64,000 nt of DNA from Candidatus Latescibacterota bacterium. GTDB taxonomy: Bacteria; Latescibacterota; UBA2968; UBA8231. The translations under genes and the position numbers were made by a program. The number at the start of each line of letters is the position of its first letter. Position 1 is the stretch's first letter. Below the pieces are notes generated by a model. It was not told where the DNA came from. It saw only the letters and a list, made by a program, of their open reading frames with translations, and searched no databases. Shown one piece after another: positions 1 to 64,000 of this stretch. Location of the stretch: NCBI GenBank assembly GCA_963422735.1, contig OY730476.1, forward strand, positions 3,968,001-4,032,000. Reading direction: 5' to 3'.

Positions 1-105
1 ATCCAAAGCCGAATACAGGGATTGGTACGACAAGCCATAGCCAACCTTGCGCGTCGGATTGAACTGTGGGAAAGCGGCGAGGATATCGCGGTATATCTCA
101 GGTAA
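1..105 (+). CDS. 3' end of an unidentified CDS (partial)
   Basis: Open frame from the window edge, IQSRIQGLVRQAIANLARRIELWESGEDIAVYLR, ending in TAA at 103-105. Confidence 0.5.
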   Translation: MQSRIQGLVRQAIANLARRIELWESGEDIAVYLR

Positions 106-312
106 GCTATTAATGTATTCGTCGGATATTGGCATTCATACCTCTTTTATACTGATTATGAAAGGTTAAAATAGATCGCCGCCTAAGCCTCGACAAGGAA
201 GCCAGAGCGTCTTACAGGTTCAAGTGCGATTCCCAAAACACCCTTGGTGTCGTGTAGTTAGATTCGCACTCTTTCTCGTCCATGCTCGCAATCTACTTTC
301 CAGCGAGGAACC

Positions 313-1176
313 ATGCCCCCTAGCACTTCCCTCCATCCCACCGCTTATGACCCGCTCATTGACCTAGCCTTGCGGGAGGACCTCGGTGCTGTAGATGTAG
401 AAGCCGATCTGACCGCTGCTTGGACCGTGGCGAGCAATGCCGAAGCTCGCGCTCGCATCATCGCCCGCCAAGCCGGCGTCGTCGCTGGCATCGAAATCGC
501 TCGCGCAGTATTCGCCCGTCTCGACCAAAACGTTGCCGCATGGGCCGACGTCGCCGACGGGGACGAAGTAGCAGCAGGCCAGACCCTCGTCCGCTTGCAG
601 GGCCGCGCTCGCTCGCTTTTGGCCGGGGAGCGCACCGCGCTCAATTTTCTGCAACAGCTTTCGGGCGTGGCCACTCTGACCCAGCGCTATGTGGAGGCCC
701 TAACCGGCACGACCACCCGCATCACCGACACCCGCAAAACCACCCCGGGCTGGCGGTACTTACAGAAGTGGGCCGTGCGCTTGGGCGGCGGAGTCAATCA
801 CCGCATGGGCCTGTACGACGCCGTGCTGATCAAGGAAAACCACGCCGCCGCCGCGGGTGGCGTCCGCGCTGCCATCCGCAAGGCACGGGGCCAAGCAGCA
901 CCGATTTACGTGGAAGCCGAAAATCTCGGGGAGGTTGAGGAGGCCCTTGCGGGCGGCCCGGACCGCATCCTGCTCGACAACATGGACGCGCCGACCCTGC
1001 GCCGGGCCGTAGCAATCATCCGCGCCGCCAATCCCGCCGTTGAGATTGAGGCCACCGGCGGTTATACCTTGGCGACCGTGCGCGAGGCCGCTGCCGCTGG
1101 CGTGGATCTCGTCTCGATCGGTGCTTTGACGCATTCGGCACCGGCGTTGGATCTGAGCATGCTTTTTGAGGAATAG
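313..1176 (+). CDS. nadC: Nicotinate-nucleotide diphosphorylase (carboxylating), QPRTase
   Basis: ERTALNFLQQLSGVAT, DTRKTTPG, NHRMGLYDAVLIKENH, ILLDNM and SIGALTHSAPALDLS motifs; GAGGA RBS. Confidence 0.97.
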   Translation: MPPSTSLHPTAYDPLIDLALREDLGAVDVEADLTAAWTVASNAEARARIIARQAGVVAGIEIARAVFARLDQNVAAWADVADGDEVAAGQTLVRLQGRARSLLAGERTALNFLQQLSGVATLTQRYVEALTGTTTRITDTRKTTPGWRYLQKWAVRLGGGVNHRMGLYDAVLIKENHAAAAGGVRAAIRKARGQAAPIYVEAENLGEVEEALAGGPDRILLDNMDAPTLRRAVAIIRAANPAVEIEATGGYTLATVREAAAAGVDLVSIGALTHSAPALDLSMLFEE

Positions 1177-1203
1177 AAACTATCTCATAAATGCCACCAA
1201 TCC

Positions 1204-1261
1204 CATAGGGATCAGCCTCTGCACTGGTCTAAACGACGGGCGACCACAAAGGGCGCCCCTA
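1204..1261. repeat. Degenerate GTAG-type REP-like palindrome between convergent genes
   Basis: Minus strand reads TAGGGGCGCCCTTTGTGGTCGCCC (1238-1261); a more degenerate partner starts CATAGGG at 1204. Confidence 0.45.
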
Positions 1262-1738
1262 TTTCTGACCGTCCCGCCATTTGTAGTAGGGATTGAGTAC
1301 GAGGTTGGCGTTGTAATAGCGTGGATCGTCCGATACTTCGACGCCGGCCCAAGGCGGCTTTTCCACGGCCTCTTCCCGGCTGCTCAGCTCGACTTCGGCC
1401 AGCACCAACCCCTCATTTTCTCCAGAAAATACGTCAATGGACCAGACCTTGCCCGCCCAAGGCAGAGTGTAGCGCGTCTTTTCGATGTGGGGCCGCTGGC
1501 ACAGGGTTGTTAGGATGCTCTCGGCGTCTTGGTGCGGGATTTCGCATTCGTACTCGCGGCGCGCGATGCCGCTAGTCGCCCCCTTGAGCGTGAGCACCGC
1601 CCGCTCCCCTTCAATTCGTACGCGCACCACGCCTCCGTCTTGGGTGGGAATGTAGCCCTGCCGAAAGGCGATGCCCTCTAGCTGGCTGAAGCAAGAGCAG
1701 TCGGCCACGAGGTACTTGCGCTCGATTTCCCAGGACAT
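1259..1738 (-). CDS. CYTH domain protein (triphosphate tunnel metalloenzyme)
   Basis: EIERKYLV, RQGYI, VRVRI, IEKTRY, LAEVEL, DPRYYNANL. Confidence 0.93.
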   Translation of the reverse strand: MSWEIERKYLVADCSCFSQLEGIAFRQGYIPTQDGGVVRVRIEGERAVLTLKGATSGIARREYECEIPHQDAESILTTLCQRPHIEKTRYTLPWAGKVWSIDVFSGENEGLVLAEVELSSREEAVEKPPWAGVEVSDDPRYYNANLVLNPYYKWRDGQK

Positions 1739-1741
1739 CGC

Positions 1742-3025
1742 TTAGTCGGAAGCGGCGCGGTCGATGAGGCTGTGTCGCTCTGGCCCCACGGAGACGTAGC
1801 GAATGCGGCAGCCGACGAGCCGTTCGATTTCCAGCACATAAGCGCGCGCCGCTGAGGGCAAATCGCCAAAGTGCCGATGCGAACGGATGTCTTCTTGCCA
1901 ACCCTTCATTTCTTGATAGATGGGTTGCGCTTTGTCCAAAACCGGATTCAAGGGGAATTGATCTACGCGCCGTCCATTGCACTCATAGTGCGTACAGATG
2001 AGCAAAGGATCGAGGCCGGACAAGCTATCGAGCTTAGTCAGGGCGATTTCCGTGGCTCCTTGCACCTGGGCACCGTAGCGCGAGGCGAGGGCGTCGAAGT
2101 GGCCAATCCGGCGGGGCCGGCCCGTGGCCGCGCCGTACTCGTACGCCGTTTCGCGAAGGTCGCCAGCTTGTTCGCCTTCCATTTCGGTGGCAAAACTACC
2201 GGCCCCAACGCAAGAGGAGAAAGCCTTCATCACGCCGATAACTCGATCTGGGAAGTGGCCGATGAGGCCGCCGCCAATGGGGGCAAAAGACGCCAGACAA
2301 CACGAAGACGACGTATAGGGATAGATGCCGTACACGACGTCGCGCAATGCGCCTAATTGGGTCTCGAACAAAATGTTGCTCCTGCGTTGTGCGGCTTCTT
2401 TGAGCAGGCTCGCGGTGTCGCAGATCAGATCCTTGATTTGCTCGCCATAGGATAAGACGTACTCCAGCACCTCGCTGTATTGTATGGCGTCTTGGCGTCC
2501 GTACACGCCAGCGGCGATCAAGTTCTTCCACTCCACGAGGGGCCTGAGCCGTTCCTTGAGGCGATCTGGGTACAGCAATTCGCCGACTTGGATGCCCTTC
2601 TTGAGGAAGCGATCGCCGTACGCTGGGGCAATGCCGCGCTTCGTCGAGCCAAAGGCGTGCTGACCCAGCCGCTCTTCTTCCCATTCGTCTTCTATCCTGT
2701 GGAAAGGAAAGCAAATAGTCGCCCGATCAGACAACCGCACTGAGCCGGTTGCAATCCCGGCTGCGGACAGATCGTTTAGTTCTTCTGCCAAGACTTGGAG
2801 GTCAACGACCACGCCCGGCCCCAACACGTTGACCACCGCCGGGTTGAAGATCCCCGAGGGCACCAAGTGCATCTTAAAAGTGCCGCATTCGTTTACTACG
2901 GTGTGGCCGGCGTTGGCTCCCCCTTGGAAACGGACGACGACATCCGCGTCTTGAGCTAGATAGTCGATCATCCGACCCTTTCCTTCATCTCCCCAATTCG
3001 TCCCACAAACGACCGATATGGTCAT
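1742..3025 (-). CDS. purA: Adenylosuccinate synthetase
   Basis: WGDEGKG, RFQGGANAGHT, GSTKRGIAPAY, EYGAATGRPRR, SVGPER. Confidence 0.97.
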   Translation of the reverse strand: MTISVVCGTNWGDEGKGRMIDYLAQDADVVVRFQGGANAGHTVVNECGTFKMHLVPSGIFNPAVVNVLGPGVVVDLQVLAEELNDLSAAGIATGSVRLSDRATICFPFHRIEDEWEEERLGQHAFGSTKRGIAPAYGDRFLKKGIQVGELLYPDRLKERLRPLVEWKNLIAAGVYGRQDAIQYSEVLEYVLSYGEQIKDLICDTASLLKEAAQRRSNILFETQLGALRDVVYGIYPYTSSSCCLASFAPIGGGLIGHFPDRVIGVMKAFSSCVGAGSFATEMEGEQAGDLRETAYEYGAATGRPRRIGHFDALASRYGAQVQGATEIALTKLDSLSGLDPLLICTHYECNGRRVDQFPLNPVLDKAQPIYQEMKGWQEDIRSHRHFGDLPSAARAYVLEIERLVGCRIRYVSVGPERHSLIDRAASD

Positions 3026-3351
3026 GGCGTATGTTCCTTTAGGTGGTTGGCCAACCCGCGGGCTAAATCGCCGCGCAAAACGCCGATTACTTGGGCGTCC
3101 TCGCGGCCAAAGCCCTGAGTTAGCACTTGCATTGCCTGTACTTGAAAGATGCGCGTGCCGCTGCGCTCTAGGCGAGCCAACTCGCGCAGCGTGTGCTGTG
3201 CGAGCTGGCTGCTGGCAAATACAAAGGCCAGTCCCTTGGCGCGGCGCACGGCCGACAGGCCGACGACCGTAGCCCCAAAGCGGCAGCCGATCCCCAAGAG
3301 CGCGGACAGTTGCGCCGATGGGTTGAGGTGGGGCAGTACCTGCTCAGACAA
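3022..3351 (-). CDS. Divergent L7Ae/YlxQ-like RNA-binding protein
   Basis: LLGIGCRFGATVVGLSAVRR...FVFAS...LTQGFGREDAQVIGV...LARGL follows the L7Ae/L30e pattern; probable TTG start at 3351 overlaps the upstream stop, and its own stop overlaps the purA ATG. Confidence 0.6.
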   Translation of the reverse strand: MSEQVLPHLNPSAQLSALLGIGCRFGATVVGLSAVRRAKGLAFVFASSQLAQHTLRELARLERSGTRIFQVQAMQVLTQGFGREDAQVIGVLRGDLARGLANHLKEHTP

Positions 3352-4363
3352 AGGCTGGCGCAATGGGCACCGACCCACGCGCTGCCGAAATGTTGGCTGC
3401 TTCGAGTACCCCGATTACCCGGCCCGCGGATTCGGGGGTAATGACGAGATCGGCGCGGCCTTGCAGGTGCGCGAAAACGTTTTCGTAGTACGCGTCCCAA
3501 TTGGACTCGGCGAAGGGCACCTCGGTGCTCATCTGGCGGCCGTTGATCATCGCCTTGACGAGAAATTTGCCGCCCGCATCCTCGATCGCGCCCTGTGTGC
3601 CCAGCACCCGCCAGCGCGGCTTCGGGCTCATCGACAGGTTGGACATCGTCAGGGTGACTGTGCAGCCGCTTTGGAAGCGCAGCGTGTATTCGGAGTGGTC
3701 CTCGTTGTCGTATTTTTCCCACGCTAGATTTTTGACTTGATAGCCGCTGACCGAGGCGATTTTTTCCGGGACGATATTCAAAATCCAATCCGTAAAATGC
3801 GCCCCCCAGTCGTAGATGGCTCCGCCGGAGATTTTGCGATTGGAGCGCCACCAAGTCCCCTGCTCTCCATAGCCGTAAAACCCGGCCTCAATGCGGAAGA
3901 CGCGGCCGATGATTTGCTCTTTGAGGATTAGATCGCGCAACACTACAAAGTCGCCGTCCCAGCGCCGGTTGTGAAACGTCGAGATCAGGGCCTTGTTTTT
4001 TTTGGCCGCCGTTTGCATGCGTTTGACTTCGGCACTTGTAATAGCAAGGGGCTTCTCGCAGACCACGTGTACCCCAGCGTCGAGGCACTGCACCGCTAGC
4101 TTAGCGTGCGTGTTGTGCGGGGTGATGATCGTCACTAAGTCCAAGTTCGCGCTCCGCAGCATGGTGCCGACGCGGCCGTAGGTTTTGATGCCGGGGAAGT
4201 CCTCTTCCGCTACTTGGCGCCGCTCGGCATCCAGTTCGCAAACAGCGGCTACTTCTATGCCTTCGTTTTTGGCCATGGAGGTCAAGTGCAACTGACCCAT
4301 ATTGAACGCGCCGCCGTAGCCTATGACACCGACGCGGAAGTGCTCTTGTTTTTTTGCCGCCAC
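3344..4363 (-). CDS. Gfo/Idh/MocA family oxidoreductase
   Basis: VGVIGYG Rossmann motif, HVVCEKP, FHNRRWD, GGAIYDWGAH. Confidence 0.93.
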   Translation of the reverse strand: MAAKKQEHFRVGVIGYGGAFNMGQLHLTSMAKNEGIEVAAVCELDAERRQVAEEDFPGIKTYGRVGTMLRSANLDLVTIITPHNTHAKLAVQCLDAGVHVVCEKPLAITSAEVKRMQTAAKKNKALISTFHNRRWDGDFVVLRDLILKEQIIGRVFRIEAGFYGYGEQGTWWRSNRKISGGAIYDWGAHFTDWILNIVPEKIASVSGYQVKNLAWEKYDNEDHSEYTLRFQSGCTVTLTMSNLSMSPKPRWRVLGTQGAIEDAGGKFLVKAMINGRQMSTEVPFAESNWDAYYENVFAHLQGRADLVITPESAGRVIGVLEAANISAARGSVPIAPAFV

Positions 4364-4495
4364 AGTGTGTTCCTTTGTTAAAAGTTTATGCCGCGAATTT
4401 GCAAAATGCCGCTGTGCGCGTCAATGAGGTTGGTTTGTCCACGCCCTAGCCTTTTGTTATGTTGTCCCCTCCACAATTTAGTCCCCATACGACAG

Positions 4496-7400
4496 ATGGA
4501 AACAAAACTAACGAGAAAAGACCTAGCTTTTATCGGCGGCTGTTTGCTCGTCGCCGCCGCGAGCTTGGTCGTTGGAGTCCACTACTTCTATCGGGCCTTT
4601 CCCGAAGCCTCAATCGACTTCCGCGTCACCCGCGACGAAGCGAAGATGCAGGCGGCCGATTTCCTCGCCGCCCGCGGCTTTGACCTCGCCGACTACCGCC
4701 ACAGTGCCATTTTTCGCTACGATAACCAGACCAAGACCTTCCTCGAGCGCGAGCTGGGTCTCGAGGGGGCTACGCAGGTCATTGGCGATCCCGTGCAGTT
4801 GTGGCGCTGGAGCAACCGCTGGGTGCGGGAACTGGAAAAGGAGGAGTTCCAAGCTACGGTTACGACTTCTGGCGAGCTCGTCAGTTTTAGCCATCTCATT
4901 GAGGAAGAAGCGCCCGGCGCGAGCCTCGAAGAAGCCGAAGCCCGCCGTTTGGCCGAGAGCTTTCTCATCGGCGAGCTTGGCCGCGACCTCGCCGCGCTCG
5001 ACTTCGTAGAAGCGCAGGCTCAGGAGCGACCCAACCGCATCGACTACACCTTTAGCTGGAAGCTGCGCGACTTCGCCGTTGGCGAGGCCCACTACCGCTT
5101 CTACGTGCGCTTGCAAGGCGACGAGATCGGCGGGTTTGGCGAGTACCTCAAAATCCCCGAGGCCTGGGAGCGAGACTACGCCGAGTTGCGATCGCGCAAT
5201 GAGACCACGGGCTTGGTGGCCGGAACCTTACTCATCCTGACCGTGCTAGCGATGCTGGTCTCGTTTTTTGGCGGCGTCCGAGCCCGAGACATTCGCTGGA
5301 AGACCGCGGCGATCTTTGGGGCCATTGCCGCGGTCCTAACCCTGCTAGCCCAACTCAACAATTTGCCGCTGACCGCGTTTAACTACGACACGACCGATAC
5401 ATACGGGTCTTTCCTGACGGGTCAGCTGCTCACCAGCCTGTTCGCCGCTGCTAGCCAAGGCATCCTCATCTTCTTTCTCACAGCGGCTGCCGAGCCTTTG
5501 TACCGGCGCTACTACGCGAACCAAATCCAGATCGGGGGCCAGTTTACGCCAGCGGGTCTGCGCACGAAGCGCTTTCTCCTCGGCACCATCCTCGGTTTGG
5601 CCATGACTCCGGCCTTCTTGGCCTACCAGGTCCTCTTTTACATCACAGCCGAGCAATTCGGTGCTTGGACCCCAGCGGACATTCCCTATAGCGAGATGGT
5701 CAACACGTATATCCCGTGGATCATGGTGCTGTTGATCGGCTTTATGCCCGCGGTCTCCGAGGAGTTCATATCCCGGGCGTTTTCAATTCCCTTCCTCCAC
5801 AAATACCTCAAGTCGCGCTGGGCCGCAGTCTTTATTGCAGCCCTTATATGGGGGTTCGCCCATGCCGGCTATCCGCAACAGCCCTTTTACATCCGCGGCC
5901 TTGAGGTGGGCGTCGCCGGTATTGTCGTCGGCTATATTTTCCTCCGCTTCGGGATTCTCGCCCCCCTCGTATGGCACTACACGATCGATGCCCTGTACAC
6001 GTCCTTAATCCTCTTCCGCTCGTCCAACAGCTACTTCGTCGCTTCAGCGGCCTTGTCGGCGGGCTTAATGCTCCTGCCCTTGGCAGTGGCGCTCGTCCTC
6101 TACCTGCGGCAGCGCCGCTTTGCCGACCCGACGCTCCTGCTCAACAAAAGCGCTGCGCCCGCAGCCCCGGATGCCGGCGCGGACGAGCCTACAACAGTGC
6201 AACAGCCCGCAGCCTTGGCCCCCGCGTTTGCCTATACCCCGCTGTCTAAGCGGCGCATGGGTTGGGCTGCCGCGGTAGTCGTGGCCTCGCTGGGCTTTTT
6301 TGCCCTCGACTACGAAGAGCCGCTCGACTTTGTCGATGTTCATCTGACTCGGGGCGAGGCCGAGGATAAGGCCATTGAGCATCTAGCGGCGACCGGCGCG
6401 GATGCCTCGGCATACGAGGTGGTCACCTACTATCAAAACCAACCGAGCACGATGGCGATCCGGTACATCCTAGAGCGCGACTCGGTGGCCGTCGTCAACC
6501 GCCTATACCAAGAAGATCTTTTGGCTAGCTTGTGGGTGACGCGCTTTTTCCGCTACGGAGAAAAGGAGGAATACAGGGTCGCCGTCCATCCAGAAGACGG
6601 CTCCCTCTACAGCATAAATCATCTGCTAGCCGAAGAGGCCGAGGGTGCCGACCTTGAAGAGGCACAAGCCGAGGCAATAGCCGTCGATCATCTGCGCACC
6701 TACGGTTTTGACATCGATCTCCTCAAACTCAAGGAATCCTCTTCAGAAAAGCTCCCCAACCGCCGCGATCACCGCTTCGTCTTTGAGGCCGCTGAGGGCG
6801 ACGAGCGCAACGTCGATGAGTTGCGCTATCGGGTGCGGGTCAAAGTCGCTGGCGACGAGCCGGTTTCTATCTATCGCTTCCTCCACGTGCCCGAGGCTTG
6901 GGAGCGCGAGTACAATGAGAGCACCACGCTCAAAACCGCGCTTTTCGGCCTGCTCATCGTCTTAATTGCCGCCGTAGTGCTGCACGGCCTGTGGCTACTC
7001 GTGCGTCGCGTGCGAAACGAGGGCATAGATTGGGCACCACTGGTCAAAATCGCCGCAGTGGGCGCGGCCTTCTTCCTACTCAACTTTCTCAATGGCCTGT
7101 CGGTTATCGAACGCGCCTATGATACCCGCCTCACGCTGTCGATCTTTACCATTACTCAGATACTCAGCATTGTCTTGGGCAGCTTGGGGATCGGCTTGAT
7201 GATTCTCGCAGCTCTCGGCTTGGCCACCAGCCTCTATCCAGACTGGCCGGCGCGCTTGCGGGCCGTGCGGCGCATGCCCGAATTCCGCGATGCTGTTGTC
7301 GGGGTCGCGCTAGTCCTCGTTGCCGGAGCGGCGTGGCAGCACTTGCGCGGCTACATAGAGAGCCGCTTCATTGCCTCCGACCCGAGTCTCGGCCTTGGGC

Positions 7401-7849
7401 TGCCCTCTGAACTGGACCAGTATTTGCCTTTTTGGAATCCCCTGTCCGACGGCGCAATGGGGGCCATCTTCGTCCCGATTGTCGCGGGCCTAGTGCTCTA
7501 CTATAGCCGCGTCGTTGTAAAAAAGAGACTCTACGCAGTCGTGGTGGGCTTGGGAGTGGGCTTGATTATGTCTGGCAGCAATGCCGGCCACTTCGACGAA
7601 TTCCTCTTTGAGTTGTTGGCGTTTGTCTCCAGTGTTGGCTTCGCCGTAGCCGCAATCGTCTTGGTCTTGCGGAACAACCTCCTCGCCTACGCGCTATTGG
7701 GGTTTGCCCCGGTCCTCTCGGCGGTCAAGAGCCTCAACGCGCTGTCCGCTCCGGCCTATCAGTTGCAAGCCGGCGTCCTGTTGCTGCTGGCTCTTGTGGT
7801 AGTCTTCTGCCTGTGGTGGCACTTGGGCAGAAAGCGCGAGGCATCCTAG
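4496..7849 (+). CDS. Large membrane protein with a central CPBP (CAAX/Abi) intramembrane protease domain and a duplicated extracytoplasmic module
   Basis: SEEFISR, WGFAH and WHYTID CPBP motifs; many TM segments; start moved to ATG 4496 (METKL). Confidence 0.85.
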   Translation: METKLTRKDLAFIGGCLLVAAASLVVGVHYFYRAFPEASIDFRVTRDEAKMQAADFLAARGFDLADYRHSAIFRYDNQTKTFLERELGLEGATQVIGDPVQLWRWSNRWVRELEKEEFQATVTTSGELVSFSHLIEEEAPGASLEEAEARRLAESFLIGELGRDLAALDFVEAQAQERPNRIDYTFSWKLRDFAVGEAHYRFYVRLQGDEIGGFGEYLKIPEAWERDYAELRSRNETTGLVAGTLLILTVLAMLVSFFGGVRARDIRWKTAAIFGAIAAVLTLLAQLNNLPLTAFNYDTTDTYGSFLTGQLLTSLFAAASQGILIFFLTAAAEPLYRRYYANQIQIGGQFTPAGLRTKRFLLGTILGLAMTPAFLAYQVLFYITAEQFGAWTPADIPYSEMVNTYIPWIMVLLIGFMPAVSEEFISRAFSIPFLHKYLKSRWAAVFIAALIWGFAHAGYPQQPFYIRGLEVGVAGIVVGYIFLRFGILAPLVWHYTIDALYTSLILFRSSNSYFVASAALSAGLMLLPLAVALVLYLRQRRFADPTLLLNKSAAPAAPDAGADEPTTVQQPAALAPAFAYTPLSKRRMGWAAAVVVASLGFFALDYEEPLDFVDVHLTRGEAEDKAIEHLAATGADASAYEVVTYYQNQPSTMAIRYILERDSVAVVNRLYQEDLLASLWVTRFFRYGEKEEYRVAVHPEDGSLYSINHLLAEEAEGADLEEAQAEAIAVDHLRTYGFDIDLLKLKESSSEKLPNRRDHRFVFEAAEGDERNVDELRYRVRVKVAGDEPVSIYRFLHVPEAWEREYNESTTLKTALFGLLIVLIAAVVLHGLWLLVRRVRNEGIDWAPLVKIAAVGAAFFLLNFLNGLSVIERAYDTRLTLSIFTITQILSIVLGSLGIGLMILAALGLATSLYPDWPARLRAVRRMPEFRDAVVGVALVLVAGAAWQHLRGYIESRFIASDPSLGLGLPSELDQYLPFWNPLSDGAMGAIFVPIVAGLVLYYSRVVVKKRLYAVVVGLGVGLIMSGSNAGHFDEFLFELLAFVSSVGFAVAAIVLVLRNNLLAYALLGFAPVLSAVKSLNALSAPAYQLQAGVLLLLALVVVFCLWWHLGRKREAS

Positions 7850-7855
7850 GCGCAG

Positions 7856-9094
7856 ATGATGGAGCTTACTCTGCTGTGGGAATGGTTCGTGCGCCTAGTG
7901 GCGTGGATCCCGCGCTTCCCCATCGCCGCCGCGGCAGCGTACGTCCTCTTCTATTGTACAACGCTAGCCTTGGTCGCCCTTGTACATCGGCACTGGTGGC
8001 GCGTCGTTTGGTTCCGCCGCGTACTCTACTGGCAGTTTCCCGTAGCCCTATTAGGCGTGGCGTTCTGCGTCCTGAGCCGCTACCGCGATGCGCCTTGGCT
8101 CTGGGCCATCGGCATGGGCCAGTTCTCGGCCCTCACTCTTTACCTCGGGGCCTTCCTCGTTGCCGCATTGCTGGTGACGCCGGTCGTCTTGGGCGTTTTG
8201 CTCTACGACCGCTTGCGGCAAGGGGGGACGGAGGGGCCTAGCTCGTTTGAGCGGCGGCGTTTCCTCAGCCGCGGCCTCGCTGTGGTGCCCGCTCTCGGGG
8301 CGGCGGGCGTTAGCCACGGCATCTACACCTCTTACACTCGCGTGCGCATGCCTGTGGTGCCGCTTTGCTATCCCGACCTGCCCGCCGATCTAGAGGGCTT
8401 GAAGATCCTCCATCTCAGCGACATCCACATTGGGCCGTACATCCAGCTTGCCGACCTTGAAGCCCTGCTCGCGCGCGCGGCCCAAGCTGCACCGGACATA
8501 GTTTTGATCACTGGTGATATATGCGATCACAACCCGGAGTACTTGGCGGCCCTGCGCCTACTCGAAAGCGTTCCGGCTCGGCTTGGGGCCTACGCCAGCT
8601 TGGGCAACCACGAGTACATGCGGGGCATCCGCCGCATCCGCCAGCACTTCGACCAGACCGCGATCCCCTTACTCGTGGACGAAGGGCTGGCGGTGCCTGT
8701 GGGCGCGGCGACTCTCTACCTCGGCGGGGTTGACGACCCGCACTTCCTGCGCAGCCCGGCGTCCTACGGGCAACTCCGCAACTCGGTAGAAAAGGCTGTA
8801 AGCGCGTCGCCGAGCGATGCCTTCACCGTGCTGCTGAGCCACCGCTCGCAAGCCCTCGACTACGCCGCGCCCCTCGGCGGTACCGACCTGATTCTGGCCG
8901 GCCACACGCATGGTTTCCAGTTCGGCTTGGCCGGCCGCAGCGTTTTTGAACCGTTTTTCCCGCAGCGGTACATTTGGGGTCACTACAAAAAGGGAACCAC
9001 CCAACTCTACACTACAGCCGGAGTTGGGCACTGGTTGCCCTTCCGCTTCGGCTGCCCACCCGAGGCCCCGATTATCACCCTGCACCGGGCCTAA
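7856..9094 (+). CDS. Membrane-anchored metallophosphoesterase (YkuE-like)
   Basis: SDIH, TGD, GNHE, LSH and GHTHG calcineurin-like motifs; N-terminal TMs; internal RRRFL. Confidence 0.92.
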   Translation: MMELTLLWEWFVRLVAWIPRFPIAAAAAYVLFYCTTLALVALVHRHWWRVVWFRRVLYWQFPVALLGVAFCVLSRYRDAPWLWAIGMGQFSALTLYLGAFLVAALLVTPVVLGVLLYDRLRQGGTEGPSSFERRRFLSRGLAVVPALGAAGVSHGIYTSYTRVRMPVVPLCYPDLPADLEGLKILHLSDIHIGPYIQLADLEALLARAAQAAPDIVLITGDICDHNPEYLAALRLLESVPARLGAYASLGNHEYMRGIRRIRQHFDQTAIPLLVDEGLAVPVGAATLYLGGVDDPHFLRSPASYGQLRNSVEKAVSASPSDAFTVLLSHRSQALDYAAPLGGTDLILAGHTHGFQFGLAGRSVFEPFFPQRYIWGHYKKGTTQLYTTAGVGHWLPFRFGCPPEAPIITLHRA

Positions 9095-9109
9095 AGAAAG
9101 GAAATTACG

Positions 9110-9808
9110 ATGCGCGTACTCGTAACCGGCGCAGCCGGCCGCGTCGGCTTCACAGTGGCCCGTGGCCTCGAGGACCGCCACGAGGTGCGCGGGCACGACC
9201 GCGTACCCATGCCCGACCTCGCCGATACGGTCGTCTCCGACCTCGCCGATTTCGACGCCATGCTAGAGGCCACGCACGGCGTGGACGCGGTTGCTCACAT
9301 TGGAGGCCTGGCCGGCGGCCACGAGTGGGAGACCATGCTGCAGAGCAATTTCATCGGCACGTACAACGTGTTTGAGGCCGCTCGCCAAAACGGCGTCAAG
9401 CGCGTCGCCTATGCCAGTCGCGCCGGGGTCTTAACGCTCTATCCGCGCAGCATCCGCCGCACGGTCGAGATGCCTACCACTCCGGTGGGCATCTACACGG
9501 TCAGTAAGGTTTTCGCCGAGGCCCTAGCCCATTCTTTTGCCCATCAGCACGACATGGAATTTGTCTGCGTGCGCATCGGCAACTTCAACCTCGAGCGCGA
9601 CCAACCCGAACACCCGCACCATCTCAGCCACGGCGACTGCGTGCGGGTTTTTGAGCAGGCGCTGATTCATCCGGGCGTAAAGTTTGAAATCGTCTTTGGA
9701 GTGTCGGGCAGTAACTGGCCGCTTTACGATGTCGAACACGGCAAAAGGGCGATTGGTTACGAGCCGCAGGATTATTCGGAGGTGCCGGAGGAGGAGTGGG
9801 GGAGGTAA
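9110..9808 (+). CDS. NAD-dependent epimerase/dehydratase (uronate dehydrogenase-like)
   Basis: TGAAGRVG, YTVSK catalytic motif, VRIG. Confidence 0.88.
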   Translation: MRVLVTGAAGRVGFTVARGLEDRHEVRGHDRVPMPDLADTVVSDLADFDAMLEATHGVDAVAHIGGLAGGHEWETMLQSNFIGTYNVFEAARQNGVKRVAYASRAGVLTLYPRSIRRTVEMPTTPVGIYTVSKVFAEALAHSFAHQHDMEFVCVRIGNFNLERDQPEHPHHLSHGDCVRVFEQALIHPGVKFEIVFGVSGSNWPLYDVEHGKRAIGYEPQDYSEVPEEEWGR

Positions 9809-10001
9809 GGCTGCTTAGACCACCAATGAGACGCCGATGGCGGTAAAGCGCGTTGATTGGTGAGGCACTTTCACTTCACGAGCCTCAGCATAGGCAACAT
9901 CGCAAATGTCCAAGTCAAGACTCCATGCCGGCTATGCTGAAGCAGAAGGAGTTTTCTCGGGGATATATGGCTAAGAAGCTGGGGGCAGGGAGTAGGCACA
10001 A

Positions 10002-10443
10002 TTACTTGTACAGCTCAATCGAGAACATCCTATAGCCACGCCGCTCATAGAATCGATACGTGCGCAACCAGTCTATGTTATTTGAACCAACCATGGAGCG
10101 GCTAATTCCCTCCGATGCTGATCTTGATAGCCACGCCTCGATGAGTCGATCTCCAACTCCCTTTTCGCGATGGTCAACATGGACAAAGACCTCGTGAACC
10201 TCTAAAAATCGCTCGCCCTCGGATTTGAATATTGCATTTTTCCCGACTTTCCCGACTCCCGCAGCGTAAGCTATGACAACACCCTCATACTCACCGACAA
10301 AAAAATAGCCGCCGTCAAACCAAGACTGGAGACGCTTGTCGTCTTCCATTAACGCGACATAGCCGGTGTTTCGATAAACCTACGACCGAATGTACATCGT
10401 CAGTTCTTGCTGGCCTAACTTGATAACCTAGGGCGTCTGTCAC
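10002..10443 (-). pseudogene. GNAT acetyltransferase, frameshifted near the 5' end
   Basis: GTG 10443 after GGAGG gives MTDALGYQVRPARTDDVHSVVGLS, then the frame shifts near 10370 into TGYVALMEDD...VFVHVDHREKGVG...FYERRGY; lower GC. Confidence 0.7.
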
Positions 10444-10505
10444 CTTCTTTTTGACCTCCAAATTAGTTCCCAATGGGTCGTCGCAACGCGCGCCGGACCG
10501 CAGAA

Positions 10506-12407
10506 TCACCCCACTAAAATCCGCACATCCCCCCGCCGCGCCGTCAGTCCCTCGGCGTCAAAATAGCCCAAAAGCGCGATGGCGCATTTGCGATTGCTGC
10601 CAATTAGCGTGCGAAATTCGGCTGCCGCAATCTCGCCATCGCGTTCGAGAAAGTCGCTCAGCAGCTTCCGCGTGCGGGCGAGGGCCTCGCAATGGATCAG
10701 CAAGCCCCCCTCCAACGCGACCACCGTCCCCAGTGCTTGCAGTGCTTGGACCATATCCGCTACCTGTGGCAGCGAGGCGTCGGGGGATTGTGCTAGCTCG
10801 GCCATCGTAGGCAAGTTGGCGAAATTCGCGGTATTGAGCCGCGCCTCCACCGCCGCCTTCAGCACCTCTTGCTCCGGGGTGAAGCAAATGCGGTGCGACG
10901 CAGCCCGCACCACGGCCCCGTCCAGCGCGACCCGCCCTGCTTCCTCCAAGTAGCGCAACACGCAGTCGAACAGTTCGGGCTGGATGTAGCGCGCACTCAA
11001 ATTGCGCAGCGCCTCGCGGGGCAAGCCCAACTTGAGCGGCTGGGCGCGGTGAAAGCGCGCGAGCGCGGTCTCGATCTGTGCGCCCCAGTGCTCGCACACG
11101 TCCAGATGCAAAACGTGCGCTGGCCCCTCCGACACCACGCGCACGGCGCGACCAGCGGCTACGAGCGCGTCTATCCAGTGCGCCAACCGCTCCACGCCAA
11201 TGCCCATCTCGCCGGCCAGCACCTGCTGGCTCTTGAGCTGGTCGTCCGCGTGGCGGAGCCAGCACTCGACGACTTCGGGCAGGTCGGCACGGGCCAACGC
11301 CTGCAAGTGCGCGAGCAACGCTGGCTCGAAGCGCCGGTGCTTGGCCGGGTGCGGATTGAGTACGCGGCCGCCGCCGATAGTGAGCGCGGGCGAGTACCGG
11401 CGCAGCACAAAGCGGTCGCCCCACGCCGCGACTACGGGAGCCTCCAAGCGAAGCTGGGCGAAACCCTCCTGCCCGGGCGTCAAGGGCTTGGCATTGGGAA
11501 GCACGACCCGCGCCATAATCTCCCGCGTACCTAAGTGCAGGCGCACGCGGGTGCGCGACGCCATGGTCATGGGGCTTGAGGCGAGGAGCTGCACTTGGGC
11601 GTCTAGCATCTGCGTGGGACGAAAAAACCCGGGCGCGACCAGCGAATGACCGCGCGCGATTTGGCCCTGCTCTACGCCGGCCAAATTGATCGCGATGCGG
11701 TCGCCGGCCCGCACCTCTTGTACCGTCGCGCCGTGCTGTTGCAAGCGGCGTACGCGCGCCACCCGACCTTCGGGCGCGATCTCGACGCGGGCACTCTCGG
11801 CCAAGGCCCCGGCCTGCACCGTACCCGTACAGACGAGACCAAAGCCCTTGACCCCAAAGGCCCGATCTACGGGCAGGCGAAACGGCGCGTCGGTGCGCTT
11901 GGCCGCGGTGCTCGCGGCCATGGCCAACAGCCGCTGCCGCAGCGGGTCAATGCCCGCGCCGCTGAGCGCAGAGACGCGAAAGATCTCGGCCTGCGCCAAA
12001 AAAGTTCCATGCACAAACTCCCGCACCTCTTCCTCCACCAAGTCCAACCACTCCTCTTCCGCTAAGTCGGCCTTGTTGATCACCACCACCCCGCGTTCGA
12101 CCCCCAAAAGCTGTAGCACGTCGAGATGCTCCCGCGACTGCGGCATCACCCCGTCGTCCGCGGCAATAACCAGCATGGCCACGTCAATGGTGCTGACGCC
12201 CGCGACCATGGTCTTGACGAAGCGCTCGTGTCCGGGCACGTCGATGATCGTGGCCTGATCCCCCAAAAAGGCAAAGCCGAGTTCAATGGTAATCCCCCGC
12301 GCCCGCTCTTCTGGAGCTTGGTCGGTATCCATGCCGGTCAGGGCCTTGACCAACAGGGTTTTGCCGTGGTCAATGTGCCCAGCCGTGCCAATAACAGTGT
12401 GCGCCAT
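10506..12407 (-). CDS. selB: Selenocysteine-specific translation elongation factor
   Basis: [39 protein letters not shown]; C-terminal winged-helix region ending RRGDVR. Confidence 0.96.
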
Positions 12408-12424
12408 CTGCTCAAAGTCCTATG

Positions 12425-12452
12425 TTGACGTGCTCTTCTTGGCGTATATTAT
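12425..12452 (+). promoter_or_regulatory. Putative sigma70 promoter for the creatininase-family/Sua5 operon
   Basis: TTGACG-N16-TATTAT in the divergent gap, upstream of an AAGGA RBS. Confidence 0.55.
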
Positions 12453-12487
12453 GTCCAATTCCGCGCATACAACTAAGGAACTTCTCC

Positions 12488-13222
12488 ATGTACCTCAAGC
12501 ACCTGCGTCCCTACCAACTCACAGATGCGGCGGCCCAAGGGCATCCCCTGCTAGTGCCGGCTGGCTGCATCGAGACTCACGGCCCGCACATGGCCATCGG
12601 CCACGATACCCTCATCGTCGAGGAGATTTGCGACCGCGTAGCTGCACGGACCCCTTCCGTGATTGCCCCGTCGTTTGACTACGGCCCCACTGGCTATGCC
12701 CTCGGCGGCCCGGCCGACGGGACCATTGACCCAGACTACGATGCCTTTGGCCGCTTGGCCAAGAGCATCCTGCGCAACTTTATCGAGATGGGCTTCCGCA
12801 AAACCTACGTCATCATCATGCACCAAGGCATGGGCGGCCCCCTCGCCTTGGCCTTCAGCAAGGCCGCGGCCGAGCTGGCATTCGAGCAGGTGCTCGCCGA
12901 GGGGCACCCACGCGGCTGGTGGGGCGACCGCGACGCGCTCGACCGGGCTAGCTCTTGGGGCGGGCGCATAGAAGTGCAGCCCATGATCCTCCCGGAATCG
13001 AGTCCCCCGGCTGGGGGAGATCACGCCGGATACAATGAGACCTCCTTCCTGCTCGCCGCACGCCCCGAACTCGTGGAGCAAGACCGCCTCGGCGACGACC
13101 CGCCTTGGTATTGCCAGCAAGACGAAGCGCGAAACAGCTACGCGGCCAACGCCGAACACGGCCAGGCCATGATCGCGGCCGTCGTCGAGGCGTGGGTCGC
13201 CAAAATCGACCAGGAGCGCTAG
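12488..13222 (+). CDS. Creatininase/creatinine amidohydrolase family protein
   Basis: [15 protein letters not shown] and [11 protein letters not shown] motifs; start at ATG 12488 after AAGGA. Confidence 0.9.
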
Positions 13223-13223
13223 A

Positions 13224-13847
13224 ATGGCCCAAGTACTGACCGTGCATCCCGACCGCCTCAAAGGCCGCCACATCCAGCGCGCCACCGAGGTGCTCCGCCA
13301 AGGCGGCGTCATCGTCTATCCCACCGATACGATCTACGGGCTTGGCTGCGACATCACCAACAAGCAGGCGATTGAGCGCGTGCAGCGCATCAAGGGCCGC
13401 AATAAAAAGAAGCCCATGTCCTTTGTGTGCGCCGACCTGACCCACATCAGCGGCTACGCCCGCGTCTCCAACTACGCCCACCGCATCCTCAAGCAGTGCC
13501 TGCCGGGCGCGTACACCTTCGTGTTGCCGGCTACCCGCCAGACGCCGCGCATCCTCCAAACCAAACAGAAGACCATCGGCCTGCGGATTCCCGATCACCC
13601 GGTGCCGCTGGCCTTGGTCCGCGCCCTTGGCCAACCCATCCTGAGCACGAGTGCCAACTACGCCGATCAAGAAGTGCTGGCCGAGCCGTGGGCCTTGGAG
13701 GAAGAGCTGGGGCCACAGGTGGATTTGATCTTGGAGTGCGGGCCGCTGCCCGTGGAGGCTTCGAGCGTGGTGTCATTGGTGGGAGATCGAGCCGAAGTGT
13801 TGCGGGCGGGCAAAGGGGATTTGCGCTTGTTTGCCGAGGAAGATTAG
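13224..13847 (+). CDS. Sua5/YciO/YrdC family protein (threonylcarbamoyl-AMP synthase-like)
   Basis: YPTDTIYGLGC, IKGR, LPGAYT, GLRIPDHP, STSAN. Confidence 0.92.
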   Translation: MAQVLTVHPDRLKGRHIQRATEVLRQGGVIVYPTDTIYGLGCDITNKQAIERVQRIKGRNKKKPMSFVCADLTHISGYARVSNYAHRILKQCLPGAYTFVLPATRQTPRILQTKQKTIGLRIPDHPVPLALVRALGQPILSTSANYADQEVLAEPWALEEELGPQVDLILECGPLPVEASSVVSLVGDRAEVLRAGKGDLRLFAEED

Positions 13848-13965
13848 CAGCGCGTCCTCGGAGAAGACGATTCGGAATTATCTCAACGTCTGTGTTACTT
13901 TCGTCATCGACGGAGATCGTCCGCAGGTACTCTTTGAGAAACCGATCTTTCAGATGACTGCTCAA
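13848..13965 (-). pseudogene. Possible truncated 5' remnant of a gene divergent from the helicase
   Basis: Low-GC ATG-started frame MSSHLKDRFLKEYLRTISVDDESNTDVEIIPNRLLRG that runs straight into the antisense of the Sua5 gene. Confidence 0.35.
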
Positions 13966-13988
13966 CTATTATCAGATAGGCTATTCAA

Positions 13989-15875
13989 ATGACTGACATC
14001 GCAAAACTCATAGAACAACTAAAAGAATTCGACGCGCTGCGCAATGACGATAAAATAAAAACAGGTACTGTTGATCGCATCGAACCGCAATACGCAGATG
14101 AGTGGCCTGATCAACTACACTCGTCCATCCGCGATGCACTAACCACTATTCGGCCATATCGTCATCAGGCCGACGCTATTATCAAGGCACTAAGTGACGT
14201 AGACGTGGTTATGGAATCGCCTACCGCCAGTGGAAAGACGCTGGCATTCACCGCACCAATGCTCGACTCCTTGATGCGAAATAAGGGATCCCATGCGTTA
14301 ATGATCTATCCCATGAAGGCATTGGCTTTTGACCAAAGGGAGCAGATTCGGAACGTCTGCGAACCGCTTGGGATTGAATCGTGGCCCTACGACGGCGATA
14401 CTGAAGATCAAGACAAACAATTGTTAAGAAAAAACCCACCGCAAATTTTGATGACCAATCCTGAATATCTGAATACGTCGTTTCTGATGTGGAAGGAACA
14501 GTGGAAAGAATTTCTGCTGAATCTGCGTTATTTAGTCATTGACGAAATGCACGAATACCGGGGCTTTTTCGGCGGCAACGTGGCACTTTTGCTGCGGCGA
14601 TTCTTTCTGCACCTAGAGCGGATTGGCGCGTCTCCCCGTGTGTTCCTCTCAACGGCAACCTGTGCCAACCCTGCTGAGCACGCCAAGAAGCTGACAGGAC
14701 GGGATGTAGAACTCGTATCAGCGAGAGAAGTATTTCGTCCGAAAAGGCATTTCATATTTGTCAACCCTGATAATATTCCCGACTTCAGGTATAGAGAGAT
14801 TCTCCGATTACGAGTAGAGCACGCCGCTCTAACCGTTCTTGCCGAGAGATTGCAGGCACTGGTATTTTGCCCGACAAAGCGATTCCTTGAAGACGCCTTT
14901 CGCAACTGCCAGCGCAAGGCCGAAGAACGCGGGATAGACCGAGAGAGGATATCTGCGTTCCACGCCGACTTAAAGAACGAAGATCGGCAGGATATACAGC
15001 AGAAAATCAAATCGGGCAACATCAGCGTGGTGTTTACGACCAATGCCTTGGAACTTGGATTGGACATCGGCGGATTGGACGGAATTATACTGGCCGGATT
15101 TCCGTCCAATATTATGTCCGCTTGGCAGCAAATTGGGCGCGCTGGGCGCGGTTGGAACAAGGACTCATTTGTGTTGTTCTATGCTATGAACGATCCGATT
15201 GACCGCTTTTTCGTGGATAATTTGGATGCTTTTCTGAACAAGCCCTTTGACGAATTGGTGGTTGACCCGGAGAACGAACAACTGATCGAGAATCACCTCG
15301 CCATGCTCATAGCAGAAACCGACGGAAAATTGTCTCCCTCGGACAAATCCATCCTCGGCAGTGCATTCTATGACAAAGCGAAAAATGACCGAGGAAAGCC
15401 TGTCAAAGGTTATCAACCACACCCTCGTCTGAATATGCGTGGCGGAATCGGGCAGTCTTTCAAGTTGAAACGCGGGAATGAGAAAGTGGGTCAAATCTCG
15501 GCCATGCGGCGATTCCGCGAAGCCTACATCGGTGCCATATTTACCTTTTTTGGCCAGAAGTACCGCGTACATTCCCACGGACAGGATACCGTTGTCTTGG
15601 CTGAGGTTGAGCCGAATCTGAAGACTGATGCTGGTTTTTTTGCAGTACTGTCTCGAAAGGACATTTTTGAAGGATATGCTTATGGAGACATTGAGGTCTA
15701 TTATGGTTCGCTGAATCTCGTGGTAAACTTCACTGGCTACAAGTTGGTAGACGAGCTCACAGAAGAAGAGAAAGACTCTGTCCACTCTAGCGAGGCACAT
15801 TATGAAAATAACCTGCACGCCTTCTGGATAGACTTTCCGACAGATGAATGTACCATGCCGGGATTGGTGCGCTAG
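13989..15875 (+). CDS. DEAH-type SF2 helicase of the Hrq1/SftH/MrfA (DUF1998-associated) family, N-terminal part
   Basis: PTASGKT, IYPMKALA, YDGDT, TNPE, DEMHEY, SATxxNP-like STATCANP, TNALELGLDIG, QQIGRAGR; lower GC than flanks. Confidence 0.9.
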   Translation: MTDIAKLIEQLKEFDALRNDDKIKTGTVDRIEPQYADEWPDQLHSSIRDALTTIRPYRHQADAIIKALSDVDVVMESPTASGKTLAFTAPMLDSLMRNKGSHALMIYPMKALAFDQREQIRNVCEPLGIESWPYDGDTEDQDKQLLRKNPPQILMTNPEYLNTSFLMWKEQWKEFLLNLRYLVIDEMHEYRGFFGGNVALLLRRFFLHLERIGASPRVFLSTATCANPAEHAKKLTGRDVELVSAREVFRPKRHFIFVNPDNIPDFRYREILRLRVEHAALTVLAERLQALVFCPTKRFLEDAFRNCQRKAEERGIDRERISAFHADLKNEDRQDIQQKIKSGNISVVFTTNALELGLDIGGLDGIILAGFPSNIMSAWQQIGRAGRGWNKDSFVLFYAMNDPIDRFFVDNLDAFLNKPFDELVVDPENEQLIENHLAMLIAETDGKLSPSDKSILGSAFYDKAKNDRGKPVKGYQPHPRLNMRGGIGQSFKLKRGNEKVGQISAMRRFREAYIGAIFTFFGQKYRVHSHGQDTVVLAEVEPNLKTDAGFFAVLSRKDIFEGYAYGDIEVYYGSLNLVVNFTGYKLVDELTEEEKDSVHSSEAHYENNLHAFWIDFPTDECTMPGLVR

Positions 15876-16237
15876 AACACATGATCCGAGTCGGTGCCAT
15901 GTTTGCAATTCCGGCTGACCGGTTTGACACCAGTACTTACTCGAAGACTAACGACTATCCCACAGCCTATTATTACGAAAATTATTCCGGCGGTATTGGC
16001 GTTGCCAAAAAACTGTTCGAGGTATGGAAAGAGGCTCTAAAAAAAGGGATGGAGATTGCCAGCAATTGCAAATGCGAGTCGGGATGCCAGAATTGCATTG
16101 AGCCGGCCAAGTCCTACAACATCGGCAACGAGGATATCTCTAAAATGCGCGGCATTGAACTGGCAAATAATCTTCTTGCAGCAGTGGAGCGCGGCCCCGA
16201 CCACCAATTCGACAACGGACGAATGGTTCCATTGTAA
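15848..16237 (+). CDS. DUF1998 zinc-binding domain, C-terminal part of the helicase in another frame
   Basis: ALEH, YENYSGGIG and CKCESGCQNC four-Cys motif; 28-nt overlap with the helicase ORF. Confidence 0.85.
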   Translation: MYHAGIGALEHMIRVGAMFAIPADRFDTSTYSKTNDYPTAYYYENYSGGIGVAKKLFEVWKEALKKGMEIASNCKCESGCQNCIEPAKSYNIGNEDISKMRGIELANNLLAAVERGPDHQFDNGRMVPL

Positions 16238-16313
16238 CAGCAAATATCGGTGTGTACGCCCAAGCCAGTACACCCAAACCATCATCCCCTCCACTCGCTA
16301 TGAGGACTAAAGG

Positions 16314-18623
16314 ATGATTGCAGCCCTCTCTCTGTGCGCTTTTCTCGCCGTTAGCACTGCCCACGCGGAATACGCTGAGCGCGGAGAATTCGCGCTCGCC
16401 CCTTCCGGTGCGCTCGACATAGGACTCTACGGATACGCCAATCCCGCGCTGCTCAGCTATGTCGAGGGTTTGGAGCAGGGGTTCGCTTGGTCAGACAGCA
16501 GCTCCGTCCATTCGTGGGGCCTTTTTACGGCCGTGCCCCGTTTGGGGTTTGGGATGGTAAACGGCCGCCGCGACCGCGAGTACCGGGCTGGACTCAGCAG
16601 CGGCGACCGCGACTTCAGCCTCGGGGTGGGCATGGGGTGGGGAAGTGTGCGGCACGTTGTCCTCGGGGGGCTTTGGCGGCCCGGACCGCGTCTCTCACTG
16701 GGAGGCACTTGGACTTCGACCTTTGCGGACGCGGGCCGCGAAGGAGCTGTCGATCTATCCCTGCGTCCTTGGGGAGACGAGCGGCTAACCTTGTATGCGG
16801 ATTACGCGTACGCTGGTGGTGCGGATTTCTGGAGCACCGGAGCCATAGTCGGGTTGGGGCCGGGACTGGCGCTGACCGGGCGCTTCTTCTCAGACCGCGC
16901 CCTGAGCGTTGGCTTGCGCATCGGGCTGGGCGGAGCCGATTTCCAAGCGCAGACGCGGGGACGCGCCTTGCAGACCTATGCGGTGCGCCTCGGAGCGCAG
17001 CGGGGGAACCTGTTCCAGCCGCGGGCGCGCTACTTGTCGCTGGAATTGTCCGGGCCGGTTGGCCACCGCCGCTTTGCCTTCTTCGACAACTCGCAGAGCC
17101 TGCTCGACCTAATCGCCTTGCTGGAGCGCGTGCGCCGCGATCCCTCGATCAGGGGCCTTGCTATCAATGCTTCAGGCCTGCGGATTAGCCCGGCGCTCGG
17201 CTGGGAACTGCGGGAGAAGCTGCGCCAAGTCCGCGCTGGGGGGCAGCGGGTCGTGGTGTACATCGACCGCGTGGACATGTACGGCTATCACTGGGCCTCG
17301 GTGGCCGAGCACTTGGTGCTCGACCCGGCCGGCGCGGTTGGCTTGCAGGGCTATGTGGCGGGACACACGTACTTCAAGGGCGCACTGGACAAGCTCGGGA
17401 TTGGCTTTGACGAGTGGCGGCTTTTCCAGTACAAGTCCGCGACCGAAGCATACGTCCGCCGCGACCTATCCGCGGGCGAGCGCGAGCAGCTAACGGCCCT
17501 GCTCGACGACTGGTACGCTCTCGCCCGCCGCGACATCAGCACCGCTCGCTCGCTTGCGCCCGAGCACTTCGACCGCCTCGTGGAAGAGACCGCAGTCTTC
17601 CTGCCTCAAGAGGCCCTCAACGCCGGCTTAGTGGATCGCCTCGGACGCTGGAGCGAAATCGACCGCATGGTTGAGGCCCTCAATGTCGTCGCGGCCGATT
17701 CGTACGCACGGCCAGCCAACCGGCGCTGGGGGCAGCGCAAGCGCATTGCCATTGTCTATGCGCTCGGCATCTGCGCCATGGACACCGGCATTGGTGCGCG
17801 GCGGCTCGTCGGCGAGATAGCCTCGGCCTGCGCGGCGGCAGACGCCATGGTGCTGCGCGTCGATTCTCCGGGCGGAGACATCCTGCCCTCGGCGCTGGTG
17901 GCCGACGCCGTGCTGCAATGCCGCGAGCACAAGCCGGTCATCGTCTCGCAGGGCTACCTCGCGGCTTCGGGCGGCTACATGCTCTCGCTGCCCGGTGATG
18001 CGATCGTCGCCGCACCCAACACCATCACCGGCTCGATTGGGGTTGTTGCCGGCTGGGCGTACAACAAAGGTCTCAAGGAAAAGCTCGGCTTGAGCACGAG
18101 TCGCGTACAGGTGGGTCGCCACGCAGACTTGCCTTTTGGCATGACCCTGCCCCTGCTCGGCCTGCGCTTGCCAGACCGCACCCTCAGTGCCGACGAAAGT
18201 GTACGCATGGAGCACACCATCCGCTCGCTGTACGCGGACTTTGTCGCCAAGGTGGCCAACAGTCGCCACATCGCGCCAGACTCGGTCGAAGTCATGGCCC
18301 AAGGCCGCGTCTGGAGCGGCCAGCGCGCCGTACAACTCGGCCTCGCCGACCGGATTGGAGGGCTCGAAGTGGCCATCGCGCTAGCCAAGGAAAAAATCGG
18401 GCTGTCGGCGGACGCGACTGTCGAATTGATGGAGCGGCCCCGGCCCTCGCTTTTTTCGCCCTCGCTTTTTCGTCCGCGGCTTTTGGGCCTCGCTGTGCAG
18501 CCCGCCCCCGAACTTGACTACCTGCAATTTCGCCTCCAGCACAATGGCTTGCCCTTGTTGTTGGTTCCCGCCAATCATGTACCTAGCCCGGTGGGGCTGT
18601 ATGGAGAGAAAACCTATGAGTAA
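16314..18623 (+). CDS. sppA: S49 signal peptide peptidase SppA with an N-terminal beta-strand-rich extension
   Basis: Signal peptide; YKSA, LRVDSPGG, AASGGY, ITGSIGV, AQGRVWSG. Confidence 0.9.
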   Translation: MIAALSLCAFLAVSTAHAEYAERGEFALAPSGALDIGLYGYANPALLSYVEGLEQGFAWSDSSSVHSWGLFTAVPRLGFGMVNGRRDREYRAGLSSGDRDFSLGVGMGWGSVRHVVLGGLWRPGPRLSLGGTWTSTFADAGREGAVDLSLRPWGDERLTLYADYAYAGGADFWSTGAIVGLGPGLALTGRFFSDRALSVGLRIGLGGADFQAQTRGRALQTYAVRLGAQRGNLFQPRARYLSLELSGPVGHRRFAFFDNSQSLLDLIALLERVRRDPSIRGLAINASGLRISPALGWELREKLRQVRAGGQRVVVYIDRVDMYGYHWASVAEHLVLDPAGAVGLQGYVAGHTYFKGALDKLGIGFDEWRLFQYKSATEAYVRRDLSAGEREQLTALLDDWYALARRDISTARSLAPEHFDRLVEETAVFLPQEALNAGLVDRLGRWSEIDRMVEALNVVAADSYARPANRRWGQRKRIAIVYALGICAMDTGIGARRLVGEIASACAAADAMVLRVDSPGGDILPSALVADAVLQCREHKPVIVSQGYLAASGGYMLSLPGDAIVAAPNTITGSIGVVAGWAYNKGLKEKLGLSTSRVQVGRHADLPFGMTLPLLGLRLPDRTLSADESVRMEHTIRSLYADFVAKVANSRHIAPDSVEVMAQGRVWSGQRAVQLGLADRIGGLEVAIALAKEKIGLSADATVELMERPRPSLFSPSLFRPRLLGLAVQPAPELDYLQFRLQHNGLPLLLVPANHVPSPVGLYGEKTYE

Positions 18624-19728
18624 GGAAGCCCGCGCCCTGTACGCGGATATGGGGGCGACGCCCGTGATCAACGCCCTCGGCCCGCGCACCCTCTTAGGGG
18701 GATCGTCCCCCCACCCGGACATCATCGCCGCCATGGAACTAGCCGGTCGCTACTATGTTGACATGGACGCCTTCTTGGCGAGTACGGGGCGGATCGTCGC
18801 CGACCTGCTCGGGGCCGAGGCCGCGCTGATTACCCCTGGCTGCGCGGCCGCGTTGGTCCTCGGCACGGCCGCCTGCTCAACCGGCGCAGATCCAGAGAAA
18901 ATGGCCCGCTTGCCCGATTCGATCGGTATGCCCAACCAAGTGGTCATCCAAAAGGCCCAGCGCTACAAATACGACCGCATGGTGCGCCTGCCCGGCGTCT
19001 CCCTTGTGGAGGCGGGCACCGAGCAAGGCACCACGGCCGACGAACTCGCCGCCGCCATCGGCCCCCAAACGGCCGCCGTGCTCTACCCGGCCATCGACAA
19101 CCCAGCCGCCATCGTCCCGCTGGACGCGGCCATTGACATTGCCCACGCTCGCGATGTCCCGATCTTTGTGGACGCGGCCTTCCGCGTCTATCCCCTAGAC
19201 GGCTTGACCCAATACATCGCGGCCGGGGCCGACTTAGTCGGCTATGGTGCCAAGTACGTGGGTGCGCCCAACTCTTCGGGCATTCTCTGCGGCCGCGCCG
19301 ACTTAATCGCAGCGGCTCACTTGCACAGCTTCGCCTGCTTTGAAACCCGCGACCTAGAAGGGGTTGGACGCCCGCTCAAGATCGACCGCCAAGAGGTCGT
19401 CGGCGTGGTGGTGGCTCTGCGCCGCTGGCTGGCCATGGACCACGACGCCCGCAGCCAAGGCGACGCCCGCCGCGCCGAGACCGTGCGTCAGCACTTAGGC
19501 GAACTACCCCATGTGCAAAGCTCGGTCGATGGCACGTCCTTGACCTTGACCTTGGACGAACAAGCCCTCGGCCAAACCGCCGCCGACCTAGAAGAAACCC
19601 TGCGCAACGGCAACCCCTCGGTCTGGCTCGCAGCGGCCCCGGGCCAACTTCACTTGGCGATGCCCACAGTGATCGACGGCGACGAGGTGCTCCTCGCCGC
19701 GCAAGTAAAAAAGGCGTTGGGTGGTTAG
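18616..19728 (+). CDS. SelA-like/DgaE-like PLP-dependent enzyme (short form)
   Basis: PVINALGPRTLLGGS, GCAAALVLG, VDAA, GAKY PLP lysine, GRPLKIDRQE; ATG 18616 overlaps the sppA stop. Confidence 0.85.
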   Translation: MSKEARALYADMGATPVINALGPRTLLGGSSPHPDIIAAMELAGRYYVDMDAFLASTGRIVADLLGAEAALITPGCAAALVLGTAACSTGADPEKMARLPDSIGMPNQVVIQKAQRYKYDRMVRLPGVSLVEAGTEQGTTADELAAAIGPQTAAVLYPAIDNPAAIVPLDAAIDIAHARDVPIFVDAAFRVYPLDGLTQYIAAGADLVGYGAKYVGAPNSSGILCGRADLIAAAHLHSFACFETRDLEGVGRPLKIDRQEVVGVVVALRRWLAMDHDARSQGDARRAETVRQHLGELPHVQSSVDGTSLTLTLDEQALGQTAADLEETLRNGNPSVWLAAAPGQLHLAMPTVIDGDEVLLAAQVKKALGG

Positions 19729-19737
19729 TACTCTGGA

Positions 19738-20270
19738 ATGAGCACGGCGCAACAACAGGCCGAGGATCGGGCCTACCGCATCGGGCAACAGCAAGCGGTC
19801 AACCTCACTATATGGTCGGCAGCGGCACGATCGACGAATTCGTCAAGACGGTCCTCGAAACCAAGTCGGCGCTAATCGACCAACTCATCGAAGGCAGCGC
19901 CTTGCCCGAATATTTCCAGCGCGACGTGATGGAGGTCCTGCCCGCACCGCCCCCTGGCGCGATGGATGAGCCGCAGGTGGTGGAATTGTTGCGCGAGGCC
20001 GGGGCAGCCTTTGTCGCCGAGCAGCCCACAGTCAATCCGCAGGCCAAGTCGCGCTTGCCGTCGGCCGAGGCGGTGCGCGTGTTGGCAGGGCCAAAGCGAG
20101 CGGTGTACCGGGTGGATAGCTCGTCGAAGCCGGGGGCGTTCTACGCGTTGGAAGTGGAAGGGAACGATATAAGTTGCAGTTGTAAGGGGTTTTCTTATCG
20201 GGGGATTTGCCAACATGCGCGGGCGTTGAAGGAGGCACTGGTCAAAGGGGAGGGCCTGCCAGAGGTTTGA
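19738..20270 (+). pseudogene. C-terminal remnant of a SNF2 helicase with a SWIM zinc finger
   Basis: QQAEDRAYRIGQ (SNF2 motif VI) at about 19753-19790, frameshift near 19810 into GTIDE..., and CSCKGFSYRGICQH SWIM motif. Confidence 0.8.
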
Positions 20271-20406
20271 CAAGTCCAGCAACCGTCGCGGCCGAGCTGT
20301 TCAGAAAATGTGCGCCTTTGACTATCTCTACTGCTTTGCCTGCTTTAGCTGAGCCGGGCAGAGGACAAAGTGGAATACTTTATCAACCATTATTGCGAGG
20401 AAGCGA

Positions 20407-23238
20407 GTGATGACTAAGATACTGAAAGCAGGCATGCTGGCGGTGGTGCTGGGCGGTCCGTCGGTCGCGCAGCACTCGCCCGGCCTCGACTGGCACCAGA
20501 TCCAGACGGAGCGATTCAGAATTGTTTTTCCCGCGGCGATCACCGCCGACGCCCAGCGGGTGGCCAATACGCTGGAACACATCTACAGCCCGGTCTCCAA
20601 AACGCTGCAGGGGCCGCAAAAGCCGCTGGAGGTGGTGCTGGTCAACCAAGTGGTCCAGCCCAACGGTTTTGTTGCCTTGGGGCCGCGCCGCAGCGTGTGG
20701 TTCAGTACCCCGCCCCAGAACGCTGGGCTGCTCAGCGGCGAGTGGTACCAACTGCTGGCACTCCACGAGATGCGCCACGTGGTGCAGTTCGACCGCATGC
20801 GCCGGGGCCTTGTCCGCCTAGCGTGGGGGCTGTTAGGCGAACAGGGCCAACAACTCGCGAGTTATCTTTTGGTGCCGCCGTGGTTCTGGGAGGGGGATGC
20901 AGTGGGGGTCGAGACGGCACTGAGCCCAAGCGGGCGCGGGCGCATGCCTCGGTTCGGCTTGGACATCCGGGCCCTGCTTCTGGCGGGGCAGCGCTATTCC
21001 TACTATAAGGCCCACCATGGCTCGTACCGCGATTGGTACCCCAGCCACTACCCCCTTGGGTATTTTATGACGACCTATGTCAAGCGCCGCTACGGTCCAG
21101 AGTTGTGGGACCAAGTGATAGGCCGCACCGCCCGCTGGGGGTTCCACCCCTTCGCCTTCAGCCGTGCGCTTAGGAAACAGACCGGTGCCAGCACCGCCCA
21201 AACCTACGAGCGGACCATGGACGAGTTGGCCGGGCTGTGGCGGGCGCAGCAGCAAGACCTGCCCACGACGCCGTTGCGGATGCTCCCCGGGCAGCAGGGC
21301 CGGTCGGGCATCTGGACCAACTACGAATACCCGCAACCGCTGGCCGACGGCAGCGTGCTGGCGAGCAAGAGCGGCCTAGCCGATCCGGCGACCCTAGTGC
21401 GGCTGTACCCCGACGGCCGCGAGGAGCGCGTGCGCTTCTACCAATCCTTCGGCAGCCTCCGCCTAGCCGGCGGTAAAGTGGCTTGGAACCGCTCCACCCC
21501 GGACCGACGCTGGGGCTACCGCAACTATTCCGACGTGGTGGTGCTGGACGTCGACAGCGGCCGGATGCGCCAGATCACCCACAAGGCGAAGTTGTTCGCG
21601 CCCGCCCCTTCGCCCGATGGCGCGCGCATCGCCGCCGTTGAATTCGGACCGGACCGGCGCTGTCACTTGGTGCTGTTGGAGACTGCCAGCGGCGCGATGC
21701 AGGCCCGTTTTCCGGCCCCGGACGGGGTGTTGTGGCACACACCGGCGTGGTCGGCGGACGGACAACATATCGCCGTGGTGCGGCAGGACGAACGCGGCAA
21801 CGCGCTCGAGCGCATTGACGCTGCCGATGGTCAGGGGCAGATCGTGTTGGAGCACACCCACGCCGATATCGGCTGGCCGGTCTTTTGGGGTTCCTACCTG
21901 CTGTTTGACGCCCCCTATGCGGGCATTGACAATATCCACGCTGTCCACCTGCCAAGCGGTGCCCGCTATCAAGTTACCTCCCGGCCACTAGCAGCCATCC
22001 ACGCGGCAGTGGCCGGCGATTCGCTCCTGTTCCAAGAATACACCGTCAATGGCTACCGCATCGCGGCCATGCCCCTAGATCCGGCCACTTGGACGCCGGT
22101 TGAGCAGGCCGCGGACCGCCGGGTGCGCTACTACGAACCGCTGCTTGCCCAAGAGCAGGGCGGCAGCGTGTTGGCGGACATCCCGCAGATGACCTACCCG
22201 GTGCGCCGCTACCGGCCGCTGGGCCATCTGCTCAAGGTCCATAGCTGGTATTTCTGGCCCTTGCAGCCGCGCTACACTCTCGGTCTCCTGTCCAGCGATT
22301 TGCTCGATCTCAGCCGCATGAGTGGCGGGCTCGAATACAACAGCAACGAGCGCGCCTTCAGCGTCTTGGGCGATCTCAGCCTAGCGGCGTGGTATCCCGT
22401 TTTTAGCTTGGGCGGCCGTTGGGGCGAGCGGGGCGGAACCTACCAGCTCAAAGGGCAAGACGTCACTGACAAGTGGAGCGAAAAAAGCCTGCGCGTCGGC
22501 GTCGAAGTACCCTTGAATTTTTCTCGCGGCCCTTGGCAGTCTTCCGCCCATTTGGGATTGCGGGCCGAGTGGACCGATATCGCGGACAAGAACGACCCGA
22601 ACCAGCCCGGTTCAAACGGCGCGTTCAAAGAAAACCAGAACGGACGCTTTGCGCCGCTGACGTACCAGCTAGCTTTCGAGCGGTCGCGCCAGCCGGCAAA
22701 GCGCGATCTGAATCCGGCTTGGGGCCAGAGCCTGCAGTTGACCTATCACCACACTCCTCTTGCGGGCGACTACGACGGCACCTTGCTGTCGGGGCGGCTG
22801 GGTCTGTTCTTTCCCGGTCTGGCGGCCCACCACAGCTTGCAACTAGAAGGTACTTACGAGTGGCAAAATCCCGCCGCCGATGCCGGGGCCAATCCCTACC
22901 GCTTTGCAAGCGAACAGACCTTTGTCCGCGGCTACGACTATCGCTTCCACCGCCGCTTTTACCAGGGGGCGGCCAACTATGCCCTGCCGCTGTTCTACCC
23001 GGACTGGAACCTAGGGGCCCTGGTGTACCTCAAGCGCCTCAAGGCCAACGGCTTTTACGACTACGGTCGCGGCGAGGATGGCTCTCGGCACACCATCTAC
23101 CAAACGGCCGGAGCGGAGTTGACGGCCAATTTTCATCTCTTTTCACTGCCGATCGAATGGGATATGGGCCTGAGGTACGCCTACCGTTTTGACGACGGGG
23201 ATTCGCGCTTTGGCGTGGTGTTCAACATGGGGTTTTGA
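20407..23238 (+). CDS. Outer-membrane protein with HExxH zincin-like domain, TolB-like beta-propeller and C-terminal beta-barrel
   Basis: Signal peptide; LHEMRH, PWFWEGDA; PSPDG and PAWSADG propeller repeats; terminal Phe. Confidence 0.75.
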   Translation: MMTKILKAGMLAVVLGGPSVAQHSPGLDWHQIQTERFRIVFPAAITADAQRVANTLEHIYSPVSKTLQGPQKPLEVVLVNQVVQPNGFVALGPRRSVWFSTPPQNAGLLSGEWYQLLALHEMRHVVQFDRMRRGLVRLAWGLLGEQGQQLASYLLVPPWFWEGDAVGVETALSPSGRGRMPRFGLDIRALLLAGQRYSYYKAHHGSYRDWYPSHYPLGYFMTTYVKRRYGPELWDQVIGRTARWGFHPFAFSRALRKQTGASTAQTYERTMDELAGLWRAQQQDLPTTPLRMLPGQQGRSGIWTNYEYPQPLADGSVLASKSGLADPATLVRLYPDGREERVRFYQSFGSLRLAGGKVAWNRSTPDRRWGYRNYSDVVVLDVDSGRMRQITHKAKLFAPAPSPDGARIAAVEFGPDRRCHLVLLETASGAMQARFPAPDGVLWHTPAWSADGQHIAVVRQDERGNALERIDAADGQGQIVLEHTHADIGWPVFWGSYLLFDAPYAGIDNIHAVHLPSGARYQVTSRPLAAIHAAVAGDSLLFQEYTVNGYRIAAMPLDPATWTPVEQAADRRVRYYEPLLAQEQGGSVLADIPQMTYPVRRYRPLGHLLKVHSWYFWPLQPRYTLGLLSSDLLDLSRMSGGLEYNSNERAFSVLGDLSLAAWYPVFSLGGRWGERGGTYQLKGQDVTDKWSEKSLRVGVEVPLNFSRGPWQSSAHLGLRAEWTDIADKNDPNQPGSNGAFKENQNGRFAPLTYQLAFERSRQPAKRDLNPAWGQSLQLTYHHTPLAGDYDGTLLSGRLGLFFPGLAAHHSLQLEGTYEWQNPAADAGANPYRFASEQTFVRGYDYRFHRRFYQGAANYALPLFYPDWNLGALVYLKRLKANGFYDYGRGEDGSRHTIYQTAGAELTANFHLFSLPIEWDMGLRYAYRFDDGDSRFGVVFNMGF

Positions 23239-23437
23239 GTCGGCCGCCCACGGCCCTGGGTGGCGGGGAACAGCACCTATCCTTCGGTTGCGCTTGGTGT
23301 GAGCGGCTTGGAGAGCGATTTTCTGCTGCTCGCCGTGTAAATCCCGGCCGACCGGCAAAAAATTCAGTAGCCTGAGTACGCGCTGCGCCGATATGAGGAC
23401 GTTGCAAATGGACCTTTGAGTCCACTACCAGACAACC

Positions 23438-24562
23438 ATGCCCTACGATATATCACAAGAAAAAAGAGACTGGTACCGGGAAATCTCTGCTCGATCTAGG
23501 CAGAGGAAAAAAGCAGCGATCCGCGGTGAGTTTCAACGCGACCCAAGCAGAATTAACAAGCCGGTTTTGGAGCCAAATAAACTAATGCCCCAACAGCGAC
23601 AACAGGGTTTGAGGGCGATGTCCCTGTTTTCAGGGGGTGGCGGCTTGGACCTCGGTTTTGAGCGGGCCGGCTTTGAGCATGTTGCCAGTTTTGATTCATT
23701 GGAGATTTGCGGTGCCACGCTGCAGCACAATCGTCCCCAATGGAAGGTGCTATCGGGTCTAGATGGTGATGTAACAAAGGTTAATTGGGCAGCCTATCAA
23801 GGCACCGTCGATCTCATCCACGGCGGACCTCCATGCCAGCCTTTCTCGGTTGCTGGAAGACAAAATGGAAGTAAAGATACTAGGGATATGTGGCCGGCGT
23901 TTATTGACGCCGTGATGGCTATCAAACCCAATGCGTTTGTAGCTGAAAACGTTCCGGGATTGCTCGACCCTAAATTCAGTGAGTACGTGAACAAGGCGAT
24001 TTTAGCACCTTTAAAACCAAGCTATCACATCGTCAAGTTCAAAGCAGTTGCCTCCGAGTTTGGCGTCCCCCAAGTGCGGAAGCGAGTCATTTTCGTCGGG
24101 TTTAGATCACCCAAAGTAGCCAATGAATTCGAGGTTCCGCAGGCAACGCACTTTCCCAACGATAGTCTGTTTTCATCGGGCAGATGTACGCTGGGTGCTA
24201 GGGCGGCTTTGGGCCTAGGCGACATTGGATTCGACTGCTTTGCACCAACGATCCGTTCTGGCTTTACTGGTCCGAGAAAGACGACTAGCATTCTAAATAG
24301 CAAGGCTAGTCAAAGGGTGTGGGAAAAACTACTGATTTGGCCGAACGGTGTGCAGCGGTCGAGAGAGGAAGCCGTGATGTTTCCCCCAGAAAACGGACAT
24401 TTCAGGCTTTCCGTCCAAGATTGTGCTCTTCTGCAAGGCTTTCCAGAAGATTGGCTCTTTGAGGGTGCTGTGTACCAGATCCTTGGGCAAATCGGCAATT
24501 CCGTTTGTCCGCCGGTGAGTTATGCTATCGCAAAATCTGCAGCGAGCGCATTGAGGGCCTAA
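23438..24562 (+). CDS. DNA (cytosine-5) methyltransferase
   Basis: SLFSGGGG (I), GGPPCQPFS (IV), ENVPG (VI), QVRKR (VIII), LQGFP, QIGNSV (X). Confidence 0.96.
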   Translation: MPYDISQEKRDWYREISARSRQRKKAAIRGEFQRDPSRINKPVLEPNKLMPQQRQQGLRAMSLFSGGGGLDLGFERAGFEHVASFDSLEICGATLQHNRPQWKVLSGLDGDVTKVNWAAYQGTVDLIHGGPPCQPFSVAGRQNGSKDTRDMWPAFIDAVMAIKPNAFVAENVPGLLDPKFSEYVNKAILAPLKPSYHIVKFKAVASEFGVPQVRKRVIFVGFRSPKVANEFEVPQATHFPNDSLFSSGRCTLGARAALGLGDIGFDCFAPTIRSGFTGPRKTTSILNSKASQRVWEKLLIWPNGVQRSREEAVMFPPENGHFRLSVQDCALLQGFPEDWLFEGAVYQILGQIGNSVCPPVSYAIAKSAASALRA

Positions 24563-25312
24563 GTGGCTGTCCAAGACGATAGCCGAGAAAAGGAAATGTG
24601 CCAGTTACTGGGCTTGCGGGAGGGAGCAGGCCGTTCCGAAGTGGACGCATTTTTTGACTTTGAAGCGAATGGGAGAGTTTACTCTACCCCCATAGAACTC
24701 AAATCGACGACGACAGGCTCTGTTTCAACTGCAAGGGATGTAGGCCCTACCCACATAGCAAAGTGGAGAGCCCGAATATGGATTTTCGGTTTTTACGACT
24801 CCTCGGGGATCTCTCTACAGAAACTGCTCGTACTAGGGCCCAATGAGATGGAAAGCTGGATAGGGAAAATTGAGCAATATATTAAACCTGATTTTGCGAT
24901 AGGGGACCGCATTGCAGAGAAGCTCGACGTTGAAGACTTATACATCATATACAAAAGAAAGAGCAAGTACAGCTTAGAGGATGCCAAGTCTCTCCATAAG
25001 CGACAGTGGAACCAAAATAAGTATCTTTCAGAAATGGATGATGCTGATGGTTATACCCCCGAGAAAATGCTCGAAATTCTCAAATTGCGAGCCATTTATC
25101 TCAATCAACGCGGTTCAACGCTGAACAATCCACATATTCCGAAGTCGTTTTTTACAAACTTCAGAGACCAAATGATCGATGTGGTACATTTCAGTGCAGA
25201 TGCACGAGCCGCTATATACCATACACTACGCGGCACAACGATTGCCAACAAAACATTAATTCATTCTCACCACCTGTCAATTTCCACAAAGGAGCCTGTT
25301 CATGGCCTCTGA
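24563..25312 (+). CDS. Putative PD-(D/E)xK type II restriction endonuclease
   Basis: Directly abuts the MTase; VDA...IELKS motif; low GC. Confidence 0.7.
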   Translation: MAVQDDSREKEMCQLLGLREGAGRSEVDAFFDFEANGRVYSTPIELKSTTTGSVSTARDVGPTHIAKWRARIWIFGFYDSSGISLQKLLVLGPNEMESWIGKIEQYIKPDFAIGDRIAEKLDVEDLYIIYKRKSKYSLEDAKSLHKRQWNQNKYLSEMDDADGYTPEKMLEILKLRAIYLNQRGSTLNNPHIPKSFFTNFRDQMIDVVHFSADARAAIYHTLRGTTIANKTLIHSHHLSISTKEPVHGL

Positions 25313-25946
25313 AATTTTCGACTTTCGCCGAGAGGAACACATCAAAAACCTCCTCGTCACCCCGCACATCCGCTCTCGTTTCCTGCGCATGCAGCCGGGC
25401 GCGGTGGCCGATCTGCACAGCCACGACCTCGGCCACGAGATTTTCCTCATCCTGCAGGGCCGCTGCATCTTCCACATCGCCGGCAGCGAACAGGAGCTGT
25501 GCGCGGGCCAGCTCTGCGTTGCTCTCGCCGACGAGGTCCATCAGGTGCGGGCCATCGGCGACGAGCCCATGGTCATGTACCTGTCGGTCACGCCCCACAT
25601 CCAGCCGACCCACACCGGCCGCGATCCCGACGGAACCCGCCACCCGACTCGCTTCCAGCCCGCTAGCTCGTACGATGTGAAGACGGATACCGACACACCC
25701 ATCGACGAACTCATCGACAACTTCACGGCTGCAGCTACCGACTTGGCCCGTGCCGCCAGCGACCAAGCGACCGCCCAAAAAGAACGGAGCGACCAACTCA
25801 AGGCGGCTCTCGCGGCCGGCGACCAAGCACAGGCCACCCAGTTACGCGAAGCCATGTGGCAAGGCGTGTATCAGACCTTCAAGCGGACCTACGCCCTAGC
25901 TGATGTGTGGAACGACTTGACGCCCCGCGTCGGAAAGGTGGGTTGA
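25302..25946 (+). CDS. Cupin domain protein
   Basis: HSHDLGHEIFLILQG and EVHQV cupin motifs; AAGGAG RBS. Confidence 0.85.
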   Translation: MASEIFDFRREEHIKNLLVTPHIRSRFLRMQPGAVADLHSHDLGHEIFLILQGRCIFHIAGSEQELCAGQLCVALADEVHQVRAIGDEPMVMYLSVTPHIQPTHTGRDPDGTRHPTRFQPASSYDVKTDTDTPIDELIDNFTAAATDLARAASDQATAQKERSDQLKAALAAGDQAQATQLREAMWQGVYQTFKRTYALADVWNDLTPRVGKVG

Positions 25947-25947
25947 C

Positions 25948-27024
25948 GTGGCCCCTATCCGCATCGGCGTCGTCGGCTGCGGAGCCGTCGCCCAAGTCCA
26001 GCACCTGCCCAACCTCACCGCGCTCAAGGACCTGTTTTCCGTAGAAATGGTCTGCGACCTTTCGCCGAGTTTGGCGCGGACAGTGGCACAGGAGTTCTAC
26101 GTGCCGCACCACACCAACGACTGGCGCACGCTGCTCGCTGCCGATCTCGACGCCGTACTCTTGTGCCACACCGATCCCAAGACCGAGATCGCCGTCGCCG
26201 CCTTTGAGGCTGGTAAACACGTCTTTATCGAAAAGCCGATCTGCTTTTCGCTGCAAGAGGCCGACCGGATCATTGCCGCCCGGCAGGCGGCTGGCACCGT
26301 TGGCTTAGCCGGTTATATGAAGGGGTACGATCCGGCTTTTGAGGCTGCGGCCCGCGCCGCCGCTGATATGGCCGCGATCCGCTTCGTGCAGATCCACCAC
26401 CTGCACACCAACAACGCGCATCATCTAGCGCACTTTTGCCTGCACCGCACAGACGATATACCCGCTGATGCTGTCGAGCGGACGACCGCGGCGCGTGCGG
26501 CGGCCGTGCGCGAGGCCATCGGCGAGGTCTCCACCGACGTGCAGGTTGCCTTTGGCCACCTCGCCGGCAGCATGATACACGACCTCTACGGCCTGCGCGC
26601 TATCATGGGTATGCCCGAAAGGGTCGCCAGCACCGAAATCTGGTACGATGGCTGGGGCGTTAGCACCATGCTCTCATACTCAAACGGCGCTCGGTGTGCG
26701 GCAACTTGGGTCGAACTGAGGGATGTGCGCGATTTCAAGGAGACCCTCGAAGTTTGCGGTGACGACCGCCGCGTACTGCTATCCTATCCGACCGGCTTTT
26801 CGCGGGGGATCCTCTCCACCTTGGAGATTCAGACCCTCGACGAGGCCGGGGAGGCCATCGTCCACTGCCCGGCCATCGCGTGGGAAGGCCCCTTCGTCCG
26901 CGAGCTGAAGCACTTCCACGCCTGTATTACTGAGGGCGCGCAGCCGCGTACCCCCTTGGAAGAGGCCCGCTGCGACATCGCCCTGATCATCGATATCGTC
27001 AAAGCCTATATACAGAGTGGATAG
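25948..27024 (+). CDS. Gfo/Idh/MocA family oxidoreductase
   Basis: IGVVGCG, HVFIEKP, IHD. Confidence 0.92.
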   Translation: MAPIRIGVVGCGAVAQVQHLPNLTALKDLFSVEMVCDLSPSLARTVAQEFYVPHHTNDWRTLLAADLDAVLLCHTDPKTEIAVAAFEAGKHVFIEKPICFSLQEADRIIAARQAAGTVGLAGYMKGYDPAFEAAARAAADMAAIRFVQIHHLHTNNAHHLAHFCLHRTDDIPADAVERTTAARAAAVREAIGEVSTDVQVAFGHLAGSMIHDLYGLRAIMGMPERVASTEIWYDGWGVSTMLSYSNGARCAATWVELRDVRDFKETLEVCGDDRRVLLSYPTGFSRGILSTLEIQTLDEAGEAIVHCPAIAWEGPFVRELKHFHACITEGAQPRTPLEEARCDIALIIDIVKAYIQSG

Positions 27025-27102
27025 TGGTTAGTTCCCTTCCGCTCTTCACCCTAGGGGCGGGCGGAGTACTATCCACTATAAACTGCTAGCTGAGGAGGGG
27101 AC

Positions 27103-28686
27103 ATGGACCGCAAGCGGGAGGCACCGCCCATCATCTTCACCGACGACGGCTGGATTTTCACGGCCGAGGAGAACGTCTCGGTTGCCGACCTCAAAGAGAA
27201 AGTCGTCAACGGCTATGCCGGAACCGGCGGCGCACTCTGGTGGAGCACGGGTGATCACGAGGTCTATCAGTACGAGACGGAGATTGGCGAGCGATTCGGA
27301 GACGAAAGCAGCGGCCTCGACGCGACAGCCCCTTCCTTCGTCCACTCCTCTACGCCCGGCGTGGAGGAGCGGCTCGCCGCGAGCCTACAGAACCTGATCG
27401 CCGAGTGCGGCGGGCCGTTAACCGCGCTTGCAGGGCTATGCCGGGAGGTGGCGACCCCCTTCTTCCCCCGCATCCGCATGAACAGCCACTACGTCATCGA
27501 CCCGTCCCATCCCGGCTACGGTCGCTTCCGCCGCCAAAAGCCCCACCTGCTCATTGGCCGCCCCGGCGAAGAGTTTCCCGAAAAGTCGGTTGAGTGGGGC
27601 ATCCGCGCCGGCCTCGACTACGCCCACGCCGAGGTGCGCGAACACATGCGGCGCATTGCTTGTGAGGTCTTTGAGCACTTTGACGTCGATGGCATCGAAC
27701 TCGACTTCATGCGCCATCCGGCCTTCTTCCGCATGGCAGAAGCCTTGGCCAACAGCTACCTGATGACCGATCTGGTGCAAAAGATCAAGGCGCGGATCGA
27801 CGAGGTCAGTGCCCAACGGGGCAAACCGTTGCAACTAGCCGTCCGCGTCCCTCCGACCTTGGCCGATTCCCGGCGCATCGGCCTCAACGTTGATGAATGG
27901 ATCGAGACAGGCCTCGTCGATATCGTCGTCGTCGGGGGTGGTTTTATCTCCTTTGAGACTCCGGTCGATGAATTTGTCCGCGCTGCGGCCTCTACCCCCT
28001 GCCTCGTCTATGGCTGCATTGAGGCCACCCGCCACAGCGACCGACGCTTCCTCCGCGCCTTGGCCTTGCGCTGGCTCACCGACGGGGCCGACGGCATTTA
28101 TCTGTACAACTTCTACACTATGTCCCCGGGGTGGAACCGCCAAACAGCCGCTGAATTCTCCGATCTCGAAACCCTGAAAAAACTCGACAAGTGCTATGAA
28201 GTCGGCGGCACCATGTCCTTCAGCCCCACCGAGGGCCACAGTGCCGCCTTCCGCTTGGCCCACCCTTCGACGCCGCTTCCCGTGCCCTTGCCCGCCGACA
28301 GCCCGGGCTTGGGGCCGACGCTTTGCATCCGCGTCGCCGATGATGTGGCCGACGCCACCGGCGGCTTGGCCCTGCGTTTGAATCGCTTGCTCCCGGAGGA
28401 CCGCCTCGAAATCGTCCTCAACGGCCGCGCCCTCCCTTGGGGCCAAGCCCAAGTCTGCGCTGAGGGCTGGTCGCGCCAGCAGGTAGCATTGCTGTTTTGG
28501 GCCAGCTATCCAACCCGCTTGGTTGAGCAACAAATGGAAGGGGTTAGCGTGGGATTTGCAGTCGATGGTTCTCTTTTGCGGCAGGGAACCAACAAAATCG
28601 CCGTGCGGCTAGTGGCCGGGCAGAAAGATCGCCGCGAGCAAGTGGTACTGACCGGCGTCGAATTGGCTATCTCTCACTCTCCTTAG
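27103..28686 (+). CDS. Putative TIM-barrel glycoside hydrolase-like protein (GHL10-like)
   Basis: RIRMN, LDYAHAEVR, DVDGIELDFMRH, GADGIYLYNF. Confidence 0.65.
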   Translation: MDRKREAPPIIFTDDGWIFTAEENVSVADLKEKVVNGYAGTGGALWWSTGDHEVYQYETEIGERFGDESSGLDATAPSFVHSSTPGVEERLAASLQNLIAECGGPLTALAGLCREVATPFFPRIRMNSHYVIDPSHPGYGRFRRQKPHLLIGRPGEEFPEKSVEWGIRAGLDYAHAEVREHMRRIACEVFEHFDVDGIELDFMRHPAFFRMAEALANSYLMTDLVQKIKARIDEVSAQRGKPLQLAVRVPPTLADSRRIGLNVDEWIETGLVDIVVVGGGFISFETPVDEFVRAAASTPCLVYGCIEATRHSDRRFLRALALRWLTDGADGIYLYNFYTMSPGWNRQTAAEFSDLETLKKLDKCYEVGGTMSFSPTEGHSAAFRLAHPSTPLPVPLPADSPGLGPTLCIRVADDVADATGGLALRLNRLLPEDRLEIVLNGRALPWGQAQVCAEGWSRQQVALLFWASYPTRLVEQQMEGVSVGFAVDGSLLRQGTNKIAVRLVAGQKDRREQVVLTGVELAISHSP

Positions 28687-28728
28687 TTGGGATTCTTGGA
28701 AAGACACCGCATCCTCAGCTATAGACCG

Positions 28729-29808
28729 TTAAAATTCGGCAGCGAACTGGACCGTAATCGTGCTGGCTTGCTCGCCGTTGCCACCTTCCTTGCTTGCGTA
28801 GTCCTCGTCGTGCGCCCATTCGATGGCCGGCGTGAACCACTCTGTTAGTTCCACCGAAAGCCCGGCGAGCAACCGCCGCGTGGGTAGTTCGAGTGCAAGT
28901 GCTTTACCCGTACCCTGATAGCCGGCGACAACCGTTGCCTCCTTGCCCGCAAGGCTGACAGCGCAAGCTGCCTCAAGCAACCAACTCGACGATTGGGCAC
29001 CGCGGCCGGCGAATTCCACTTCGTGGCCTGCAAAGCGCTTCCGCGAAGCTAGGTATTCGCCAATCAGCGATGCGTCTTTGTAACCCAGCTCGGCGCTGGC
29101 TGTCCAACCCGGCATATTATTGCGGCCACGAGTATCGGCGATCGCCCCTTGCAGGCCGTCTGAAGCGCCGATGTCACTGATGTACGACAGGTTCAAGCCG
29201 AACTCGGACTCGCTGCGTTCCAGCGAATAGCCGATCGCAGCACCGTAACCGCCATTTTGGTCCTTGTTGCCGTAGAAGCCGAAGATGGACCCGTGCAATC
29301 CGCCGGACGATAACCCGAATTGCAAGACAAGCTCGTTTGTTTCGCCGAGTTCAAGCGTCAGCGGATCGGAGATCAAGTTGGTTGCAAACACGCCGAATGG
29401 CGTGTATTGTCGGCCTGCCGTGAGAGACCACAAGCCTTCCGGCGCTCCGACCGTCAACGTTGCGACATCGATCGCGCTACTTGTGCTGTCTTCCCCGTCG
29501 TCCAGCCCAATATTCACGGTCTCGTATAGCAAGCCGACCTCGCCGCCAATCCAGTCGTTCACCGCAGCCTCGACCCCAAGCACGGCTTCCGCCACGCCGG
29601 CACCTGCGATGTTGTCTCCCGCGTCCGGACGCCGGTACACCCCTTCCGCGTCGATCTGACCCCCAACTTCCCACTCGCCAAACCATGCATTCACTTTGGG
29701 CTGCTCGGCCGTCCAGCGCTTCGTTTTGTCGGCTGATTCTTGGCCCAGCGCAAGCCCGTGCCAAGCTAGCAAAGTCGCGCCAGCGATGATGCAGGCTCTT
29801 ACCTTCAT
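28729..29808 (-). CDS. LbtU-family porin
   Basis: Signal peptide; GRQYTPFG, ISDPLTLELGET; ends TVQFAAEF. Confidence 0.8.
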   Translation of the reverse strand: MKVRACIIAGATLLAWHGLALGQESADKTKRWTAEQPKVNAWFGEWEVGGQIDAEGVYRRPDAGDNIAGAGVAEAVLGVEAAVNDWIGGEVGLLYETVNIGLDDGEDSTSSAIDVATLTVGAPEGLWSLTAGRQYTPFGVFATNLISDPLTLELGETNELVLQFGLSSGGLHGSIFGFYGNKDQNGGYGAAIGYSLERSESEFGLNLSYISDIGASDGLQGAIADTRGRNNMPGWTASAELGYKDASLIGEYLASRKRFAGHEVEFAGRGAQSSSWLLEAACAVSLAGKEATVVAGYQGTGKALALELPTRRLLAGLSVELTEWFTPAIEWAHDEDYASKEGGNGEQASTITVQFAAEF

Positions 29809-29824
29809 CTATCTGTTCCTAGTC

Positions 29825-30964
29825 TCAATACTGGCGGTAGATTCGGCCGCCCTTGACCACAATTAACGGTTCCAATTGCTGTTGGCCAGTGCGCATTTCC
29901 CCGCCTGAATCGGCCAACTCGAACTGACCTCGGCGCACATCGAACACTACGGCATCGCCCCAAGCTCCTACCGCGAGGGTGCCGATCTCGTCCGGCATCC
30001 CAATGACTTGGGCCGGCACTGCGGAGACTTTGGCTAGAGCGGTGTCGAGGTCCATGCCCAAATGGAGGAATTTGGATACGACGTTGACCAAGTCATAAAC
30101 AGGCCCGTTGAGGTTGTACACATGCAGATCCGAGGAAATGGTATGCGGCGCAAGACCGGTGCTTAGGGCAGTCTCGGCCACCTCCCAAGAAAAGGAGCCA
30201 GCACCGTGCCCCACATCAAAGAGCACGCCTCGCTCTACAGCCTCGTGTACCGCAGGGCGCACTTGGCCGGTCTCGTCGAGGATGCCGCACTTCATGCCGT
30301 GGAAGCAATGCGTGAGGATATCGCCCTGTTTCATAACGGCCAGCACATCATCGAGGCTGTCACACCAAGCGTCTTGGGGATGGACCATAATGGGCAAACC
30401 GGCCGCATCCGCGGCCTCGCGGGCCCGGTGCAGGGGCAGCATCCCTGAGCGCTTGCTGACGATGCTGTTGCGGGTGAGCCGCACCTTGACCCCCAAGATG
30501 AGATCGCGGTGTTGTTCGATCATGCGGCAGGCTTTGCCTACGTCTGCGTACTCCGGGATCTCGAACTCGCCGATTTCGTGCGTCAACATGCCCTGCGAGG
30601 AAATATTGAGCTGGGCCAAGATGCGAGTGGCGCTGACGTCGATGATGAACTTGCGGAAGCCGGGAAAAGTATCGGCCCCGGCCGAACCCGCATCAACCGC
30701 AGTGGTGACGCCTCGGGCTAAGCAAGTGGGATCGGGTTCAATGCCAAAGTGACTGACCCCCCAGTACACGTGGACGTGCAGGTCGATGAGGCCGGGGGTT
30801 ACCACGTAGCCTGTGACATTGAGGGTCTGGTGCGCTTGGGCCGCGGGCAGGTCGGCCCCAACCGCAGCGACTTTGCCGTCGGCAAAAGCCACGTCGAGCA
30901 TCGCGTGCAGTTGCTGAGCGGGATCAACTAGAGTGCCGCCTTTGAGGAGCAGGTCGTAGAGCAT
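29825..30964 (-). CDS. Amidohydrolase/deacetylase family metallohydrolase (dihydroorotase-like)
   Basis: PGLIDLHVH, VDAGSAG, GVKVR, LTHCF, DVGHG, ISSDLH; start at ATG 30964. Confidence 0.92.
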   Translation of the reverse strand: MLYDLLLKGGTLVDPAQQLHAMLDVAFADGKVAAVGADLPAAQAHQTLNVTGYVVTPGLIDLHVHVYWGVSHFGIEPDPTCLARGVTTAVDAGSAGADTFPGFRKFIIDVSATRILAQLNISSQGMLTHEIGEFEIPEYADVGKACRMIEQHRDLILGVKVRLTRNSIVSKRSGMLPLHRAREAADAAGLPIMVHPQDAWCDSLDDVLAVMKQGDILTHCFHGMKCGILDETGQVRPAVHEAVERGVLFDVGHGAGSFSWEVAETALSTGLAPHTISSDLHVYNLNGPVYDLVNVVSKFLHLGMDLDTALAKVSAVPAQVIGMPDEIGTLAVGAWGDAVVFDVRRGQFELADSGGEMRTGQQQLEPLIVVKGGRIYRQY

Positions 30965-32068
30965 GGGCGTCTCCGAAAAGGGTGCGCTGGCTCTGGAGTT
31001 GGCCACGAATGAGGTCTTCTTTAAGTATAGGTCAACGCTGTGAAGGAAACGACAAAATCGCGCTGCTCGCGCCGGCGCATGGCAAAGCCGGCGGCAATGG
31101 AACACAGAGGATTGCCGTCCGGTGCAGCGCCTTGTTAGGGTGCATCATACGGGCCGAGAAACCGTTCGCCGTCAAAGTGGATCAAATGTGATGGAGCGTC
31201 GGCAACCCACACCTCGGTCTCCCAAGCAATTTCACCGAGGTAGCGGGCCATGACGGCGCGATTGAGAAAAGCAGTTACATAGACCAAGCCAGCCTTTGCG
31301 CCCGCAAACAATTCGGTCCGTTCGGCATGCCGTTTCCCATCAACCGGCCCATGACTGGTTACCGATTCCACCAATAGCAGCCACTTCTTCTCCAAGTAAT
31401 GCAAAAACGTCTGGCATCTTGCCGTGAGTGTCCACATTGACGCCGAGCTCGGCTAGCAGTGCTTCGTCAAAGTAGCCCCACTTATCGCCTGTGTCCCCGG
31501 CATAGACCAGCACACTGCCGGGTGCAAAGCGCGGAGTAAAATCCTCAATGATCGACCTGATCAGTCCGCTGTGCTCGCCGGGGCTGAGCGCAATTTGCTT
31601 GCCCGGCGCGGGCTGCACTGGGATGCGATTCTGTTGGCGTTCCTTTGCATAACGGGCGGTGAGAGTTCCGCGCTCGGCCAAGTAGGCCGTCAGATTGTCG
31701 CGCCATGCCAGCGTAGCAAAACTGCGAAGCAGAGTCAGCGCACTAGGCTCAATCTGATAGACGGCCATAGGGCTATTTACCGGTCGATCTGGCTTATCTG
31801 GATTGTACAGCGCAATACCGGCATTGACGAATTGGTGCATCGTCTGGCGACGCACTGTTTCGCGGGTGTTTGGCGCATAGTCCTTGTCGTAGTTTCCCGC
31901 GCCCAATCCATGATAGGCGTGATGCCCATAAGCGGAGCTTCAGCCTCGGCCCATGCCTCGCCAGGTACGAGGTTCAGCAGTGCCAGCAGGCAAAAGGCGG
32001 AACGCTCGTTTTGTTGCGCTCGTGGTAGGCCAAGGGAAACGATGATTTGCTATGCGGCCTTTAAGTAA

Positions 32069-32300
32069 CGGACTTTCCTAGAATAAGGACTGTTTAATCC
32101 GTGGTCCGTGGTCCGTGGTCCGTGGTCCGTGGTCCGTGGTCCGTGGTCCGTCCCATCCGCCGCCTTGGCGACGGGTACCCGGCGCCTGGCCTCGGAACAT
32201 CGACGCGGGGACCGCGCTGGCCCGGACGAGGGCTACGGGCAGGCCGAGTGATACCGCCTACATGAAACCGGAATCCCCAACCGTACACTAGGAAATTCTG
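32069..32300. mobile_element. MITE-like non-autonomous insertion, 232 bp
   Basis: Flanked by exact TTAAGTAA direct repeats (32061-68 and 32301-08); terminal IRs CGGACTTTCCTAGAATAAGG vs CAGAATTTCCTAGTGTACGG (15/20); excision restores the REase frame. Confidence 0.88.
32098..32151. repeat. Heptamer tandem repeat (GTGGTCC)x7 inside the MITE
   Basis: Seven perfect units at 32101-32149 plus partial flanks. Confidence 0.97.
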
Positions 32301-32321
32301 TTAAGTAATCGTTCTTATCGA

Positions 32322-33813
32322 TCATGCGGTCAGGGTTGCCAGCTTTTCATCGATCATCGCCTGCTTGAGTTCGCCTTGCTGCACAGCCCATTCGCCTAGC
32401 TCAATCAGCATATTGCGGTGTGGGTACTTCATCCGCTTGAGATCGGTTGCGTTGACCTGCGTGTGGCCGTTGAAACGTCGAAAATACTCATCGACAGCGG
32501 TGGTGTTGAGGAATACAGCCAGCCCACGGGCTAGTGCCTCGGGCAAGCCACGCTTGTTCACGTGGAATACGTTTAGGTGGTTTTCGAAACCCAGCATGGG
32601 GGCCTTGGCAAATGCGGCGGGATCAACTACGCTGGCCACGATCCGGCGCTTTTCTTTCTTCGACGAGAAGCGGCGCACCAAGCAATAAAAGCCATCGGGT
32701 AAAGCCATTTTTGGGTGTCCTTGTTGAGTTGGATGGCGTTGGGTTTCTTCGCCCCGGGTATGGGCCATGTCGTGCCGCCGCAGTGGCTAGGATACAACAG
32801 AGGCACGGTTCCTACCTCGGGCATATCGCATAGGTGCGCCTTGACCCTGAAATCGACAATGGGTCCGGTCGAAACATTGACACCGAGATCGGAGAGCAAG
32901 TGCCGAATGCGCGGGGATAGCTCAATAGCACTCTTGTCGGGCGAAGTGGGCACGTGGATGAACCGCTCCGGGTCATCGGGGAATACGATCTGATCGAAGG
33001 AGTGCTCATGGGTGGCAAAATCGGTGAAGGTGGCATCGGTTGATGTGGATACCGTTACCTCTCCCTGCCGGCCGCCGCGTTCCAGTAGGATAATGATGCT
33101 CTCCTGTAGCACATTGTCGTCCTTGAAAGCCTCGCTGCGCGACTCGAATAGGTGCAGGTGGCGGAGTGCAGATCGTTGCCGCACAAAGTCGCGGAAAGGC
33201 CGGTAATACGGCCCATTGCAGAAGCTACGCGGGATAATTGCTACAAGTTGCCCGTGGTTATCGAGCAATGATAGCGACAAGGCTACAAAGGCGGTGTACA
33301 GATTGACCGTTTCAATGCCAGCTCGTCTCAATACTGCCCGATGCTTTGAGTCGGTGCGAATCTTCTTGTAAGGGGGATTGAGGATGGCGTGGGTATATTT
33401 TGGCAGTTCTTCAGCGAAGATGCTTCCAGAAAGCCATTCAGCAGCAGCCTGTATAAAATCAGTGCTTCGAATCGTCGCGGTAAGACCTGGGTACTTCCCG
33501 TATTGTTCCAAGGTCTGAGTCAGAGATGGGCGCAGTAGTGCATCAATCTCGAAAGCATCAATTTCAACACTCATAAAGTGAAAATCACCGGAGACCCATC
33601 TATCTATCTATCTAGAAAGGCCGCAGAGAGAGAACCGCGCCCGGCGCCCGCATCGAGCAGACGGCATCTGGCACTCATCCTTTGAGCAAATAGCTTTGCC
33701 ATAAATCTAGCAATCTCGGCAGGCGTGAAAAACTGTCCTAACCGCGACTTTCTCTTTGGGTCAGCGGCGGTCTCTGGTACACTCAGTTTTGAGTGTTTAA
33801 CTTTTGCAAGCAC
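32322..33813 (-). pseudogene. BsuBI/PstI-type N6-adenine methyltransferase, disrupted
   Basis: LGQFFTP, LLDAGAGRG, NPPY, IPRSFCNGPY, STGPIVDFR, FNGHTQVNATD; broken at (TAGA)4 near 33600 and by a frameshift near 32695. Confidence 0.92.
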
Positions 33814-33839
33814 CAGTGCATCTCCTAAGATGCGCCAAC

Positions 33840-34694
33840 TTATGAGGCCGGCGCTGCGAACAAGGCCAACCAGTCGTCCAAGTTTTGGGCGACTGATTCG
33901 GGCCGGGCTTGGCTGCGGGCGATAAAGCCGGGGACGCCATCGCGGCCACTGGGCTGAGCCGGGTCGCTGTAGCGCAGGTCGAGGCTCCAGCGGATGTGAT
34001 CGGAGTGGTTGGGGATGGAGCGGTGAATGGTCTTGTGCTGGATGAGCAGCACGCCGCCGACTTTGACCGGGCAGCTAACTTGCTCGCCAAGGGGCAGGTA
34101 CTGATCGGTGATGCCTTTGAAATTGGCACTAGGGCCTAAGCCGTGCTCGTGGCCGATGAGCGGGGCGCGGTGGCTGCCGGCAATGACTTCCATGCAGCCG
34201 TTTTCAGGGGTGGCATCGACCAAGGGGATCCAAAAATTGACCATAAAGGTCTCTTCGGCGTCGGGCTGCAAATAGCCCAGGTCTTGGTGCCAAGGAACCA
34301 CGGTGGCGTCTTGGTTGGGCAATTTGGCGCGCAGGTTGAATTGCGGGTGGGCCAATATTTCGGGGCCGAGCGCGGATTCGACAATATCGAGCAGCGCCGA
34401 TTGGGTCAAAATGGCGAACATGCCCTCGGTTTTGAACTTGCCGTTGACTTGGCGCAACAGCGGGGTGGGGTCAGCCAACTGGGCATGGATGTGGACTAGG
34501 CGCTTGGCAAAGGGCAGGTCCGCGTGCAGCTCGGACAGTTCGCCAGCAGCGTGGGCCTGCTGGGCAGCGGTATCGACAATGGCGTTGATTTCGGCGATGA
34601 GGCCGGAGAAGACAGCGGGGTTGAGGACGTCCTCGACGAGGAGGTAGCCTTGGGTGCGGTAGAAGTCGAGTTGGTCGGGAGTAAGGCCGCTCAT
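33840..34694 (-). CDS. Phytanoyl-CoA dioxygenase (PhyH) family protein
   Basis: WHQD, ENGCM, GSH, HRS, RWSLDLRY; start at ATG 34694. Confidence 0.92.
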   Translation of the reverse strand: MSGLTPDQLDFYRTQGYLLVEDVLNPAVFSGLIAEINAIVDTAAQQAHAAGELSELHADLPFAKRLVHIHAQLADPTPLLRQVNGKFKTEGMFAILTQSALLDIVESALGPEILAHPQFNLRAKLPNQDATVVPWHQDLGYLQPDAEETFMVNFWIPLVDATPENGCMEVIAGSHRAPLIGHEHGLGPSANFKGITDQYLPLGEQVSCPVKVGGVLLIQHKTIHRSIPNHSDHIRWSLDLRYSDPAQPSGRDGVPGFIARSQARPESVAQNLDDWLALFAAPAS

Positions 34695-34771
34695 AGGGGT
34701 CGTCCTTTTGTTGGGGGCTAGTTGGGGTTTGGCTATTGCCTTCGCTCTGGCCATCGCCCTGGGCCGGAGGA

Positions 34772-35022
34772 TCACCGTCGCTATTCCACCGCGATGTCCG
34801 CAACGCTTTTCTGACCGGGCTTGACATGCACGGGGCACGTGGCACCTCCCGGCTTGCCTCTGTTCCGGCATTTGCCAGCCGCTCTTCCAACAAAAGGGGC
34901 GGCAGCAGCACGAGGCAGGCGATGGGCTTCCCCCTCGAAGTTACGAAGACCGTCTCTCCCCGCTGGACTTGCCGAAAGTAGCGCGACAACCTGCTCTTCA
35001 GGTCGCGTGCGGATGCGTTTAT
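34772..35022 (-). pseudogene. Phd/YefM antitoxin remnant, with only a stub of the downstream toxin
   Basis: AGGAGA RBS then ATA instead of ATG; ARDLKSRLSRYFRQVQRGETVFVTSRGKPIA; frameshifted tail KSVADIAVE*RR* overlapping GTG-ATC-CTC. Confidence 0.7.
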
Positions 35023-35205
35023 TGCGATCTCCTTGTAACTACATTTTGAGCTAAGGGTAGCCGCATTGGATTCTCGCGGCAAGCCCGGCGATCACTCGCC
35101 CGTAGCCAAGCCCACACTACCCAAGCCCATTCTTGACATTGTTCAATCGGCCGGGGAACTTGAATTCCAAGTTGATCCCTTTGACATTCTCGACTAGGAA
35201 AGACG

Positions 35206-37731
35206 ATGCATAGATATGCCGCGGTGCTGGCTGCCGCTCTCCTCATCTCCAAGGCAGCCGCAGCCGGAGCCGATGAACAACCCTCCCGTACCGACACCAG
35301 CGAGGCCCAGATGCAGTTTTGGATGGCGCACCCCCAGCGCACCGCCCGCGCCGTGCGGGCTGAGGTGCCGCCGCGTCTCGACGGCGTCATCGACGACGAA
35401 ATCTGGCTGCGCGCCCCTCTGCACGAGGGGTTCACGCAGAACGACCCGGACAACGGCGAGCCTTCGACGCAACGCACCACCTTTCAGGTGGCCTACGACG
35501 ACGATGCGCTCTACATCGCCGGCATCTGCTACGACACCCGCCCCGACAGCATCACCGCGCGTCTGGCGCGGCGCGACGAATGGCGTGAGCGCGACCTGCT
35601 CGAGATCAACCTCGACCCCCACCACGACCATCAGACGGGCGTGTACTTCACCGTGGGTCCCTCCGGCTGGATCGAGGACGGGATCATCTACAACGACGAC
35701 GACTTCGACGATAGCTGGGACAGCGTGGCCGAGGTAAAGACGGCTCGACGCGCTGACGGCTGGAGCCTAGAGCTGAAGATCCCTTACCACGTCCTGCGCT
35801 TCGGCGAAAAGGAGAGCTACACTTGGGGGATCAACGTCTCTCGCAAGATCTCCCGCCGCGCCGAGTGGTCGCAGTGGAGCTTTACCCCCCGAGGAGTTAG
35901 TGGCTACGTCTCTCGCTTCGGTCATCTCGAGGGGATCGAAGGCATCCGGCCGCAGCGCAGCCTCGAGATATTTCCCTTCGCCTTGGGCCGCAGCACCCTA
36001 TCGACAGGGGACGGCGGCAGCGAGCACGACCTGTTCTCCTCGACCGGCCTCGACTTGCGCTACGGCCTGTCGTCGAATATCTCCCTCAACGCCACCATCA
36101 ACCCGGACTTCGGCCAGATCGAGGCCGATCCGGCCGTGCTCAATCTGGGTGTTTTCGAGACCTTTTTCCGCGAGCGCCGACCCTTCTTTCTGGAGGGTAT
36201 CCAGATATTCGAGTCGCCAGAGCCGAACATCGTCGGGATCCGCCGGCCCTCGCGCCTGTTCCACTCGCGGCGCATTGGCCGCCCGCCTTCGCGCTTTGAC
36301 CTGCCCGAAGACAGCGAGGAGGTGGACCGTCCCCACAACACCACGATCCTCGGTGCCGTTAAGGTCTCGGGAAAGACCGCGAAACGCACGGCCTTTGGCC
36401 TGCTCAACGCCGTCACCGGCCGGGAGGAAGCACTCATTGACCAGCGCATTGTTAGCACCGAGACAGGCCGCGTTGATACGGTGCGCCGCGATGTCGAGAT
36501 TGAGCCGATCACCAACTACTTTATCGGTCGCGTACAACAGGATCTGCTCACCAACTCCACCGCCGGAGCCCAGCTCACCGCGGTCAACGGCCGCGGCTTG
36601 GACCCAGCCTACGTCGGCGCTGGAGACCTGCACGTGAAGTGGTGGGAGAACGCCTACCGCCTCTATAGCCGGCTCGCCGTCAGCCGCGCTGGGCAGGAGG
36701 AGGAGCGCGGCACTGGCTGGGAGGGTGCGCTCTACTTTCAGAAGACGGGCGGTGCCTTCGGCGGCCAAGCGTACGTGGACGCGCAATCGCCCGAATTCCA
36801 AGCCAACGACCTAGGCTTCATGCGGCGCAACGACCGCATCCAAGCCGGTGCCCACATCTATCACGAGAAGCTCGACCCCTATTGGTTCGCCCGCCGCTCC
36901 GGGTTTAACCTCAATGTCTGGAACCACTGGAACTTCGCCGGTGAGAGGCTGTCCGAGGGCGTCAACTTCAACACCTGGCACAACCTGCACAATTACTGGG
37001 GATTCTGGATGGGCCTCAGCCACAACTTCGCTGCCTTCGACGACCTAGCCACTCGCGGCGGACCGCTGATGCGCTCGCCCGCCCACACTTGGTTTGGCAT
37101 GGACGTGTGGACCGACGACCGCAAGCCCATCAGTGCCTGGCTCGGCTGGAACGTCAGCGGGAGCCGGGGGGGCGACAACCTCGGATCTTGGGTCGGCTTT
37201 GAGATCGAGCTGCGGCCCGTCTCCCAGCTCGAGTTGGAAATTGAGCCGGGCTACAACTTCAACCGCAACTTCGCCCAGTGGGTGGATAACGAGGACGAGG
37301 ATGGCGACGGCGAGGACGACCGCTTCATCTTCGGCGAGCTTGAAAGCCGCGTCTTCGAGCTCGGCGTGCGCGGCACCTGGGCTTTCACCCCTAGCCTGAG
37401 CCTGCAGCTATTCGCGCAGCCCTTCGTGACAACCGGCGACTACGGTGCTATCAAGGAATTGGCGCGCCCGCGGTCCTACGAGTTTTCTCCCTACGCCGGC
37501 CTTGAGGAAAACCCCGACTTCCGCCGCCGCGCACTGCGCTCCAACGTAGTGCTGCGCTGGGAGTACCGGCCCGGCAGTACGCTCTTCGTCGTCTGGCAGC
37601 AGAGCCGGGACCGCGCCTTCGACGACGTTCGCGACCCCAAGTTCCGCCCGGCCGGCGACTTGGGCCGCGCCTTCGCCGATGATGGCGACAATATCTTTTT
37701 AATCAAGCTCAACCGCTGGTTCGGGCTGTAG
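35206..37731 (+). CDS. Secreted/outer-membrane DUF5916 protein with an N-terminal CBM9-like domain
   Basis: Signal peptide; PRLDG, YDDDALY, WSLELKIP, NPDFGQIEAD, ERRPFFLEG, RWEYRPGS. Confidence 0.88.
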   Translation: MHRYAAVLAAALLISKAAAAGADEQPSRTDTSEAQMQFWMAHPQRTARAVRAEVPPRLDGVIDDEIWLRAPLHEGFTQNDPDNGEPSTQRTTFQVAYDDDALYIAGICYDTRPDSITARLARRDEWRERDLLEINLDPHHDHQTGVYFTVGPSGWIEDGIIYNDDDFDDSWDSVAEVKTARRADGWSLELKIPYHVLRFGEKESYTWGINVSRKISRRAEWSQWSFTPRGVSGYVSRFGHLEGIEGIRPQRSLEIFPFALGRSTLSTGDGGSEHDLFSSTGLDLRYGLSSNISLNATINPDFGQIEADPAVLNLGVFETFFRERRPFFLEGIQIFESPEPNIVGIRRPSRLFHSRRIGRPPSRFDLPEDSEEVDRPHNTTILGAVKVSGKTAKRTAFGLLNAVTGREEALIDQRIVSTETGRVDTVRRDVEIEPITNYFIGRVQQDLLTNSTAGAQLTAVNGRGLDPAYVGAGDLHVKWWENAYRLYSRLAVSRAGQEEERGTGWEGALYFQKTGGAFGGQAYVDAQSPEFQANDLGFMRRNDRIQAGAHIYHEKLDPYWFARRSGFNLNVWNHWNFAGERLSEGVNFNTWHNLHNYWGFWMGLSHNFAAFDDLATRGGPLMRSPAHTWFGMDVWTDDRKPISAWLGWNVSGSRGGDNLGSWVGFEIELRPVSQLELEIEPGYNFNRNFAQWVDNEDEDGDGEDDRFIFGELESRVFELGVRGTWAFTPSLSLQLFAQPFVTTGDYGAIKELARPRSYEFSPYAGLEENPDFRRRALRSNVVLRWEYRPGSTLFVVWQQSRDRAFDDVRDPKFRPAGDLGRAFADDGDNIFLIKLNRWFGL

Positions 37732-37751
37732 GAGCGGAAGGTGGTCAGATT

Positions 37752-37829
37752 ATGGCAGGGGAACGAAGCGAGGTTGGGCGATGTACACCTTTCCTCATAC
37801 GCACGAATAATAATCTGCTGGCCCCATAG
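37752..37829 (+). CDS. Candidate attenuator leader peptide 1 (25 aa, NNN)
   Basis: MAGERSEVGRCTPFLIRTNNNLLAP*; AAT x3 at 37806-37814; AAGGTGG upstream; followed by a terminator hairpin. Confidence 0.5.
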   Translation: MAGERSEVGRCTPFLIRTNNNLLAP

Positions 37830-37863
37830 CGCGTGTTCTGACGACTGACTCCAACTAAATTTT

Positions 37864-37906
37864 AAAACCCGTCGCGAACGCGCATCGCGGCAGGTTTTCT
37901 GTTTTT
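37864..37906 (+). terminator. Intrinsic terminator 1 in the aspS leader
   Basis: Stem AAAACCCGTCGCGA/TCGCGGCAGGTTTT (14 positions, one mismatch, one G-U), 7-nt loop, tail TTTTCTGTTTTT. Confidence 0.75.
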
Positions 37907-37919
37907 AGGAGCTATTGCA

Positions 37920-38012
37920 ATGACATTCCGACACAAGCACACGGCACGCACCTTTTCGCATAACGACAATGACAATAATCCCGCCATGCAGACTCGATGG
38001 CGTTGGCCGTGA
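37920..38012 (+). CDS. Attenuator leader peptide 2 (30 aa, NDNDNN)
   Basis: AGGAG RBS at 37907-11; MTFRHKHTARTFSHNDNDNNPAMQTRWRWP*; six consecutive Asn/Asp codons at 37962-37979. Confidence 0.82.
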   Translation: MTFRHKHTARTFSHNDNDNNPAMQTRWRWP

Positions 38013-38032
38013 TCGGATTCTACCTTCACCCC

Positions 38033-38071
38033 AACCCGCTGTCGCGCCTCGCGCCGATGGCGGGTTTTTTT
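38033..38071 (+). terminator. Attenuator terminator 2 upstream of aspS
   Basis: 12-bp stem AACCCGCTGTCG/CGATGGCGGGTT with a T7 tail, ending 29 nt before the aspS ATG. Confidence 0.9.
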
Positions 38072-38100
38072 ATGTCCATCTGACAACCTAGAGGCTACCC

Positions 38101-39861
38101 ATGCACCGCTATCGCACCCATACCTGTGGCGAACTCCGCAAGCACCACGCCGGCCAAACCATTCGCCTGAGCGGCTGGATCCACGGCCGCAGGGACCACG
38201 GAGGCATATTGTTCCTCGACCTGCGCGATCACTACGGCATTACCCAGCTCGTGATCTCGCCGGAGAATGACGCTGTGGCAACCGCAGCAAAGGTCCTCCG
38301 CGAGTCCGTAGTCCGCGTCGTAGGCAACGTGTGCGCCCGGTCGCCTGCGACCATCAATAGCGCGATGGAGACTGGAGAGGTGGAAATCGCCGTCCGCGAG
38401 CTAGAAGTGCTCTCGCCAGCCGCGCCGCTCCCTTTTTCCGTGGCGGAAGACTCCGAAGTAGGGGAAAGCACCCGGTTGTCCTATCGCTTCCTGGACCTGC
38501 GCCGGGCCGGGCTGCACCGCCGCATTCAGCTCCGCTCGGAAGTGATCGCCAGCATCAGACGGCGCATGACAAAGATGGGCTTTGCCGAGTTCCAGACGCC
38601 TATTCTCACCAGCAGCTCGCCCGAGGGTGCGCGAGATTACCTCGTGCCGAGTCGGTTATATCCCGGCCGGTTCTACGCGCTGCCACAGGCACCGCAGCAG
38701 TTCAAGCAGTTGCTGATGGTGTCCGGCTTCGATCGCTACTTCCAGATCGCGCCCTGCTTTCGCGACGAAGACGCCCGCGCCGACCGCTCCCCCGGCGAAT
38801 TCTATCAACTCGATCTCGAAATGGCCTTCGTCGAGCAGGAGGATGTATTGGCTGTGGTCGAGGAGCTCTTTTTCGGTCTCTTTCGAGAATTCACCGATTG
38901 GGAAGTGCCCACGCCGCCGTTCCCGCGTCTTTCCCACGCCGCCGCCATGCTGCGGTTCGGTACAGACAAACCAGACCTACGCTTCGGGCTCGAAATCCAG
39001 GACCTCTCCGAGATCTTTGCAGGCTCCTCGTTTAGGCTGTTCAGAGACATCGTCGCAGCAGGAGAGGTCGTCCGCGCCCTGTGCGTTCCCGGACTGGAGG
39101 GGCAGCCGCGCTCGTTTTTCGACAGCCTCGAAGCGTTCGTCAAAGAAGCAGGCGGCAAGGGGCTGGCGCACCTCATCAACGGAGCGCAGGCCACAGGCTC
39201 AATCGCCGCAGCTCTAGAACAGAGCGTGCGTAGCCGCATTATCGAGGAATGTGCAGCCGCTCCGGGATCAGCCATTTTCTTCATCGCCGGACCACCAGCC
39301 GAGGCAGCGGCCCTAGCGGGACGGTTGCGCCTGCATCTGGCAGACCGGCTCGATTTGCGTCGCGAGGGTTGCTATGAATTCTGCTGGGTCGTCGATTTTC
39401 CCATGTACGAATGGGACGCGGAACGCGCTTGTGCCGCCTTTTCGCACAACCCGTTCTCCATGCCGCAGGGGGGCATGACTGCTCTGGAAGGCCAGCCGCC
39501 GCTGGATATCAAGGCGTATCAGTACGACATCGTCTGCAATGGCCTCGAACTGTCGAGCGGTGCCATCCGCAATCACAGACCGGACATCATGTACAAGGCG
39601 TTTGAGATTGCCGGGCACTCGCGCCGGGAAGTGGATCGCAGGTTCGGGGGCATGATCCGCGCCTTTCGCTACGGCACTCCGCCCCATGGCGGCATCGCGC
39701 CTGGCATCGACCGCATCGTCATGCTGCTAGCGGACGAACCGAACATACGAGAAGTCATCGCCTTCCCGATGAACCAAAATGCGCAAGATCCGCTCATGGG
39801 CGCGCCGGGCGAGGTGTCGCCTGAGCAGTTGCGGGAGCTACACATCGCAATCCGGGAGTGA
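38101..39861 (+). CDS. aspS: Aspartate-tRNA ligase, probably non-discriminating (Asp/Asn)
   Basis: YRTHTCGEL, RRDHGG, PEGARDY, QIAPCFRDED, EFYQLD, HNPFSMP, PPHGGIAPGIDR. Confidence 0.97.
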   Translation: MHRYRTHTCGELRKHHAGQTIRLSGWIHGRRDHGGILFLDLRDHYGITQLVISPENDAVATAAKVLRESVVRVVGNVCARSPATINSAMETGEVEIAVRELEVLSPAAPLPFSVAEDSEVGESTRLSYRFLDLRRAGLHRRIQLRSEVIASIRRRMTKMGFAEFQTPILTSSSPEGARDYLVPSRLYPGRFYALPQAPQQFKQLLMVSGFDRYFQIAPCFRDEDARADRSPGEFYQLDLEMAFVEQEDVLAVVEELFFGLFREFTDWEVPTPPFPRLSHAAAMLRFGTDKPDLRFGLEIQDLSEIFAGSSFRLFRDIVAAGEVVRALCVPGLEGQPRSFFDSLEAFVKEAGGKGLAHLINGAQATGSIAAALEQSVRSRIIEECAAAPGSAIFFIAGPPAEAAALAGRLRLHLADRLDLRREGCYEFCWVVDFPMYEWDAERACAAFSHNPFSMPQGGMTALEGQPPLDIKAYQYDIVCNGLELSSGAIRNHRPDIMYKAFEIAGHSRREVDRRFGGMIRAFRYGTPPHGGIAPGIDRIVMLLADEPNIREVIAFPMNQNAQDPLMGAPGEVSPEQLRELHIAIRE

Positions 39862-40003
39862 AAGACGCTTTCGGGTGCTTTGGTGCGACCACTTTACTTC
39901 CTCGCGGTGATCCGCGGCGCTTTCTGGCCATTTTTATCAAGAGGGTTCTTGACGCTTTGGGTTCACAATTCTATAGATGGAATGCTACGAAAGGGGAGTA
40001 TAT

Positions 40004-40222
40004 ATGATGGCTGTGCTACGAGAGAAATTCTCCACGGAGTTGCTGGCCGCAGTGCGCGAAATTGCCCGCAAGGAAGGTCGTCATTTCCAAGCAGTGCTGG
40101 AAGAGGCTATGCGAGAATACATTGAAAACCGCGCTCAGGGAAAGCCCCGGGCTTTGGTTATGGCTCATTTCCAAACCAGTGTCGAGAAAAATCGTCGCCT
40201 AGGCAAAATGCTGGCCAAATGA
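40004..40222 (+). CDS. Ribbon-helix-helix type antitoxin (partner of the Doc-like toxin)
   Basis: REKFST...VREIARKEGRHFQAVLEEAMREYIE; GGGGAG RBS; ATGA overlap with the toxin gene. Confidence 0.75.
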   Translation: MMAVLREKFSTELLAAVREIARKEGRHFQAVLEEAMREYIENRAQGKPRALVMAHFQTSVEKNRRLGKMLAK

Positions 40223-40703
40223 CCCATGACTGCCCAACCATCGAGGAAGTCGTCGCCATGCACCACGCCCTGATTAGTGCTTTGGCGGCTCACTAGGCAT
40301 CCGCGATGAAGGTGCCCTCGCCTCCGCACTCAGGCACCCCCAGCTTGGATACTACGACGGGCTCATTCAAGAAGCGGCTGCCCTTATGGAGAGCCTAGCC
40401 AACAATCATGCATTCGTGGACGGGAATAAGCGGGTCGCCTTTTTCGTCACCGACACCTTTCTGCGCATGGACGGCCGCTTCATCAACTGCGACAACGATG
40501 AGGCATACGCCTTCTTCATGCGTTCGTTCCGATTCACCGAATTGAAAAGGTCGAACCCCTCTCGGGGTCTTGACAGCCTACGGACAGGAGCGCGGATAAG
40601 CCATTTTCCCACACCCATAAAAAAGTCGCTGAACTATTGCGACTGTTCTACTTCCCAAACGCGGCATTGGCGTCGTAAGGGCCCGTCAGAAGCTCCCTAC
40701 TGA
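40219..40703 (+). pseudogene. Fic/Doc family toxin, frameshifted
   Basis: MTHDCPTIEEVVAMHHALI, frameshift near 40280, then FGGSLGIRDEGALASAL...NHAFVDGNKR; the C-terminus also looks eroded. Confidence 0.85.
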
Positions 40704-41365
40704 GCACCCGACAATCCGCTGTCCTGAAATATGAGTTTTATGTCGTCGTATGAGAGAATCGTCTTCGCGCCGAGTTGCACCCTCGTCAGCGGGTTGCCCT
40801 TTAATTGCACGATCTCCTCGATAGACATGCCCAGCATGAGCTCTATCGTCTTTTCCGCGAGCTTTCAGCAAAGGCAAAGGCAAACATCTCCACCACGGTG
40901 GCCGGGTTGTACGCATCGGGATGCTTGTTGAATTTGAAGCGAACTTTTGTCTTGGAGCCGCCGGTTTCCTTGAGGTGAATCTCCATTTCGTCTTCTTCCA
41001 CCTTGGATTTTTCAATCGTTACCTTGGTCCCTCGTTTGTAGTGGCGAATGGATACGTCTTCCATATTGGCAGCTTCCAACCGCGCTTCTTCGGCAAAATC
41101 TTCCGCATCAGAAGACTGTATCTGTCTCGTACCGCCTAATGTCCCTCGATAAGAGACTTCTAGACCCGGGAGTATATTGGTAGCATCGGTACCACCAATC
41201 AGATGCTTGATGCTAACCACGCCAATCTTGAGGTAGAAATCCTTGCCCTTGACGGATTTGCAGAATGCTACGATGGCGGGCCTATCCGTTTGGGCTTCTG
41301 TCGCCACCGGGGCGGCCCCCCACGACGAGCAAGGCGATCACCAGCATGGGCATTAGTAATCTCAT
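40697..41365 (-). pseudogene. Secreted hypothetical protein with two frameshifts
   Basis: GGAGA RBS; signal peptide MRLLMPMLVIALLVVG is out of frame at a G6 tract (41316-21); second shift near 40860 into KTIELMLGMSIEEIVQLKGNP...IFQDSGLSGAQ*. Confidence 0.7.
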
Positions 41366-41446
41366 GTTCCATCTCCTTCATAAGTGTTGCCGCTTTCTTG
41401 CGGCGGTTAGTAAACGACAGGGGCTTCACGCCCCCATTCCAATCAT

Positions 41447-42358
41447 TCAACGCGCATACCCATCGGGATTGTCCCGGCGCCAATTGGGCTGGTAGCCTTC
41501 CTTGGCGTCAAATCCATACGACGGCCCGATCTGGTTTTCGGACTGCCAAGGCCAAGCCTGGCCGCCGATGATGCGGAACTGCTCGCCCTTACCGCAGAGC
41601 CAATAGAATATATGGGCATAGTAGCGCGCCGTGCCGTGCCCGCCGTAATACGCTCGCTGGAAATCGAAATCCTCCTCGACGATCCAATCGCGCCGCGGGG
41701 GTGCCGTGCGCCAGTAATTGTACTTGAGCATCCGGCGGAGACCTTTGGCGGTGGACTTGCCGCGGCGATGGAGGATACTTTGGTGATGGATGCCGATGGT
41801 GCCGGCCGGGCCGTCGCAAAACAGGCCCCCTTCTTCGCTGTTGCGGGATGCCGGTTGGATGTGCGAGCCAGGTACTAGCTCGGTCGGCCCTAACTCCACG
41901 GGCGTGTCTTGGGGAAAGTAGAAGACCTCCAAAAAGCGCAGCTCCGGGCCGAAGACGTGATCGGCGTCTTGGTGCCAGCCTTGGGCTTCCATTGGGCATT
42001 CGGCCCGGTGGTGGCTGGCTATGATCGGCAGGCCGACGTTGGGGCCTAAAAGCGAGCGCATGGCACCGGCTAACTGGGGATTGAGCAGGACGTGCTCGAT
42101 GAACCAGTTCTCCAAGAAGATGGAACTCGGCTCGTGGGTAAAGCGGATGCGGTCGAGGTCGGCCTCGGTCAGGCCGTCGGGGATGTAGCTCGGGTTGGCC
42201 GGAATATCGCCGTCGAGCCAAGCGCAGGTGCGCTGGTTGATCCCGTCGGGCACGACGCCTTTGAGCAAAAGGTGGCCCTCGCGGCAGAATTTGAGGACTT
42301 GGGAGTCGGTGAGCGTCGGCTCGCAGTCAAAGGTGCGCTGGCATGGGTCGTAGTGCAT
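41447..42358 (-). CDS. PhyH family dioxygenase
   Basis: WHQD, GPTELVPGSH, ILHRR; ATG 42358 after AGGAGA. Confidence 0.88.
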   Translation of the reverse strand: MHYDPCQRTFDCEPTLTDSQVLKFCREGHLLLKGVVPDGINQRTCAWLDGDIPANPSYIPDGLTEADLDRIRFTHEPSSIFLENWFIEHVLLNPQLAGAMRSLLGPNVGLPIIASHHRAECPMEAQGWHQDADHVFGPELRFLEVFYFPQDTPVELGPTELVPGSHIQPASRNSEEGGLFCDGPAGTIGIHHQSILHRRGKSTAKGLRRMLKYNYWRTAPPRRDWIVEEDFDFQRAYYGGHGTARYYAHIFYWLCGKGEQFRIIGGQAWPWQSENQIGPSYGFDAKEGYQPNWRRDNPDGYAR

Positions 42359-42520
42359 GGTCTTCTCCTGCGATAGTGGTGTCGTTTGTTTGACTAGCGG
42401 CCTGTTAACATGCATGAGCTAGCGCCTACAAGCTATCCAAATCCCGTCCATCCCGTCCACTAGGTTGCCTGCGCCATAAATAGTTATACTCTCGCTCAGC
42501 AAAATTAAACGGAGCAAATC

Positions 42521-44704
42521 ATGGCGGAATCAAAAAAAATAGCCAGCAGCGGATTGCACATCAATCAGCGGCTCTATGCCCTCATCGCCGAGCAGATCGC
42601 GCCCGGGACAGGAGTGGACATAGATCACTTTTGGGCGGCACTGGGGAAGATCGTACAGGACTTGGGGCCAAAGAATCAACAGCTACTTCAGCGCCGGGAC
42701 GCCTTGCAGGCCCAGATCGACGCCTATCACCAAGAGCGGCGCGGCGAGCCGTTGGATCCCATAGGTTACCGGGCCTTTCTCAAGGCGATCGGGTACTTGA
42801 TGCCCACGGGCGACGCACATCAGATCCGCACGGAAAACACCGACCCGGAAATCGCCTCGCTAGCCGGCCCCCAGCTAGTCGTGCCGGTTGACAATGCGCG
42901 CTACGCCCTCAACGCGGCGAATGCGCGCTGGGGTAGCTTGTACGACGCGCTCTACGGCACGGATGTGATTCTCAGCGAAGCGAGCGTAGAGTACAACGCC
43001 GAGCGCGGTGCCCAAGTCATCGCGCATAGCGAGGCATTCCTCGACGCGGTCGCGGGTCTCCAACAGGGTGCGTACCGGGAGGTGGTGGAGTTTTTTTTGC
43101 GCGAGGACGCTGGCGGGCAAACCTTGTGCGCCCGCCTCGCAAGCGGCGACGCGGTCGGCCTCAAAGACGCTGGACAGTTCGTCGGCTATGGGTGCGAGGC
43201 AGATCGGCTGAGCAGCGTCTTGCTCCGCCACAATGGGTTGCACATCGAAATCCAGATTGATCGCACCCATCCCATTGGGCGAACCCACCGCGCCGGCGTC
43301 AAAGACGTGCTCTTAGAAGCGGCTATTACCACCATCCAAGACTGCGAGGATTCCGTGGCCGCGGTCGATGCTGAGGACAAGGTCCTCGTCTATGGCAACT
43401 GGAACGGCCTAATGCAGGGCACACTAGAGGCAACCTTTGTCAAGGACGGGCAGACCCTGACGCGCCGCCTGTGCGCCGACCGCCCATTTACCGCACCCAA
43501 CGGCCACACCTTGACGCTATCCGGGCGCAGCTTGTTGCTAGTGCGCCACGTCGGCATCCACATGTACACAGATGCGGTGACCACAGCCGACGGCGCGGAA
43601 ATCCCCGAGGGCTTTCTCGACGCCATGGTCATCAGCTTAGCGGCGATCCACGACCTCAAGGGCCGCGGCTGCTACCGCAACAGCAAGACCGGCAGCGTCT
43701 ATGCGGTGAAGCCCAAACAGCACGGGCCGGACGAAGTGGCAGCAACGGTCGAGCTATTCGCACGAGTGGAGGAGGCATTAGGGCTAAGTAAAAACACCGT
43801 GAAGATCGGCATTATGGACGAGGAACGCCGCACCACGGTCAATCTCAGCGAGTGCATCCGCTGCGCCGCCGAGCGCGTCGTCTTTATCAACACCGGCTTT
43901 CTCGACCGGACTGGGGACGAGATCCACACCAGCATGGAGTTGGGTCCCATGTTGCCCAAGATGGAAATCAAAAACCAGCCTTGGCTCAGTGCTTATGAGG
44001 ACTGGAATGTGGATGTCGGCATAGCAACCGGCTTGGTGGGAAGGGCGCAGATTGGCAAGGGCATGTGGACGATGCCCGAACGGATGCGCGAGATGGTAGA
44101 GACCAAGATAGGCCACCCCCAAGCTGGGGCGACGACCGCTTGGGTGCCCTCGCCCACGGCGGCTACCCTGCACGCGCTGCACTACCACCAAGTCGATGTC
44201 TTTGAGCGCCTCGGCCATCTAGCCGGGCGGGAGCAGGCCTCGCTCGGCGCGATTCTCAGCCCTCCGGTGCTCAATCGCCAGCTCAGCCCCGAGGAGATCC
44301 AGCAGGAGCTAGACAACAACGCCCAAGGGATTTTGGGCTACGTAGTGCGCTGGGTCGGGCAAGGCATAGGCTGCTCCAAGGTGCCGGACATCACTCACAT
44401 CGGCCTGATGGAAGATCGCGCCACCTTGCGAATTTCCAGCCAGCACATCGCCAACTGGCTGCATCACAAAATCGCCAGCGAGGAACAAGTGCGGGCGACC
44501 TTTGCGCGCATGGCGGCTGTGGTCGATGCACAAAACAGCGGCGACTCGGCGTACTGCCCCATGACACCCGACCTCGACGCCAGCGTCGAATTCCAAGCGG
44601 CGCTGGACTTGGTACTCAACGGCCGCACCGAACCAAACGGATATACGGAAAACGTGTTGCACAGGCGGCGCAGAGAAGTGAAGGCCGCCCGACGAATCGC
44701 CTAG
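42521..44704 (+). CDS. glcB: Malate synthase G
   Basis: [59 protein letters not shown]. Confidence 0.98.
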
Positions 44705-44722
44705 AATTCAAGGAGACGACAG

Positions 44723-45508
44723 ATGGACAAGCTTTACTCGCTGCCTTCAGGCAGTGCATCACGCGCAAAAGTCGCCCTCGTCACGGGTGCCGGCAGCGGC
44801 ATTGGTCGCCACAGTGCCTTGGCGTTGGCCGAGGCCGGCTATGCGGTTGCCCTAGCAGGACGGCGTCAAGATGCCTTAGAGGAAACGGCTGCTCTGGCGG
44901 GAACGGACGCCCGTATGTTGCCGGTATCCACCGACGTCGGCGATCCCGAGGCAGTCACCGCGCTGTTTGCCCAAGTCGCCGAGCACTTTGGCCGGCTCGA
45001 CGTGCTTTTCAACAACGCCGGGGCTGGAGCACCGGCCGTGCTATTGGAAGACCTCGAATACGAACAGTGGCAGAAGGTCGTCGCCGTCAATTTGACGGGA
45101 GCCTTCCTCTGCACCCAAGCGGCCTTCCGCATTATGAAGAAGCAAGACCCGCGCGGGGGCCGAATCATCAACAACGGCTCGGTCTCAGCTGCGGCCCCGC
45201 GTCCCAACTCCGCCCCCTATACTGCGACCAAACACGCCATTACCGGACTCACCAAATCGACCTCGCTCGATGGGCGCAAATACGACATCGCCTGCGGTCA
45301 GATCGACATTGGCAACGCGGCGACCGATATGACGCAACGGATGAGCGACGGCGTGCCGCAGGCCGATGGCTCCAAGCTCGTCGAGCCGCGCTTTGACGTC
45401 GAACACGTGGCCCGCGCCGTAGTGCAGATGGCCGAGCTGCCGCTGGATACCAATGTGCTGTTTATGACGATTATGGCGACGAAAATGCCGTTTGTCGGGC
45501 GAGGTTAG
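44723..45508 (+). CDS. SDR family oxidoreductase
   Basis: [17 protein letters not shown]. Confidence 0.94.
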
Positions 45509-45519
45509 AAGCGACCGCC

Positions 45520-46254
45520 ATGAACATTGACGACGCTAAGGCCCATATCGGTGAATACGGGTACGCCGTGCTCAAACGCGCCCTAACTCCCGATCAGGCC
45601 AACGCCCTGCGAGATCGCTCGGCTGAGCTGATTGCAACGGAGCGGGCCGATAGCGGGGAGCACATCTACCTCGACGGCCGTGCGCAGCGAGTGTGGAACC
45701 TAGTCAACAAGGGCCGCATTTACGAGGAGATGATCCAGCTCCCGCAAGTACTCGCGCTCCAGGAGCACCTGTTGGGCGACAACTGTATCTTGAGCAGCTT
45801 CACCGTCAATCTCATCGGCCCGGGTGCGCCAGCCGGCCGCCTGCACATCGACTTTCCGCTGGGCAGCTTTCCCCAGCCGCCGCCAGCCATTGCCCTCTGC
45901 GCCAATACCATCTACGTGCTCGACGACTTCGCGCCTGAAAACGGAGCCACGCAGATCGTGCCGGGTAGCTATAGGCGCGGGTGTCCGCCCGACCCAGAAA
46001 AAGAGTACGACGACGTCATCCAGCTAGACGTCCAAAAAGGCGATATTGTCGTCTTCCACGGCGCGACGTGGCACGGCAGCGGTGCCAATCACACCCAGCA
46101 AGAGCGGATGATTCTGTTGGGATTTTTCTGCCGCTCGTTTATAAAGCCGCAGCAGGATCAGTTCAAGCTGGTGCGCCCCGAGGTCGTCGCACGGGCGACG
46201 CCGACCTTGAAGCGATTGCTCGGATTCGAAGCGCAGTCGGGAATGCGAACGTAG
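45520..46254 (+). CDS. PhyH family dioxygenase
   Basis: LHID, ENGATQIVPGS, WHGSGAN. Confidence 0.9.
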   Translation: MNIDDAKAHIGEYGYAVLKRALTPDQANALRDRSAELIATERADSGEHIYLDGRAQRVWNLVNKGRIYEEMIQLPQVLALQEHLLGDNCILSSFTVNLIGPGAPAGRLHIDFPLGSFPQPPPAIALCANTIYVLDDFAPENGATQIVPGSYRRGCPPDPEKEYDDVIQLDVQKGDIVVFHGATWHGSGANHTQQERMILLGFFCRSFIKPQQDQFKLVRPEVVARATPTLKRLLGFEAQSGMRT

Positions 46255-46258
46255 GCCA

Positions 46259-47650
46259 ATGAATTGCCCGGCACTCGACCATCGCAAGCGCCTCTTCGTC
46301 GATATGGACGATGTCGAGCGCCAAGAAAACGTGGAACGGATATTCCACCAAGCGGAGAAGTACAGTACGCATCCCGTGCTCAAACAGGAAGCACCGTGGG
46401 AAAAGCACGGCGGCATGACCGCGGCGGTGATTTTCGACGCAGAGGAACAAATTTTCAAGGCGTGGTACATGGCCGGCCACTATGCGCCAGGGTGCGAACA
46501 CGTGCAATGCCTCGCGCTTTCGCCAAACGGGATCCACTGGGAGCGCCCCTCCCTCGGAATCCACGAGGCTCTCGGCTCAAAGGACAACAACATCGTCATC
46601 CCCGCGACCCACCACGAGGGGCAGGACCACTGGGAGACCATGCTCAAGGACCCCCTCGACCCGGATCCCGCTCGCCGCTACAAGGCCATCGGCTGGTCGA
46701 GCTACGACTGGGACGGCCCGCGCTCGGGCATGTACAGTGCCACTTCGCCGGACGGGATCCATTGGTCGCATTCGCCGGATCCGATTTTTCGCTTTCATCC
46801 GCGGCCCGGCACCTGCGACTTGGGCCCGGTCGGGGACGCGCAGTCGATGATGGTGGATACCGAGCGTCGGTGCTACGTGGCCTTTTTACGCGGTGTGCCC
46901 GAGCGGCTGATGAGCACGAGCGAGGACTTCTTCTACTGGTCGCCGCCGCGGCCCTTCTTGGCACCGCTCAACGAAGAAGAGGCCCTGTACAACAACACCG
47001 GCTTCAACTACGGTGCGCACTACTTAGGCATCTTGACCCATTTCGACAAACGCCCGCGGCAACAGACCCAAGTCCTGCGGCTTTTGTGCAGCCGCGACGG
47101 GGAGCACTGGCATCGGGTACCGGGGAAGCCATTGGTGGGTTTGGGTGCAGTGGGCGAATGGGACCGGTTCCAGCTACTACTCAGCGGTGCGCCGCCGATT
47201 GCCGTGGGCGACAAGCTCTATATCTACTATCGGGGCACGGCTCGGCGGCACGCCAAGGTCCCGCGCGAATTCGATCCACCGATTGCAGCCGATCAGCACG
47301 TGGGGACGATGGGCATTGGCTTGGCCATGCTGCGCCTCGACGGCTTCGCGTCGCTCAATGCCAGTTTTGACGGCGGGCAGATAACGACTCGGCTTTTTGC
47401 GTTGGCCGGGGACGAATTGCAAGTCAACGTCAAAGCAGATTACGGGCAGCTAACCGTCGAAGTGCTCGACGAGAAAGGACAGCCCATTCCCGGTCATACC
47501 GCCCAAGACTGCGTCGCCATCGCCGAGGACGAGGTCGCCGTGCCGGTGCGCTGGCGCAATGGCCGGGATTTGAACGAATTGCGAGGACAGCCGGTACGCC
47601 TGCGTTTCTCACTGCACAACGCTCGCCTGTACTCCTACTGGTGTTCGTAG
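46259..47650 (+). CDS. Putative five-bladed beta-propeller glycoside hydrolase-like protein
   Basis: SPNGIHW, SPDGIHW and SRDGEHW repeats; LRLDGFASL; LRFSL...LYSY tail. Confidence 0.7.
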   Translation: MNCPALDHRKRLFVDMDDVERQENVERIFHQAEKYSTHPVLKQEAPWEKHGGMTAAVIFDAEEQIFKAWYMAGHYAPGCEHVQCLALSPNGIHWERPSLGIHEALGSKDNNIVIPATHHEGQDHWETMLKDPLDPDPARRYKAIGWSSYDWDGPRSGMYSATSPDGIHWSHSPDPIFRFHPRPGTCDLGPVGDAQSMMVDTERRCYVAFLRGVPERLMSTSEDFFYWSPPRPFLAPLNEEEALYNNTGFNYGAHYLGILTHFDKRPRQQTQVLRLLCSRDGEHWHRVPGKPLVGLGAVGEWDRFQLLLSGAPPIAVGDKLYIYYRGTARRHAKVPREFDPPIAADQHVGTMGIGLAMLRLDGFASLNASFDGGQITTRLFALAGDELQVNVKADYGQLTVEVLDEKGQPIPGHTAQDCVAIAEDEVAVPVRWRNGRDLNELRGQPVRLRFSLHNARLYSYWCS

Positions 47651-47712
47651 CTTTTGGCCCGTCGCGACTTCGACCATTCAAAAGACGCTGCAACTTCAAC
47701 GACAGGAAAACT

Positions 47713-48067
47713 ATGTGCATTGACCAGATGAACTACTACCAGCGCAAGCTCGCTTATGAAATGGATTCGTGGGAGATCTACGTAGCGGTGGGCGAGAACG
47801 AACCCATCACCGCTGTCGATGGCCGTATGTCCAAGAGCATATTCCGGGTGCATTCAATCTGCCCCACAGGGAAATCTGCTTCAATTCCACTGAGTCGCTC
47901 GACAAATCGAAGGTCTATGTCTGCTACTGCAACGCCTCAACCAAGACAGCGCTGAAGCTGCTGACGCTGGGATTTCAGGTGCGCGAACTGATCGGCGGAA
48001 GCGCGACGGCTACGCCACCGCCGGCGACAAGGCGCAGTCCGGGACTGAGATCAAATGCGGATGCTGA
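47713..48067 (+). pseudogene. Rhodanese-like protein, decayed
   Basis: YYQRKLAYEMDSW, then shifted EHIPGAFNLPHR...VCYCNASTK...ELIGG, then shifted KRDGY...IKCGC*. Confidence 0.8.
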
Positions 48068-48096
48068 GCTATAAACTCAAGGCTTGACGGCAGACA

Positions 48097-48498
48097 CTAG
48101 CCGCAAAACGCTGCCATAGAAATCGCTGTCGCGGGGAACGTTTTAAGTATGCGCTTATCTTCGGTGACGCAGTATGTGTTCAAGCTGTGCGCCAATGCAA
48201 TGTATTGGGCGTCGTAGGCCGAGACGCCGCTTTCAATAGCTAGCTTGAGCGACGTGGCTCCATCTATATCTCTTTCAGCCTGAAGCAATAAACCCCGTCC
48301 CGTGTGCCACAGCCTTTCGGCCTGTCGTGCCTTGATGATCTCGGCCCGTGCGGCAGTGGCCAGCACATTGAGGAATTCATATCGCCAGAGTGAGGGGACT
48401 CTCCAGTCTGGATCCTTCTGGGCTACTTGCTACGCCAGAGCTGTCTTGTCGCCTTCTATGAGCGCATAGGCGATGACATTAGTATCGACGACGATCAA
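48097..48498 (-). pseudogene. VapC/PIN toxin with an in-frame amber stop
   Basis: TTG start MIVVDTNVIAY; TAG at 48430-32; WRYEFLNVL, SAYDAQY, VTED. Confidence 0.88.
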
Positions 48499-48713
48499 GG
48501 ACGACCTTCTTTAATGCCTTTAGAAAGAATAGTTTGTGTGAGAGGTTTGGCTGTCTTAATCGGGGCGGGCAGGTCGAGCTTCGCAGACTTTTCGAGGCTG
48601 TTTTCTATAAGTGCCAACGCATGGCGAGCCATGGAGCAGTGATGCTTGGCGGCATCCTCTTTGAGGCGGCGATGCAGGTCGGCGGGGACTTTCTTGATGA
48701 GTATATCGGGCAT
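48495..48713 (-). CDS. FitA/VapB-like RHH antitoxin
   Basis: ILIKKVPADLHRRLKEDAAKHHCSM; 4-nt overlap with the toxin. Confidence 0.85.
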   Translation of the reverse strand: MPDILIKKVPADLHRRLKEDAAKHHCSMARHALALIENSLEKSAKLDLPAPIKTAKPLTQTILSKGIKEGRP

Positions 48714-48810
48714 TTGTGCAGCTCCATTTTGGTAGCATTTTGCTATAAAAATACTATCTCGTCAAAATGGATCAAGCGCAAGGCTCGACGGCTAGCGGAT
48801 TGGCAACAAG

Positions 48811-48844
48811 AAAACCCCAGGTCAATGAAGCCAACCTGGGGTTT
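48811..48844 (-). terminator. Intrinsic terminator after tRNA-Glu
   Basis: AAACCCCAGGT...ACCTGGGGTTT stem with a T-rich tail on the minus strand. Confidence 0.8.
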
Positions 48845-48849
48845 AATAA

Positions 48850-48925
48850 TGGTAGCCCGTACGGGATTCGAACCCGTGTTACCGGCGTGAGAGGCCGGCG
48901 TCCTAGGCCTCTAGACGAACGGGCC
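48850..48925 (-). tRNA. tRNA-Glu (anticodon CTC)
   Basis: 76-nt cloverleaf GGCCCGTTCGTCTAGAGGCCTAGGAC...CCGGC-CTCTCAC-GCCGG...GGTTCGAATCC...CTACCA with encoded CCA. Confidence 0.98.
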
Positions 48926-48954
48926 AAAGTTCGTTTTTAGCCTAACAGTTTCAA

Positions 48955-48983
48955 AAAATAGAATTCTCAAACCGTATTGTCAA
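48955..48983 (-). promoter_or_regulatory. Putative sigma70 promoter of tRNA-Glu
   Basis: TTGACA-N17-TATTTT on the minus strand. Confidence 0.7.
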
Positions 48984-49002
48984 GGTGCTGCGGCCGAGCC
49001 GT

Positions 49003-49031
49003 TTGACAGTCGCGGATCGGCGTGGTACTGT
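49003..49031 (+). promoter_or_regulatory. Putative sigma70 promoter of the amidohydrolase-PhyH pair
   Basis: TTGACA-N17-TACTGT with TGn extended -10. Confidence 0.65.
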
Positions 49032-49055
49032 TGCTCTGCACGAGGAGACGGCCCG

Positions 49056-49892
49056 ATGATCGTCGAGTGGAATGCCCACATTTTCAGCCCCGATACCCAG
49101 CGCTATCCCTTGCATCCCAAGGCGGCCTACCGGCCGGATGTTTCCGTGCATTCCCCAGACCCGTTGGGAGCCTATTTGCAGCACATGGCCGATGCAGAGA
49201 TCAACCGGGCCGTCGTCGTCCATCCCGAGCCGTATGGGGACGACCACCGGCTGATACTCGAATGCCTAAAGCGCGAGCCGGAGCGGCTGCGGGGCACGTC
49301 GCTATTTTATCCCAACGATCCAGACGCGCCCCAGAAGTTGGCCGAGTTGGTCGCTCGCGAGCCCAAAATCATCGCCACGCGCTTCCACGCACACCGAGGC
49401 AAGGAGCTGTATCTCGACAGCTTCAACGACAAAGGAGTGCGCGCCCTGTGGGAAAAGGCGGTGGAGTTGGGCTTGATCGTCGAATTGCACATCGGACCTA
49501 ATTACGGTGTCCAAGTCGCCCAAGTCTTGCGCGACATCCCCCAGACGGTGGTGCTGATCGACCACTTGGCCGAGCCGCATCTGGGCAGCGCGGTCGAATA
49601 CGCCGACATACTGGAGCTGGGCCGTGCTGACGCCGAGGTCTATATGAAGCTCTCCGGCCTTGGCCACTTTGCGCAAGACGCGCCTCTATACGAAAGTGCC
49701 AAGCCCTTTACGCAGCGCGTGATCGAAGCCTTCGGGCCGGAGCGCATGGTCTGGGGCAGCGGCGCACCGGCGATTGTCGATGCACATCTAGCGGGCTACT
49801 CAGCGGCCGAGCGTGCGCTGGTAAAGGGGGGCAACTTGGCTGGGTGGTTCAACAAACGAGGAGAAACACGTGAACGAAATCGAAACCTTTGA
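49056..49892 (+). CDS. Amidohydrolase_2 family protein
   Basis: NAHIF, RFHAH, LIDHLAEP, MKLSG, FGPERMVWGS. Confidence 0.88.
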   Translation: MIVEWNAHIFSPDTQRYPLHPKAAYRPDVSVHSPDPLGAYLQHMADAEINRAVVVHPEPYGDDHRLILECLKREPERLRGTSLFYPNDPDAPQKLAELVAREPKIIATRFHAHRGKELYLDSFNDKGVRALWEKAVELGLIVELHIGPNYGVQVAQVLRDIPQTVVLIDHLAEPHLGSAVEYADILELGRADAEVYMKLSGLGHFAQDAPLYESAKPFTQRVIEAFGPERMVWGSGAPAIVDAHLAGYSAAERALVKGGNLAGWFNKRGETRERNRNL

Positions 49893-50694
49893 ATTCGATC
49901 GCCAGGGTTATATCGTCATTGAGAGCCTGCTGAACGAGGCCCAAGTGGCCGCGTTGGCCGAGGCCGTTGATGAGTTGGAAGAACACGCGCTCGCGCATGT
50001 CGCCCAGCCGCCGCGCAAGCAAAGCGGCTGGGGAGCCGATTACCACGCCAATCCCGAGCGCGGCTATCACGCCAACGGCGAGCGGGCCGAGGGCAAGACC
50101 CTCATCATCGAAGATTACTGGAACGCCAACCCGGCCTTTGACATTTTGCTCGACCACCAGCCGACGATGAACTATATCCGCGGCATCGTCAAACAGCGGC
50201 CGACGATCAACAACTCCGAAATCCGCATCCGCTACCAAGGCAACGCCACCGGCTGCCACGGCGGCACCATCTCGGCCAGCCAAAAGTACCGCTATAGCTA
50301 CACCGAGCACGGCATCGACTGCATGATGGTGCGGATGGTCTATTTCATCCACGATTGCACCAACGAGCAGGGGGCCTTTTGCGTGGTACCGGGGACGCAC
50401 AAGACCAATCTGCCCTCGCCCCACAGCAACGACCCGGACGAAGACCCGGACATGATCGGGCTAGAGGTCAAGGCCGGAGACGCGATCCTGTTCACCGAGA
50501 ATTTGCGCCACGGCGGTTTCACCAACCGCTCTGAGCAGACGCGCAAGACCCTGCACGTGGGCTACGGGCCGCATTGGATGATGTCGCAAAACATCGCCAC
50601 CATGGACGAAAAGCAGCATATCAATCCAGAAACGTTCGCCCGCCTCACAGCAGCGCAGCGAGATTTGTTCCGGGCCTATCCCCGCGAAAGCTGA
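49870..50694 (+). CDS. PhyH family dioxygenase
   Basis: FEFDRQGY, GAFCVVPGTHK, AGDAILFTENLRHG; GAGGAG RBS. Confidence 0.88.
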   Translation: MNEIETFEFDRQGYIVIESLLNEAQVAALAEAVDELEEHALAHVAQPPRKQSGWGADYHANPERGYHANGERAEGKTLIIEDYWNANPAFDILLDHQPTMNYIRGIVKQRPTINNSEIRIRYQGNATGCHGGTISASQKYRYSYTEHGIDCMMVRMVYFIHDCTNEQGAFCVVPGTHKTNLPSPHSNDPDEDPDMIGLEVKAGDAILFTENLRHGGFTNRSEQTRKTLHVGYGPHWMMSQNIATMDEKQHINPETFARLTAAQRDLFRAYPRES

Positions 50695-50854
50695 TTCCTA
50701 ACTGATGTTGCGCCCTAGCGTGGCCGGGAGCGTACCGAGCAAAGAGCGCGGCGTGGCTGCTGGACCGGGTGATGCGGCAGGGACTTACTCCTCACTCTGA
50801 TCGCGAACCACGAACCGCGAATCACGCTTCATACCAAGTGCGTAACGTCAGTTC

Positions 50855-53410
50855 TTAAGTGGGAAATTCCTCGTAGTAGCGGTCAAAGGCCGCAGGTGTA
50901 CCGCAGATGTAGAGCGCGTCGTCGGGCGCGAGCATCAACGAGGCCGGGATGTCCATGATCACGTCGCCGGCCCGCTCGACAGCCACCACCGAGCAGCCCG
51001 TGCGCTCGCGGATGCGCGCTGCGAGTGGGTGGCGTCCGGCGAGGGAGCCGGGCCTGAGTTTGACCATCTTGATCCGGGGCTTGTGCGAAACCGTCTCCCC
51101 GAGGACGTGATGGACCAGCAACTGGCCGGCGACTTGGCTGACCGAGAGCGCAAAATCAGCACCGGCGCGCTGCACCCGGTCTGCGTTTTCAACGTGGGAC
51201 ACGCAGGCCAATAGGGGAATTTCCGGGACGTGATCGCGGACCACTGCCGCGGCGAACAGAGCGGCCCCGTCGCTGTCGAGGGCGAGGATGACGACCCGTG
51301 CCTGTGCAATGGCAGCGCGGTCGAGGACGCGCACGTCGAGCACATCGCCAGCCACATCGACTCCAGTGCTTTCAACCGCATCAACCACCCGCACCTCTTC
51401 GCCCGCAGCGCGGAGGATCTCGACCAGCTTCTGCCCGACATCGGCAAAGCCAATCACCACAATCGGCCCTTGCTGAGTAATCGGCCGGGCCATGTCGTTT
51501 AACTTGTGAATGCTCTCGGGCGTACCGACTGCCACCAGAATGGCTCCGGGCCGCAGCTTTTCCGCGGCGGCTGGTGGCAAGCCGAGTGCGTCTTCCGCCC
51601 ACTGCCCGACGATGTGGGCACCGGTCCGGGTGTAGAGCTCGGTCTCGGCTAAGGTGCGGTTGGCGAGCGGGCTTTGATCGTGAACGCGCAGCTCGGCCAC
51701 TTCGAGGAGCGAGTCGAGTGGCTCTACGCCCGCCACCCGAGGCCCGATCTTCGCACTGGCGCGGACGGCGATCGCCGCAGCGAGGACGTGATTGGGAGTA
51801 AAGGCTGCGGTCGCGCCCGCCAGCAGCATGGGGCCGCGGCGCTGGGGGTGCTCGGTCATCGCCACAATGGGACCGGCGAAACCCTGCTCGCGGGCACTGA
51901 GCGCGAACAGGGCGTTGTCGTCGTCTGGGCCGTTGGCCACCAGTGCCTTCGCCTTGGTCAACGGCCGCAGGTCCAGCGTCTCCGCCGCTAGATTTGCCTG
52001 CACGACCTGCACATCGGCCCTTGTCTGGAGCTGCCGCGCTGTCGCCTCGTCCTCTTCGATTACCACCAGCGGCAGGTACCGGCTGGAAAGCTCTTCTATT
52101 AAAGTTTCGACTTCTGGCCCGTATCTATAGATGACCACGGCGTTCTCTACTGTGGGTAGGGCGCGTTCGGCTAGGTTCTCGTCGACGAGTGGAGTACTGA
52201 ACTTGTCGATCTGGAACACCCCGAGGTGAGTGTCCCCTCCATGCGCCACTCGGCCTTCTAAGAGGACTGAGCAGCCCTTGAGTGCCAGCGGCGTGAAGAG
52301 ATTCAACAAGAATGCGGTGAAGATCAAAATGGTAAAGGTCGCCTGATCGATCGCTCCTTGAGCCAAGGCCAGCGATGCCAAAATAAACGCCATCTCGGCG
52401 CGACCGCACATGCCCACGCCCACCGTCAGCGCTTCCCGCCAGGGCATGCCAATGTTCAGTGCCATGCTGCCGGCACTAAGCACCTGCCCGGCGATGACCG
52501 TCACTGCCAAAAGCGCGATGAACGCCACGCCCGACGCGCTAATGTCAAACGAAATGGAAAATCCCAGCGAGATGAAGAAGATCGGCCCAAGGAACGAATA
52601 GGCGATGCCATAGGCGCGGTCGTTTACCACCTTGACTAGGTTGGGGTGGGCGACGCGCTCTTCGAAGAAAAGACCCGCCAAGTAGGCACCCAAGATCATG
52701 TGCAGCCCAATGGCCTCGGCAAAAAGGCCGGCGGCAATGGCGGTGAGCAGCACAAAGGTGAAGCCCTTGCCGCCCTCGGCGCGGAAGGGCAGAGTGAGGC
52801 GGGGATAGACAAGGGTGCCCAAAAGTAGCGCAACCGCGAAGAAACCCACCACCTTGCCCAAGTTGATTGCTAGGTCCAAGGGGGCAAAGGTGCCGCCGGA
52901 GAGTACGCCGGTCACCAGACTAAAAAAGATCAAGGTCAAAAGGTCGTTGATGACGCAGCTAGCGACGATGATCCGCGCAATGCGGGTATCGGTCAACCCC
53001 AAGTCCTTGAGACTTTTGAGGGTAATTACGACTGCGGTAGCGGTTCCAATGATCAGCCCCACGAAGATAGAGGCGGCAATATCCAACCCGAAGAATTGGG
53101 CGACAGCAAAGCTGACGGCAAAGGGCACTGCGGCCCCTGCAATCGCCACGCCCAGCGAGCGTTTGAGCGCGTCGAAAAACTCGTTGGGTTGGGTCTCTAC
53201 GCCGGCGTGGAACATCAGAAAGAAAATGCCGATCTCGGCCAACAACTGGATGGCTTCGTCCGGCTCAATCCAACCGAAAACCGCTGGTCCCACGAGCACC
53301 CCGACGATCAGTTCGCCCATCACCGTCGGCAGGCCCAGCGGGCGCAAGGTCACCGCTACTAGCCAGATCCCGGCGAGCAGGATGAGTAAATCGAATGCTA
53401 TATCGTACAT
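50855..53410 (-). CDS. CPA2 cation:proton antiporter fused to tandem RCK (TrkA-N/TrkA-C) domains
   Basis: GELIVGVLVGP, LGAYLAG, PIFFISLG, GRAE; two TrkA-N/TrkA-C pairs. Confidence 0.9.
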   Translation of the reverse strand: MYDIAFDLLILLAGIWLVAVTLRPLGLPTVMGELIVGVLVGPAVFGWIEPDEAIQLLAEIGIFFLMFHAGVETQPNEFFDALKRSLGVAIAGAAVPFAVSFAVAQFFGLDIAASIFVGLIIGTATAVVITLKSLKDLGLTDTRIARIIVASCVINDLLTLIFFSLVTGVLSGGTFAPLDLAINLGKVVGFFAVALLLGTLVYPRLTLPFRAEGGKGFTFVLLTAIAAGLFAEAIGLHMILGAYLAGLFFEERVAHPNLVKVVNDRAYGIAYSFLGPIFFISLGFSISFDISASGVAFIALLAVTVIAGQVLSAGSMALNIGMPWREALTVGVGMCGRAEMAFILASLALAQGAIDQATFTILIFTAFLLNLFTPLALKGCSVLLEGRVAHGGDTHLGVFQIDKFSTPLVDENLAERALPTVENAVVIYRYGPEVETLIEELSSRYLPLVVIEEDEATARQLQTRADVQVVQANLAAETLDLRPLTKAKALVANGPDDDNALFALSAREQGFAGPIVAMTEHPQRRGPMLLAGATAAFTPNHVLAAAIAVRASAKIGPRVAGVEPLDSLLEVAELRVHDQSPLANRTLAETELYTRTGAHIVGQWAEDALGLPPAAAEKLRPGAILVAVGTPESIHKLNDMARPITQQGPIVVIGFADVGQKLVEILRAAGEEVRVVDAVESTGVDVAGDVLDVRVLDRAAIAQARVVILALDSDGAALFAAAVVRDHVPEIPLLACVSHVENADRVQRAGADFALSVSQVAGQLLVHHVLGETVSHKPRIKMVKLRPGSLAGRHPLAARIRERTGCSVVAVERAGDVIMDIPASLMLAPDDALYICGTPAAFDRYYEEFPT

Positions 53411-53462
53411 GAGCGGAGCCTCTCGTGTTGGTTGCCTTATCTAAGTGATGGTACGCAGCCTT

Positions 53463-53682
53463 TGTCATGCCCCTGCTTAAAGATACAGGGGCAGGCTCTG
53501 CGAAAGCAGGCATCCAGAGTACCCCTCGGCGGCTCAACGACTCGACGGAGCCCGCTGAAGCCCGCCCCCGTGCAGACGGGGGTCCGCAGCGTATGCAAGG
53601 CTGGATTCCTGCTTTGGCGGGAATGACAATGAGGAGCGGCAGGAAGCCGGAGAGCCTGCCCCCGCGTAGGCGGGGGATAACG
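53463..53682. repeat. Mosaic cluster of REP-like palindromes
   Basis: GTCATGCC...TGCGAAAGCAGGCATCCAG and the inverted CTGGATTCCTGCTTTGGCGGGAATGAC, plus CCCCCGTGCAGACGGGGG and CCCCCGCGTAGGCGGGGG hairpins. Confidence 0.75.
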
Positions 53683-53791
53683 AATGCGTAACATCGCGTA
53701 TCTAACTTAAAAAAAGGATACTGCGGCGGGCAAAATTGCGCTTGGTAATTGTACATGTTCGTGTGTTAATTGAAGTGGCGGTTTCTTAAAC

Positions 53792-55591
53792 GTGAATCAA
53801 AACGCTCCCAACATCCACTCCCGCGAAGTGCGCCAAGCCCTTATGTGGTTCGCCGGCGTCCTGTGGCGCGGCGCGCCTTGGGCCATGGCCGCCAGCGTCT
53901 GCGGGCAATTTCTGCCGGCCTTTTTGCCAGCAGCGAGAATCCTAGTCATCAAAGAGCTAGTCGATAGTGTCCACGCGGTGTACGGCCAAGGGCCGGCCGG
54001 GTTTGCGCTAGTCGCGCCGCTGCTGGTCTGGTTGGCTGGACTGCGGTTGTTGGAGGCGATGCTTTCGGCGGTACGGGGACACGCGGCGGCCGTGGTGCGG
54101 GAGAAGACGAGTTGGAAGTTGCAGGAGCGGGTGCTTGAGCAGGCGGCGCGGGTGGGGCTGGACGAGTTTGAGTATCGGGAATTTTTCGACCGCATGCAGC
54201 GGGCACTACAGGCGGCGTACTTCCGGGCCTACGGCATCTTCCGGGATGCGATGTCCACGCTCGAAAGCGCGATTGTGCTCTGCACCTTGATCGCGCTCTT
54301 TGCGACCGGGCACTGGTCGATCCCGGTGGTGCTGTTCTTGGGCACGGTCCCGGTCTTCTATACCCAAATGCGGCGAGGCCGCGAAATCTACGCGCTCTTC
54401 CACGAGCAGACGCCCGAGCAGCGCCGCGCCGAGTACTTGGTGGGTCTGATGACCGACCGCGACGCCGCCAAAGAGATCCGGCTCTACGGGTTGGGCGACT
54501 TCCTTGGCCGCACTTGGGAGGCCCTGGCACACACGCTCAGGCGGCAGCGCTTCCGGCTGACGCTGCAACAGCAGCGCTATCTGTTCGGCGGGCGGCTAAG
54601 CGGCATCGGCTCGGCACTGTTGGCGCTGGTCATCCTGCTCTATCAAGCCGCCTATGGTGCCTTGACCTTGGGGGGATTTTTCGCTTTAGCCGAGACCATC
54701 GTGCGCTTTCAGGGGACCCTCTTCCAGATGCTCAGGCAGATGGGCGACGTCTTTGAGCAGGCACTCTATATCCGGGACTTGCGCTCGTTTGTGGAGTCGC
54801 CGACCGAGCAGGGAGCAGGATGGGAAGAGTTCCCCGAGCAGCCGCTGGACATCGCTGTCGAGGGGTTGGAGTTTGCCTACGGCGACGGGCCGCCGGTACT
54901 CAACGGGGTCGAACTGCGGCTCAGGCCCGGGGAGAAGCTGGCGCTGGTGGGTGCCAACGGAGCTGGCAAAACGACCTTGGTCAGGCTGCTTCTGGGACTG
55001 TATCCGCCGGGTGAGGGGCGGGTGCTCTACAATGGAGTAGATGGACGCCGGATTGACCCGGAGGTATTGCGGCGGCGCTGTGCGGCCGTTTTTCAAGACT
55101 TTGTGCAGTATCAGCGCACAGCACGGGAGAATATTGGCTATGGGCAGGCCGAGGAACTGGGCGACCAAGCCCGGGTGGAGCGAGCGGCGCAGGCGGGCGG
55201 GAGTGCGCCGATAGTAGAGTCACTGGCCACGCGCTACGACGCGACCTTGGGGCGTTACTTCGAGGGGGGACAAGACCTATCGCGCGGACAGTGGCAGAAG
55301 CTGGCGCTGTCGCGTGCCTATTTCCGCGACGCACAGCTTCTGGTCTTCGACGAGCCGACGGCGGCGCTGGATCCGCGGGCCGAGTTGGAGGTCTTTCGCC
55401 AGTTTCGCGCTTTGAGCGAGGGCAAGTCGGCCGTTTTCGTCTCGCACCGCATGGCCTCGGCCCGGGTGGCCGACCGCATCCTAGTCTTGGATAGGGGCCG
55501 GGTATTGGAAGAGGGGACTCACGATGAGCTGATGGCACGCGGGGGCGAATACGCGCGGATGTTTGCGCTGCAAGCGCAGGGGTACCAATGA
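53792..55591 (+). CDS. ABC exporter, fused permease/ATPase
   Basis: TM domain; GANGAGKT, FQDF, LSRGQWQK, FDEPT, SHR. Confidence 0.94.
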   Translation: MNQNAPNIHSREVRQALMWFAGVLWRGAPWAMAASVCGQFLPAFLPAARILVIKELVDSVHAVYGQGPAGFALVAPLLVWLAGLRLLEAMLSAVRGHAAAVVREKTSWKLQERVLEQAARVGLDEFEYREFFDRMQRALQAAYFRAYGIFRDAMSTLESAIVLCTLIALFATGHWSIPVVLFLGTVPVFYTQMRRGREIYALFHEQTPEQRRAEYLVGLMTDRDAAKEIRLYGLGDFLGRTWEALAHTLRRQRFRLTLQQQRYLFGGRLSGIGSALLALVILLYQAAYGALTLGGFFALAETIVRFQGTLFQMLRQMGDVFEQALYIRDLRSFVESPTEQGAGWEEFPEQPLDIAVEGLEFAYGDGPPVLNGVELRLRPGEKLALVGANGAGKTTLVRLLLGLYPPGEGRVLYNGVDGRRIDPEVLRRRCAAVFQDFVQYQRTARENIGYGQAEELGDQARVERAAQAGGSAPIVESLATRYDATLGRYFEGGQDLSRGQWQKLALSRAYFRDAQLLVFDEPTAALDPRAELEVFRQFRALSEGKSAVFVSHRMASARVADRILVLDRGRVLEEGTHDELMARGGEYARMFALQAQGYQ

Positions 55592-57351
55592 GTCTCTTGC
55601 CTAGGATGCTTAAAGAGGTGCTACAAGTCCATCCCTTGGGGGTGGGTGGGTTGGCGGCGCTGGCGCTGGTTGGCTCCCTGCTGCCAGCGGTAGAATTGTG
55701 GCTGACCGGGCGGATCGTCGATGAGCTGGCTGCGGTATTGGGCGAGGGACGAGCGGCTTTTTTGCAGGTCCTGCCCTATGTCGGCGGCTTTTTCGGTACG
55801 CTCTTTGCCTATATGCTGCTAGATATGGCGCGGGCGATCTTACAAGTCGATGTGCAAGAAAAAATCGGCGTGCGGATGCAGCGCCGAGTCATCGACAAGG
55901 TGCAAAAAGTCGAGCTGGCCAGCTTTGAGCATCCCGCGTTCTACGATGCGCTCAAGCGGGCCAACGAGGATCTGAGTGGTCGGCTCCTGAGCCTGATCAA
56001 TGTGGTGCTGGACGTCATCGGCTCACTCGGGGGACTGGGCGCGATTGTGGGGGTGATGCTAACTGGGCACTGGGCGCTGGGACCAATGGTGGTGATCGGT
56101 TCGGTGCCGGGGGTGTGGGTGATGATGCGGATGAGCAAAAAGACGCACTACGTCTATCGCGAACGCACGCCGCAGTACCGCGAAACAGCCTATTTCCGCG
56201 AGCTGATGACCGAGCGCGAACAGGCGATGGAGGTGCGGCTGTTCACCCTGCGCGACCATCTGCTCGACACGTGGCGCGAGAAAGTGGTTGCCCTCGCAAA
56301 AGAGCGACGCGGGCTAGAGACCAAACAGGCATGGCTCGGCGGGCTGACCTCCAGCATTGACGGCTGGGCCTACGTGGGTTGCCTGACGATCTTGGCCTCG
56401 ATGGTGGCCGGGGCGCAATTGACGATTGGCCAGTACGGGATGCTGACACGGGCGGTACAGCAGTTTACTTGGCGGCTCGAAGGGATCATGCGCTCGCTGA
56501 GCACGCTGCACGAGGAGTCCCTTTACTTGGGGGATCTCTATGAGTTTTTCAGCTTGGTGGCCCCGGAGGAATCCGCAGGGCCGACAGACGCGAGCGGGAC
56601 GCTAGCAAGGGAACATTTGCCGCTGCGCTTTGAGAAGGTGTCCTTCCACTATCCGGGCGGTGAAGAGGTACTCGAAGATATCGACTTGGAAATTCGCCCG
56701 GGCGAGCGGGTCGCGCTAGTGGGCGAAAACGGGGCTGGCAAGACGACCTTGGTCAAGCTGATGATGGGGCTTTACCAGCCGACAAGCGGACAAATTCTGC
56801 TCGGCGACAAGCCGCTACAGGATTGGCCGCTGGAGCGGGTCCGGCGGCTTTTTGCGGCCGTCTTCCAAGACTTCGTGCGCTTCCAGTTTTCGGTGCGCGA
56901 CAATATCGCCTTCGGTGCGTTGGGCGAGCAGGCGGCCGTCGAGCAGGCGGCCGAGTGGGCGGGGGCGGCCGAGTTTATAGCCGAACTACCCGACCAGTAC
57001 CGGACCCTGTTGGGCAAGGAGCTGGGGGGCGCGGATCTATCGATCGGGCAGTGGCAGAAGCTGGCGACAGCTAGGGCACTGGTGAGGACGGCCGAGTTCG
57101 TGGTGCTGGACGAGCCGACAGCGGCGCTGGACCCCAAAGCCGAAGCAGAAGTCTATCGACACTTTGGGGAGATGACCAGAGGCAAAGCCTCGGTGTTGAT
57201 TTCGCACCGGCTAGGTGCAGCGAGGATCGCCGACCGAATCTTGGTACTCAAAGGAGGGCAACTCATCGAGCAAGGGACGCACGAGGCATTGATGCGGAAA
57301 GGCGGAGAGTACAGCCGCTTGTTCAGCCTACAAGCTCAATGGTACGAATAA
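55588..57351 (+). CDS. ABC exporter, fused permease/ATPase (probable heterodimer partner)
   Basis: ATGA overlap; GENGAGKT, LSIGQWQK, LDEPT, SHR. Confidence 0.94.
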   Translation: MSLLPRMLKEVLQVHPLGVGGLAALALVGSLLPAVELWLTGRIVDELAAVLGEGRAAFLQVLPYVGGFFGTLFAYMLLDMARAILQVDVQEKIGVRMQRRVIDKVQKVELASFEHPAFYDALKRANEDLSGRLLSLINVVLDVIGSLGGLGAIVGVMLTGHWALGPMVVIGSVPGVWVMMRMSKKTHYVYRERTPQYRETAYFRELMTEREQAMEVRLFTLRDHLLDTWREKVVALAKERRGLETKQAWLGGLTSSIDGWAYVGCLTILASMVAGAQLTIGQYGMLTRAVQQFTWRLEGIMRSLSTLHEESLYLGDLYEFFSLVAPEESAGPTDASGTLAREHLPLRFEKVSFHYPGGEEVLEDIDLEIRPGERVALVGENGAGKTTLVKLMMGLYQPTSGQILLGDKPLQDWPLERVRRLFAAVFQDFVRFQFSVRDNIAFGALGEQAAVEQAAEWAGAAEFIAELPDQYRTLLGKELGGADLSIGQWQKLATARALVRTAEFVVLDEPTAALDPKAEAEVYRHFGEMTRGKASVLISHRLGAARIADRILVLKGGQLIEQGTHEALMRKGGEYSRLFSLQAQWYE

Positions 57352-57353
57352 AA

Positions 57354-57623
57354 CTAGCGCCGTCGGCCTCTCCGGGGCTTGCCGCGCGGGCGCGCGGAGG
57401 GGCGTGCGGCCATTTCCGCGACTACCATGTCAAAGCCCTTGAGATGTTGCCCGTTGAGCATGTCGATAGCCTCGCGGGCCGCGGCCTTGCTGGGCATGTC
57501 GATTTGGCCCCAGCGGCGGCGCGGGTCGATAGTTACAGCGGCGACAGCCCCGAACAACTCGAACAGTGTGCGGAGGTCGTCCTCGGTGGTGCCAGCAGAT
57601 AGATTATCAACGCGAATCTTCAT
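57354..57623 (-). CDS. RRM RNA-binding protein
   Basis: KIRVDNLS...LRTLFELFG...AIDMLNG; GGAG RBS; basic tail. Confidence 0.88.
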   Translation of the reverse strand: MKIRVDNLSAGTTEDDLRTLFELFGAVAAVTIDPRRRWGQIDMPSKAAAREAIDMLNGQHLKGFDMVVAEMAARPSARPRGKPRRGRRR

Positions 57624-57692
57624 TCAAACTCCAAAAATAAAAGGGAGTGATGCAGTGTACATCACCCCCTTTTGCGCTATATAAGGCCGGGC

Positions 57693-57902
57693 CTAAAGTG
57701 GTACGACGCTCTCAGCCGCCGGGCCTTTCTTGCCCTGAACGACTTCAAACTCCACCGGCTGCCCGTCGGACAAGGTGCGAAAACCCTCGGCCCGGATCGC
57801 GCTGTGATGGACGAAAACATCTTCGCCGCTCTCACGCTCGATAAATCCGAAGCCCTTCGCGTCGTTGAACCACTTTACGGTTCCCTTCTCGCGATCTGCC
57901 AT
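57693..57902 (-). CDS. Cold-shock protein (CspA family)
   Basis: [29 protein letters not shown]; ATG 57902 after AAAGGA. Confidence 0.97.
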
Positions 57903-57955
57903 GGGTAAAATCCTTTGCAATGTGCGGTTAGAGCAGGACGTGCGAATAACTTTGA

Positions 57956-58021
57956 GTAGGAATCTACTGCTTCAGGCTTTTCGGTAGGAAAACTACATCA
58001 GGCCCGGGGGTAGGAATCTAC
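57956..58021. repeat. Three spaced GTAG-N4/5-CTAC mini-hairpin repeats upstream of csp
   Basis: GTAGGAATCTAC 57956-67, GTAGGAAAACTAC 57984-96, GTAGGAATCTAC 58010-21. Confidence 0.85.
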
Positions 58022-58303
58022 GCGGATCCGAACGACTGCCAACATGGTCCATGAACGCCCCTACAACTATTGCAGAGACAAGCGATGGGCTAAATATAGT
58101 CAATCTCAGCCGCAGCACAAGAAGCTAATTCGCCTGCCGCCGGGCCGTCCAACCTGCCCAGACCCAGACCTTCCCCTCCACTCCCTAGTTTGGAGTTGGC
58201 ACTGCGGCCTCTATATTAAAGGAATTTACAACCGGATAGACGGCCTCAATCCCGTTTATCCGGTCCATCCACGTCGCACAAATGGAAAGGAAACAGACGG
58301 CTA

Positions 58304-58996
58304 ATGAGCGCAACCGGACCGGGGTTTGCCGCCGAAGACCTAAGCCTCTTCGCGCGGATACAGCGCGTGTTTTACGCGCCGCGGACGGCTTTTGCCGCAG
58401 TGCGCTTCCAAGAGAGCGCACGCGACTGGTTGGTACCGGCGCTCTTGGTTTGTGCGGTGGGGCTTGGTGCCCATCACCTGACCGTACAGCAGCAGCTAGA
58501 GAGCTTGAACGAGGTCGAGCGGCAGCGCGTAGAGGCGTTCCAAGCGCATAGCTGGATGGCGATCCCGGTGGGGCTTTTTGCTTCTTTAGTCGTGGTCGGG
58601 GGCGTACTTTTAGCACTGGCGCGTTCCGTTTCCCAAGCCGAAGTCAGCTACCGGCAAATGCTGATAGTCAAAGCGTATGCGGCGTTGGTGGTGGCCGTCG
58701 AGTGGGCAGTGCGGGCGGTGCTGGTGCTGGCGACGGGCGACATCGGGGCGCATCTGGGGTTGGGTCTCTTGCTGTCCGATGCGGCCGCAGCCACGTTTGG
58801 CGGCCGCATCCTTACGGCCCTCAATCCCTTTGACCTGTGGCAGATTGGGATCATGGGCGTTGGCTTGAACGCGCTGGCCGACGCGCCCGTGCGCAAGGCG
58901 ACCCTCTCGCTTGGGCTTCTGTGGCTGTTCTGGTTAATCGGCGGGGTCGTCCTCGAGACCATCGGCCAAAGCGCGCTCCCACCACCTCCCAAATAA
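58304..58996 (+). CDS. Yip1 family membrane protein
   Basis: RVFYAPRTAF, WLVPALL, LNPFDLW; about five TMs. Confidence 0.8.
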   Translation: MSATGPGFAAEDLSLFARIQRVFYAPRTAFAAVRFQESARDWLVPALLVCAVGLGAHHLTVQQQLESLNEVERQRVEAFQAHSWMAIPVGLFASLVVVGGVLLALARSVSQAEVSYRQMLIVKAYAALVVAVEWAVRAVLVLATGDIGAHLGLGLLLSDAAAATFGGRILTALNPFDLWQIGIMGVGLNALADAPVRKATLSLGLLWLFWLIGGVVLETIGQSALPPPPK

Positions 58997-59019
58997 AATC
59001 ACAGCGCCGTCGTCGCTTT

Positions 59020-59899
59020 TACGACCTTCATCTATCCTGCTGCTGTCCGCGGAGATGGAGAAACCTTGCTCAAAGCCTTGTTGCGCCCCAATCCCATCTG
59101 CGCTCCCGTGCTCTCGGCCGCCAAGCACGAAGTGCAGGTCCTCTATACGCAAATCGACCGCGACGCCGGTTTGTGGGGCAGCAGCGGATGAACGAAGGAC
59201 TGTGGGAGAAGGGGTGGCCCAGATGTGCGCCTGACGCACCGACTCGCCATCGTGCGCTCGCCCGAGGGCGAATCCGTTGGCCTTCTACCGAGGAACCAAA
59301 TCCTCTACCAGCAGCCCATGCTGGTCAATCCGCATACGTGGCGCATGCCCGAGCCGATTCTCAAGGGCGAGGGACACATCCAACGCGCCCAAGGATTTCG
59401 CTGGGTCGAACCACATGTCAGTGGAAGTATTACAAGACCTACTCATAGCGGTATTTTTCCCCGAGGAGTTGCCCGCCAAACGGTACTTCGACCTACGACC
59501 CGACGCCTACCGCTTCCTCTATCGCGCCATGTCTATGTTGCCGTGCGAGTGCCCCCACCCCCAATACGACCCAAAAAAATACTGCGACAGCTATGTAAAA
59601 TTCTTCCTGTTCGGCGACAGCAAGGCACCCATGCCCGACTCGGTGCGGATCTTCATGGTCTATGGGTATGTAACGGAAACGCCCATATCGTGGACTTTGA
59701 GCCCAGAGTCGAGTTTTTGCTAACAGCCGTGGTACTAGTAAACGAAAACGGCATTTTGAACGGCGGGGACTACAAGTACGACGCGGTGGGACTGCTGTTT
59801 TTGGCCGAACTAGGCCGGGTCATATACAAATACGAGTTGGAGCGAAAACGAGCGCACCGGCCGGATTTGAGCAAGTGGAAGGTCAACTACGGGCCATGA
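59020..59899 (+). pseudogene. Heavily decayed serine hydrolase (class A beta-lactamase-like, FCB type)
   Basis: Fragments in different frames: HEVQVLYTQIDRD, VRLTHRL, YCDSYVKFF, YGY, NAHIVDF...NENGILNGGDYKY...ELGR; catalytic region apparently deleted; start approximate. Confidence 0.6.
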
Positions 59900-59949
59900 T
59901 CGAGATTAGTTAGAAACTGTTGACAAAATGCACACATTATATAGCGTAC

Positions 59950-60234
59950 ATGATCAGCTTTGAATGGAACACGGAGAAGAACCAACAACTCGCCGAGCAG
60001 CGAGGGATCTCATTCGAACGCGTCGTCTCTGCGATTTAGCATGGCGGTCTGGTGGATGTGCTGGAGCATCCGAACCAAGAGCACTATCCAGGGCAGCTAA
60101 TCTACGCCGTAGCCATCGAGGAGTACATTTACATCGTCCCTTTCGTAACAGAGGCGGACGGTACGCGATTCCTGAAGACGATCATCCCCAGCCGCAAGGC
60201 GACACGAGATTATCAGAGGAGGCGATCATCGTGA
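59950..60234 (+). pseudogene. BrnT-like toxin with an in-frame amber stop
   Basis: MISFEWNTEKNQQLAEQRGISFE; TAG at 60037-39; HPNQEHYPGQ, VPFV, FLKTIIPSRK. Confidence 0.85.
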
Positions 60235-60506
60235 AGGACAACATGAGCGTAGAAGAGCGGGAAATTATCGATGGGTTTGAGCGGGGCGAACTACGCTACG
60301 CTTCTGGAGCTGAACGCGAACTCCAAGCGGCGCGTCAGGCGGCCCGCAATACGTTCAACAAAACCCGGCGAGTGAATCTGCGAATGACAGAACGCGACTT
60401 CAATCTCGCCCACTCTCGGGCGCGGGAAGAGGGGATCCCTTATCAGACCCTACTATCCAGTGTCATCCACAAGTACCTGTCCGGCCGACTAACCGAGAAG
60501 AGCTAG
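60231..60506 (+). CDS. BrnA/CopG-like antitoxin
   Basis: GTGA overlap, GGAGG RBS; RVNLRM...AREEGIPYQTLLSSVIHKY. Confidence 0.88.
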   Translation: MKDNMSVEEREIIDGFERGELRYASGAERELQAARQAARNTFNKTRRVNLRMTERDFNLAHSRAREEGIPYQTLLSSVIHKYLSGRLTEKS

Positions 60507-60907
60507 CTCGGCGATGGACTGCTCCGGTGGGAACCTTCCAACGCTTCGACTCGTCGGCTGAAGCGGTTGAGTACCTCCTCACTGGAGACCAAGGACAACT
60601 TCCGCTGACTATAGGGAACGCGCATCCCGCGCTGGCGCTCTAAGGCGTTGAGTTCCCGGTCGAGCCTGAATGCCCAGTTGATACTTTCGGGAAAAAAACG
60701 GGTGCCGCTAGGCGACGAGGGCAGACGCCGGGTGTGCGTTCCCGCTTGGACGTGTATGGCTCTTATGCGCTCGACCAAGGCTCGAATTCGCTTGTGCTCC
60801 CGCCGCCATTGCCAGTGAAAATGGAGTCCTGTCGCCAAGAGAATGAATGAGGAGATCAAAAGTGGAATGGAGAACAGGAATTCCGCGATAACGTCCATAG
60901 TATCCAT
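60503..60907 (-). CDS. Hypothetical protein with an N-terminal TM helix
   Basis: GGAGG RBS; hydrophobic N-terminus. Confidence 0.55.
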   Translation of the reverse strand: MDTMDVIAEFLFSIPLLISSFILLATGLHFHWQWRREHKRIRALVERIRAIHVQAGTHTRRLPSSPSGTRFFPESINWAFRLDRELNALERQRGMRVPYSQRKLSLVSSEEVLNRFSRRVEALEGSHRSSPSPS

Positions 60908-61155
60908 GATAGAAGAATATACCTCCGTTTGCGGTTATTTATTTCATAAGACCTAAGTACACGACAGTAGTCTAAGTTGTGGTGCAGCCGTGCTTTAGGC
61001 TTATTTGTAATCGCCCAAAATTGCATCTAAATGCTAGGCACTATGGGGCCGCTTCTAATACACACATGCCCCGAGGGACCACCCTCTATGAAGGGCTGAC
61101 CCGAATCTGGTGTGCCACAAAAAAAGACCGCCCAACCAACGCTTCTTTCTCAATT

Positions 61156-62169
61156 CTAATTCCCCACTTCCACCCCCTGCACCCCAAACACTTCCCGCAA
61201 AAAATTCTCACCCATCCGCACGTAGCCAGTGGCGTCCGGGTGGAGATTGTCGGGCAGATATTCGGCGAGGCTTTCGTCGAAGAGCTTGAGACCGTCTATA
61301 TAATAGATGTGGTCGTCGCCGCGCCTTTTGAACGCTTCTACGGCTTCCGCAACCTCGCCGCGTATCTGCTCCAAGGTTAGTCCAACCGCATTGGGCGTGG
61401 TCTCGCGGTCGCGACCCCAAATCGGCGAGCAGACCGCAAACGGGGTGTGGGGATGGCCGTCGCGGATGGTGGCAATGGTGCCGAGGACAGCCGGGCGGAA
61501 GGCGCGCGGGCCGAGGCTGGCCGCGCCGTAGATGTTGATGCCGAGCTTGACCGAGATAAAGTCCGCGGGCCGGTCTCGGATCAGCCGAGCGATGAAGGGG
61601 TCGGCGTGGCACTGGCCGCCGTAGCCCAGCGACGTGAGGTTGAAGTCTCGGGCGCGCGCTACCACCCCGGGCCAAGTAGTGGCGGGCGATCCGGCAGTGC
61701 GGCAATGGGTGATGGAGCTGCCATACGTAACCCACTTCAGCCGAGTGTCTTCGCTTTTTTCGCAATGTGCTCTCTCGGGCAATCCAATGTGGCGCAGGGC
61801 GACGGGCATGGCCGGCGATAGCCAGATCTCCAAGGATTTCTCGCCCGCCGGCAAGTTCTCGAAGCGGACCTCGGTCGCGCCGGCCGCATATGAAGCGGTG
61901 GCCGCGATCTGCCCGCCGATGCACAGGTCAAAGCGGCCGTCTTCGGCCAGCGGCTCGCAGCCGACGACTAGTTCCCCGGTGTCAGTAGCGAAGCTCACCC
62001 GCACACCCGAAGGCATCTCGGCCCGCTCGGCAAGGCCGCTTTCCCCAGGCGAGTATAGGTCCAAATCCCCATGGGGAATGCGCCAAGGCTTGATCCAGCC
62101 CGGTCCCTCTTCGAGAGAGATCGCACCGCACCAGGTTAGGCGGGGATCGTTGGCAGCAATGGTCAGCAT
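61156..62169 (-). CDS. SGNH/GDSL hydrolase family protein
   Basis: YGSSITH, LGYGG, LGIN, DNLHP; start 62169 or 62193. Confidence 0.9.
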   Translation of the reverse strand: MLTIAANDPRLTWCGAISLEEGPGWIKPWRIPHGDLDLYSPGESGLAERAEMPSGVRVSFATDTGELVVGCEPLAEDGRFDLCIGGQIAATASYAAGATEVRFENLPAGEKSLEIWLSPAMPVALRHIGLPERAHCEKSEDTRLKWVTYGSSITHCRTAGSPATTWPGVVARARDFNLTSLGYGGQCHADPFIARLIRDRPADFISVKLGINIYGAASLGPRAFRPAVLGTIATIRDGHPHTPFAVCSPIWGRDRETTPNAVGLTLEQIRGEVAEAVEAFKRRGDDHIYYIDGLKLFDESLAEYLPDNLHPDATGYVRMGENFLREVFGVQGVEVGN

Positions 62170-62350
62170 AGGAGTCCTTTGGGTTGGAGCCACTGATATA
62201 GCTTAGCTCATAGGAGGTCCTGTAGCGCGGTGGCTAAAGCAATATAATATAGCATATAGCGGCATGAGCAAGGGGGAGCAACCTGCGAACCGATGACCTC
62301 CACTTGGTGCGCTGTGCCGCGTCCTTCTACCAATCTATCCGGGAGCATCC

Positions 62351-64000
62351 ATGCTTAAATTCATCGCTTTTGCCGTCCTGCTAGCCGTGCATGCCGCCCA
62401 AGCACAACTCCCCGCTGGCGGCATCCCTTTGACCCAAGGCGACTTTCTCCACTCGGCCCGCGTACCCAGTGCCACCAACCGTTCCCGAAGTCAGGTCGTA
62501 GAGGCCGAGCACGCATCATTTGACCAAGCCCTGCGCATCGAAGTTCTGCACGAGGAGGGCAATCCTTGGAGCGTCGAAACTGGCAACCCCATCGCCCTTG
62601 CAGTACAAAAGGGCGATATCGCCCTGATTCACTTTTGGGCACGGGGAATCAAGTCGAGCGACGAGACCGGCGAAGTCTTTGCCACAGTCTATGCCCAGAA
62701 AGCCGCGCCCAATTGGGACAAATCGCTCCACAAAGGGTTCAGTGTGGGGCTTGCTTGGAGCGAGTTCTTTTATCCGTTTGAATTTATCGACGAGTACGAC
62801 GCCGGCGAGGCCGAGATCAACTTCGGCGTCGGCAGGCGTCGCCAGACCATTGAAATCGCCGGTTTTGAAGTCCTGTACTACGGCAGCAGTCTATCCGTGG
62901 GCGACCTGCCCCAGACCCGCTTGACCTATGCTGGCCGCGCTCCTGACGCCGCTTGGCGACAGAGGGCTGAGGAGCGCATCAGGCAGCACCGCCAAGGCGA
63001 TTTCGCGCTACAAATCATCGGCGCGACTGGCCAGCCAGTGGCCGATGCCCCAGTCGAAGTCACTATGCAGCGCCACGCCTTCCTCTTTGGCTCGGCCCTG
63101 CAGATGTGGCGGCTGACCAGCGAGACGGCCGAAAATCAGACCTATCGCGCCATGGTCAAAGATCTCTTCAACGCCGCCTCCAACGAGAACGCCCTCAAAT
63201 GGCCGCCTTGGGATGGCGACTGGGGCCAGATCCATTTCAGTCGCGAAAAGACGCTGGCCGGATTTGCTTGGCTCAAGGCCCATGATTTTCATCGGCGCGG
63301 CCACGTCTTAGTCTGGCCTGGCTGGCGCAATCTGCCCCAAAGCATCAATGATATGGCCGACCAAGCCGACGCGGCCACGGCTATTCCCTTGCTCGTCATT
63401 GACCATATAGACGAAATCATCCAAGCCACCAAGGGACTGGTTGAGGAGTGGGACGTCATCAACGAGCCGTACACCAACCACGACCTCATAGATCTCAGCG
63501 GCGACCACGTCATGGTCGAGTGGTTCCAAGCCGCCCGCCGCAATCTCCCCGCGGCACCCCTGTACCTCAACGACTTCAACATCCTCAGCAACAATGGCCA
63601 AGATGTAGCCCACCAGAATCACTACGAGCAAACCATTCAGTATTTGCTCGATCGGGGTGCCCCCATTACCGGCTTGGGTATGCAAGGGCATTTTGGCGAC
63701 CAAGTGACGGCTCCCGAAAAACTACTGGCACTGCTCGATCGCTTCGGCCGCTTCGGCCTCGACATCAAAATCACCGAATTCGATATCAACACAACCGACC
63801 AAACTCTGCTCAATGATTATACCCGCGACTTTATGACCCTCGTCTTCAGCCACCCGGCGGTCGCCGGTTTGCAGTGGTGGGGTTTTTGGGAAAAGGCCCA
63901 CTGGCGGCCCAATGCCGCCCTGTACAACGCCGATTGGAGTCCTAGACCCCATGCACAGATCTACAAGGATTTGGTTTTTGATCAGTGGTGGACCCGCCAG
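62351..64000 (+). CDS. Secreted GH10 endo-1,4-beta-xylanase-like enzyme, runs off the window (absent from the ORF track)
   Basis: GGGAG RBS; signal peptide MLKFIAFAVLLAVHAAQA; ENALKW, RGHVLVW, WDVINEP, LYLNDFN, GMQGHF, ITEFD. Confidence 0.92.
   Translation, partial: MLKFIAFAVLLAVHAAQAQLPAGGIPLTQGDFLHSARVPSATNRSRSQVVEAEHASFDQALRIEVLHEEGNPWSVETGNPIALAVQKGDIALIHFWARGIKSSDETGEVFATVYAQKAAPNWDKSLHKGFSVGLAWSEFFYPFEFIDEYDAGEAEINFGVGRRRQTIEIAGFEVLYYGSSLSVGDLPQTRLTYAGRAPDAAWRQRAEERIRQHRQGDFALQIIGATGQPVADAPVEVTMQRHAFLFGSALQMWRLTSETAENQTYRAMVKDLFNAASNENALKWPPWDGDWGQIHFSREKTLAGFAWLKAHDFHRRGHVLVWPGWRNLPQSINDMADQADAATAIPLLVIDHIDEIIQATKGLVEEWDVINEPYTNHDLIDLSGDHVMVEWFQAARRNLPAAPLYLNDFNILSNNGQDVAHQNHYEQTIQYLLDRGAPITGLGMQGHFGDQVTAPEKLLALLDRFGRFGLDIKITEFDINTTDQTLLNDYTRDFMTLVFSHPAVAGLQWWGFWEKAHWRPNAALYNADWSPRPHAQIYKDLVFDQWWTRQ

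Follow-up and report, generated by a model that had tools for sequence, protein, structure and literature searches.

A pair of predicted asparagine-codon leader-peptide attenuators before an accessory aspS gene in Latescibacterota, with an altered first unit in one genome

Classical leader-peptide attenuators (trp, his, leu, thr and the pheST type) combine a leader with cognate codons, a protector helix (1:2), an antiterminator (2:3) and a terminator (3:4), and stand before a gene in the pathway of the amino acid concerned. The locus described here shares these traits in its predicted form, but differs in having Asn/Asp codons, two units in series and, in relatives, a first leader that is probably leaderless, while the copy in our window has lost the predicted protector and the likely promoter. 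The classical mechanism is summarised in the attenuation passages of PMC2659441 and in section 11 of PMC3641672. According to the accessible part of PMC3641672, Salmonella mgtCBR also carries two short ORFs (mgtM and mgtP), each with alternative stem-loops; it senses ATP and Pro-tRNA additively, and its hairpins are unlike intrinsic terminators. By contrast, both units here have intrinsic terminators and the Asn signal is common to them, and the locus is not of the mgtCBR type. The available account of the mycobacterial polycysteine attenuators (bioRxiv 10.1101/834739) describes leaderless short ORFs with a run of one amino acid, which is what we infer for the first unit of the relatives; there a stalled ribosome frees a downstream ribosome-binding site, whereas here it would block an intrinsic terminator. 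An extra AspRS is linked to GatCAB-dependent Asn synthesis in Deinococcus-Thermus, as it may be here (PMC4206432, accessible part), but that enzyme is archaeal-type, whereas the aspS2 product here is bacterial-type with a GAD domain.

A Shewanella aspS leader RNA that appears in the accessible part of PMC2659441 has no Asn peptide, and the accessible part of PMC4833913 mentions neither Asn nor Asp. We found no description in the open-access literature of an Asn-codon leader-peptide attenuator, nor of two same-signal leader-peptide terminators in series. Reportedly, tRNA-dependent Asn synthesis in Clostridium acetobutylicum is under T-box control. By contrast, an Rfam scan of positions 36000-40000 showed no T-box or other cis-element at the aspS2 locus here, and two sub-threshold, unrelated matches elsewhere in that interval.

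The window is the whole stretch of 64,000 nucleotides that was analysed. The parts of the locus are as follows.

35206..37731, + strand: DUF5916 gene with CBM9-like domain (Pfam PF19313, E 2.7e-73)
37732..37802, + strand: decayed cassette flank and old unit-1 promoter, homologous to the counterpart in genome G059
37738..37746, + strand: strong Shine-Dalgarno-like site, 6 nt 5' of ATG 37752
37752..37829, + strand: putative chimeric leader ORF MAGERSEVGRCTPFLIRTNNNLLAP*, with a new start and an early TAG
37775..37780, + strand: relic -35 box TGGGCG (TTGACG in G059), from the alignment to G059
37781..37810, + strand: alternative small ORF MYTFPHTHE*, lying in the former promoter spacer, with no counterpart in G059
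37798..37801, + strand: bases 1-4 of the former -10 box, at the deletion edge, from the alignment to G059
37806..37814, + strand: three Asn codons AAT AAT AAT (NNN), the remaining sensor run
37829..37843, + strand: antiterminator strand (segment 2), including the ancestral TGA stop 37839-41
37864..37906, + strand: terminator 1 (segments 3:4 with the U tract); G>A at 37892 makes it weaker
37907..37911, + strand: Shine-Dalgarno site of leader 2, abutting the terminator 1 U tract
37920..38012, + strand: leader 2 ORF MTFRHKHTARTFSHNDNDNNPAMQTRWRWP*, intact, with an Asn/Asp run; found in 14 of 31 genus genomes
38033..38073, + strand: terminator 2 (-23.6 kcal/mol, z -4.10, 0 of 200 shuffles)
38101..39861, + strand: aspS2, the second, accessory aspS (NCBIfam PRK00476 and TIGR00459 over cut-off)

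A sequence-only reading had reported a small ORF with AAT AAT AAT near its stop, a terminator behind it and an antiterminator pairing with the 5' arm and loop of that terminator, and all three were present. The ORF ends at TAG 37827-29, 37829-43 pairs with 37870-84 over 13 bp (-17.4 to -18 kcal/mol), and the terminator 1 hairpin proper spans 37864-98, with T runs to 37906. Taken alone, this hairpin was only moderately unusual (z -1.94, with 7 of 200 shuffles equally good). Three of 1230 terminator-like sites genome-wide had an Asn-rich small ORF upstream, and two of the three are units 1 and 2.

The surroundings hold several other elements. The 3' end of the DUF5916 gene contains a small hairpin resembling a terminator (37673-37700), which scored at chance level in shuffles. 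Before that gene, 35130-35190 contains two TTGACA hexamers and a near-palindrome (about 35157-73), possibly a promoter and operator that would drive read-through. The locus is flanked by a Phd/YefM-like antitoxin ORF (34738-35082, - strand) and a Doc-like ORF (40386-40703, + strand), both below curated cut-offs; the antitoxin start adjoins the unit-1 promoter in six relatives without DUF5916 at that place. Overlapping ORF pairs at 31135-33574 (- strand) resemble, by eye, a split methyltransferase and restriction enzyme.

The unit pair among relatives

Close matches to aspS2 were present in 21 of the 31 genus genomes, with none in the other 10. Unit 1 occurred in 20 of the 31 and unit 2 in 14, each in single copy and always directly before aspS2; the loci with unit 1 comprised 14 tandems and six singles in which it was the sole leader of aspS2. 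Beyond the genus, tandems were found in three other genera (G059, G061 and the strongly diverged G081, where the antiterminator sequence is another one and pairing is still possible), single unit-1 types in G062, G090, G083, G088, G053, G047 and G091, and a differently built single Asn-run unit in G073-G077 (genus g19). Covariance model R1, which missed the most diverged units, matched 28 of 132 class genomes, all from one family. The two serial Asn leader-peptide attenuators suggested by the sequence-only reading are thus a conserved arrangement (14 of the 20 unit-1 genus genomes and the three tandems beyond the genus). Judged by its sequence, unit 1 belongs to a conserved pair of Asn-codon leaders before an accessory aspS and is the first of the two.

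Of the 19 genus loci that include upstream DNA, 11 had the DUF5916 3' end before unit 1. Upstream neighbours varied (DUF5916, antitoxin, soxR and others), while aspS2 stayed attached. Single-unit loci are joined in one of two ways, through the pair of GGAG sites or through the pair of terminator 3' arms, and these shapes look like repeated deletion of unit 2. That the tandem is ancestral is drawn from distribution and junction shapes only; the trees, which had weak internal support and left out G043, G044, G026 aspS1 and partial proteins, are too weak to establish the order. Among individual loci, G091 (L195, G091:C1:3148790-3149100) kept unit 1 before a 5'-truncated aspS2, G021 had aspS2 fragments only (G021:C1:4024545-4025211), and G050 had an aspS2-like gene without a recognisable unit. 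The aspS2 of G059 (L190, genus g13) grouped inside genus g1 with 91% identity, a hint of cassette movement between genera.

The native promoter of unit 1 had the form TTGAC(G/A)-16/17 nt-TAnnnT in 18 of the 20 relatives listed; it was missing in G006 and displaced in G012. About 8 nt separated TAnnnT from the ATG, with no Shine-Dalgarno site, so a leaderless transcript is suggested and leader 1 of the relatives is probably leaderless. This leader reads MMTRQNDRxQNNNNPLxPLRVF* or a longer form (20-30 codons, Asn-rich) and stops at a TGA matching window positions 37839-41. Asn-rich leaders were found in all 19 genus loci with the full leader 1 region and in other genera, with a sensor run of 2-4 Asn and further Asn/Asp upstream. 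The leader 1 lengths (63, 66, 69 or 87 nt) were multiples of three in 24 of 24, and the spacer behind it (25 to 34 nt) was not frame-constrained.

The protector 1:2, formed by codons 4-6 and the stop region, had P 0.83-0.99 in 20 of 20 relatives and was 96.1% paired. The antiterminator 2:3 helix was 98.5% paired in the 20 relatives with one compensatory change, and the terminator 3:4 helix 99.5%. Covariation in the 2:3 helix was weak (42 of 500 shuffles); further compensation was seen in G053, and G081 and G047 pair through another sequence. Terminator 1 of the relatives ranged from -19.0 to -21.9 kcal/mol (n = 20), with a terminator probability of at least 0.93 for naked RNA. Under equilibrium folding, neither the g19 leaders nor unit 2 at the stop behaved as a clean switch. 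As far as sequence can test, the relatives show every feature of a leader-peptide attenuator. The unit pair would be expected to work like the classical kind, with the protector missing from the window copy.

Other arrangements occur within the family. In G075 (L199), G074 (L200) and G077 (L201), the upstream gene (lysS-like by eye) is extended in frame at its C-terminus by the Asn run, which lies about 200-430 nt before aspS and is followed by a terminator and aspS. Such an attenuator would be fed by ribosomes finishing the full-length upstream gene. The run is a separate ORF in G073 and G076. The end of leader 2, R-x-R-[WF]-R-[WV]-P-stop (window 37995-38012), was found even in the diverged G081 (L205, 350 nt before aspS), and could reflect an RNA constraint or a peptide-level arrest motif.

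The altered first unit of this genome

Comparison of orthologous leaders, as the sequence-only reading had proposed, showed the tandem to be conserved but the ORF 37752-37829 not to be the native leader. It is chimeric, with promoter-region DNA joined to the 3' half of the native leader. Homology to the genus form begins near 37803, an edge on which the contig of run X6 agrees (80 other letters replace 73). The DNA before this edge, 37732-37802, was identical at 44 of 66 aligned positions to the unit-1 promoter region of G059 and DNA upstream of it, differing at about a third, and none of 20000 shuffles or 19997 random genome windows scored as high. The homology was found by positional comparison alone; none of the 25 other upstream regions compared matched, and BLAST searches of the own genome, genus and family for a source of 37732-37802 gave chance-level matches only. 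The 5' part of the homologous stretch in G059 reads as a soxR tail. A soxR relic was rejected for 37732-37802: 11 other soxR tails did not match (scores 28-42 versus 63), and for this reason its 5' part is treated as cassette flank. No close soxR occurs in this genome. The soxR of G059 has a replaced C-terminal tail.

Several changes separate this unit 1 from the native form. The -35 box has decayed to TGGGCG, and a deletion of about 37-58 nt, beginning inside the -10 box, has taken away the inferred start site together with the ATG and protector segment 1. The protector 1:2 had P 0.23 and is absent as a feature. A TTG has become TAG four codons before the old TGA. The G>A mismatch at 37892 was seen in this genome only (1 of the 27 sequences listed), and the window terminator 1, at -14.4 kcal/mol, is 5-7 kcal/mol weaker than those of relatives. 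The degenerating copy that had been offered as an alternative is partly borne out for this genome by the loss of promoter, start and protector. The antiterminator strand is identical to the commonest form (15 of 15), NNN is kept and 44 of 46 core bases remain. With a pairwise fourfold-site divergence of 0.19-0.21, about half of it on this lineage, and p 0.06 in Fisher's test of -35 versus core conservation, the core appears conserved only modestly above neutral expectation.

The new start, ATG 37752, lies in the NNN frame and is not conserved in relatives. Its Shine-Dalgarno pairing with the genome's own 16S 3' end reached -15.9 kcal/mol, compared with -4.2 to -6.5 kcal/mol for the flanking genes and leader 2. 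The start-site statistics are post hoc (the site was seen first) and assume that G059 resembles the ancestor: 0 of 2000 shuffles had an in-frame start as good, and neutral-decay simulations from the G059 homologue gave an in-frame ATG with a Shine-Dalgarno energy of -12 or lower in 15 of 5000, with -8 or better in 131 of 5000, and any in-frame ATG in 1103 of 5000. The alternative ATG 37781 with its GAGGT exists and opens MYTFPHTHE* out of frame, as had been noted; it is not ancestral and lies in the old promoter spacer. Fair Shine-Dalgarno starts arise by chance here, because this out-of-frame ATG also has -9.6 kcal/mol.

The resemblance between the two leaders of the window was real (p = 0.005, 5 at the 2000 scale; 12 of 1000 codon shuffles), but the duplication that it seemed to hint at did not hold. 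In relatives, what the two leaders have in common is limited to the Asn(-Pro/Asp) codon patch, and the ACCTTTCCTCATA stretch consists of old promoter sequence. None of the 15 other tandems carries the ACCTTT word in leader 2. An ancestral origin of unit 1 through duplication of leader 2 was rejected, since only the Asn patch is common to both. A gene conversion specific to the window is a possible source of the resemblance.

We checked the assembly against contigs from runs X4, X10 and X6, which belong to three separate studies, although X4 may be near the source. The X4 contig showed no difference and no gap over 37300-38600, nor did the X10 contig over 37754-37920; record 4 of X6 had one difference and no gap over 37300-37922. 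A sequencing or assembly error behind the early TAG or the frame was rejected; both are taken as real because contigs of three studies have unit 1 in the form seen in the window. The X10 contig, from a run guessed to be RNA, terminates in an A-rich, loose stretch 14 nt beyond terminator 1; this end and the missing aspS2 cover were set aside as evidence because contigs show neither ends nor levels. A metagenome pattern scan for unit 1 gave 0 matches.

Predicted behaviour of the first unit and alternative readings

We give an even chance to the reading that unit 1 of the window is a weaker, leaky Asn switch, translated from ATG 37752 on DUF5916 read-through RNA. No consensus promoter was found in 35000-37760, and transcripts would likely reach unit 1 by read-through from the DUF5916 gene. 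With ample Asn-tRNA(Asn), the first ribosome would reach TAG 37827 and cover most of 37829-43, and terminator 1 would form part of the time. With scarce Asn-tRNA(Asn), the ribosome would stall at 37806-14, 37829-43 would pair with 37870-84, and with this antiterminator formed RNA polymerase would enter unit 2, which is intact and probably the dominant Asn/Asp attenuator. A terminating ribosome covers about 12 nt downstream according to the accessible part of PMC4833913, and section 11 of PMC3641672 gives 12-15 nt; on these figures a ribosome terminating at the new TAG would still lie over segment 2.

The geometry claimed by the sequence-only reading, in which a ribosome at the stop covers segment 2 and one stalled at NNN does not, works in the folding models. 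Folding from 37752 gave a terminator probability of 0.89 with the ribosome at TAG, 0.01 at the last Asn and 0.77 with a stall at the first Asn. Folding from 37732 with a stall at the first Asn let the upstream piece re-pair with segment 2 (0.96), and termination was predicted; the outcomes therefore depend on the 5' context. An AND gate of Asn, then Asn/Asp, had also been proposed, but Asn AND (Asn or Asp) is logically Asn. Because both units respond to Asn, tighter and sharper Asn control takes the place of a two-input gate; read-through is the product of two probabilities, which would give lower basal aspS2 expression and a sharper Asn response.

It is rather unlikely that unit 1 of the window is a non-sensing relic, a fixed leaky terminator behind the DUF5916 gene that a constant fraction of transcripts would pass, leaving unit 2 alone to sense Asn/Asp. 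The decayed promoter, the deleted start and protector, the TTG>TAG change and the unique terminator mismatch all fit such a relic, as does the terminator probability of only 0.05 for naked RNA from 37752, far below that of the 20 relatives; if the early local hairpin 37732-96 persists, no more than 1.5 kcal/mol separates the antiterminator fold from the best one at 37886. Points against a relic are the strong in-frame Shine-Dalgarno site and ATG 37752, the retention of NNN and segment 2, and a new TAG that still puts the terminating ribosome on segment 2. On the other side, a live switch has only three Asn codons left, and its terminator and antiterminator could have been kept for other reasons. 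An improbable reading is that the deletion made a new promoter, TGTACA-18 nt-AATAAT (37782-811), whose transcripts from about 37818 would start behind the Asn codons, form the antiterminator by default and bypass unit 1, with AATAAT kept as a -10 box and not as codons. This is the sole + strand promoter-like match in 37200-38400 (9 of 12 matches; 2 hits versus 0.2 expected), but it has a poor -35 box and an 18 nt spacer where relatives have 16-17, NNN is inherited from the ancestral leader, and the X10 contig runs unbroken from 37754 to 37920, although X10 is only guessed to be RNA.

Full equivalence to the unit of the relatives, a tight first gate with the upstream piece as a new protector, is very improbable. 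Positions 37736-61 can pair with 37822-52, which then permits the terminator, but this pairing was at chance level (51 of 400 and 135 of 1000 shuffles), and as a new protector it was rejected on that ground; it also falls outside the footprint of the stalled ribosome, and the 5-7 kcal/mol lost from terminator 1 speaks against a tight gate. We regard it as extremely improbable that the hairpin is a mere DUF5916 terminator with NNN and the pairing present by chance. It does lie about 130 nt past the DUF5916 stop, but the unit keeps aspS2 while its upstream neighbours change, is the sole aspS2 leader in six genus genomes and keeps its frame in every case; conservation before aspS2 in relatives refutes this suggestion of the sequence-only reading as far as origin is concerned.

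Rewiring of the unit was seen elsewhere in the family, through the promoter changes in G006 and G012 and the Asn-run gene fusions in G074, G075 and G077. We tentatively extend the leaky-switch reading, at a level of belief short of even, to a family-wide two-stage Asn attenuator with a leaderless first stage that has been repeatedly re-plumbed, here by a start with a Shine-Dalgarno site born in dead promoter DNA, selected and gating read-through RNA.

The accessory AspRS and asparagine supply

The aspS2 product is 44% identical to that of the housekeeping aspS (aspS1, G000:C1:870792). Its closest titled relatives (83-93%) are from Candidatus Latescibacterota and the next (about 55-61%) mostly from Alphaproteobacteria. 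Matches over cut-off identify GatB and GlnRS in the genome, which also has an AsnRS-like protein but no AsnA and no AsnB over cut-off, and because of this combination Asn is probably made on tRNA. Its tRNA-Asn has U1-A72, which GatCAB requires according to the accessible part of PMC4206432; GatCAB serving tRNA-dependent Asn synthesis also follows the logic given there. An extra AspRS would raise the supply of Asp-tRNA(Asn) during Asn shortage. An asnB match occurred in one of the 20 unit-1 genus genomes, and G047, G053, G062, G081 and all five g19 genomes had the Asn leader together with asnB-like genes; the link between the Asn leader and a missing Asn synthetase is not tight.

We take a His and a Gly in the anticodon-binding domain to be marks of a non-discriminating AspRS; a search for a paper giving these positions found none. 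Both are present in aspS1, which looks already non-discriminating by these residues, and aspS2 has only the His, as in 4wj3 (6hhv has Leu there), with the Gly of RPEG absent. Elsewhere in the genome, an asnS-like gene (G000:C1, about 746900, - strand) has TATTAT 7 nt before its ATG and no obvious Shine-Dalgarno site, and is possibly leaderless. Trp-, Cys-, His- or Tyr-rich small ORFs before terminator-like hairpins, near 4660340 (+), 3679036 (+), 4427956 (-) and 1366406 (+) on G000:C1, are candidate attenuators.

If the pair works as predicted, it would show one way for a bacterium that lacks asparagine synthetase to meter tRNA-dependent Asn synthesis. The natural single, double and damaged versions of the locus are material for asking what a second attenuator adds, and unit 1 of the window offers a case for the loss and regain of leader peptides. 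If the tentative family-wide reading is true, it would be a leader peptide reborn from non-coding DNA, caught in the act.

Follow-up and report, generated by a model that had tools for sequence, protein, structure and literature searches.

Classical leader-peptide attenuators include the leader of pheST (pheM) and the trp, his, thr and leu leaders of Escherichia coli, of which pheST shows that leader-peptide attenuation can control an aminoacyl-tRNA synthetase operon. Like the tandem units upstream of aspS2, an aspartyl-tRNA synthetase (AspRS) gene that we describe here, these leaders combine a short translated reading frame carrying a run of regulatory codons with a terminator and an alternative antiterminator. 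In these classical systems the codon run specifies the amino acid of the enzyme under control, whereas the aspS2 units place mostly Asn codons before an Asp enzyme, and they differ further from the classical leaders in being arranged in tandem, in the absence of a 1:2 protector hairpin from the folds of the upstream unit (unit 1), in matching no Rfam leader and in belonging to the phylum Latescibacterota. The general mechanism of leader-peptide attenuation is laid out in PMC2659441, where the accessible text also labels the 5' UTR of Shewanella aspS as a 'tRNA synthetase leader', with neither a leader peptide nor a reference given in that portion. No Asn or Asp leader peptide for aspS was found in the literature searched, largely that outside subscription journals. 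An Asn leader before aspS would be an apparently new use of a textbook class of mechanism, and with it asparagine would join the amino acids for which leader-peptide attenuation has been proposed.

A T-box reportedly controls the tRNA-dependent transamidation operon of Clostridium acetobutylicum (Saad et al. 2012). Going by the summary of Saad et al. 2013 in PMC4052509, this T-box resembles the switch proposed here in that an RNA reads tRNA-Asn charging and governs an extra Asn-tRNA(Asn) route amid redundant routes. The T-box binds uncharged tRNA directly, whereas a translating ribosome is the proposed sensor at aspS2, and in contrast to the Clostridium operon aspS2 alone follows its switch, with gatB lying elsewhere without a leader. 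The regulation of indirect, tRNA-dependent routes to Asn-tRNA is listed as an open point in a field review (PMC2330236, in the accessible part of its Outlook), and the T-box in Clostridium is the only traceable regulatory example. The tRNA-Asn charging logic for an extra AspRS appears here to be built from a different device, a ribosome-sensed attenuator, which occurs in tandem copies within an uncultured phylum and precedes AspRS genes of the bacterial as well as the archaeal type.

In Thermus thermophilus and Deinococcus radiodurans, AspRS2 and GatCAB together form the sole asparagine route despite the presence of AsnRS, and the available passages of the two papers concerned (PMC2330236, PMC4206432) describe no leader control. 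As far as those passages go, the inventory is the same as in our source genome, namely AsnRS, GlnRS, GatCAB (judged here from gatB alone), two AspRS and neither AsnA nor AsnB; the second AspRS of Thermus and Deinococcus is archaeal-type, whereas the AspRS2 of the source genome is bacterial-type, with a GAD domain. Sister families of the source family carry an archaeal-type enzyme, as in Thermus and Deinococcus, behind the same kind of leader. Bdellovibrio bacteriovorus has a lone non-discriminating, bacterial-type AspRS that serves tRNA-Asn, along with AsnRS, GlnRS and GatCAB and no Asn synthetase (PMC4206432, in the same passages). The source genome differs in having two AspRS and attenuators, against a single AspRS and, in the text available, no reported attenuator in Bdellovibrio. 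A further parallel is the TrpRS1 of Streptomyces, said to be controlled by a Trp leader attenuator. According to the part of PMC9437257 accessible to us, TrpRS1 is an inducible second TrpRS that confers antibiotic resistance; it resembles our proposal for AspRS2 in being an auxiliary paralogue that stays off until its tRNA is uncharged, and differs in its purpose, antibiotic resistance, and in the sensing of the cognate amino acid.

We propose that the tandem units before aspS2 are ribosome-dependent attenuators that respond to charged tRNA-Asn and less to tRNA-Asp, and that AspRS2 serves tRNA-dependent asparagine synthesis, a reading that we consider likely as a whole. Its attenuation step, suggested in an earlier note made from the letters of the window (the whole 64,000-nucleotide stretch of DNA analysed), is well supported in silico by a translated-type Asn/Asp (N/D) leader, a terminator and an antiterminator strand within the leader's last codons, all conserved in relatives; that AspRS2 is non-discriminating is probable, as we infer from genomic sequence. 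The regulated gene had been named simply as aspS. It does encode an AspRS, but an accessory paralogue and not the housekeeping copy: aspS2 (38101-39861, + strand) specifies a bacterial-type enzyme of 586 aa with an OB fold, class II core and GAD insert (Pfam), complete by NCBIfam NF001750 (791 bits vs a cut-off of 443), which shares 44% identity with AspRS1, the second AspRS encoded in the genome (G000:C1:870792-872537), and falls in a separate clade. In the tree, AspRS1 groups with Bacteroidota, and AspRS2 (11/11 rows, one clade) lies across a branch marked 100* with alphaproteobacterial and other AspRS. Because asnS was present in none of the five alphaproteobacterial genomes near AspRS2 in the tree (0/5), those AspRS would have to serve tRNA-Asn. 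On the AspRS1 side gatB is present in two and absent from three of five Bacteroidota genomes, which leaves discrimination in the AspRS1 clade ambiguous, and our literature search found no usable sequence feature separating discriminating from non-discriminating bacterial AspRS.

The leader nearest to aspS2 (unit 2) opens with a Shine-Dalgarno sequence, AGGAG, at 37907-37911 (+), which is kept in tandem loci and is separated by 8 nt from the start codon ATG (37920). The leader ORF (37920-38012, +) has 30 codons, reads MTFRHKHTARTFSHNDNDNNPAMQTRWRWP* (asterisks after peptides mark stops) and ends in Pro-UGA, with its stop TGA at 38010-38012; its sole N/D residues are six consecutive codons, AAC GAC AAT GAC AAT AAT, at 37962-37979. 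The sequence and the ORF list agree base for base with the ribosome-binding site, the 30-aa ORF and the codon run of the earlier note. Both the start codon and the ribosome-binding site are kept in orthologues, in which the run reads NNDDNN, NNNDNN or NDNDNN and the alignment gaps seen within the ORF measure 3 or 6 nt. Across the 4.95-Mb genome, both strands and all frames included, six-codon Asn/Asp runs occur at 9 places (15 overlapping matches) vs approximately 0.16 expected from base composition, and that of leader 2 is the only one with at least 4 Asn, the other 8 being of DDNDDN type with 2 Asn. When 2,917 terminator-like sites across the genome were scanned, leader 2 also ranked first among N/D-rich short ORFs (6 of 7) preceding a terminator.

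Segment 1 (CGCCAT, 37982-37987, +), the 5' arm of the 1:2 hairpin in the minimum free energy (MFE) fold, begins 3 nt past the last Asn codon and finds its partner ATGGCG at 37997-38002. Segment 2 (GATGGCGTTGG, 37996-38006, +) lies within the leader's last five codons and has two alternative roles, closing the 1:2 hairpin as its 3' arm and serving as the antiterminator's 5' strand, which stops 4 nt short of the stop codon; segment 3 (CCAACCCGCTGTC) follows at 38031-38043 (+). The terminator (hairpin 38035-38064, T7 tail 38065-38071, +; -20.9 kcal/mol) was recovered by both the MFE fold and the terminator scan, and its 5' arm is overlapped by the competing antiterminator. The letters and positions of segments 1 to 3, and the presence of a T7-tailed terminator, are as previously annotated, and the MFE fold of 37900-38085 contains the 1:2 hairpin together with the terminator. 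When each unit was folded as a stalled transcript, beginning 12 nt beyond the site of the stall and ending in the loop of the terminator, the unit 2 antiterminator of the window reached -19.2 kcal/mol (z = -2.13). Among relatives, 91.2% of cells pair in the 2:3 antiterminator of unit 2, with 4 pairs changed on both sides (a level reached by 0/500 shuffles), 97.3% pair in the terminator, with 3 pairs changed on both sides (19 rows), and 86.8% pair in the 1:2 hairpin, with zero covariation (19 rows), all such pairing counts being favoured by the derivation of the structures from members of the same alignments. The proposed 1:2, 2:3, 3:4 layout holds for 2:3 and 3:4, which covary; 1:2 is present in the window, but its helix lacks covariation and the 4 rows that diverge most do not retain it. 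The promoter scan found no promoter-like site between the unit 2 terminator and aspS2.

Under the mechanism we propose, a ribosome supplied with ample Asn-tRNA would reach the Pro-UGA stop and cover the antiterminator strand, the terminator would form and transcription would stop before aspS2. With Asn-tRNA or Asp-tRNA scarce, stalling at the N/D codons (37962-37979) would place the ribosome over segment 1, segment 2 would be available for pairing with the terminator's 5' arm, and RNA polymerase would continue into aspS2. AspRS2 would then make Asp-tRNA(Asn), which GatCAB would amidate, and the switch would thereby turn on tRNA-dependent asparagine synthesis once imported asparagine no longer keeps tRNA-Asn charged via AsnRS.

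A related leader and terminator, unit 1 (37752-37906), overlooked in the earlier note, lies directly upstream of unit 2. Its leader ORF (37752-37829, +; MAGERSEVGRCTPFLIRTNNNLLAP*), delimited from the ORF list and the alignment with relatives, carries the Asn codons AAT AAT AAT at 37806-37814. In relatives the unit 1 leader reads MMTRQNDRTQNNNNPLxxLRVF* behind a TTGACG-16-TATCTT promoter; in the window strain the 5' half of the leader and this promoter are replaced, the alignment and promoter scan finding the relatives' promoter nowhere in the window before leader 1, and the ORF ends at an early TAG. The antiterminator 5' strand (GCGTGTTCTGACG, 37831-37843, +) pairs with 37870-37883, forming 13 pairs at -17.4 kcal/mol (z = -3.7) in the stalled-ribosome fold of the window, and across 28 rows 96.1% of its cells pair, with 2 pairs changed on both sides, as in 5/500 shuffles. 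The terminator (hairpin 37868-37894, T-tract TTTTCTGTTTTT at 37895-37906, +) pairs in 99.6% of cells of the same 28 rows, the sole unpaired cell being that of the window, whose hairpin is weakened by a C-A mismatch to -12.2 kcal/mol vs -18.4 kcal/mol in relatives. Unit 1 thus looks partly decayed in the window strain, which makes unit 2 probably the main switch there.

The alignment of aspS upstream regions from relatives, proposed earlier as a check, speaks for the attenuators. Orthologues of aspS2 occur in 33/76 family genomes and 8/18 genera, down to 63% identity, and every one of the 31 evaluable loci (those with enough upstream DNA, from 8 genera) has at least one N-rich leader plus terminator unit, 16 in tandem, 12 with unit 1 only and 3 with a unit-2-type only. 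In the stalled-transcript folds, at least 5 bases of the terminator arm pair with the leader end in 44/47 units, the procedure giving no clear antiterminator in the remaining three (L124, L126, L128 unit 1), and the antiterminator helices covary. We weighed these data against the view that no ribosome-dependent switch exists, the terminators being ordinary or controlled by a protein or RNA and the short ORFs incidental. The folding energy of the 186-nt leader, which is ordinary (z = -0.86; 34/200 shuffles fold equally well), would suit this view, as would the possibility that the window's unit 1 doubles as a terminator of the upstream gene. Incidental ORFs are hard to reconcile with an ORF, Shine-Dalgarno sequence, Asn run and frame kept in 31/31 loci down to 63% aspS2 identity, with gaps seen inside the ORFs in multiples of three and the antiterminator 5' strand always at the ORF end. 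Control of a catalogued kind also finds no match, since a cmscan of 37000-39000 returned no Rfam family, T-box (RF00230) included, on the + strand at E <= 1, the sole match being a chance-level lncRNA on the other strand. Taken together, we regard the absence of a ribosome-dependent switch as very improbable.

Sister families extend the pattern to a second enzyme type. Their archaeal-type AspRS genes are preceded in 7/8 cases by a leader ending ...NNNDDNNPIRRRAGPA* and a terminator, and TIGR00458, the model for aspartate--tRNA(Asn) ligase, accepts these genes with scores of 398-421 bits in 5/5 genomes examined; a covariance model trained on family f1's unit 2 alone matches the sister-family leaders at E = 4e-8 to 4e-7. 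The leader tails are conserved as well, as PAIRARWRWP* in family f1, TRTRFRVP* in L128 and PIRRRAGPA* in families f2 to f4. Termination is slow where UGA comes directly after a Pro codon, and this, with the tail conservation across families, would favour a nascent-peptide explanation in which the decisive stall comes from the C-terminal tail (IRARWRWP-stop here, IRRRAGP in the sister families) acting as an arrest sequence, hungry codons and the Asn run being secondary. However, the tail nucleotides also form segments 1 and 2, so that RNA constraint alone could explain their conservation, the unit 1 tail differs (PLxPLRVF*), and the one feature that all 47 units share is the Asn run, each unit having between 3 and 8 Asn. 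A ribosome arrested at the stop codon would moreover promote termination, complementing codon sensing without being able to replace it, and we judge the peptide-arrest account improbable.

The codons that would be sensed point mainly to asparagine. Asn makes up 18.2% of leader residues vs 3.0% in the genome's long ORFs, with AAT as 56% of Asn codons in the leaders vs 33% genome-wide, whereas Asp is not enriched in the leaders overall (5.0% vs 6.2%). The joint Asn/Asp signal of the earlier note is here mainly an Asn signal. No Asn-rich leader precedes aspS1, asnS or gatB in the source genome, and no other was found genome-wide. Since Asn codons before an Asp enzyme make sense only if the enzyme feeds tRNA-Asn, the codon content of the leader would predict substrate specificity.

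The gene inventory is consistent with such a role. Profile searches of the source genome detected asnS (470 bits), glnS (688 bits) and gatB (556 bits), no asnB above the cut-off (best 55 bits) and no asnA. The single tRNA-Asn has U1-A72, a feature required by GatCAB according to the available text of PMC4206432, and tRNA-Asp has G1-C72. Across the family, asnB-family genes occur in 8/33 aspS2-positive vs 29/43 aspS2-negative genomes, a descriptive comparison among related genomes that are not independent. Because gatB is present without aspS2 and neither aspS2 nor an asnB-family gene is found in 14/76 family genomes, non-discrimination may be a property of AspRS1 as well, or the strains may need external asparagine. 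The presence of gatB in 73/76 family genomes, with or without aspS2, is a co-distribution that does not discriminate, and this distribution argues against AspRS2 as the sole source of Asp-tRNA(Asn).

The same attenuation could instead serve a backup or inhibitor-resistant AspRS2, induced when stress makes AspRS1 fail or a natural mimic of aspartyl-adenylate blocks it, comparable to the inducible second TrpRS of Streptomyces. There are documented cases of divergent second synthetases, expressed on demand only, that make their hosts resistant to antibiotics (PMC9437257, in the portion available), and inhibition of a non-discriminating AspRS1, with which the occurrence of gatB in genomes without aspS2 is compatible, would leave tRNA-Asn and tRNA-Asp alike uncharged, in keeping with the mixture of N and D in the run. 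Yet Asn, not Asp, dominates the leaders, sister families have this leader type upstream of their archaeal-type Asp--tRNA(Asn) ligases, genomes with aspS2 tend to be those lacking asnB-family genes, and no biosynthetic or resistance cluster lies beside aspS2, with a CBM9/DUF5916 protein and Doc-toxin remnants encoded next to it. A backup function thus seems unlikely to us, and a role for AspRS2 in tRNA-dependent asparagine synthesis remains the reading that we prefer.

More tentatively, and as a possibility that we would not rank as the likelier outcome, the leaders may belong to one evolving Latescibacterota attenuator family that has been re-aimed by codon swaps, with Asn/Asp upstream of additional AspRS genes belonging to two unrelated types, Lys/Asn before asd-lysS and lysS, and Thr before thrS. 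In its Asn form the leader would switch on an inducible route to asparagine that depends on tRNA, and the conserved Arg/aromatic-Pro-stop or RRAGP tail might act as a nascent-peptide brake, holding the ribosome over the antiterminator strand. Such codon swapping would parallel the T-box, in which the specifier codons change. The thrS gene of the source genome has a Thr-rich leader and a terminator, its identity having been checked on the orthologue of a relative.

All the sequence features that the earlier note had described upstream of aspS2, the accessory AspRS gene of the window, were found in the sequence and ORF list where it had placed them. The Shine-Dalgarno AGGAG (37907-37911) precedes a leader ORF of 30 codons (leader 2, 37920-38012; product MTFRHKHTARTFSHNDNDNNPAMQTRWRWP before the stop), in which six consecutive codons at 37962-37979 encode the only Asn/Asp residues. 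Past this run, CGCCAT (37982-87) can pair with ATGGCG (37997-38002) in the 1:2 hairpin and GATGGCGTTGG (37996-38006) with part of CCAACCCGCTGTC (38031-43) in the 2:3 antiterminator, and a GC-rich hairpin at 38035-38064 followed by T7 makes the terminator of this unit (unit 2), which a pattern scan also found. Both the 1:2 hairpin and the terminator are in the minimum-energy fold of 37900-38085, and the total folding energy of this region is ordinary for its composition (z = -0.86). The whole 4.95-Mb genome has 9 places where six Asn/Asp codons follow one another, leader 2 being the sole one with at least four Asn, and it ranks first genome-wide among Asn/Asp-rich short ORFs preceding terminator-like sites (2,917 sites).

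Comparison of the relatives' upstream regions, which the earlier note had proposed, bore out the arrangement. Orthologues of aspS2 occur in 33 of the 76 genomes of the window's family (8/18 genera, identity down to 63%), and at all 31 evaluable loci, two being left out at contig ends, we found at least one Asn-rich leader ORF with a terminator 22 to 38 nt past its stop. Sixteen loci carry both unit 2 and an upstream unit 1, 12 have unit 1 only and 3 a unit-2-like element only; where unit 2 is absent, the AGGAG of unit 1 is used directly by aspS2, and units have therefore been gained or lost between two GGAG sites. The gaps seen in the aligned leader ORFs measure 3 or 6 nt and those in spacers 1, 2 and more, a pattern that fits leader translation. 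When each transcript was folded between a point 12 nt beyond the final regulatory codon and the loop of the terminator, at least five terminator-arm bases paired with the leader end in 44 of 47 units, the exceptions being loci L124, L126 and unit 1 of L128. Pair counts, which speak for consistency and not proof because the structures were derived from alignment members and the sequences are related, gave for unit 2 (19 rows) 91.2% of cells paired with 4 double-sided changes in the antiterminator (reached by 0/500 shuffles), 97.3% with 3 in the terminator (7/500) and 86.8% with 0 in the 1:2 hairpin, which is lost in the four most divergent rows, and for unit 1 (28 rows) 96.1% with 2 in the antiterminator (5/500) and 99.6% with 0 in the invariant terminator; shuffles were not informative for the 1:2 hairpin and the unit 1 terminator. 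Outside the phylum, none of the 76 aspS genes of highest similarity was found to have a comparable leader upstream (the search covered 80 loci, 4 of them Latescibacterota, and returned two weak chance matches). One genome of the genus (G021:C1:4024545-4025211) holds only an aspS2 fragment, with 86% identity over residues 384-586 and 2 in-frame TGA stops, which is probably a pseudogene.

Ribosome-mediated attenuation is textbook knowledge, pheST being a case on a synthetase operon, and the geometry of unit 2 fits this classical model. Stalling with a codon of the run at 37962-37979 in the A site would place the ribosome over segment 1, which begins 3 nt beyond that run, leaving segment 2 (37996-38006) free to pair with 38031-38043 before the 3' arm of the terminator is made, and a ribosome at Pro-UGA (38007-38012) would cover segment 2 and allow the terminator to form. 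A leader peptide rich in Asn or Asn/Asp codons has, for aspS, not turned up in the literature searched, which takes in few subscription journals. In Clostridium acetobutylicum, a T-box that reads tRNA-Asn is reported to govern the transamidation operon (PMC4052509).

Upstream of unit 2, a second short ORF (37752-37829) with AAT AAT AAT is followed by the terminator of unit 1 (37868-37894 and TTTTCTGTTTTT), whose T-tract directly abuts the AGGAG of leader 2. Unit 1 is complete in relatives, where a promoter, TTGACG-16-TATCTT, ends 9 nt upstream of the leader 1 ATG, so that leader 1 is probably carried on a nearly leaderless mRNA; its product reads MMTRQNDRTQNNNNPLxxLRVF before the stop, and an antiterminator of 13 pairs joins the last codons and stop (GCGTGTTCTGACG) to the 5' arm and loop of the terminator, which comes after the antiterminator strand. 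Only two structures would operate in unit 1, with the antiterminator as the default without translation, and arranging the units in series would multiply their off-states and make the response sharper. In the window, other sequence stands in place of the relatives' promoter and of the 5' part of leader 1 up to its middle, only three Asn codons are left, the frame ends early at TAG, and a C-A mismatch weakens the terminator (-12.2 kcal/mol vs -18.4 in relatives). Unit 1 thus appears to have decayed in part in this strain, leaving unit 2 as the probable functional switch. The sole promoter-like site on the + strand lies at 37782-37811, from which the start would fall inside leader 1; terminator 1 and leader 2 leave no space for a promoter, and the promoter scan of the stretch found no such site between terminator 2 and aspS2. 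The preceding gene (window 35206-37731) encodes an 841-aa CBM9 and DUF5916 protein, and many relatives keep it in synteny with aspS2; because no terminator separates it from leader 1 in the window, the two are possibly co-transcribed.

The signal, read as Asn/Asp in the earlier note, is weighted towards asparagine. Across 47 units, 18.2% of leader residues are Asn (3 to 8 per leader) vs 3.0% in the genome's long ORFs, whereas Asp stands at 5.0% vs 6.2%, and AAT, the rarer Asn codon, accounts for 56% of leader Asn codons vs 33% genome-wide. Unit 2 and its relatives retain one to three Asp codons within the run (NNDDNN, NNNDNN, NDNDNN), and unit 1 about one on average.

The gene downstream (ATG at 38101) was correctly named aspS and is, as could not be seen from the stretch itself, the genome's second. 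The encoded AspRS is complete and of bacterial type (NF001750, 791 bits), with an OB fold, a class II core and a GAD insert, and is 44% identical to the product of aspS1 (G000:C1:870792-872537), the copy common to the class. In a quick FastTree phylogeny of 99 AspRS sequences, with outside rows picked by similarity to AspRS2, the housekeeping enzymes of Latescibacterota (13 rows) adjoin Bacteroidota, and the aspS2 group (11/11 rows) forms one clade across a 100* branch from them, on a side shared with alphaproteobacterial, Fibrobacterota, Lentisphaerota and some Bacillota enzymes. Downstream of aspS2 (window 39977-40703), an 81-aa ORF and Doc-toxin remnants of 25 aa and 105 aa (TIGR01550, 31.4 bits, under the cut-off) are probably what is left of a Phd/Doc toxin-antitoxin pair.

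The genome encodes AsnRS (470 bits), GlnRS (688 bits) and GatB (556 bits), and profile searches of it, at 95% completeness, found neither AsnA nor AsnB (best 55 bits vs a cut-off of 267). Its tRNA-Asp has G1-C72 and its single tRNA-Asn U1-A72, the pair required by bacterial GatCAB according to PMC4206432. The same inventory occurs in Thermus, Deinococcus and Bdellovibrio, whose only means of making asparagine is GatCAB acting on Asp-tRNA(Asn) (PMC2330236; PMC4206432). Putting aspS2 chiefly under the control of Asn codons would be sensible only for an AspRS2 that is non-discriminating and relieves a shortage of Asn-tRNA. A backup or inhibitor-resistant AspRS2 is possible, with a precedent in the inducible TrpRS1 of Streptomyces (review, PMC9437257), but the neighbourhood of aspS2 lends such a role no support. 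A non-discriminating AspRS2 fits with the TIGR00458 enzymes found behind the same leader type in sister families, with asnS in 0/5 alphaproteobacterial genomes whose AspRS group with AspRS2, with the absence of a leader before aspS1, asnS or gatB in the window's genome, and with asnB-family genes in 8 of 33 aspS2-positive vs 29 of 43 aspS2-negative genomes, counts in which related genomes are not independent and some members are not true AsnB. Against a simple division of labour, 73 of 76 genomes carry gatB, with or without aspS2, and in 14 genomes both aspS2 and asnB-family genes are missing; AspRS1 may therefore also accept tRNA-Asn, AspRS2 being an inducible booster, or alternatively the double-negative strains rely on external asparagine. 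Upstream of gatB (G000:C1, about 240 to 170 nt before 1387120), GTGGTTA and GTGGTCA units alternate in a short tandem array.

The leader type extends beyond aspS2. R1, a covariance model trained only on the 19 unit-2 sequences of the window's family (f1), matches unit 1 more weakly (25.9 bits at locus L003, 18.6 bits in the window) and matches at full length the leaders of archaeal-type AspRS genes in sister families (E = 4e-8 to 4e-7). These leaders end in NNNDDNNPIRRRAGPA and a stop, with a terminator after them in 7 of the 8 loci fetched, and in 5/5 genomes checked the genes behind them pass TIGR00458, the aspartate--tRNA(Asn) ligase model; one further family's gene passes NF003483 (474.6 bits). 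R1 matches, whose genome counts are upper bounds because some are terminator-only, occur in 65 of 151 phylum genomes, all in four families of one class (f1, 26/63; sister families f2, 18/30, f3, 2/2, and f4, 18/19), and in 0/36 genomes of ten other families. Full-length matches also precede thrS, with Thr/Tyr-rich frames at the 5 loci inspected. In the window's genome, a promoter-like site, a 35-codon ORF that ends in PTPTTATTTTTLCDG (G000:C1:2167491-2167680), a strong terminator and AGGAG precede thrS (636 aa; outside the window), an arrangement that makes this element, matched by R1 in relatives, a putative Thr leader-peptide attenuator. One genus (L167:181-3064 in G077; L153 in G075) has an asd-lysS pair directly upstream of aspS2 behind its own R1-like attenuator, with a leader rich in Lys, Asn and Thr codons (containing KSKPNTKRDDNKRTAKGG), giving the order attenuator, asd, lysS, Asn attenuator, aspS2. 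At L163 (G044), lysS stands behind a unit-2-like leader ending in NNKNSKRDKNAHYTRWWGWP, which shares its Arg/aromatic-Pro-stop tail with leader 2 of the window, while its regulatory codons are Lys and Asn. From these matches before thrS, lysS and AspRS genes, predicted attenuators of similar build that differ in their regulatory codons precede, in this lineage, several genes for class II synthetases, the putative Asn version preceding two evolutionarily unrelated kinds of spare AspRS. At L136 (G030, sister family), an archaeal-type AspRS gene has two tandem leaders, ending in NPNPNRDNSGTQRRDRL and NPNPNSNFDNCAIRRRAGPWF, each with a terminator; R1 matches both (E = 1.7e-7 and 1.2e-6).
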